Part shown: in pieces, positions 1-29,128 of the stretch
Layout of the letters: each line of letters starts with the position of its first letter
Position numbering within the stretch: position 1 is the stretch's first letter
From: Bdellovibrionota bacterium
Lineage (GTDB): Bacteria > Bdellovibrionota_C > UBA2361 > JBIKWN01
Reading direction: 5' to 3'
NCBI GenBank assembly: GCA_044356295.1
Contig: JBIKWN010000032.1
Span: 1 to 29,128 of the forward strand
Length of the DNA stretch: 29,128 nt
Program-made: the position numbers and the translations under genes
The notes under the pieces: model-generated
Databases searched by the model: none
Told to the model about the DNA's origin: nothing
The model's input: only the letters and a program-made list of their open reading frames with translations

Positions 1-54
1 AAACCCTGCAGCTCCTGTTACTAATACTTTTGCACCTTTAAAATCTGAACTCAT
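1..54 (-). CDS. NAD-dependent epimerase/dehydratase (extended SDR), 5' end only, truncated by window edge
   Basis: Manual translation from ATG at 54: MSSDFKGAKVLVTGAAGF, the typical VLVTGAAGF(IG) Rossmann start of nucleotide-sugar epimerases. Starts 4 nt after the stop of the FHA gene. Confidence 0.8.
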   Translation of the reverse strand, partial: MSSDFKGAKVLVTGAAGF

Positions 55-58
55 ACTA

Positions 59-1015
59 TCACCGTAAAAAAAGAAACCAGCTTAGGAATAAAAATAAGGA
101 TGCTCCGATAAAAAAGATAATACCATAGAGCAAACGCCGCTCTGTATCATTAAGATCTTCAAAAAAAATAACAATATCAGAGAGACTGAAACTAGTTGAT
201 TTTACAGAAGCAACTGGACGACCGAATGCTACTTCTTCAGCAGGATTTGAATCATCATTATTTGTACTTCCGAATCGAAGTTTTGCATATCGCTCTGGAT
301 CAATAAGAGTCGTTTGATTTGGACCAAATACAGTCGCTCTTTGTACCGAAGCTTCACTTTCACCACCAACAAGATCCGTTACAACTTTAGCTCGTTCTAC
401 ACCACTGACCTGTTTATTGCGCTCTCCTTCAGCAACAGCAAGCTTTCCAAAAACAACTAAGAATTGAAAATCTCCACAAACAATGACATCACCTGCATTG
501 ACAAGGGTATTATCCGAAAGTCGAACGCCATTTCTCAGTACGAGAGCAGAAGGATCTTCAAACTCGACATACAGCCCTCCATCTTTTAATTCAAAAGAGA
601 TCCCAAACTCTGTAACGATAGAACCATCAAATGAAGCTGGGTCCAATTCCACCGTTTCTGATTCTCCACGAAGAGCAAAAAGCCTAAAGCCGGATGGTAA
701 TGTCGGAAGTTCTTTAGAATAACAGTGAACTTTAAAAGCCATATCTGCAAACTGCAAAAAATCACCATCCTTAATTGATGCAGGAATGCCTCCAGCTAAT
801 TTAGTACCGTTTATCCAACTTCCATTGGTACTGTGGAGGTCTACGATCACCCATCCCGAAGTAAAAGGTAAAAAAATTGCGTGTCTTCTTGAAAAAGCGT
901 CATTCGCTAAAGGGATATCTGTCGTTAAATCTCGACCAATAACATAAGAACGAGCAACTAAGTCCATGAAATGACTACGTTTTCCGTCTTCAACTATTTC
1001 TAAAACTAATTTCAT
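59..1015 (-). CDS. FHA-domain protein (canonical FHA + degenerate second FHA + C-terminal TM anchor)
   Basis: IGRD...SRRHA...DLHSTNGSWING carries the FHA GR / SxxH / NG motifs. A second FHA-like end is seen at RNGVRL...NAGDVIVCG. Hydrophobic C-terminus LLYGIIFFIGASLFLFLSWFLFL. Confidence 0.85.
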   Translation of the reverse strand: MKLVLEIVEDGKRSHFMDLVARSYVIGRDLTTDIPLANDAFSRRHAIFLPFTSGWVIVDLHSTNGSWINGTKLAGGIPASIKDGDFLQFADMAFKVHCYSKELPTLPSGFRLFALRGESETVELDPASFDGSIVTEFGISFELKDGGLYVEFEDPSALVLRNGVRLSDNTLVNAGDVIVCGDFQFLVVFGKLAVAEGERNKQVSGVERAKVVTDLVGGESEASVQRATVFGPNQTTLIDPERYAKLRFGSTNNDDSNPAEEVAFGRPVASVKSTSFSLSDIVIFFEDLNDTERRLLYGIIFFIGASLFLFLSWFLFLR

Positions 1016-1058
1016 CAGAACTAACTTAAGGGTGATTCGACCCCTTATGTTAGCGGTC

Positions 1059-1307
1059 TTAGCGCTCTTCGAGCAAGTTTTGAAGCGTCTGTAAAATTAC
1101 CGCGACGGCCCGGTACAGTTGGACTGGTATTGGTTCACCTTCATCTAAAACAGAGAGCGAACGTGCCAATGATTCATCGTAAATAACAGGTATTTTATAT
1201 TTTTCTGCATACAATAAGATTGAATCAAGCTGGGAGTGAGGCTCGTTAAGATCCACTAATGGAACACCATCAAGTTCCTCATCAAATCGCAGGGATAAGA
1301 CTGGCAT
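1059..1307 (-). CDS. Stand-alone FlhB/SctU C-terminal (CC) domain protein (FlhX/YlqH-like)
   Basis: LSLRFD...AEKYKIPVIYDESLARSL...GEPIPVQLYRAVAVIL matches the post-NPTH region of FlhB/YscU (ALxYD...A...IP+vE+..LAR.L...G..IP.ELY.AVA.+L). Confidence 0.8.
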   Translation of the reverse strand: MPVLSLRFDEELDGVPLVDLNEPHSQLDSILLYAEKYKIPVIYDESLARSLSVLDEGEPIPVQLYRAVAVILQTLQNLLEER

Positions 1308-1409
1308 TTAATTTTAAACCTATAATCTAATTTATTATCGTGTAAAAGTTTCGTATATTGAGTATTCGAAATATATACGTATCAAGTTTCCGCATTTAAA
1401 GGATTAATT

Positions 1410-1811
1410 ATGAGTTTGGCAAAAGAATTTAAAGAATTTGCAATGAAAGGCAACGTTGTCGATATGGCAGTCGGGGTTGTTATTGGGGCTGGTTTTGGAA
1501 AGATTGTGACCTCACTGGTCGCAGATATTATCACCCCTCCTCTTGGATTACTTATTGGTGGTGTCAATTTTTCTAATCTTAAATTAGTTATTCTAGAAGC
1601 TGTAGAAAAAGCTCCGGCAGTATCTATTAATTACGGTCAGTTCATTCAAAGTATCTTTGATTTTACGATAATGGCTGCCGCATTATTTTCAGTTATAAAA
1701 GTAATTAATCGTCTCAAGAAAAATCAAACTCAAGAAGAATCTCAACCTGCAGCACCAACAGCTCAAGAACTACTTCTTACTGAGATTCGAGATATTCTTA
1801 AAAATAAGTAA
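1410..1811 (+). CDS. mscL: Large-conductance mechanosensitive channel MscL
   Basis: [58 protein letters not shown] upstream. Confidence 0.98.
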
Positions 1812-1829
1812 TTATTTTCAAAAAATCGA

Positions 1830-3176
1830 TTAATAGACACCCTGTGCCAGCATTGCGTCAGCTACTTTTATAAAGCCGCCAATGTTGGCACCGTCAACAT
1901 AGTCAATATATCCTGGTGATTCGGTTCCATACGTTACACATGTATCGTGAATTCGAGACATAATCGTTCTAAGTCTGTTATCCACTTCTTCTCTCGTCCA
2001 AGAAAGTCGCAAACTATTTTGCGACATCTCTAATCCTGAAACAGAAACTCCACCGGCATTAGCGGCTTTTCCTGGTCCAAATAAAATTTTTGCATCTCTA
2101 AAATGTTCGACTGCTTTTAATGTTGAAGGCATATTTGCTCCTTCTCCAACTGCGAGTACTTTATTTCTCAATAATGTTAGAGCATCGTGCTCATCAAGTT
2201 CGTTTTGTGTAGCGCAGGGAAAGGCAAGATCCGCTGAAACTCCCCATGGTCGTTTGCCAGCTGTATACTCGGCTTTAAATTTTTTTGCGTACTCTTCAAG
2301 TCGGCCACGTTTTATATTTTTGAGTTCCATCACCCATGCTAATTTTTCTTCGTTAATACCATCTTTATCAAAGATAAATCCAGAAGAATCAGAAAGGGTT
2401 AGCACTTTTGCTCCAAGTTGAATTAATTTTTCTGCAGCATATTGTGCGACGTTTCCTGAACCTGATACGACTGCGCTTTTTCCTTTCATTGATAACTGTT
2501 TTGTTTTGAGCATTTCATCAACAAAGTAAACACAACCGTATCCTGTTGCCTCTGGACGAATCAGACTTCCACCAAAATTTACACCTTTTCCTGTAAAGAC
2601 TCCGGTAAATTCATTTCTAATTTTTTTGTACGCACCAAACATGTAACCAACTTCTCTTCCACCAACTCCAATATCACCAGCTGGGACATCGGTATCTGCT
2701 CCAATATGTCGAGACAACTCACTCATAAAAGATTGGCAAAATCGCATTACTTCTCTATCCGACTTACCATGAGGGTCAAAGTCGGCCCCACCTTTACCAC
2801 CTCCCATGGGAAGGGTTGTAAGACTATTTTTAAATACTTGCTCAAATCCAAGAAACTTTAAAACACCTTGCGTAACAGTAGGGTGAAAACGAATACCACC
2901 TTTATATGGTCCAATTGCGTTATTAAACTGCACACGGTAGCCCCTATTTACTTGAACATTGCCTTTATCGTCTTCCCAAGCAACTCGAAAGGAAATTATT
3001 CGGTCGGGTTCAGTAATTCTTGCAAGGATATTTGCATTTAAATATTGAGGATTTTTTTGAACGTATGGATATACAGATGACATTACTTCATGAACAGCTT
3101 GATGAAATTCAGGCTCTCCAGGATTTCTTGCGATAATAGAATTCATGTAGGAATTGAGCTGATCATTGGTTTTCAT
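1830..3176 (-). CDS. gdhA: NADP-specific glutamate dehydrogenase
   Basis: EPEFHQAV, GPYKGGIRFHP, MGGGKGG, DVPAGDIGVG, RPEATGYG, GSGNVA, GKAANAGGV. 448 aa; GAGG RBS. Confidence 0.97.
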   Translation of the reverse strand: MKTNDQLNSYMNSIIARNPGEPEFHQAVHEVMSSVYPYVQKNPQYLNANILARITEPDRIISFRVAWEDDKGNVQVNRGYRVQFNNAIGPYKGGIRFHPTVTQGVLKFLGFEQVFKNSLTTLPMGGGKGGADFDPHGKSDREVMRFCQSFMSELSRHIGADTDVPAGDIGVGGREVGYMFGAYKKIRNEFTGVFTGKGVNFGGSLIRPEATGYGCVYFVDEMLKTKQLSMKGKSAVVSGSGNVAQYAAEKLIQLGAKVLTLSDSSGFIFDKDGINEEKLAWVMELKNIKRGRLEEYAKKFKAEYTAGKRPWGVSADLAFPCATQNELDEHDALTLLRNKVLAVGEGANMPSTLKAVEHFRDAKILFGPGKAANAGGVSVSGLEMSQNSLRLSWTREEVDNRLRTIMSRIHDTCVTYGTESPGYIDYVDGANIGGFIKVADAMLAQGVY

Positions 3177-3285
3177 AGAAATACCTCGAAAAAAATATTA
3201 TTTCGTATCCGTGGCGAATACTAACCTAGGGATAGGTGGTAAAGAAATAACATTTTTTCACCAGAACTCAATTTTTCCTAGCTAT

Positions 3286-3301
3286 TGCTAAATCCTTGCC
3301 G
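3286..3301 (-). promoter_or_regulatory. Candidate sigma-54 (-24/-12) promoter upstream of gdhA
   Basis: Minus strand reads CGGCAAGGATTTAGCA: GG and GC at the exact GG-N10-GC spacing of TGGCACG-N4-TTGCW, about 110 nt upstream of the gdhA ATG. Confidence 0.4.
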
Positions 3302-3308
3302 TTTTATT

Positions 3309-6300
3309 CTAAACAGAAACAGGTTCTATCTTTGGTGCAGTTCTTCTCAATCCAAGAAGGCGCTTAACTGTTGATTGCAAACTCCAAACTCCTAATGATT
3401 TTTCTATTACTTCAAGATCACTGACTTCACCAATCATGGCTACCATTGAACTCCACCGCTGAGAATCAACACAAGAGATAATAAATTTAGATCGTGGATA
3501 CTGGTCACGAAGTGAGCGAATAAATCCAAGCAGTTTACTCTCTTCTTTTTCAGCATCAAAAACAAAAACAACTGAATTATCTTTATAGAGAGCTGCAGCT
3601 CGAGCTTGAAGATTACTACTGTCTAATAAACTTTCAGTCTTAACACCGTCAGCATAAAGACCAGATGTAATCGCATTTGAGGTAAGGCTATCAATTCCTA
3701 TAAAGATTACTCTAATCTGAGAATTGACAGTATCTTGATGAGATGAAGAACTATCTTTAACACTATCAGGCTGAATAGATGTTACCGAGGCAACTTCACG
3801 GGTTAATGGTAAGTAAATTGTAAATGCTGCACCCTGATTGAGCGCACTGGTCACGGTGATAATTCCATCATGTTGCTTAATGATTGAATAAGCAGACGAT
3901 AGACCAAGCCCTGAACCACTTAAGCCAAGTCCTGTTGATTGATCAACTGATTTTGTCGTAAAGAAAGGTTCAAATATTCGAACGAGTTTATCTGAATCGA
4001 TACCAGGACCATTATCATGAATTTTAATTGCTACATACAAGCCAGGTGCAAGCTCTGGGTGTACTTCACCAGAACCTAATCTGATTGCAGAAGCATGTAA
4101 TATTATGCGAGCAGATTTTAATGAACCTTTTTTCTCGAGAGCTTCTTTGGCGTTCACAATAATATTTGAAAGTGCTCGTTGTATCTGCCCTTCATCTCCG
4201 TAAATTGAACGAAGCCCTGGTTCAATAGTGGATACAAGTTCAATATTTTCTCCAAGCATCGAACGATATAATTCAATTGAATTTTCCAAAAATGATTCAG
4301 CTAAAAACGTTTTCTTTTGAAGATTAGCGTTCGTAGAGAAACTTTTTAGCTGTTGAACTAAACTTGCTCCTCGAGTTGCAGACTCATTGATGATCCGCGC
4401 AGCTTTTGTAAACGGAGATCCCGCACCAGCTTGAAGTTCAATAAGAGAGGCTTGTCCCATAATTGCCTGCAGAAGATTATTGAAGTTATGAGCAACTCCA
4501 TTTGCAAACATAGATGCCATTCTCATTTTTTCTGCATCAGCAATCCTCGATTCAAATCGTCTCGCAAGAACCAAGGAACCAAGTTCGTTACCTAAACTTG
4601 TCAGCAATGGAAGTTTTCTTTGTGCATACGTTGGGGAAGAAACAACTGGCTCAAGCACAAGAAGCCCAATAACTTGCCCCAGAGCAACAAGTGGTACAAG
4701 GCAAAGTGTTGCTGGCTGTAAACGTTCAAAAATTCTGTTTAATCCAGAACATTCAATTTTATCACCCTGTTTAACGACAATAGGTTGTCTGTTTTTTAAT
4801 GCTTCGTCCAAAAAATCATGACGCAAATCGAGCTCTATTTGAATTCGTGCTATTGAACTCCTCATGCCAGGGCCTATCGCAGATTGTCCAGCAATCACTG
4901 TGCCTTGATCATTCAATACACCAAACCACATTCTTTTACATGGAATCTCTTCTTGAATAATCGGGAATGCATTTTCAGCAATATCTTTCGGTGTTAGATA
5001 CTGTGCTAATACATGACTTAATCGATATAAAAATGCTAACGCATCAGAAGTTTTTCTTTCCGTAGCAAAAAATTCAGACTGACGAAGGACAGAAGCGATC
5101 TGTTTCGCTCCTACATCTGCTACTTCAAGATCTTGTGCTGTAAATCTTGATGCACGTCGTGCAAACAGCGCTATTACTCCCCTTGTCCCATCTTCGCTAT
5201 TGAGAGGAACAATAAGCGCAGCTCTCATATACGCTAAGGTTGTTGGTTGCACTCGATCCCCATCGAGTGCTGTATCCCCTGAAACTATAATACCCTTATT
5301 CTGGGTTATCACTGATCGATAAATTGATTCACGAGGAAGCCTATGTTGAAATTCAATCACATCGCCACTCGAAAATCCTTCAGTCGCAGCAATATCTAAA
5401 CAACCACTGGCTTCATCAAGTAAAATACACAGTGCACACTCTGCCGAAGATGCTTTCATCAAAGCTCGTATCCCAGTTAAGAGAAGCATTGATGGTTCCA
5501 TCGAAACTGTCAGACTTTGAGAAATATCATAAAGGGCAGCAAGTCGCTTCTGTTCAGATTGTAATGCAACTTGAATCGAGTGCTTGTCTGATATATCAAC
5601 AGCAAACCCTTCCCATCCTATAAATTTCTCATCGGATGCATAAAGAGGAACGCCACGTATCAGTAATCGCTTTACCTCTCCTGTTTTTTTATTAATAACT
5701 CGTATTTCTTCTTTAAGATCTGTTTGTTTCGTCTCACCCGCGCGAACCAACTTCATCAAGATTCTCAGATCAGTTGGAGGCACAAATCGCTCCCAGACAC
5801 CAAGATCACTTACCAGTTCACCTGCAGTGACTCCAAAGATCGACTCAGTATCACCGACAACATCTGTAACAACTCCAGATGCATTTGTACGAACGATAAT
5901 GATATTTCCATATTCTAAGAGCCGTCGATATTGTAGCCTTGCTTCAAGGAGTCGGTCTCGGTACAGCTCATCGTTTAAATCTTGAGCTCCTGTTGGTTCT
6001 TCTTGAACAGTAGCTTTATTAGATGAAAGTGCATTTTGGTGCTGTTCAAGATACATTCTTGAATACTCAGCAACAATATCTAAAAGAAATATCTCTTCTT
6101 TTCGAAATCGATGAAAATTAGTTCGGAAGTGAACTTCAATCCAACCAAATATTTTTGTTGCAGACCGAATAAGTACTAATGCGAAAGATTGAGTTTGCCG
6201 CTCTTCGAGAACTTGCAGTAATGAAAGTGGTGCTCTTGATAAATTAATATCGTTAATAAAAATCGATTCATGGATCGGCTTCCCTCCAAAAAGTATATTC

Positions 6301-6521
6301 TCATCCTGACAAACGACAGGAAGTACACTTTCATCTCCGCGCTCACCCCAACTTTGACTATAACGTTCCGAATTTTTAACAAACGTAACTTGTATGAGAT
6401 CGCCGCCTAATTCTTTTGCAAGAACGGTTGCACTCGTTTTCAGAATAGCATCGTACGAATCGGCACTTTTAAAAAGCCGATGCAGTTCTGCGATAAATTT
6501 TGCTGCTCCGTCTACTAACAT
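3309..6521 (-). CDS. Cytoplasmic hybrid sensor histidine kinase (GAF-PAS-GAF-GAF-HisKA-HATPase-atypical receiver)
   Basis: H-box GVAHNFNNLL, N-box NIIVNAKEA, DNGPGI, IFEPFFTTK, GSGLGLS. PAS/PAC segment (IRGVPLY...GWEGFAVDISD) and GAF segments (ALIVPL...GVIALF, LVPLVALGQVIGLL). Divergent receiver-like C-terminus. ATG at 6521 is preferred; TTG at 6533 is an alternative. Confidence 0.92.
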   Translation of the reverse strand: MLVDGAAKFIAELHRLFKSADSYDAILKTSATVLAKELGGDLIQVTFVKNSERYSQSWGERGDESVLPVVCQDENILFGGKPIHESIFINDINLSRAPLSLLQVLEERQTQSFALVLIRSATKIFGWIEVHFRTNFHRFRKEEIFLLDIVAEYSRMYLEQHQNALSSNKATVQEEPTGAQDLNDELYRDRLLEARLQYRRLLEYGNIIIVRTNASGVVTDVVGDTESIFGVTAGELVSDLGVWERFVPPTDLRILMKLVRAGETKQTDLKEEIRVINKKTGEVKRLLIRGVPLYASDEKFIGWEGFAVDISDKHSIQVALQSEQKRLAALYDISQSLTVSMEPSMLLLTGIRALMKASSAECALCILLDEASGCLDIAATEGFSSGDVIEFQHRLPRESIYRSVITQNKGIIVSGDTALDGDRVQPTTLAYMRAALIVPLNSEDGTRGVIALFARRASRFTAQDLEVADVGAKQIASVLRQSEFFATERKTSDALAFLYRLSHVLAQYLTPKDIAENAFPIIQEEIPCKRMWFGVLNDQGTVIAGQSAIGPGMRSSIARIQIELDLRHDFLDEALKNRQPIVVKQGDKIECSGLNRIFERLQPATLCLVPLVALGQVIGLLVLEPVVSSPTYAQRKLPLLTSLGNELGSLVLARRFESRIADAEKMRMASMFANGVAHNFNNLLQAIMGQASLIELQAGAGSPFTKAARIINESATRGASLVQQLKSFSTNANLQKKTFLAESFLENSIELYRSMLGENIELVSTIEPGLRSIYGDEGQIQRALSNIIVNAKEALEKKGSLKSARIILHASAIRLGSGEVHPELAPGLYVAIKIHDNGPGIDSDKLVRIFEPFFTTKSVDQSTGLGLSGSGLGLSSAYSIIKQHDGIITVTSALNQGAAFTIYLPLTREVASVTSIQPDSVKDSSSSHQDTVNSQIRVIFIGIDSLTSNAITSGLYADGVKTESLLDSSNLQARAAALYKDNSVVFVFDAEKEESKLLGFIRSLRDQYPRSKFIISCVDSQRWSSMVAMIGEVSDLEVIEKSLGVWSLQSTVKRLLGLRRTAPKIEPVSV

Positions 6522-7227
6522 CTCGATCAACAATAATTACTTTAGCTTGCTTCACTCGCATCTCAAGCGATTCATGAACAAAGGCTCTTTGGAGACTTTG
6601 TCTTTTCGCTTTGACATGCGGATCACCTTCGCTATCTTTGAGCTCATCCATAAGCTCTTTACGGTCCATGCGCATTCCTTGTAAGTGTTTTCGTTTCTGA
6701 ATCCACCAATCACCGATGCTCATTACAAGTCCGACACTCACTAAAAATAGTAGTGTACGAAATGTAACTCGGTGCATAAGAACTGGAATAAGAACTACTA
6801 TTCCTAAGATAAGAAATAGTGCCTGTTGCCAGCTATTCACCACTGCACTCCACAGCTTTGTCATTCCACCTGCGAATCGAGATTCAGTGCTATTATATAT
6901 AGCGCCTACATATACTCTTCCGCCAAGCTGAACGAATTCAACTGTTACAAAAACCGTTGCTATGATTGTTATGAAGAAACCAGCACTAGTGAGCGCTAAA
7001 AAAACGAGGGGTAGAAAGACTCCACTAGGGTTAAGACCCGTCGAATTCAAACAATAGCTTACCTGAGCTTTTAGGAAGTCCAAAACTGAATTTTGAAGAA
7101 GATAAATCAAATAAAATCCAATACTTAGCCCTACTTGAGATTGAAGCATTAAAGACTTTGAGACTTTTCCCTCTTTTCTCGCCCTTAACAGACGCTTAGG
7201 AGAAGCTGGGAATTGCTTAGAAGACAT
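6469..7227 (-). CDS. sctU: SctU/FlhB-family export switch protein, N-terminal (TM + CN) part only; no NPTH, no C-terminal domain
   Basis: N-terminal KQFPASPKRLLRARKEGKVSKS and MRMDRKELMDELKDSEGDPHVKAKRQ are FlhB/YscU signatures. VKQAKVIIVDRD aligns to VxxAdVVitNPTH, and the ORF stops 13 codons after DRD. Confidence 0.85.
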   Translation of the reverse strand: MSSKQFPASPKRLLRARKEGKVSKSLMLQSQVGLSIGFYLIYLLQNSVLDFLKAQVSYCLNSTGLNPSGVFLPLVFLALTSAGFFITIIATVFVTVEFVQLGGRVYVGAIYNSTESRFAGGMTKLWSAVVNSWQQALFLILGIVVLIPVLMHRVTFRTLLFLVSVGLVMSIGDWWIQKRKHLQGMRMDRKELMDELKDSEGDPHVKAKRQSLQRAFVHESLEMRVKQAKVIIVDRDVSRRSSKIYRRTASAF

Positions 7228-7861
7228 ACCCCCCCAAGCCTAATGAAATCAAAAAAATAACTTTAAAAAGGAAGCTAAGCTCATGAAGGGGTATCTGCTG
7301 CAAGGAGCGAGATAGTGAAGCAAAATACAGTTCAATTATGAGAAAAACACCAAAAATCCAACCATAGGTCATAAAATATCCTTGGTAGATTGAAAGAAGA
7401 GATGGAAGCATTTCCCACAGATATCTTATGACATCTGTTACGTTAAGAAGTGGATCTTTGTTTAGTCGAGCATACATTGTAATAAAATATTCAAAGCCCG
7501 CGCCTTGGACTAAAAAAAAATAGCAAAAGAGCCAACCAACTACTGAAGAACTCGTTGATTCAACCCATTCAGAAAATGGATGAAGAGTACCTCCGATGGA
7601 TACACCTCTCGACATGTCGAGACTTTCTGCAAGATTAGACCAAGCAATTTGCATTATCAGGAATGGTAATCCCGAAATTACACCAAGAATAAAAACAACA
7701 ATCGATTCTGTGATTGATGGAAGCAATAATACTTTTTCAAAAGATGTAATAAATGCAATTGAAAAAATCAAAGATATTGAAAATCTCAAAAGAACAGATG
7801 TACTTCCAATGATCGGAAGTAAAACAATGCAACCTGAAAAAAAAAGAAAGGGCAAAATCAT
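7217..7861 (-). CDS. sctT: SctT/FliR-family export apparatus protein (divergent, short)
   Basis: Multi-TM protein between sctS and sctU. GVISGLPF...AESLDMSRGVSIGGTLHP resembles the SctT G..iD.qRG...+.P motif; LSRSLQQIPLHELSFLFK resembles L+R..PQ+....+.+.+K. Start placed at ATG 7861 (ATGA overlap with the sctS stop) rather than the longer ORF start at 8110. Confidence 0.78.
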   Translation of the reverse strand: MILPFLFFSGCIVLLPIIGSTSVLLRFSISLIFSIAFITSFEKVLLLPSITESIVVFILGVISGLPFLIMQIAWSNLAESLDMSRGVSIGGTLHPFSEWVESTSSSVVGWLFCYFFLVQGAGFEYFITMYARLNKDPLLNVTDVIRYLWEMLPSLLSIYQGYFMTYGWIFGVFLIIELYFASLSRSLQQIPLHELSFLFKVIFLISLGLGGYVF

Positions 7862-8106
7862 GACGATGCAATCATTGTAAAGACTGATTCCGTAAAGGTA
7901 TTCACTAACTCCGCAACATAGGTACCGGTAAAAAAAATAATGCCGATTATCGAAAATAATTTCACAAGAAATAAAAGAGACTGCTCCTGAATCTGAGTTA
8001 CAGCCTGAAGAAACGATATAATCAAAGAAATAACAGTTGTACAGATAAGGGGGATGATACAAATTATTGAGAACAATTTTAAAAGCTCTAAAAGCAGCTG
8101 ATGCAT
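7858..8106 (-). CDS. sctS: SctS/FliQ-family export apparatus protein
   Basis: 82 aa, with the FliQ/YscS signature SFLQAVTQIQEQSLLFLVKL. Confidence 0.92.
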   Translation of the reverse strand: MHQLLLELLKLFSIICIIPLICTTVISLIISFLQAVTQIQEQSLLFLVKLFSIIGIIFFTGTYVAELVNTFTESVFTMIASS

Positions 8107-8111
8107 ACAAT

Positions 8112-8777
8112 CTACCTATACGAGAGAATAAGAGATTTCATTAGTAGAGACCAACAATCAGATGAGAAAAACAAAAGAAGCTTCAACGGCAATCCGATTG
8201 TTAAAGGATTTACCATATGCATTCCGAGCCCTGCTAATACATTACAAATAATCAGATCTACCAATAAAAACGGTAACAGAAGAAGTACACCAATTCGGAA
8301 AGCATCTTTGAGTTCCGTTAGCAAAAATGATGGGAGTAAAACAATCCATGCTTGGATGCTGGATGGGTTATCGAGCGATGACATATCTTTTTGAATATCA
8401 ACTGTACCGCGAATTGTTTGAAATAAAATTTTACTCTCATAACTTGAGTGTTTTTTAAGAAATGAAAAATAAGGTTCTGCGATATGAAATACTTTTTGTT
8501 GTTCAATTTGACTTGTTAAAACATCCTCAAATTTTGGTTTTTCAATTGCTGTGCGGTTGATCATCTCTGTTGCTACTGGCTCAAAAATAAAAAGAGTCAT
8601 TACAAGACTGAGAATACTTACAATCAGTGCCCCTGGAACCGCTTGAGTACCGAGTGCATTTTTAATAAAGCTCAGAACGATATGTATCTTCAAATAAGAA
8701 GTGCACCCCATTAAGAATATAGGTACGACCGACAAACACAGTGACAATAAAAGTAGCTGCATTGGATCAGTCTTCAC
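8112..8777 (-). CDS. sctR: SctR/FliP-family export apparatus protein
   Basis: CTSYLKIHIVLSFIKNALGTQAVP and LPSFLLTELKDAFRIG...PFLLVDLII.NVL..LGMHMVNPLTIGLPLKLLLF. No FliP-type N-terminal signal extension, which favours injectisome-type SctR. GTG start overlaps the upstream stop (GTGA). Confidence 0.93.
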   Translation of the reverse strand: MKTDPMQLLLLSLCLSVVPIFLMGCTSYLKIHIVLSFIKNALGTQAVPGALIVSILSLVMTLFIFEPVATEMINRTAIEKPKFEDVLTSQIEQQKVFHIAEPYFSFLKKHSSYESKILFQTIRGTVDIQKDMSSLDNPSSIQAWIVLLPSFLLTELKDAFRIGVLLLLPFLLVDLIICNVLAGLGMHMVNPLTIGLPLKLLLFFSSDCWSLLMKSLILSYR

Positions 8778-9493
8778 GGCTGATCCTCATGAGCAATGGT
8801 CAGATTTGATAACTCTATATCATAACGACGCAGGTTTTCGGTGATTATATTTTTATTTGAATCAATCTTCTTAAATGGCAGATCATCCTGCGTTACTACA
8901 GAAACAGTGATAGCTTGATTATTGGCGACCGATGCATGAACCATTACAGCATGTTCGGAAGAAGATATTATTTTTGCACGTACAGCATCAGGAATAATTT
9001 TTTGAAATTCAATGCTGGTAGTTACAGGGGCGCTACTATTCTGAATAATAGATTGCGTCTGATAGAGAGGAACATCCTTTGAATAATCGATAAAAACTTC
9101 TGCTACATCTTCTTGTTGTATTTCCTCTCGCAACTCTTTCTCTTTGACTCTATCAAAATGTATCCTATCGTTAATCAGCTCGTGCTTGGATTCGTTATTT
9201 TTTAGAATACGCACTTTTTCATTTTGAGAGTCTTGGATACTTTTAAGTTGCGTTTCTTGAGTTATCTTTTTTAGCGCTATAACCTCTTTGCTCTTTGATA
9301 GTATGCCAAATACACTGCTATTTTTCGCTGAAGAGAGTTGATCTCCGATTTTTTTCATCTCTTCTTTATTGACCAAAAGAGATTGTTTGACTTTCTGATA
9401 CTCTTTGCCCAATAATTTTATTTCTAAATTATTTTTTCTTAATTCAGTCACTAACTTTCGATTCAGAATGGGCATGATTTTATCTGTCGTCAT
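8774..9493 (-). CDS. Putative SctO/FliJ-like coiled coil fused to an SctP/FliK C-terminal-like domain
   Basis: N-terminal ~135 aa are a Lys/Glu-rich coiled coil ending KHELIND...EKELREEIQQEDVA, similar to FliJ/YscO ends. The C-terminal VMVHASV...ITVSVVT...KIDSNKNIITENLRRYDIELSNLTI has the beta-beta-alpha-beta pattern of FliK_C/T3S4. Located just upstream of sctR. Confidence 0.5.
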   Translation of the reverse strand: MTTDKIMPILNRKLVTELRKNNLEIKLLGKEYQKVKQSLLVNKEEMKKIGDQLSSAKNSSVFGILSKSKEVIALKKITQETQLKSIQDSQNEKVRILKNNESKHELINDRIHFDRVKEKELREEIQQEDVAEVFIDYSKDVPLYQTQSIIQNSSAPVTTSIEFQKIIPDAVRAKIISSSEHAVMVHASVANNQAITVSVVTQDDLPFKKIDSNKNIITENLRRYDIELSNLTIAHEDQP

Positions 9494-9786
9494 GCCGAAC
9501 CTTGTTGAAGTTTTTTAACAGTTGAAGAGGCAGCTTCAGCACATTTACTGACCATTTCCATCTGAATTTGATACCGATGGCATATCGCCTGTGTTTGTAA
9601 CAGCTCTTGAGGGGCTATCTCTTTTTTTCCTAGTATAATTTGGTCGACTTTTTTCTGTATGTCTCTAAAAGAGAGGCCCTTTTCGTTAGAAGCAAAATTA
9701 TCAAAATGAGAAGAAATTTTGCCGGAAGGAGTATTATTTAGGTTTGGTAGCTGAAATTGTGCTTTCATACCTTTATCTTCGAGCAT
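9490..9786 (-). CDS. SctI (PrgJ/YscI/HrpB2) inner-rod-like protein
   Basis: C-terminal IAPQELLQTQAICHRYQIQMEMVSKCAEAASSTVKKLQQ matches the rod/needle-family pattern sP.eLL.+Q.....+...+E+.sK.......+..L. First gene of the sct operon. The start may be the ATG at 9768 (AAGG upstream). Confidence 0.65.
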   Translation of the reverse strand: MLEDKGMKAQFQLPNLNNTPSGKISSHFDNFASNEKGLSFRDIQKKVDQIILGKKEIAPQELLQTQAICHRYQIQMEMVSKCAEAASSTVKKLQQGSA

Positions 9787-9811
9787 TGGATTGATAAAGT
9801 TTCCTCAGTAT

Positions 9812-10387
9812 ATGAATAAAAAATCTGTTATTACCCAAATTCTGACCGAAGCCGCCGATCTTAAGACTAAATTATGTAGAGATTCTCATTTTATAGAATC
9901 AATTGAAAAGATAGCCGACGCTCTCATTACCGTAAAAAATAATGGTGGAACCATCTATATGTGCGGTAATGGAGGCTCTGCAGCAGACGCAATGCATTTT
10001 ACTGAGGAACTTGTTGCTCGTTACAAACGAGAGCGCCCCGGTATTAAAGCAATGCATTTTATCGATGGTGCTACGCTGACTTGTTGGGGTAATGACTATG
10101 GATACCCCACTGCCTTTGCAAGACAAGCCGAAACCTTTTGTACTAGAAATGATGTCTTAATAGGACTATCAACTTCCGGAAATTCAGAAAATATTATGCT
10201 TGCATTTGATGCTGCCAAAGAGCGTGGCTGTAAGACCATTGGTATACTTGGTAAAGATGGTGGGCGTATTAAAAACAATTCGGATTACGCTGTTGTTGTT
10301 CCTCATCAAGCAACAGAAAGGATTCAAGAAGCGCATATCATGATTGTTCATGTACTCTGTGAAATTCTAGAAACCTACGAATTATAA
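9812..10387 (+). CDS. gmhA: D-sedoheptulose 7-phosphate isomerase (phosphoheptose isomerase)
   Basis: CGNGGSAADAMHF.EEL, GNDYG, STSGNSEN, GKDGG, RIQEAH. ATG at 9812 is preferred over TTG at 9791. Confidence 0.95.
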   Translation: MNKKSVITQILTEAADLKTKLCRDSHFIESIEKIADALITVKNNGGTIYMCGNGGSAADAMHFTEELVARYKRERPGIKAMHFIDGATLTCWGNDYGYPTAFARQAETFCTRNDVLIGLSTSGNSENIMLAFDAAKERGCKTIGILGKDGGRIKNNSDYAVVVPHQATERIQEAHIMIVHVLCEILETYEL

Positions 10388-10397
10388 AAGTAGCGAC

Positions 10398-11531
10398 ATG
10401 TCAGATTTTTCTCACGATCTAAAGCAGAAAATCGATAGTCAAAAAACAATAGAAGACCCTATTGCTTCACTTGGTGGTGCAAAAAATCATGGTGATAAAC
10501 TAAGCCTTCTTGAAGCTATACTTAAAGAAGGCAAAAGTTTATCTTCCCCAATGATTGGTCCCCAAAGCCTTCAAACTGAAGCTTCATTCTCTTCAAGTGA
10601 GATGATAACGCATGCGGTCAGTCATACGCGTTCTGCTGAGGTCGAAGTTGCCAAAGCATTAAGCCCTGAAATGCGAATAAGCTTAGTTGAAAGAATTATT
10701 GCAGACAGACCGGATATATCGATTTCTCAGACAAAAGCGGTATGTGAGGTTTTAGATATAGATTCAAAACCTTTTGTTGATTCACTGATCAAAGACAAGG
10801 TCAATCAACTTCAAGAAACAATACAAGAGCAAAAAGATCTAAAGCAACTTCGTCACATTACCGTATCTCTTTTATATGAAGATCGTGCCACAACAGATGC
10901 AATTTCAGCACAATTCAAAGAGAAAACTGGAAGCTCTTTACAAACACAAATTGCAAATCAGTTTAAAGATCCTTCTACTGTATTCGCGCTCGATATAGCT
11001 CTACTCGGTCAACAGCCAACCCCTGCTCTTGATCTTGAGAGAGTTATGGCATTAATACATTTTGAAAAGCATCAACAAAAACATTTTAGTGGTCTTTTTT
11101 ATACTGCCGATCAGATTCACCTTGCACATGCTGAAAATGCTGCAAAACGTGCTTTAGAGTTTTTGAATAAAGTTGATAGTGAAGAACCTGATTCTCAAGA
11201 TACATTTTTTGCTCAGATGAAAAGTGCTACAGATTCATGGGAGCGTTATGTAAATTCGAAGGGAAGTTTTGCTGCCAATCCTTCCATGTTTCGAGGGCTT
11301 TTAATTTTCGTTCTATTGGCATTATCAGTTCTTTTTATTCAAACAAAAGATACTCAGTTATATTATTGGACAGGAACAATTCTTTTTTCTGTCATAACGT
11401 ATCTTGTTGGAGTAAAACGTCAAAGAGTCTTTCATGAAGATCTTACACAAATATTAAAAAATCCCTTCCTCACTGATTCAGAAAAGAGAGCACATAAGAA
11501 GAGCAATATACGGAAAAGATTTGCTGTATAG
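10398..11531 (+). CDS. Hypothetical helical protein with an annexin-like repeat and a C-terminal TM hairpin
   Basis: 377-aa ORF starting 10 nt after gmhA. Two hydrophobic helices (GLLIFVLLALSVLFI; YYWTGTILFSVITYLVGV) followed by a basic tail. AISAQFKEKTGSSLQTQIANQF resembles an annexin repeat. Confidence 0.75.
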   Translation: MSDFSHDLKQKIDSQKTIEDPIASLGGAKNHGDKLSLLEAILKEGKSLSSPMIGPQSLQTEASFSSSEMITHAVSHTRSAEVEVAKALSPEMRISLVERIIADRPDISISQTKAVCEVLDIDSKPFVDSLIKDKVNQLQETIQEQKDLKQLRHITVSLLYEDRATTDAISAQFKEKTGSSLQTQIANQFKDPSTVFALDIALLGQQPTPALDLERVMALIHFEKHQQKHFSGLFYTADQIHLAHAENAAKRALEFLNKVDSEEPDSQDTFFAQMKSATDSWERYVNSKGSFAANPSMFRGLLIFVLLALSVLFIQTKDTQLYYWTGTILFSVITYLVGVKRQRVFHEDLTQILKNPFLTDSEKRAHKKSNIRKRFAV

Positions 11532-11578
11532 TCTCCTACTATTATGGCTCCTCTCCCTATATAGTGAGAACATTATTC

Positions 11579-11612
11579 CCCGTGACCCTTCGACTACGCT
11601 CAGGGTTACGGG
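11579..11612. repeat. REP-like palindrome
   Basis: CCCGTGACCCT-TCGACTACGCTC-AGGGTTACGGG: an 11-bp GC-rich stem (one G-T pair) in an AT-rich intergenic region. The CCCTGAGCGTAGTCGAAGGG core is a widespread bacterial extragenic palindrome type. Confidence 0.75.
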
Positions 11613-11782
11613 AAACTGATTTCCAGTCTATTGGTAAAAGTGACACTATAATTTCGCAAAGAAAAATACGAATAGTTACTACATAATTTCAAAGTTTTCT
11701 GGATGTAGTATTTGATTGAATCTGATCGATTATATATCTGTTAGTACTTCGATACTGTTTGTAATTTTTAAAGGAGCCAATT

Positions 11783-11998
11783 ATGTCGAATGAAACAATC
11801 GTACCAAGGCTTCTGACCGTGAAAGAAGTATCTAAGCTCCTCAGAATTCATCGTCCAAAAGTTTATGACCTTATCAAACGTGGTGATATTAAGGGATTTA
11901 AACTTGGGGCAGACTGGAGAGTCAAGACAGAGTCAATAGAAACATTCATCGGAGAAATCACTCAAGAGCTACTCCATTCGATCAATAAGAAAGACTAG
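11783..11998 (+). CDS. Excisionase-like (HTH_17/MerR-superfamily) helix-turn-helix DNA-binding protein
   Basis: LLTVKEVSKLLRIHRPKVYDLIKRGDIKGFKLGADWRV. Strong AAGGAG RBS. Confidence 0.9.
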   Translation: MSNETIVPRLLTVKEVSKLLRIHRPKVYDLIKRGDIKGFKLGADWRVKTESIETFIGEITQELLHSINKKD

Positions 11999-12004
11999 AG
12001 TCTT

Positions 12005-12841
12005 CTATTGATTACGGACTAAAAATAAAGCATCCGATAAAGCAACAAACTCTTCAATCGAAAAAGTTTCAGCTCTTCTATTTGTATCAAAACCTAATGA
12101 TTGAAAAACTTCGATTATCCTTGCCAGTGGCTCTTTACCTTGCAATAGACCAGAAGCTCGAAGGCTATTAACTATTTTTTTTCTCCGTTGTAAAAAAGAC
12201 GCCTTTACAACTTTCCTTAGCCATTCATAATTTTTTACAGGATATCTTCCTTCAGGAACAAAGGTAAGAGTTACTACACGTGAAGATACCTGTGTTGGTG
12301 GATGAAAAGAATTACCAGGGACGATATTACCCATCGTTAATTGGCAAAAAAGTTGTGCACCTACAGAGAGAGTCCCATAGGATTTTGTACCTGGGGACGC
12401 AGCCATTCGCTCAACAAACTCTTTTTGAAGCATTAGTACTGCACGCTGAATCGACGATCGGTGATCAATGAGGTGAAAAAGGATTTCCGTTGAGAAACTA
12501 TACGGGAGGTTCCCATACACAATGAGATCGTTTCCGAACGATGAAAAATCTACAGTCCTAACATCTTGATTAACGATAGAAATACCTGGAAATTTTGTTT
12601 TTAGATTTTCACAGAATTTATCTTCAATTTCGATTACCGTAACAGGGTTTCCGGATTGAACGATCAAATCTGTCATTGCTCCCAACCCTGGTCCGATTTC
12701 AATAACTCTTTGGTTATTGCCAGGAATCACATTACCTTGTGAATAGATATGATTCACAACTGTTTCATCAATAAGGAAATTTTGTCCACGGGCCTTACTT
12801 GCTCTCACGTCTAGGCGAGCTAGGGTATCTTTAATTCTCAT
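12005..12841 (-). CDS. rsmA: 16S rRNA m6,2A1518/1519 dimethyltransferase RsmA/KsgA
   Basis: GQNFLID, IEIGPGLG, GNLPY, MLQKE, FHPPTQVSS, F.QRRK, RAE. Confidence 0.97.
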   Translation of the reverse strand: MRIKDTLARLDVRASKARGQNFLIDETVVNHIYSQGNVIPGNNQRVIEIGPGLGAMTDLIVQSGNPVTVIEIEDKFCENLKTKFPGISIVNQDVRTVDFSSFGNDLIVYGNLPYSFSTEILFHLIDHRSSIQRAVLMLQKEFVERMAASPGTKSYGTLSVGAQLFCQLTMGNIVPGNSFHPPTQVSSRVVTLTFVPEGRYPVKNYEWLRKVVKASFLQRRKKIVNSLRASGLLQGKEPLARIIEVFQSLGFDTNRRAETFSIEEFVALSDALFLVRNQ

Positions 12842-13881
12842 TGAATACTCTCAATTGGGTAACGCGCATAAACTCCAAGACCAAGAGATGATTTGACCAG
12901 AGAGAAATTTGTATCCAACCACCGAAAGCCTCCCGCTAATGCTATCATAGATGCATTATCTGTTGCGAATTGTGGTTCAGGTAAAAAGAGTGAAATATTT
13001 CGCTTGGAACAAAGATCTGTTACAGAATCTCTGAGAAGACGATTTGCAGATACGCCTCCGACAACTGAGATTACATTACATGTTGAATAAAGGTCTAAAG
13101 ATTTTTTTAATTTGTGCATTAGAGCGTCAACGATTGCATGCTCAATGGAATAACAGAGCTCTGCTTTATGAGAGGCAGATTCAGCACCGTTTTTTTTGAT
13201 TAGTAAATGAATAGCCGTTTTAAGTCCAGAAAAACTGAATCCATCAGCCTCTCGCATTACCTTCGGCAAAATAAAAGGTGAAGATGAAACCGATGCTGCT
13301 ACCTCTGAAAGAGCTTTTCCACCCGGATATGGAAATCCTAAAAGATGAGCAGACTTATCAAAGGCTTCTCCAGCTGCATCATCAATAGTCCGCGCAATCA
13401 CTGAATAGATTCCATTGGGTTTTACATGTACGAGCTCAGTATGTCCGCCGGAAACAATTAAAGAAATAAAATCAAAGTTCGGCAGCGTTTTATTGAGGAA
13501 AGAAGAATAAAGATGTCCTTCGATATGATTAACCCCGATAAGAGGTTTTCCAGTCGCAAAAGATAGCCCTTTTGCAAAATTTATTCCGATCAGAAGGCAT
13601 CCTTTTAATCCAGGCCCCTGAGTAACTGCGATACAGGTAGCATCATTGACCTCTTGCGGATATGTTTCACACAACTTCTTATAGAGTATTGGCAACGCTT
13701 TAAGATGCTCTCGAGCTGCAAGTTCGGGGACGACTCCACCATACTGTTGATGAAGTGCAATCTGTGATGCTAATACTTCTCCGATGACTTCATTGCGACC
13801 ATCTTTGTGAACACGAACTAGAGCTAAAGCCGATTCATCACAGCTTGTCTCAATTCCTAGTACAATGATCTCTTTACTCAC
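12838..13881 (-). CDS. tsaD: tRNA N6-threonylcarbamoyladenosine transferase TsaD
   Basis: LGIETSCDE, GGVVPELAAREH, NHIEGH, VSGGHT, DDAAGEAFDK, FSFSGLKT, GGVSAN, TDNASMIA. Confidence 0.97.
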   Translation of the reverse strand: MSKEIIVLGIETSCDESALALVRVHKDGRNEVIGEVLASQIALHQQYGGVVPELAAREHLKALPILYKKLCETYPQEVNDATCIAVTQGPGLKGCLLIGINFAKGLSFATGKPLIGVNHIEGHLYSSFLNKTLPNFDFISLIVSGGHTELVHVKPNGIYSVIARTIDDAAGEAFDKSAHLLGFPYPGGKALSEVAASVSSSPFILPKVMREADGFSFSGLKTAIHLLIKKNGAESASHKAELCYSIEHAIVDALMHKLKKSLDLYSTCNVISVVGGVSANRLLRDSVTDLCSKRNISLFLPEPQFATDNASMIALAGGFRWLDTNFSLVKSSLGLGVYARYPIESIQ

Positions 13882-13895
13882 AAAAGAATTCTTTT

Positions 13896-14762
13896 CTAAG
13901 AGAGTGAACGTAAATAGAGAACCATTGCTGAAATCTCTTGTTCATTTGCATTACGATAAAATTCAACAGGACATGCCTTAGGATCAATCGTCGTCTTATC
14001 TGGACGTATGCCAGCTTTGAAATATTCTATTAACTCAGACTCACTCCACATATTCATACTCTTAGATGTTCCAACAAGTCCTGGTACAACCATTTCAACA
14101 GATTCATTTTTAAATACTTTGCCACCGGCCAAATATTTTTCTCCAGAAAAAATTGAAGAATCCATCGTATGACAACTTCCACAACGAGCAACATGATTCA
14201 CTAAGTACTTTCCGTAAAGTATTTTATCGGATGGATTAATATCAGCAACAAATCCAGTTACTTTTGCTGGAGCAGAAAATAAACCAGTAGAATTTCTAGA
14301 AGTGAATCCAACAACTCTTTCCTTCACTTTATTATTGATGGGGGTTAGAGAACGAAGATAAGAAACGATTGATAAAGCATCTGCAGATGATATCCATTCA
14401 TAACCTCGGTGGATGGTTGGGGATCGTTTGTCAGGATGTTTTTTCCAAATTCCTCGAATTGACAAGATGACTTCATCATCAGACATAAATCCTATACCAG
14501 ATTTCGAAGGGGAAATATTTGGACTGCTTACTGCTCCGTAAAGGTCATACACATCCCTTCCACCTGCTATTGGGGCAACGGGAGAACTCGTAACGCCATG
14601 ACAAAATCCACATGCAGCAAGCCCTTTTACGAGATGCGCTCCACGTGCAATGACATCGGGTGAACGAGGAGCAGTTAAATTATCTTTTTTGACTCCACCA
14701 CAAGCAGAGAGCGCAAACATAAGAAGCAAAATGCTCGATATTATATAAAATCGTTTGTCCAT
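13896..14762 (-). CDS. Diheme cytochrome c lipoprotein
   Basis: Lipobox LSAC; two CxxCH motifs (CGFCH, CGSCH), each preceded by RG/YG.x.LV; repeated YLRSL domain ends. Confidence 0.88.
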   Translation of the reverse strand: MDKRFYIISSILLLMFALSACGGVKKDNLTAPRSPDVIARGAHLVKGLAACGFCHGVTSSPVAPIAGGRDVYDLYGAVSSPNISPSKSGIGFMSDDEVILSIRGIWKKHPDKRSPTIHRGYEWISSADALSIVSYLRSLTPINNKVKERVVGFTSRNSTGLFSAPAKVTGFVADINPSDKILYGKYLVNHVARCGSCHTMDSSIFSGEKYLAGGKVFKNESVEMVVPGLVGTSKSMNMWSESELIEYFKAGIRPDKTTIDPKACPVEFYRNANEQEISAMVLYLRSLS

Positions 14763-14854
14763 AAATACACCACTCTATCCAATGCTTATAGTAAACTTCT
14801 CAGCTCTTGATGCAACAAGAGGTTGTAAAAAATAGACCCAGTTTCAATAAAATA

Positions 14855-16255
14855 CTAGTAGTCTTTTCCAAGAATGGCATCAAAGCTCGCTTGAGCCTTT
14901 AAAAAATCGAGTTTAGCATCAACGACACGAATTGCAGCATCAGCAGTTGTTTGCTCACGAAGGTTCACAAAAATAAGGTTTGAATCTCCGTGAAAAAAAC
15001 GCTCTCGTTCCCCAGATTCGACTTCTTGAGCGATAGTGTACTCTTTACTAGACATCAATATTCTTTCTCTATTTTGATTCAGTGCAGAAATCACATCTTT
15101 CAAATCTGCTTTTATTCGATCTTGTAAAAAAGAAATAAGAAATGTTAGTTCTTTATCTTTAGCCTCTAATGTTTTCTTTCTTCCAATAGCAACTCGATTA
15201 AATAAAGGAACTTCAAATTTAACACCTCCACGGAGCTCAAATTCGTCACGATTTTCTTCCATGACTCCAAAATCTTGTGCAGCAGCAACTTGCAGATCTA
15301 ATCGAGGTAATAATTGATTATCAGCAAGCCTCAACTCTAAAGTATTCTGTTCTTTTTGCTGTTTTAATCGAATGAGATCAGGTCGAGACAAATATGCTTT
15401 ATGTAATTGCTCATCAAAATCAATTATTGGCTTGATCGAAGGAACTATAAGATCTGAAGGGATAATTTCTTGTGAGGGGATCATCGGTTGTCCCAAATCA
15501 GAACGATAAAACAGAGAGAGCTCATATGAGGCTTGCTGCAAGATACGTTCAGCTTGAATCACTAATGCGTTTCGTTGCAGTACGGTGCGCTCGTTATCAA
15601 TGACATCAAACTGTGCAAGATCTCCTTTCACTTGACGCTGAGAAAGTTGTTGTTGACGTTTCTTTGTGACTGAAAGATATTCTTTTTGTATCGAAAGTTT
15701 TTTTCCTGCTGCAATCCAGTCGTAAAATGTGCTCTTTGCTCCGCGAGTAATCTCTATTCTTCGCTGTAATAAAGAAGCATTACCTATAGTTGACTGAATT
15801 TTGGCACGTTCCAAATTAGTTCTTCTTCGATCAACTTCACCATCTCGAAGCACTGGAACTTCTACACCAGCGCGCACTTCTCCATCATTTTGCGTTTCTT
15901 GTTCTGCGTAATAAACAGGAAAATCACCACCACTTTTCCTATATCCAGCAATAAACTTTGTTCCATACAGTGAGGTTGGTTGCTCAATCGAAGCATCAAG
16001 ATAGCCACCTGTATAATTACCAGTAATATAATCTGATGTAGCCACTTTGAGTGTAGGATCAAAACCTCCCTCCGCTGACTGTAATTCAGCCGTGGCAGCT
16101 TCGACTTCCGTTGAAGACGCTTTAATAGAGGGATGGTGTTCCTGCGCAGAACGTATAACATCTTGGAGATCTAAGGGCGAAGCAAAAATAAAAGAAGATT
16201 TTGTGATAACAAATATAAAAAATATTTGAAAAAAATATTTTTTACTTAACAACAT
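14855..16255 (-). CDS. TolC-family outer membrane efflux protein
   Basis: Signal peptide, LQDVI..A..HHP, RPDL, NQLLPRLDL, ERF.HGDS. Third gene of an ABC-HlyD-TolC operon. Confidence 0.9.
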   Translation of the reverse strand: MLLSKKYFFQIFFIFVITKSSFIFASPLDLQDVIRSAQEHHPSIKASSTEVEAATAELQSAEGGFDPTLKVATSDYITGNYTGGYLDASIEQPTSLYGTKFIAGYRKSGGDFPVYYAEQETQNDGEVRAGVEVPVLRDGEVDRRRTNLERAKIQSTIGNASLLQRRIEITRGAKSTFYDWIAAGKKLSIQKEYLSVTKKRQQQLSQRQVKGDLAQFDVIDNERTVLQRNALVIQAERILQQASYELSLFYRSDLGQPMIPSQEIIPSDLIVPSIKPIIDFDEQLHKAYLSRPDLIRLKQQKEQNTLELRLADNQLLPRLDLQVAAAQDFGVMEENRDEFELRGGVKFEVPLFNRVAIGRKKTLEAKDKELTFLISFLQDRIKADLKDVISALNQNRERILMSSKEYTIAQEVESGERERFFHGDSNLIFVNLREQTTADAAIRVVDAKLDFLKAQASFDAILGKDY

Positions 16256-17339
16256 CTCTCCCTCTTACGTTATCCTTCAACACATTTGATTCTAAAGTAG
16301 CTCCATTGTTCACAGTTGGAGGAAATCCGTTTAGTTGTCTCCATATTTCCCACCCAAGCGAAACTGTATCTAAAAGAATCCATCCATAGGTCCTCACCCC
16401 TTGTCGCAAATATGGGAAGGCCGGCCAATTTTCTTTATCTTCTGGAACGACAATTACTCGAAACGATCCTGAACCATCATCACTAGCATCAATAACTTTA
16501 ACATGCGCACCAAAAGTTCCTATAGCAACACTTGGCCAACCTGAAAACTGAACTGCAGGCCATCCTTCAAATTGAAGACGAACATGACGCCCTTCAGAAA
16601 CCAGAGGAAGATCGTTGCCACTTATCTTTAATTCGACTGCAAGTTCATCGGTTTGAGGCACTAATCGGGCAAGTGGATCACCTGCTTTGATATATGCTCC
16701 TTCACTTTGAGGGGAAATTATTCGCATAATAATCCCATTACGCGGCGCAACAATTGTTTGAGAAGATTGTCGGGATAACCGTCCTTCAATTCTTGTAAGT
16801 TCTGCTGTTGCAGACGATAACTCACTTAGTAGTTTTTGATATTCAATATCAGCAAGTTCGAGTGCACGTTGGGAACTGAGCCCTTTTTGTGCTAGGACTC
16901 GTTGACGCTCAACATTTTTTGCCGAAATATCACGAGCAGATTCTGCCGCTTTAACTTTAATCTGTGATGCTGTCTTCTCTTGTGTGAGACGCTCAATAAT
17001 ATGTGGATCCAGGTCAACTATATCAACAACCGGATCTCCTTTTTTAACTTGTGTGCCCTCATTGACGAACCACTTCTGTATTCTACCGTCAACAGGTGAT
17101 TCAATATTTTGCTGTCTATCATCTGCATAGAGACCAATTAATCTACCAGTACCGGTTACGGTTTGAACCCAGGGAATGAAAAAAAGCCCCAGAATAAATA
17201 AAACAAGGAAAGAAACAATAAGATAGGTAAAAAGCGAAAGCGCCCACCTGACTCGAACGAGGCGTGGAGTAACTAAAGCTGAATTCTCACTCAGCTCATC
17301 AATAGTAGAGTATCGGTGACGATCGTTAAAAAAGACCAT
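16242..17339 (-). CDS. HlyD-family membrane fusion / secretion adaptor protein
   Basis: N-terminal TM, IPWVQTV.G.G, lipoyl half-motifs (IESPVDGRI..W.VNEG..VKKGDP; IVAPRNG), VRLQFEGWPAVQFSGWP, LG.E+WRQLNGFPP. Confidence 0.92.
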   Translation of the reverse strand: MVFFNDRHRYSTIDELSENSALVTPRLVRVRWALSLFTYLIVSFLVLFILGLFFIPWVQTVTGTGRLIGLYADDRQQNIESPVDGRIQKWFVNEGTQVKKGDPVVDIVDLDPHIIERLTQEKTASQIKVKAAESARDISAKNVERQRVLAQKGLSSQRALELADIEYQKLLSELSSATAELTRIEGRLSRQSSQTIVAPRNGIIMRIISPQSEGAYIKAGDPLARLVPQTDELAVELKISGNDLPLVSEGRHVRLQFEGWPAVQFSGWPSVAIGTFGAHVKVIDASDDGSGSFRVIVVPEDKENWPAFPYLRQGVRTYGWILLDTVSLGWEIWRQLNGFPPTVNNGATLESNVLKDNVRGRDVVK

Positions 17340-17358
17340 AATATAAATCCACTAAAGG

Positions 17359-19032
17359 CTATTTTACTCTCACGAGTTTTTTATTTTTCAATTCGTAGAC
17401 TATGTTAAAAAACTGAATGGAATCCTGCTCACGACTTAATGCAATAAGTGTCGCTTGAGGATTCTTGGCGAAAATAGCTTTTATACTCTGCTCAAGCATT
17501 CCTTCATCGATAACATCTAGGGAAGAGTCAAAAACCATAAGCCTTGGATGCTGTAAAAGAGCACGAGCAATCATGAGGCGCTCTGCCTGTCCTAATGATA
17601 GTGGAGAATAATCGCCTTTCAAATATGTCCTCATTCCATCAGCGAGACTATCTATCTCTTTAGAAAGTCCTAGATCAGTGAGAATCTCTCTAATTTCTCG
17701 GGCACTAATAACATCTTTAGCGATACGCAAATTATCTTCAATTGTCCCATGGATAACTTCTATACCACGCACGAGGGCAACATTCGTTCTTAGTGCATTG
17801 CAATCAATATCATCAATAGAAGTTTCATCCATCAATATTTTACCACGATACGGCGCCTTATAGCCGACAAGTAAGTCAGCAAGTATGCTTTTCCCTGAGC
17901 CGTTACCTCCGATAATAAGGATCTTATCACCAGATTGAACATCAAGATTTATGTTATCGAGAAGCAACTCTCCGCTTGAAAGAATATGAGAAACATTCCT
18001 AAATGAAACAGTGCACCCTTTATCGGTAACTGGTAAACGCTCACCACTAAGCATCGTATCCCTTGGCAAAGATCCAAGAACATCAAGTTTTGTTATACCA
18101 GCGACTAAGTCATAGAAAGTTTCTAAGAATTTTGTAAGTTTATCTGTACTATTAAGAACCACTGCAAGAATTAACTCAGCAGCAACAAGCTGACCTAAAG
18201 AAAGTTGGTTTCTCATCACAAGAATACCACCAACTCCAAGTAATGTTGCGCTTCCAAAGATCTGTAACAACAAAACAAGAGTTTGTTGTGTAAATAATAT
18301 TTGAAAGTGATTTTGACGAGCCTCGATATAATTTCCAATCAATGAATCAGCACGATTAAGTGCTATTTTTTGACCACGTTCAGATTTGAATAAGGCAGGT
18401 GATGCAGCGATATCTTCAAGCCAAGCAAGAATATCATATTTACGATCGCTTTCTTCTACGCTGGTTGGGATTGCGTGTCTACCAAAAATAAGGACTGTAA
18501 AAAAGAGAATAAGAGCAACGATAATTGAGAAGGCGAGAAAGAAAGGATGGTAAAAACCTAGAAGAACTATTCCAAATACAAGTTGGAATAAAACTGCCGT
18601 TCCCTCAAGTAATAAAGATGTAGTCGCTTTCTGTACAGTAACTATTTCCAGAAATCGATTAATATACTCAGAACCAAAATTTCTTTTAAAAATATCGTAT
18701 TGAAGTGCTGGGATCGATTGAGAAAGATCTAATGCAACCCGAACCATTATACGCTGAGCTAATTTTTCAGCGATGAAGAACTGAATAAGTTTTAAAATTG
18801 AAGAGAGTAAAAGGAAAACTGCTACTGCTGCGGTTAATACAATGAGAGGCTGTAAGAGCGTTGCAAAAGCAATAGTATTAACAAGTGATTGAGCAGCAAG
18901 AGGAACGACAAGTGAGAATATTCCAACTGCAGTACCATAGATAAGGATAGAGAATATATCTTTCCAATCACCACGATAGAATTCAATCAGAGCGTTTAAA
19001 GACTCTTTATTTGTATACAATGATTGTTGCAT
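17359..19032 (-). CDS. ABC exporter, fused TMD + degenerate NBD (type I secretion-like)
   Basis: ABC membrane domain (LSLGQLVAAEL), Walker A GGNGSGKS, signature LSLGQ, Walker B MVFDSSLD. Confidence 0.9.
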   Translation of the reverse strand: MQQSLYTNKESLNALIEFYRGDWKDIFSILIYGTAVGIFSLVVPLAAQSLVNTIAFATLLQPLIVLTAAVAVFLLLSSILKLIQFFIAEKLAQRIMVRVALDLSQSIPALQYDIFKRNFGSEYINRFLEIVTVQKATTSLLLEGTAVLFQLVFGIVLLGFYHPFFLAFSIIVALILFFTVLIFGRHAIPTSVEESDRKYDILAWLEDIAASPALFKSERGQKIALNRADSLIGNYIEARQNHFQILFTQQTLVLLLQIFGSATLLGVGGILVMRNQLSLGQLVAAELILAVVLNSTDKLTKFLETFYDLVAGITKLDVLGSLPRDTMLSGERLPVTDKGCTVSFRNVSHILSSGELLLDNINLDVQSGDKILIIGGNGSGKSILADLLVGYKAPYRGKILMDETSIDDIDCNALRTNVALVRGIEVIHGTIEDNLRIAKDVISAREIREILTDLGLSKEIDSLADGMRTYLKGDYSPLSLGQAERLMIARALLQHPRLMVFDSSLDVIDEGMLEQSIKAIFAKNPQATLIALSREQDSIQFFNIVYELKNKKLVRVK

Positions 19033-19099
19033 TTCTCTTGGCTAATCCTACCTTTTTAAGAAAAAAAGCAAAACCCAGGGAAACTACCTAGCGTTACAA

Positions 19100-19807
19100 T
19101 TAAGATCTTTGAACAAGCTCTTTTATTCCTGTAAATCCAGGATTTGCAAGCTTAACACGAGCGGTACGACTTCCAACCTGTGCCAATGCATTAGCATCTG
19201 AGAAAGAGAAAATATTAAATTTAAGCTTTGGCCAATTCTTTTTGAAGTAATCAACTGACTCAAGATAGGCGACATCAAAGGAACGAAAGCCAAACTGCTC
19301 TACAAGAGTTGGTATTGCTTTCATTCGGTGCGGAGTCTTATCGATTCTGCTTGGGAAAACGGCTGCTTTTTCGTATTCAATATGAGTTAAGATCTTCTCA
19401 ATTGGAGTGTTGATTATATACTCCTTATTACCACTTGCTGATTCTGGAACACCAATCGAACGTAAAAAGTCTTCAACCTGAGCTGATGTATACGTTTCAT
19501 CGAAGAGCACCGTTAGAGTGACATCATCACAACCAGCAATATTACAACGAAGATCAACACCAGGAATTACAGTTACCTGAGAATTCTTTGCAGCAAGTGA
19601 AATTCTGTCGATATATGCTCCACTGTGATAATCGGTAAGAGCAATTACATCAAGCCCTTTTACCTTTGCCAAACGAACTAATGCTGGAGCAGTATCGAGC
19701 CCTTGGATACCTAAATACCCAAGCGATGCAGGTGAATGAATTCGTAAATCAAGTGTATATGATTTAGATTTTGTGAGAGACTTTTCGACTTTATTTATAA
19801 GAGCCAT
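19100..19807 (-). CDS. PHP-fold protein with degenerate metal-binding motifs
   Basis: DLRIHSPAS, GLDVIALTDYHS, IPGVDL and FSDANA correspond to the PHP motifs DLHxH, iAiTDH, PGvE and SDAH. Confidence 0.8.
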   Translation of the reverse strand: MALINKVEKSLTKSKSYTLDLRIHSPASLGYLGIQGLDTAPALVRLAKVKGLDVIALTDYHSGAYIDRISLAAKNSQVTVIPGVDLRCNIAGCDDVTLTVLFDETYTSAQVEDFLRSIGVPESASGNKEYIINTPIEKILTHIEYEKAAVFPSRIDKTPHRMKAIPTLVEQFGFRSFDVAYLESVDYFKKNWPKLKFNIFSFSDANALAQVGSRTARVKLANPGFTGIKELVQRS

Positions 19808-19830
19808 ACTATTTTTCTATTGATAAATTG

Positions 19831-20184
19831 TTATATTTTGGCGCCAGTTGCGTCGGTAACAGCATCTTTGATGGCTTGAACAGTTTCACGAAGTGAGGTT
19901 TTAACAGATCCGATTTGAACATCAATTCTTTCAAGATCTGCAGCTGTAGGCATAGAATTTAATGTTGTAAGAATTTTATCAAGCTTGACAGTTAATCCAG
20001 CTACCTTTGTTGAGATAAGATCAAGTTTGCTATCCATCAAACGAAGATCTGAGGTAGTAGCAAGCCCCATCATGCGTCCAACCGTTGCAGCACTTACCTC
20101 TGCTGTTTTTGGTGCATCAGTTTTCACAGCCTGTGTGGTCGTTGTAGCATCTGTCGAAGGCGATTCAGTTTGATTCTCATCCAT
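19831..20184 (-). CDS. Hypothetical small coiled-coil protein
   Basis: Thr/Ala-rich N-terminus followed by heptad-like LRLMDSKLDLISTKVAGLTVKLDKIL. ATG at 20184 is preferred; TTG at 20223 is an alternative. Co-oriented with the PHP gene, 23 nt away. Confidence 0.7.
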   Translation of the reverse strand: MDENQTESPSTDATTTTQAVKTDAPKTAEVSAATVGRMMGLATTSDLRLMDSKLDLISTKVAGLTVKLDKILTTLNSMPTAADLERIDVQIGSVKTSLRETVQAIKDAVTDATGAKI

Positions 20185-20419
20185 AGATCTATTTAGACTC
20201 GTTTTAAGAGGTTCCGGATTCAAAGAGTGAGAAAATATTCACTAGCAATATGGGGCACTTATGTCGATACTATATGCTGTAACTTTTTGTTAGCTTATTA
20301 AATGTAAATACCCCCGTTGACCAGGACCTTGAACCTAGGTGAAACAAAATTAATTGTTCACTTAAGGACAATGGCCGACAGTCACAGATTGATTAATAAA
20401 GCGATATTCGAGGAAAGAT

Positions 20420-22606
20420 ATGATTACTGAACCTACACGAGAAATTCTGTGGAATATTGCAAGCCCAATGCAATCAATCGTTATGTACGGGTCGATGTCC
20501 CTTGCAATACTTATTGCAGCAATCGGAACATTGTCTCGAATCGAATTATGGAGATCTGGAAAACAAGACCTTTCTATTTCTCCAACACTTGCAAATGTCA
20601 TTGCTGATCTCACTTCATGGGGAGCTCTGCAACGTGGCGTTGTAAAAAAGAAAGCTGCAGGAGTGATGCATACATTAATTTATTTCGGTTTCTTGGTCTT
20701 ATTATTTACGACAACAGTCGTAGCTATTCATCACGATCTTGGAATTAAAATTTATCAAGGGGATTTTTATTTATTCTTAACAGTAATGAGTGATGTCTTT
20801 GGGCTTGGACTCATCATTGGATGTATGCTTGCGTTCCAACGAAGATTCATAACCACAGAAACGTATCTTCATAACAGAACAGCTGATTGGTTTATTCTGG
20901 CTATGCTCGTTCTGCTTTGCTTACAAGGTTTCATCTTGGAAGGTGCTAGAATCGCTGTAACAAATGATCAGTGGGCATCGTATAGTCCAGTAGGATTTTT
21001 ATTCTCTAAACTTTTTTGGGGAATGTCCGAAGGCTCAGTACGTACAATTCATTGGCTTACATGGTGGTGGCACACATTTACTGTTTTCGGCTGTATTGCA
21101 CTAGCTCCCTACTCAAAATTTTTTCATATTATTTCAAGCCTTTCTAATATTGGATTTAGACGTTCCTCAAAACCTAAAGGGCAACTCCCCTTCCCAGGTA
21201 AGATTGAAGAGCTGATGGAAAGTGCTGGTGATGATTTTAATGTTGGTGTAAGAACGATTAAAGACTATAGCTGGAAACAACTTCTCGACTTAGATGCGTG
21301 TACCAGTTGTGGTCGTTGCCAAGAAGTCTGTCCAGCTTATTCGACTGGAAAACCCCTCTCTCCAAAATGGATAATTCTTGATACCCGAAATCATATGCTC
21401 GATCTTCACTCTCGTGGTGAACTTGTAACTCAATCTATCTTGCCAGAGGTTTCTGTAAACATAGACAGAACTCTTTTAAAAGATTTCTTTCTTCCAGCGA
21501 TTGGGTACAAATCTGCTGATAAAACTTGGAGGGCTCCCAATCAAGGGGTTCAACAAGCTGCACTTCCGACTCAAGGACTTTCAGTTGATACCCCAATTTC
21601 AGGAGGAGTAATCGATCCTCAAGCTTTTTGGTCATGCACCACATGCATGGCGTGCGTATCTGCATGTCCTGTTGCAATTAACCACGTCGATCAAATTATT
21701 GAAAACAGAAGAAACATGGTGCTGATGCAAGGTGAAATTCCGCATGAAGCGCAAGCAACACTTCGAGCACTTGAGAGTCGCAAAAATCCATTTGGCGATC
21801 CAAATCAAAGAAGTGATTGGACAAAAAATCTTGATGTGAAAATTCTGCAACCAGGAGACTCGGTTGATTATCTGTACTGGGTTGGATGTGTATCTGCATA
21901 CGATCCAAGAAAACAAAAAATCGCCAAGTCACTCGTTAAAATTATGAATGCAGCGGGATTATCATTTGGTGTCCTTGGTAATGCTGAAGGATGCTCTGGT
22001 GATCCAGCTCGAAGATTAGGAGAAGAAAATCTTTATCAAACATTAGCTTCTTCTAACATTGAGCTATTGAAAGCTATTCAATTCAAATCACTTGTTGCTA
22101 ACTGTCCACACTGTTTTAATACGATTAAAAATGAGTACCCTCAACTCGGCAATCTTGGTGAAGGTAAATCACCAGAAATAATACACCATTCTGTCTTATT
22201 AAGACGTCTGCTTGCTGAGGATAAACTTTCCCTTAAAGAAGAACATCAAAACTATACATTCCACGACCCATGTTATTTAGGTCGTTATAATGATGAATAT
22301 GAAGCCCCAAGAGAATCTTTAAAGAAAGTAAAGGGACTACAAATTTTAGAGATGGAAAAATCTAGAGAACAAGGAATGTGTTGTGGAGCAGGCGGAGGAC
22401 ATTTCTGGATGGATTTAAAAGTCGGAACTCGAGTCAATCAAGTACGAGTTGAACAGGCGGCGGCCACTGGAGCATCTAATATAGCAACAGCTTGCCCTTT
22501 CTGCCTTCAGATGATGGAGGATGGTGTCAAGCTCAACAACTTGGAAGAAAGTATGATAGTCAAAGATATTGCAGAGGTTATTGCAGAGAATCTAGAAACC
22601 AGATAG
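20420..22606 (+). CDS. Membrane-bound Fe-S oxidoreductase, FadF/HdrD/GlpC family (NarI-like TM + 2x[4Fe-4S] + 2 CCG domains)
   Basis: TM N-terminus with heme-b-type His residues (MHTLI, WWWH, KFFH). CTSCGRCQEVCP and CTTCMACVSACP ferredoxin motifs; WVGC/GCSG/CPHC and HDPCYLGR/MCCGAGGG/ACPFC CCG motifs. Confidence 0.93.
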   Translation: MITEPTREILWNIASPMQSIVMYGSMSLAILIAAIGTLSRIELWRSGKQDLSISPTLANVIADLTSWGALQRGVVKKKAAGVMHTLIYFGFLVLLFTTTVVAIHHDLGIKIYQGDFYLFLTVMSDVFGLGLIIGCMLAFQRRFITTETYLHNRTADWFILAMLVLLCLQGFILEGARIAVTNDQWASYSPVGFLFSKLFWGMSEGSVRTIHWLTWWWHTFTVFGCIALAPYSKFFHIISSLSNIGFRRSSKPKGQLPFPGKIEELMESAGDDFNVGVRTIKDYSWKQLLDLDACTSCGRCQEVCPAYSTGKPLSPKWIILDTRNHMLDLHSRGELVTQSILPEVSVNIDRTLLKDFFLPAIGYKSADKTWRAPNQGVQQAALPTQGLSVDTPISGGVIDPQAFWSCTTCMACVSACPVAINHVDQIIENRRNMVLMQGEIPHEAQATLRALESRKNPFGDPNQRSDWTKNLDVKILQPGDSVDYLYWVGCVSAYDPRKQKIAKSLVKIMNAAGLSFGVLGNAEGCSGDPARRLGEENLYQTLASSNIELLKAIQFKSLVANCPHCFNTIKNEYPQLGNLGEGKSPEIIHHSVLLRRLLAEDKLSLKEEHQNYTFHDPCYLGRYNDEYEAPRESLKKVKGLQILEMEKSREQGMCCGAGGGHFWMDLKVGTRVNQVRVEQAAATGASNIATACPFCLQMMEDGVKLNNLEESMIVKDIAEVIAENLETR

Positions 22607-22618
22607 CGCCAGGAAACA

Positions 22619-24106
22619 ATGAAGGATCAGATCAAACCAATGTATGGACAGGTTATGTATCTGTCTACTTCTTCACTTGAAACAAGATTTGGAATCTTTC
22701 GAGCTGATGTTTTTCAAGACCTTCATTCAAAAGAATACTGTATAGCTCTCAGTATCGGATCATTACAATCTGGCTCACCACTGCTTGCGCGAATACACAG
22801 CTCATGTTTAACCAGTGAAACATTACGAGGTCTCGATAGTGATGACATTCAGCAATTAGAGCTTGCACTAAAATTAATCGCGCAAAAAAAACGTGGAATA
22901 CTTTACTATCTCATACAAGAAGGACGAGGTATCGGGTTCACAGCAAAAGCTAGAGATCGAATGCTCGTGCAATTCTATAAAAACATGAGCTCGCATGACG
23001 CCTTTAAATTATGTGGCTTGAAAGATGACTATCGTTTGTATGATGTAGTGCATTCAATTAATACAATACTTGGCATTAATGCCCCGCTTACCCTTCTTAC
23101 AAACAGCCCTCATAAAATTGCGGCTATTTCAGGTGCCGGTATAAAAGTCCTTAATACTCAAAGTTTGGAAGTGCAAGCGTACCATCAGTCTGCCGGGTAT
23201 CTTAATTCGAAAAGAAAAAAAGGACACAAACTACAAATTGATAAGAAAGAATCTATTCGAAAAGAGCCCTACAAATACCTCTATCAGTTAACTACTCCTC
23301 ACCAACCCTTTTTGCCGTATCAAGTAGCAGGAGCTTCCCGCTTCATTCATACTGCTACTTATAATTTTCCAATCAAACCAGTTGGTGGTGAAATTATTAT
23401 TTCCAAATCAGTCCTTGAAAAACTCATTCAAGAACTTAAGAAAATCGATTCTCCACAACTCTATCTTTCAAATGTAAGCCCACTTTCCAATAATCGCTTT
23501 AAAGCTCATCTCGACCGCACAGCTGTAAAAACTAGGCTTCAAGAAAAAAATCCAGTGCTTGCAAAAGCTATGTTATCAATCCCCTATTGGTTTGTTCTGC
23601 ATGCTTATTATGATGTAGCTTCGGGTGAAGATTTTATCATATTGGAGTACGGTGATATCCATAAGCAAGGAACACCACTCGTAAGAATCCAGAGTGAATC
23701 TCTTTTTAATAGATTTCCTCTTGAAGACATGGGGAATAGAGACAAATTCAAAAAAAGTCTGTTAGAGATAGTCCAACATGGATCGGGAATTATCCTGCTT
23801 TTACAACATGATGGTCGTGGAGCAGGCTTTGGCATTCTTGCACTTGAAAAAATGATGGTAGAAAGTGGTGTAGCAAAAAATTCTAATGAAGCATATTCCA
23901 AACTTGGTCTATCGTATGATTCAAGAGATTATCACGGGGCGGCCTTACTCATTCGCCACAGACTTCTTCAAAAGAAACAAAAAAACTATTCCCCTTCTAT
24001 AAAACTTCTTGTTTCAAATGCTCAAAGTCTTTCTCGAAAGCCCGAAAGCCTGAAAGCCTTCGACGAGGTTGGGATAACAGTTGATAGAATTGAATTTCTT
24101 GAGTGA
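22619..24106 (+). CDS. Tandem GTP cyclohydrolase II (RibA)-like protein with degenerate Zn site
   Basis: Domain 1: LARIHSSCLTSE, QEGRGIG, LLTNSPHK, YLNSKRKKGH. Domain 2: PLVRIQSES, HDGRGAG, DSRDYHGAA, IKLLVSN. Confidence 0.85.
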   Translation: MKDQIKPMYGQVMYLSTSSLETRFGIFRADVFQDLHSKEYCIALSIGSLQSGSPLLARIHSSCLTSETLRGLDSDDIQQLELALKLIAQKKRGILYYLIQEGRGIGFTAKARDRMLVQFYKNMSSHDAFKLCGLKDDYRLYDVVHSINTILGINAPLTLLTNSPHKIAAISGAGIKVLNTQSLEVQAYHQSAGYLNSKRKKGHKLQIDKKESIRKEPYKYLYQLTTPHQPFLPYQVAGASRFIHTATYNFPIKPVGGEIIISKSVLEKLIQELKKIDSPQLYLSNVSPLSNNRFKAHLDRTAVKTRLQEKNPVLAKAMLSIPYWFVLHAYYDVASGEDFIILEYGDIHKQGTPLVRIQSESLFNRFPLEDMGNRDKFKKSLLEIVQHGSGIILLLQHDGRGAGFGILALEKMMVESGVAKNSNEAYSKLGLSYDSRDYHGAALLIRHRLLQKKQKNYSPSIKLLVSNAQSLSRKPESLKAFDEVGITVDRIEFLE

Positions 24107-24208
24107 CTTTTTTTAGAGCAACCAGAGATGAATTGGCTCACCTGTTTAACTAAATTATCATTTGGCACAGGTTTTTATAGGCTCTTTAATCATCGGGCAA
24201 ATTCTTTT

Positions 24209-25018
24209 TTACAAAAGATACGAATGAAAAACTTTTTCAACCCAAAGAATAACTCCATCGAATGGGCTGTATAAGGATTCATCGGATTTTTTAGCACGAA
24301 GTGCTGGGCAACCTAAACGAGCTGCTTTATCTGGCAAAGATATGGGTTCGATTGTATCAATCTTTTTTTCATGTACTAAAAGAAATGAATCTTCAACGAT
24401 TGCCTCCAGATCAACTGAGGCAGCAGAATCCCATAGATACTTATCAGTTCGATGTAACATAGACATTGAAAAACTTGCAAAAGTTTTCAATTCATCTTGA
24501 TACGTCTGTGTTGGCTCAATTCCTTGTTCGAGACATTTCTCTATGTAACTTCCGTACCATTTACACGCAACGCCAAGCGCTGTGTGATAACCAGCTTTCA
24601 AGTGATGAAGCGGTGTTTCTCGAAACCAGTACTGTCCACATTTTCGCAGAGCTTTATTATATTTTTTAGCTTCTACTGGATATTGGTTCAGCATTGAGGG
24701 AAGAGCTTCTGCTACAAGTGAAAGGAGTCGCTCATTCATTCGAGCTCTTAACCATCCCCAAGCAAATGCTGGATTTCTGGTTTTTAACTCCTTTAAATAA
24801 ATACGTAATTCTTCTGGCGATTGTTCAAAGGTGAGTCCAAAAGTTGGAGTCAACAGGTCTTTCTCAATAAGAAGCCAACTTTTTTCTATGAAAAAAATAG
24901 TAATTTTATAAAGCTCTTGCTTGTTTTTCTTTTCTGCCTCGAATTTTATTAATGAAAGCTCTTGTACCTGCTGTTGATGAAGAGCAGATAGAATTTCTGA
25001 GAGAGGCTTGTGGATCAT
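24209..25018 (-). CDS. Hypothetical protein
   Basis: 269-aa ORF filling the gap between the RibA-like and YceI genes; no recognisable family. Confidence 0.7.
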   Translation of the reverse strand: MIHKPLSEILSALHQQQVQELSLIKFEAEKKNKQELYKITIFFIEKSWLLIEKDLLTPTFGLTFEQSPEELRIYLKELKTRNPAFAWGWLRARMNERLLSLVAEALPSMLNQYPVEAKKYNKALRKCGQYWFRETPLHHLKAGYHTALGVACKWYGSYIEKCLEQGIEPTQTYQDELKTFASFSMSMLHRTDKYLWDSAASVDLEAIVEDSFLLVHEKKIDTIEPISLPDKAARLGCPALRAKKSDESLYSPFDGVILWVEKVFHSYLL

Positions 25019-25079
25019 ATAAGAAAAAAGTTATCGTTTTAGTGGCTTTTACAGAAATTCTATTCAATCGGAGAAAAAT

Positions 25080-25712
25080 ATGAAACGTTATTCCAAATTT
25101 AATCTATTAGCATCTGCTTTTCTTTTGTCGCTAACAACTCAATGTTTCTCTAGCCACTGCAATGCCGAAACAACCACGTACAAGCTTAATACAGATTCAA
25201 GCTTAGTACATTGGGTCGGTGAAAAAGTTACTGGATCTCATAAAGGTACTCTGTCAATTAAATCAGGCGATGTCCTTTTTGACAAAGATAAACTTGTAGG
25301 AGGAACATTTGAAATTGCAATGGGGACCATCAAAAATGTCGATATTGAAGATCCTAAATACAATAAAAAACTTATCGATCACTTAAATAGTGATGATTTT
25401 TTCAATACGAGTAATTTTCCAGTCGCTACTTTCAAAATCACGAATACTGAAAAATTAACATCAGATGATACATCAAAAAATAACTATACAATTTCGGGCG
25501 ACATGACTATTAAAGGACTGACCTTCCCTATTTCGTTTCCCGCCTCTGTTAATTTGAATGGCGATAAAGCTACCGCGAAAGCTTCTACAAAAGTTGATAG
25601 AACAAAATTCAATATCCGATATGGTTCAGGAAAGTTTTTTGACAACTTAGGCGATAAACTTATTTATGATGAGTTTACTGTAGAACTCGATCTTGAATCT
25701 CAGAAAGCATAA
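25080..25712 (+). CDS. YceI-family periplasmic lipid/polyisoprenoid-binding protein
   Basis: Signal peptide; S.V.W.G.KVTGSH.G, HLNSDDFFN...FP.ATF, GDMTIKG, VDRTKFNIRYGS. GGAG RBS. Confidence 0.93.
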   Translation: MKRYSKFNLLASAFLLSLTTQCFSSHCNAETTTYKLNTDSSLVHWVGEKVTGSHKGTLSIKSGDVLFDKDKLVGGTFEIAMGTIKNVDIEDPKYNKKLIDHLNSDDFFNTSNFPVATFKITNTEKLTSDDTSKNNYTISGDMTIKGLTFPISFPASVNLNGDKATAKASTKVDRTKFNIRYGSGKFFDNLGDKLIYDEFTVELDLESQKA

Positions 25713-25725
25713 ACAGACAAGAAAC

Positions 25726-25747
25726 TGGCACATGTAATAGTGTGCCA
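25726..25747. terminator. Short inverted repeat after yceI (possible terminator or operator)
   Basis: TGGCACA-N8-TGTGCCA, a perfect 7-bp inverted repeat 13 nt after the yceI stop, between convergent genes. No clear U-tract. Confidence 0.35.
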
Positions 25748-25887
25748 ATAGAAAAATTACCCAGAACCAGTTGTTTCTTTGAAGTAGATTCCATACGTCT
25801 TACCAAGTTTTTCAACTTCATTAAGAAAGCTCCATTCATTCCTAGTGAAAAATGAAATGGAAGCTTGGTTTTGGATTGATGAGTGTC

Positions 25888-26190
25888 TTAGTCATCCAAA
25901 CGATTCTTTTCGGCTCTATAAAACTCTGCTATCCGACGTAACGGGGACATCACGAAAGTATTAAATTGTTCATCTGTTAGACCAGTAATACTCAAAACAA
26001 AACTCGTATTTTCACCTTTTATCTCTTTGCGCTTAACTTCAACACCATTGGCACCGGCGGATACGCAAAGATCTTCAAATCGTAAAATAAACCCTTCAAC
26101 AATGCTTGTTGAAATATCTCCAGAAACTTTAATGGGTAATAAATGCTCAGGAGCGCCGTCAACTTTTAATGGTGATACTTCAATTGTCAT
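25888..26190 (-). CDS. Hypothetical protein (100 aa)
   Basis: Strong RBS TAAGGAG-N7-ATG; globular alpha/beta-looking sequence with no recognised family. Confidence 0.75.
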   Translation of the reverse strand: MTIEVSPLKVDGAPEHLLPIKVSGDISTSIVEGFILRFEDLCVSAGANGVEVKRKEIKGENTSFVLSITGLTDEQFNTFVMSPLRRIAEFYRAEKNRLDD

Positions 26191-26373
26191 ATATATACTC
26201 CTTATTTGCTTCTATGCAGTAATAGGAAACTTTTGTTATGAGATTATCACTTGAATGTAGATGCTACTCAAGATCGCAGGCACTACCGATTGCCTGAAAA
26301 ACTCATAGAGGATAACTATTCTAGTCTTCTTAATATACCCTTCGGGTTCCTTGAATTTGATACGAAAATACTA

Positions 26374-27531
26374 CTAAGCAGCGTTTCTAACCGATTCAGT
26401 AGCAAGTTGACCACACGCAGCTTTAATATCCTGACCTTTAGACCAACGTATCGTGACATCATTGCCACCTTTTGTTAGGTAATCTTGCCAGAGAGCAACA
26501 TGCTTTTCGGGGGGAGATTTAAATCCTAAACCTGCATTCTCGTTGTACGGAATAAGGTTAATTTTTGCAGGAATACCTCTTAGAAGTTTAGGCAAGCGCT
26601 TCATATCCGCTTCAGTATCATTAATTCCGTGAAGCATAACATATTCAATGGTAATTCTTTTTCTTGCTTTTAAAGGGAATGCTTTTAATGTTGCAAGAAG
26701 TTCTTCAATAGGAAATTTTTTATTAATTGGCATCACCTCTGAACGCACTTCATTAGTGGTAGAATTAAGTGACACGGCAAGATTTGCTAAGTCGCCGTAC
26801 TGAGTAAAAGCTTCTCCGAATTTTTTTATAGCAGGAACAAGTCCGACCGTTGAAACGGTAATTTTACGAGCTGGAATTGCAAGACCTTTATGGTCAGTTA
26901 AAATACGAAGAGCACTGACAACACCTTTAAAATTATGGAGCGGCTCACCCATTCCCATAAACACAATATTATTGAAAGTATCCCCAAACTCTTTTGCATC
27001 GATAAGAACACCCATGACTTGTTGAATTATTTCGCCAGTACTGAGGTTTCTTCGAAAACCCATTGTTGCGGTTCTGCAGAACTTACAATTCATTCCGCAT
27101 CCAACTTGGCTAGAAACGCAAAGTGTCATCCGTGTTGGCTGCTTAATCATAACAGCTTCAACAAGATCATTATTTCCGATCTTGAATAAATATTTTCTGG
27201 TTCCATCCTTGCTAACTTGACGATCTACAATTTCAGCAAAAGGAAAATCAAAATATTCTTGGAGCTCATCTCTAAATTCCTTACCGAGATTCGTCATCTG
27301 GGTAAAATCAAAAGTCTGTTTTTGATATACCCATTCAAAAAGCTGCGTTGCTCGAAATTGTGTAGAGTTAAATTTGCTTTTTAATAAAGATGTAAGCTCG
27401 TCGCGTGGTAAATCAAAAAAAGAAACTTTTTCTTTTTTTTCAACCGACAATGACGTAACTTGATCCTCGGGTAGTCTTTCGAGAATCTCACTATTATCTA
27501 TCGTGAGTATCGAAAGACGAGAGGGGTTCAT
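26374..27531 (-). CDS. rlmN: Dual-specificity 23S rRNA m2A2503/tRNA methyltransferase RlmN
   Basis: SKDGTRKYL, radical-[48 protein letters not shown]. Follows ndk with an ATGA overlap. Confidence 0.97.
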
Positions 27532-27944
27532 TTCATGAGGCCAGGGAAGAATTGGTTAATTTCGATCTGCGCATTTTCTGCAGAGTCAGAACCATGAACC
27601 GCGTTTGCACTAATACTATCAGCAAAGTCTGCTCTGATTGTTCCTGGTGCAGCTTTCTTAGGATCCGTTGCGCCCATAAGGTCTCGATGTTGTAACACTG
27701 CGTTATCACCTTCAAGTACAGAGATTACAACTGGACCGCTGGTCATATAGTCGCAAAGCTCACCATAAAATGGTCGTTCACTATGTACTGCATAAAATTG
27801 CTGAGCATCTTTTTTGGATAAATGCTTCAATTCAGTTGCAATAATTTTAAGACCGGCATCTTCAAAACGAGAGAAGATCTTTCCGATAATATTTTTCTTT
27901 GTTGCGTCAGGTTTGATGATTGATAGTGTTCTTTCTAATGCCAT
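27528..27944 (-). CDS. ndk: Nucleoside diphosphate kinase
   Basis: [42 protein letters not shown] (catalytic His). Start at ATG 27944. Confidence 0.98.
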
Positions 27945-27980
27945 GGGGAGCATTATAACAAGTGACTATTCGTAACTCAA
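27945..27980 (-). promoter_or_regulatory. Sigma-70 promoter of ndk-rlmN (extended -10; likely leaderless)
   Basis: Minus strand reads TTGAGT-N17-TATAAT, with TG at the extended -10 position, then GCTCCCC and the ATG. Confidence 0.7.
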
Positions 27981-28019
27981 ATCTGCCTGCTCTGCGCCTA
28001 TTTTAGAGGGATAGTAATA

Positions 28020-28099
28020 CTCCGTGACCCTGACCATAGGCGTGAGCGTGAGCGTAAAATATTGCGGTCACGCTCACGCCTACGCTCAAGGTCACGGAG
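28020..28099. repeat. Long imperfect palindrome built from CGTGAS-like hexamers (REP/MITE-like)
   Basis: Arms 28020-28057 and 28062-28099 are reverse complements with 5 mismatches in 38 bp and a 4-nt loop. Termini match the 11579-11612 element. Confidence 0.85.
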
Positions 28100-28214
28100 A
28101 GGAAATACCCCTAATAATCTTTTAATTTAATAGCCACCCATTTAGAGGTATGATGTATCAAGGTTTACAGTCATCTAAACGATACTAGAACTTGAGATAC
28201 TGTTCGTATTAAAT

Positions 28215-29128
28215 ATGCGAAATTTTCTTAGAAATTTCTTCTTTTCTTCGCTTCTCGCTGTTTTTTCTAACGGTGTAGTTTCCTATGCGCAAGATATAAC
28301 ACTCCTTGGCGGAGATCTTACCTCTTACCTACCTGGACGAAACGCTATTCAAGTTAATGCACCAAATGTTACCGATGAAGAACGCAGACTAAGACAGATT
28401 GCTGGGTTTGCGATTTTTCACGGTGACTTTAGTAAAGAATCTGGTCTTGGACGTGGTTTTAACAACACTGCGTGTTCGGGTTGTCACGTTAGTAATGGTC
28501 GTGGACAGGTTCTATTTTCTAAGTCACTAAACCTAAGCCGTGCAATTGTAAAAGTGGCATTACCTGGCAGAGCACCAGATGGTGGACCAAAACCGATCCC
28601 TGGTATAGGGACACAACTTCACGATCATTCAGTTATTGAAAATGATCCTAAAATCGTTGCAATCAAAATCGCTTGGATTTATCGAAATGGAAAATATCCT
28701 GACGGTAAAAGGTATACCCTTCGAAAACCTGCACTTTCATTCTCAATTCCTGGATATAAAAAAAATAAGATCTTAAGTTCGCTTCGTGCAACACCACCAG
28801 TTATCGGGCCTGGACTACTTGAATCTATCCCTGAATCAACGATTCTTGCACTGAGCGATCCAAGAGACATAAATAAAGATGGAATTTCAGGACGCCCACA
28901 GTACGTTCCTGATCCAGAAAAAAATGGTCAACTATCCTTAGGACGTTTTGGTTTTAAAGCTACGTCAGCAACAGTCGCCGATCAAACTGGTGCAGCTTTT
29001 TTCCATGATATGGGCCTCACGACAAAACTCTTTAAAGGAAGTGATGACAGCCAAGAAGTTTCAGATGCAGATTTTGATATCAATGTTATTTATCAAAAAT
29101 TAGCAGGCGTGCCTCCAGCAAGGGATCA
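28215..29128 (+). CDS. Di-heme oxidoreductase (DHOR) family cytochrome c protein, truncated by window edge
   Basis: Manual translation from ATG 28215 (absent from the ORF track): signal peptide MRNFLRNFFFSSLLAVFSNGVVSYA, GLGRGFNNTACSGCHVSNGRG, PPVIGPGLLESIP, DPRDINKDGISGRP, GRFGFKA, QTGAAFFHDMGLT. Confidence 0.9.
   Translation, partial: MRNFLRNFFFSSLLAVFSNGVVSYAQDITLLGGDLTSYLPGRNAIQVNAPNVTDEERRLRQIAGFAIFHGDFSKESGLGRGFNNTACSGCHVSNGRGQVLFSKSLNLSRAIVKVALPGRAPDGGPKPIPGIGTQLHDHSVIENDPKIVAIKIAWIYRNGKYPDGKRYTLRKPALSFSIPGYKKNKILSSLRATPPVIGPGLLESIPESTILALSDPRDINKDGISGRPQYVPDPEKNGQLSLGRFGFKATSATVADQTGAAFFHDMGLTTKLFKGSDDSQEVSDADFDINVIYQKLAGVPPARD

Follow-up and report, generated by a model that had tools for sequence, protein, structure and literature searches.

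A two-gene SctU without the NPTH cleavage motif in a predicted non-flagellar export-gate operon of Bdellovibrionota

Genes of the export-gate operon

We analysed a stretch of 29,128 nt (hereafter the window), which comprises positions 1-29,128 of the forward strand of contig JBIKWN010000032.1 (GCA_044356295.1, Bdellovibrionota bacterium). The source genome consists of 128 contigs and is 93.6% complete. The genes considered here are listed below.

9490..9786, minus strand: SctI-like inner-rod protein, 98 aa (PF17001, E 4.9e-4; TIGR02497, E 4.3e-4; both weak and below cut-off)
8774..9493, minus strand: SctP-like protein, 239 aa, a helical hairpin plus a C-terminal domain with a probable resemblance to T3S4
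8112..8777, minus strand: SctR, 221 aa, non-flagellar type (Pfam FliP, E 2.4e-48)
7858..8106, minus strand: SctS, 82 aa (Pfam Bac_export_3, E 1.3e-14)
7217..7861, minus strand: SctT (Pfam Bac_export_1, E 1.3e-7, residues 83-288 of the long ORF)
6469..7227, minus strand: N-part of SctU, U(N), 252 aa, with transmembrane domain, EGDP linker helix and beta-strand 1 (KVIIV) and no NPTH
3309..6533, minus strand: cytoplasmic GAF/PAS/GAF histidine kinase, about 1070 aa (Pfam GAF, PAS_3, HisKA and HATPase_c)
1830..3176, minus strand: gdhA, glutamate dehydrogenase (Pfam), a genus-specific insertion that is not part of the system
1410..1811, plus strand: mscL (Pfam), a genus-specific insertion on the opposite strand that breaks the operon
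1059..1307, minus strand: CC-part of SctU, U(CC), 82 aa, with strands 2-4 and the helices of the switch domain (PF01312, positions 264-334)
59..1015, minus strand: FHA-domain protein, 318 aa, with a C-terminal hydrophobic anchor (FHA, E 5e-16; Yop-YscD_cpl, E 6.7e-9)

The conserved order of the operon is sctI, the sctP-like gene, sctR-sctS-sctT, U(N), the histidine kinase, U(CC) and the FHA protein; 18 of 20 loci within the order follow it, as do 11 of 12 from other orders of the class. The SctI-like gene is the first of these and has a positional orthologue upstream of sctR in most related loci, and the FHA protein, which carries a hydrophobic segment at residues 293-318 and resembles the cytoplasmic end of SctD, is the conserved last gene, found downstream of CC in related loci. 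SctR scored 192.8 bits against the EscR/YscR/HrcR model NF009438 (cut-off 179), better than against fliP, and the SctS model outscored the FliQ model for SctS, with both scores under cut-off. The likely start of SctT is the ATG at 7861, while its longest ORF reaches 8110 and overlaps sctS. U(N) directly follows sctR-sctS-sctT here and in related loci, the exception being one family (f7) in which U(N), the kinase and CC form an isolated unit away from sctRST. Judged from its sequence, the export gate is of the non-flagellar T3SS type. Within this genome (93.6% complete), the best score for an SctC secretin was 118 bits against a cut-off of 238 (TIGR02516), and that for an SctF needle was 15.6 bits against 29.4 (PF09392). 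A second set of SctR and SctS is also encoded in the genome, together with two additional SctV genes.

gdhA occupies its position between the kinase and CC only in this genome (G000) and in G002, a genome of the same genus, and it is likewise only in this genus that an opposite-strand gene separates the SctU CC from U(N). A search of the 102-base gap upstream of CC returned no consensus promoter on the minus strand, and a promoter scan of positions 900-3500 returned 8 sites where 6.6 were expected.

The two halves of SctU are divided at the cleavage boundary

Both halves exceed the 24.4-bit cut-off of the Pfam FlhB/YscU family (PF01312). U(N) matched this profile with an E value of 2.3e-30 over positions 2-104 and 149-256, the latter reaching position 256 of 335, and U(CC) matched positions 264-334 (E 7.8e-8). 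The conserved N-terminal motif is present in U(N), as is the N-terminal membrane domain of the FlhB/SctU family in an alignment to Salmonella FlhB. Against TIGR01404, the NCBIfam model of full-length SctU (cut-off 358 bits), both fell far under (78.2 bits for U(N) and 40.2 bits for U(CC)), and this model was the top NCBIfam match of U(CC). The membrane domain and the CC subdomain thus lie on two ORFs, with a distance of 5.2 kb between them here and of 0-3.8 kb in relatives.

We compared the halves with solved structures of autocleaved FlhB, SpaS and EscU, using their short chains as CN. Residues 185-233 of U(N) align to the CN chains 3b0z_A (3-51 of 52), 3c01_A (1-47 of 48) and 3bzl_A (6-52 of 54), and residues 4-73 of U(CC) align to the CC chains 3b1s_B (6-76 of 87), 3c01_E and 3bzl_C. 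Because the CN and CC chains align to separate ORFs, the boundary between the genes corresponds to the cleavage boundary between N and PTH. U(N) ends just past the beta-strand that ordinarily precedes NPTH. The first-pass annotation, made from the sequence alone, had U(N) lacking NPTH and stopping soon after this strand; the loss of the motif stands, and the end needs correcting, since 19 residues follow the strand as a tail whose coding sequence shares bases, in a different frame, with the start of the kinase gene. Across 23 U(N) orthologues, the tail after strand 1 measures 1-20 residues. A six-frame scan of the window found no in-gene NP[TS]H, and the motif was absent from all 23 U(N) and all 23 U(CC) sequences.

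U(CC) of the window ranks with the more diverged copies, at 16-39% identity to the others, and has a shorter N-terminus than those of relatives. The aligned U(CC) sequences keep the CC residues that FlhB/SctU proteins conserve. The first-pass annotation had been accurate on the positions and content of U(N) and U(CC) and on the kinase, gdhA and mscL in between. Its further argument, that the M-P start of U(CC) would expose an N-terminal proline and so mimic the natural cleavage product, fails because this start is not conserved even within the genus: U(CC) begins with M-A in G002, and with MK, MS or MT and 6-12 extra residues in other relatives.

Conservation of the split

Of 40 relatives, 37 yielded U(N) and 35 yielded CC; the queries used returned no U(N) from 3 of them and no CC from 5. 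Both halves lay on one contig and one strand, with CC downstream, in 31/40 relatives. Relatives share the split, and the co-occurrence of a truncated SctU with a stand-alone CC gene, which the first-pass annotation proposed to look for, is seen. CC sits in the same operon in most relatives, often with a 4-base overlap with the kinase stop codon. The three genes are so tightly packed, often with overlapping stop and start codons, that U(N), the kinase and CC appear to be made together. Independent regulation of CC, which had been proposed from the layout in the window, is therefore not the general design.

The truncation of U(N) recurs beyond these loci. In a phylum-level sample, the match ends at profile position 255-258 in at least 63 of 95 genomes, and the best 150 of 1.84 billion representative proteins were all 193-290 aa long with a near end-to-end profile match. 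Word-indexed protein searches reached few relatives and weigh little on the distribution outside the class. All 21 named relatives from a search with a five-sequence SctR alignment are metagenome-assembled genomes. The split of SctU is ancient. The class ancestrally had the histidine kinase gene between U(N) and U(CC), and in this genus gdhA and mscL were inserted later between the kinase and CC.

A conserved histidine kinase between the halves

The first-pass annotation treated the kinase as incidental, but it is the conserved gene between the SctU halves, occupying this place in 18/20 loci within the order and in 11/12 from other orders of the class. The remaining two loci of the order belong to a single family (f3), in which U(N) and CC overlap by 4 bases, and no kinase orthologue was found in three f3 genomes that are 89-96% complete (best matches 1e-26 and 1e-24, and none in G035). 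The kinase of the window starts at 6533 or 6521. Its H-box histidine and its N, G1, F and G2 boxes are conserved as invariant columns among 23 orthologues, and the one stretch of the protein that is strongly hydrophobic (605-633) falls within a GAF domain. A receiver domain is not evidenced by Pfam at either end of the protein, as the C-terminal 154 aa gave no match and the N-terminal 190 aa gave a weak GAF alone (E 0.028). A co-fold of the cytoplasmic end of U(N) with CC and the 626-aa kinase of G051 as the scored partner, run without controls, returned 0.00 in both runs (mark 0.32).

A probable substrate-switch domain in the SctP-like protein

The C-terminal domain of the SctP-like protein was modelled alone because the helical hairpin swamped the fold search with the whole model. 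The AF2 model of the C-terminal 95 aa (pLDDT 85, pTM 0.70) had as its first Foldseek match 5cuk, the SS domain of PscP (E 0.066, probability 1.00, TM 0.57), which superposed with an rmsd of 2.4 over 68 residues. VIA-align also ranked 5cuk first, with a Z score of 7.4 (under 8), 78 aligned residues and an rmsd of 3.2, followed in rank 2 by 2rrl (FliK-C) with a Z score of 6.0. At the sequence level, Pfam Flg_hook matched 3 of 15 SctP-like orthologues, all below cut-off (best E 4.8e-4), and the window's own copy had no Pfam match. Going by its modelled fold, the domain is a probable rather than a proven T3S4 substrate-switch domain of the SctP/FliK kind. In known systems, the T3S4 switch domain acts on the CC domain.

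Interpretation and alternative explanations

We regard it as very likely that this locus is an operon for the export gate of a T3SS-like machine that is non-flagellar and apparently needle-less, in an uncultured lineage of Bdellovibrionota, and that its SctU is made from two genes whose products assemble into the switch domain. U(N) would contribute beta-strand 1 together with the linker helix and the membrane domain, and U(CC) the remainder of the small cytoplasmic switch domain; the two products would join by strand complementation into the two-chain domain that autocleavage yields elsewhere. As the NPTH loop is gone, no cleavage chemistry would be needed. We infer the assembly of U(N) with U(CC) from homology with the cleaved proteins, and the kinase may have a role as well. 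That the switch function of SctU has been retained is suggested by the T3S4 domain that the protein in the SctP position probably carries. The core of the first-pass annotation, a pre-cleaved SctU encoded by two genes, is thereby upheld by the linkage of the halves in 31/40 relatives, the lack of NP[TS]H in the 23 + 23 sequences and a break that falls at the cleavage site.

An assembly error, a frameshift or the recent pseudogenisation of a normal sctU might be suspected in a contig of a 128-contig, 93.6% complete genome. We looked for a misassembly or frameshift near the U(N) junction and found none: contigs of two other studies, covering 6297-6902 (run X2) and 6347-6618 (run X4), are identical over the junction with 0 differences and no indels, and the X2 contig spans the whole CC gene (900-1314), also with 0 differences. 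The intergenic stretch 1315-1395 is covered by X1 alone, the probable source run. The same-genus genome G002 has a like layout, with R-S-T-U(N)-kinase at one contig end and gdhA-mscL-CC-FHA on another contig. Moreover, the break point is identical across the class, and the region contains no NPTH in any frame. The explanation is refuted by the other-study contigs, the loci of other orders and the protein-family survey, and its chance of being right is negligible. It is also very improbable that the 82-aa gene is a CC paralogue serving the flagellar FlhB and the 252-aa gene an unrelated truncated remnant. FlhX and YlqH are such stand-alone CC proteins, which form a known FlhB-like family (TIGR00789), and a genome-wide check for a full-length FlhB or SctU with NPTH did find one, a flagellar FlhB beside FlhA in the flagellar cluster (contig C128). 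However, U(CC) scored only 26.8 bits against TIGR00789 (cut-off 117.35) and fits the SctU model better, CC is linked to the U(N) operon and not to flhB in the 31/40 relatives, and truncated U(N) proteins make up a large family whose members are uniform in length. All of five relatives (92-96% complete) without any full-length FlhB keep U(N); CC is on the U(N) contig in four of them and was seen weakly in another search in the fifth (G033). Since the split pair persists where full-length FlhB is absent, CC is not a flagellar accessory, and this alternative is largely refuted.

The halves might instead no longer form one switch, U(N) being only a structural gate subunit and CC having been co-opted as an adaptor or regulatory domain that partners the kinase or the FHA protein. 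CC does adjoin both of these genes in related loci, it is apparently transcriptionally apart from U(N) in this genus, and the f7 trio has moved away from sctRST, all of which would fit such an uncoupling. Against this, U(N) always keeps a linker helix and a strand 1 that would have no role absent CC, U(CC) preserves the residues that are conserved in the CC of FlhB/SctU, and in the f3 family U(N) and CC stay adjacent, with no kinase orthologue turning up in the three genomes of this family that were searched. We therefore hold uncoupled halves to be improbable, and prefer a single SctU assembled from two gene products.

Comparison with known systems

Two reports state that NPTH cleavage divides FlhBC into CN and CC and is required for switching (PMC7911332, PMC7064499). 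The autocleaving FlhB/SctU proteins (YscU, EscU, SpaS and HrcU) resemble the split SctU in their Pfam family, place after sctR-S-T, N-terminal motif, EGDP linker, strand 1, CC fold elements and two-chain end product (CN + CC), whereas the split SctU has neither NPTH nor a single precursor and is encoded by two genes, usually with the kinase gene between them. FlhX/YlqH proteins are alike in being small proteins of the CC part alone, but they are additional CC copies that accompany a complete FlhB; in contrast, U(CC) is genetically tied to a truncated, CC-less partner and persists without full-length FlhB. A further likeness is a construct of Minamino and Macnab (2000), in which a Salmonella FlhB lacking CC was reportedly co-produced with free FlhB-CC and function was restored. 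That construct likewise comprised two separate polypeptides with the break at the same site, but it was engineered, whereas the split SctU is natural, conserved across the class and devoid of the NPTH residues.

Core T3SS components encoded by two genes, sometimes with a gene between them, are described in PMC3574062 for the secretin RhcC1/RhcC2 and for HrcQA/HrcQB, although these split other components and none of their breaks replaces self-cleavage. FliR-FlhB fusions (NF009411) rearrange the same export-gate component in the opposite direction, by fusion and not by splitting. As for the machine as a whole, Myxococcus xanthus has a needle-less T3SS* that works with the Tad-like Kil system, according to PMC3459982 and PMC12428579; the locus described here is comparable in its non-flagellar T3SS-like genes, its predatory lineage and the lack of a detected secretin or needle. 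An SctV gene lies inside a Tad operon in 20/20 loci, an arrangement that recalls the Kil/T3SS* pairing of Myxococcus.

Implications for the export switch

In flagella, as put forward in PMC13344023, the cleaved CC holds the gate in early mode and is then ejected in a FliK-dependent manner, which makes the switch irreversible. A more speculative extension of the two-gene SctU, which we think unlikely as matters stand, is that the split makes this one-shot switch resettable and that the kinase is part of it. Once the SctP-like T3S4 protein had ejected CC, a new supply from its own gene could re-arm the gate for each prey contact; the kinase, co-translated between the halves, would sense the CC occupancy of the gate, or would phosphorylate so as to govern both CC supply and secretion, perhaps by way of the FHA protein downstream of CC.

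Why FlhB/SctU cleave themselves has been a matter of debate for two decades. A natural experiment on the question is offered by this lineage, in which the NPTH chemistry has been dispensed with and its result, two chains that come together at one strand, has apparently been kept, which argues that it is the separable CC subunit that matters and not the cleavage reaction. Such a view fits the recent proposal (PMC13344023) that CC is an ejectable inhibitory part. Our search of the open-access full-text literature found no published account of sctU or flhB being split in nature, and we found no description in the literature of a sensor kinase tied genetically to a secretion switch of this kind. 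Overall, the split marks a widespread and unstudied secretion-like machine in predatory Bdellovibrionota.

A two-gene SctU on contig C71

The genome that holds the window comprises 2.96 Mb in 128 contigs and is 93.6% complete, and the window is its entire contig C71 (29,128 bases). The contig carries the genes below, with those on the minus strand in reading direction, from high to low coordinates; the remainder is housekeeping genes.

9490-9786, minus: SctI-like gene, weak
8774-9493, minus: 239-aa gene, no Pfam family
8112-8777, minus: sctR
7858-8106, minus: sctS
7217 to about 7861, minus: sctT
6469-7227, minus: 252-aa ORF, N-part of SctU, U(N)
3309-6533, minus: histidine kinase (GAF/PAS/HisKA/HATPase_c), about 1070 aa
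1830-3176, minus: gdhA
1410-1811, plus: mscL
1059-1307, minus: 82-aa ORF, C-part of SctU, CC
59-1015, minus: FHA/YscD-cytoplasmic-domain protein, C-terminal hydrophobic anchor

Along the 335 positions of the FlhB/YscU Pfam profile, U(N) extends up to 256 and CC covers 264-334. When compared with PDB sequences, U(N) residues 185-233 line up with the short CN chains that autocleavage leaves in FlhB, SpaS, and EscU, stopping at the last residues of these chains, and CC residues 4-73 align with CC chains, starting at chain residue 6. The CN and CC chains of solved structures thus align to one ORF each, and therefore the gene break lies at the cleavage position of the known proteins. The cleavage motif itself (NP[TS]H) was found in none of the 23 aligned U(N) and none of the 23 aligned CC sequences, and its two occurrences in the window are chance ones outside gene frames. 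At its end U(N) reads KVIIV, DRDV, and 15 more residues; the 19 residues past the strand, which overlap the start of the kinase in a different frame, are conserved within the genus only. In CC orthologues the H position of NPTH is often an aromatic residue or His, with N and P not retained. The M-P start of CC, which the first-pass annotation had likened to the natural cleavage product, is not conserved: the same-genus orthologue begins M-A, and the others have 6-12 variable residues ahead of the first CC strand.

A misassembly at the split, which would make the two genes an artefact, was looked for and not found. Contigs from two other lake-water metagenome studies show no differences from the window over 6297-6902 and 6347-6618, one of these studies' contigs spans the entire CC gene, and no insertions, deletions, or joints relative to the window were reported in the other studies' contigs (the contig of metagenome run X1 spans the whole stretch and, as its probable source, was excluded from independent support). 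The layout is common to a same-genus genome (57-62% protein identity), in which R-S-T-U(N)-kinase lies at the end of one contig and a separate contig carries gdhA-mscL-CC-FHA. The split SctU is no artefact. Contigs of runs X3 and X4 part from the window just within the mscL start (loose ends at 1421, 1423, and 1453; window 1421-1453), and therefore related lake populations differ at the mscL/CC junction.

Conservation of the split and of the intervening kinase

The relatives searched numbered 40, 2 of the same genus and 38 of the same order, from 21 families; U(N) was present in 37 and CC in 35, and the expected co-occurrence of truncated SctU and the CC gene was borne out by 31 relatives (row tally) with both halves on one contig and strand, CC downstream. 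The kinase lies between U(N) and CC at 18 of the 20 loci fetched from the order for gene layout (in four of the 18, CC is known from the sequence search of relatives only), and stop/start overlaps are common in relatives at the U(N)/kinase and kinase/CC boundaries. The kinase between the halves is shorter in family f7 (551-579 aa), where the U(N)-kinase-CC unit sits away from sctRST with unrelated opposite-strand genes on both sides. The other two loci both belong to family f3 and lack the intervening kinase, U(N) running directly into CC with a 4-base overlap; no kinase orthologue was found in three f3 genomes (89-96% complete; best matches 1e-26 and 1e-24, with G035 having no match). Neither the kinase nor the FHA gene is present at these loci (L063:4465-6168 and L066:5252-7006), and CC there faces a convergent gene for an M12/reprolysin-type metalloprotease.

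Outside the order but within the class, 11 of 12 loci also read U(N)-kinase-CC, mostly with the FHA protein next; at the twelfth, CC was not seen. As the kinase lies between the halves in other orders too, this layout is ancestral to the class, and most simply the f3 state is a loss of the kinase and gdhA/mscL a late insertion in the window's own genus. At least 63 of the 95 other genomes in a 96-genome sample have a U-family match ending at profile position 255-258, with no second full-length family member among the matches listed for them. The best 150 matches of the U(N) profile among 1.84 billion representative proteins are all 193-290 aa, and each of the 21 named related records is a metagenome-assembled genome under the label Bdellovibrionota, Bdellovibrionales, or Deltaproteobacteria. 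Extra CC-like ORFs of relatives (89-118 aa), on contigs other than the split pair's (e.g., G025:C176, G015:C3, G007:C51, G006:C130, G004:C140, and G013:C6), may be true stand-alone CC paralogues.

Relation to flagellar FlhB and type of system

The genome does encode a full-length FlhB with NPTH (375 aa), a possibility left for checking by the first-pass annotation; it lies on contig C128 among flagellar genes, between FliP and FlhA, and among NCBIfam models flagellar flhB fits it best (334 bits, just missing the cut-off of 349). CC could then be a flagellar accessory, a reading largely ruled out by genomes that keep the split pair without full-length FlhB: five genomes (92-96% complete) have no full-length match, and all five retain U(N) (positions 2-256), four with CC (positions 260-333) on the same contig and the fifth, G033, with CC seen weakly in the separate search of relatives. 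Five FlhB-less genomes (G020:C3, G033:C8, G046:C3, G056:C32, and G042:C5) carry a second U-like ORF that is shorter still, in frames of 206-268 aa that match profile positions from about 2-170 to 2-237; none was seen in the window's own genome. About 10 of the 96 sampled genomes lack a full-length FlhB match (e.g., G020, G022, G033, G042, G046, G054, G056, G061, G065, and G075), which suggests that non-flagellate lineages exist inside the class.

The window SctR passes the EscR/YscR/HrcR model (NCBIfam), CC scores highest with the SctU model and falls short of TIGR00789, the model for stand-alone FlhB-like proteins, and nothing in this 93.6% complete genome scored above cut-off as an SctC-type secretin or SctF needle. 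These model scores point to a non-flagellar, apparently needle-less system, for which the closest biological context is the needle-less Myxococcus systems of Abby and Rocha (PMC3459982, section 9) and, likewise, a Kil/T3SS* review (PMC12428579).

Elsewhere in the genome, C94 holds a second SctR/SctS set plus SctJ, SctQ, and FHA proteins, C18 and C100 hold two extra SctV genes, and C38 a second T3SS ATPase. The C94 locus (L074:311-8158) has two FHA/YscD-type proteins, SctJ, a SctQ-like protein, a short SctR (173 aa), and SctS, with no U-family gene; that on C18 (L073:8243-13224) has a sigma factor, a SctJ-like protein, a 620-aa SctV, and a TPR protein. On C100 (L072:9919-17764), a non-flagellar SctV gene lies directly 3' of tadB-tadC and 5' of a HEAT-repeat protein gene, with cpaF upstream. 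The TadB/TadC-SctV order recurs at 20 of 20 loci (own genome and 19 relatives of 19 families; L072 and L113-L132), 17 with the HEAT protein alongside, and recalls the pairing of Kil (Tad-like) and T3SS* in Myxococcus, here inside one operon.

Kinase, candidate switch protein, and mechanism

The conserved kinase between the SctU halves is our main addition to the first-pass annotation. The H-box and the ATP-binding boxes do not vary among 23 orthologues, so the kinase is probably active; neither a convincing membrane segment nor a demonstrable receiver domain was found in it, and the window has no response regulator gene. The kinase is tied functionally to the switch, as its constant position and tight coupling show; that it binds the switch directly we can only hypothesize.

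The product of the gene between sctI and sctR (8774-9493) is predicted to fold as a long helical hairpin with a C-terminal alpha/beta domain (pLDDT 85 when folded alone), whose best structural matches are PscP-SS (Foldseek rank 1, E 0.066; VIA Z 7.4) and then FliK-C (Z 6.0), the two solved T3S4 (substrate-switch) domains. Pfam Flg_hook matches weakly in 3 of 15 positional orthologues. The match scores are middling, and we consider it quite likely that this protein carries a T3S4 domain; if so, the protein that in known machines acts on CC is retained in this system.

In crystal structures, the cleaved CN and CC chains form one compact domain. The U(N) and CC products would likewise assemble by strand complementation and, once assembled, would act as the specificity switch of the gate. 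A trans-complementation experiment was reportedly performed by Minamino and Macnab in 2000. Cleavage is needed for switching (PMC7911332, PMC7064499), and a 2026 paper reports that the cleaved CC of FlhB holds the flagellar gate in early mode, its ejection being FliK-dependent (PMC13344023). In open-access full text, our searches turned up no description of sctU or flhB split naturally into two genes; the closest precedents among the results are two other components that are each encoded in two parts, the secretin RhcC1/RhcC2 and HrcQA/HrcQB (PMC3574062).

Overall, the central idea of the first-pass annotation, a pre-cleaved SctU made from two genes, stands, and two of its side arguments do not. 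The two-gene SctU switch is a real, ancient variant, deeply conserved and apparently previously undescribed. Because CC is reported to be ejected in flagella and is separately encoded here, it could be replaced, and we speculate that this may make the switch resettable.
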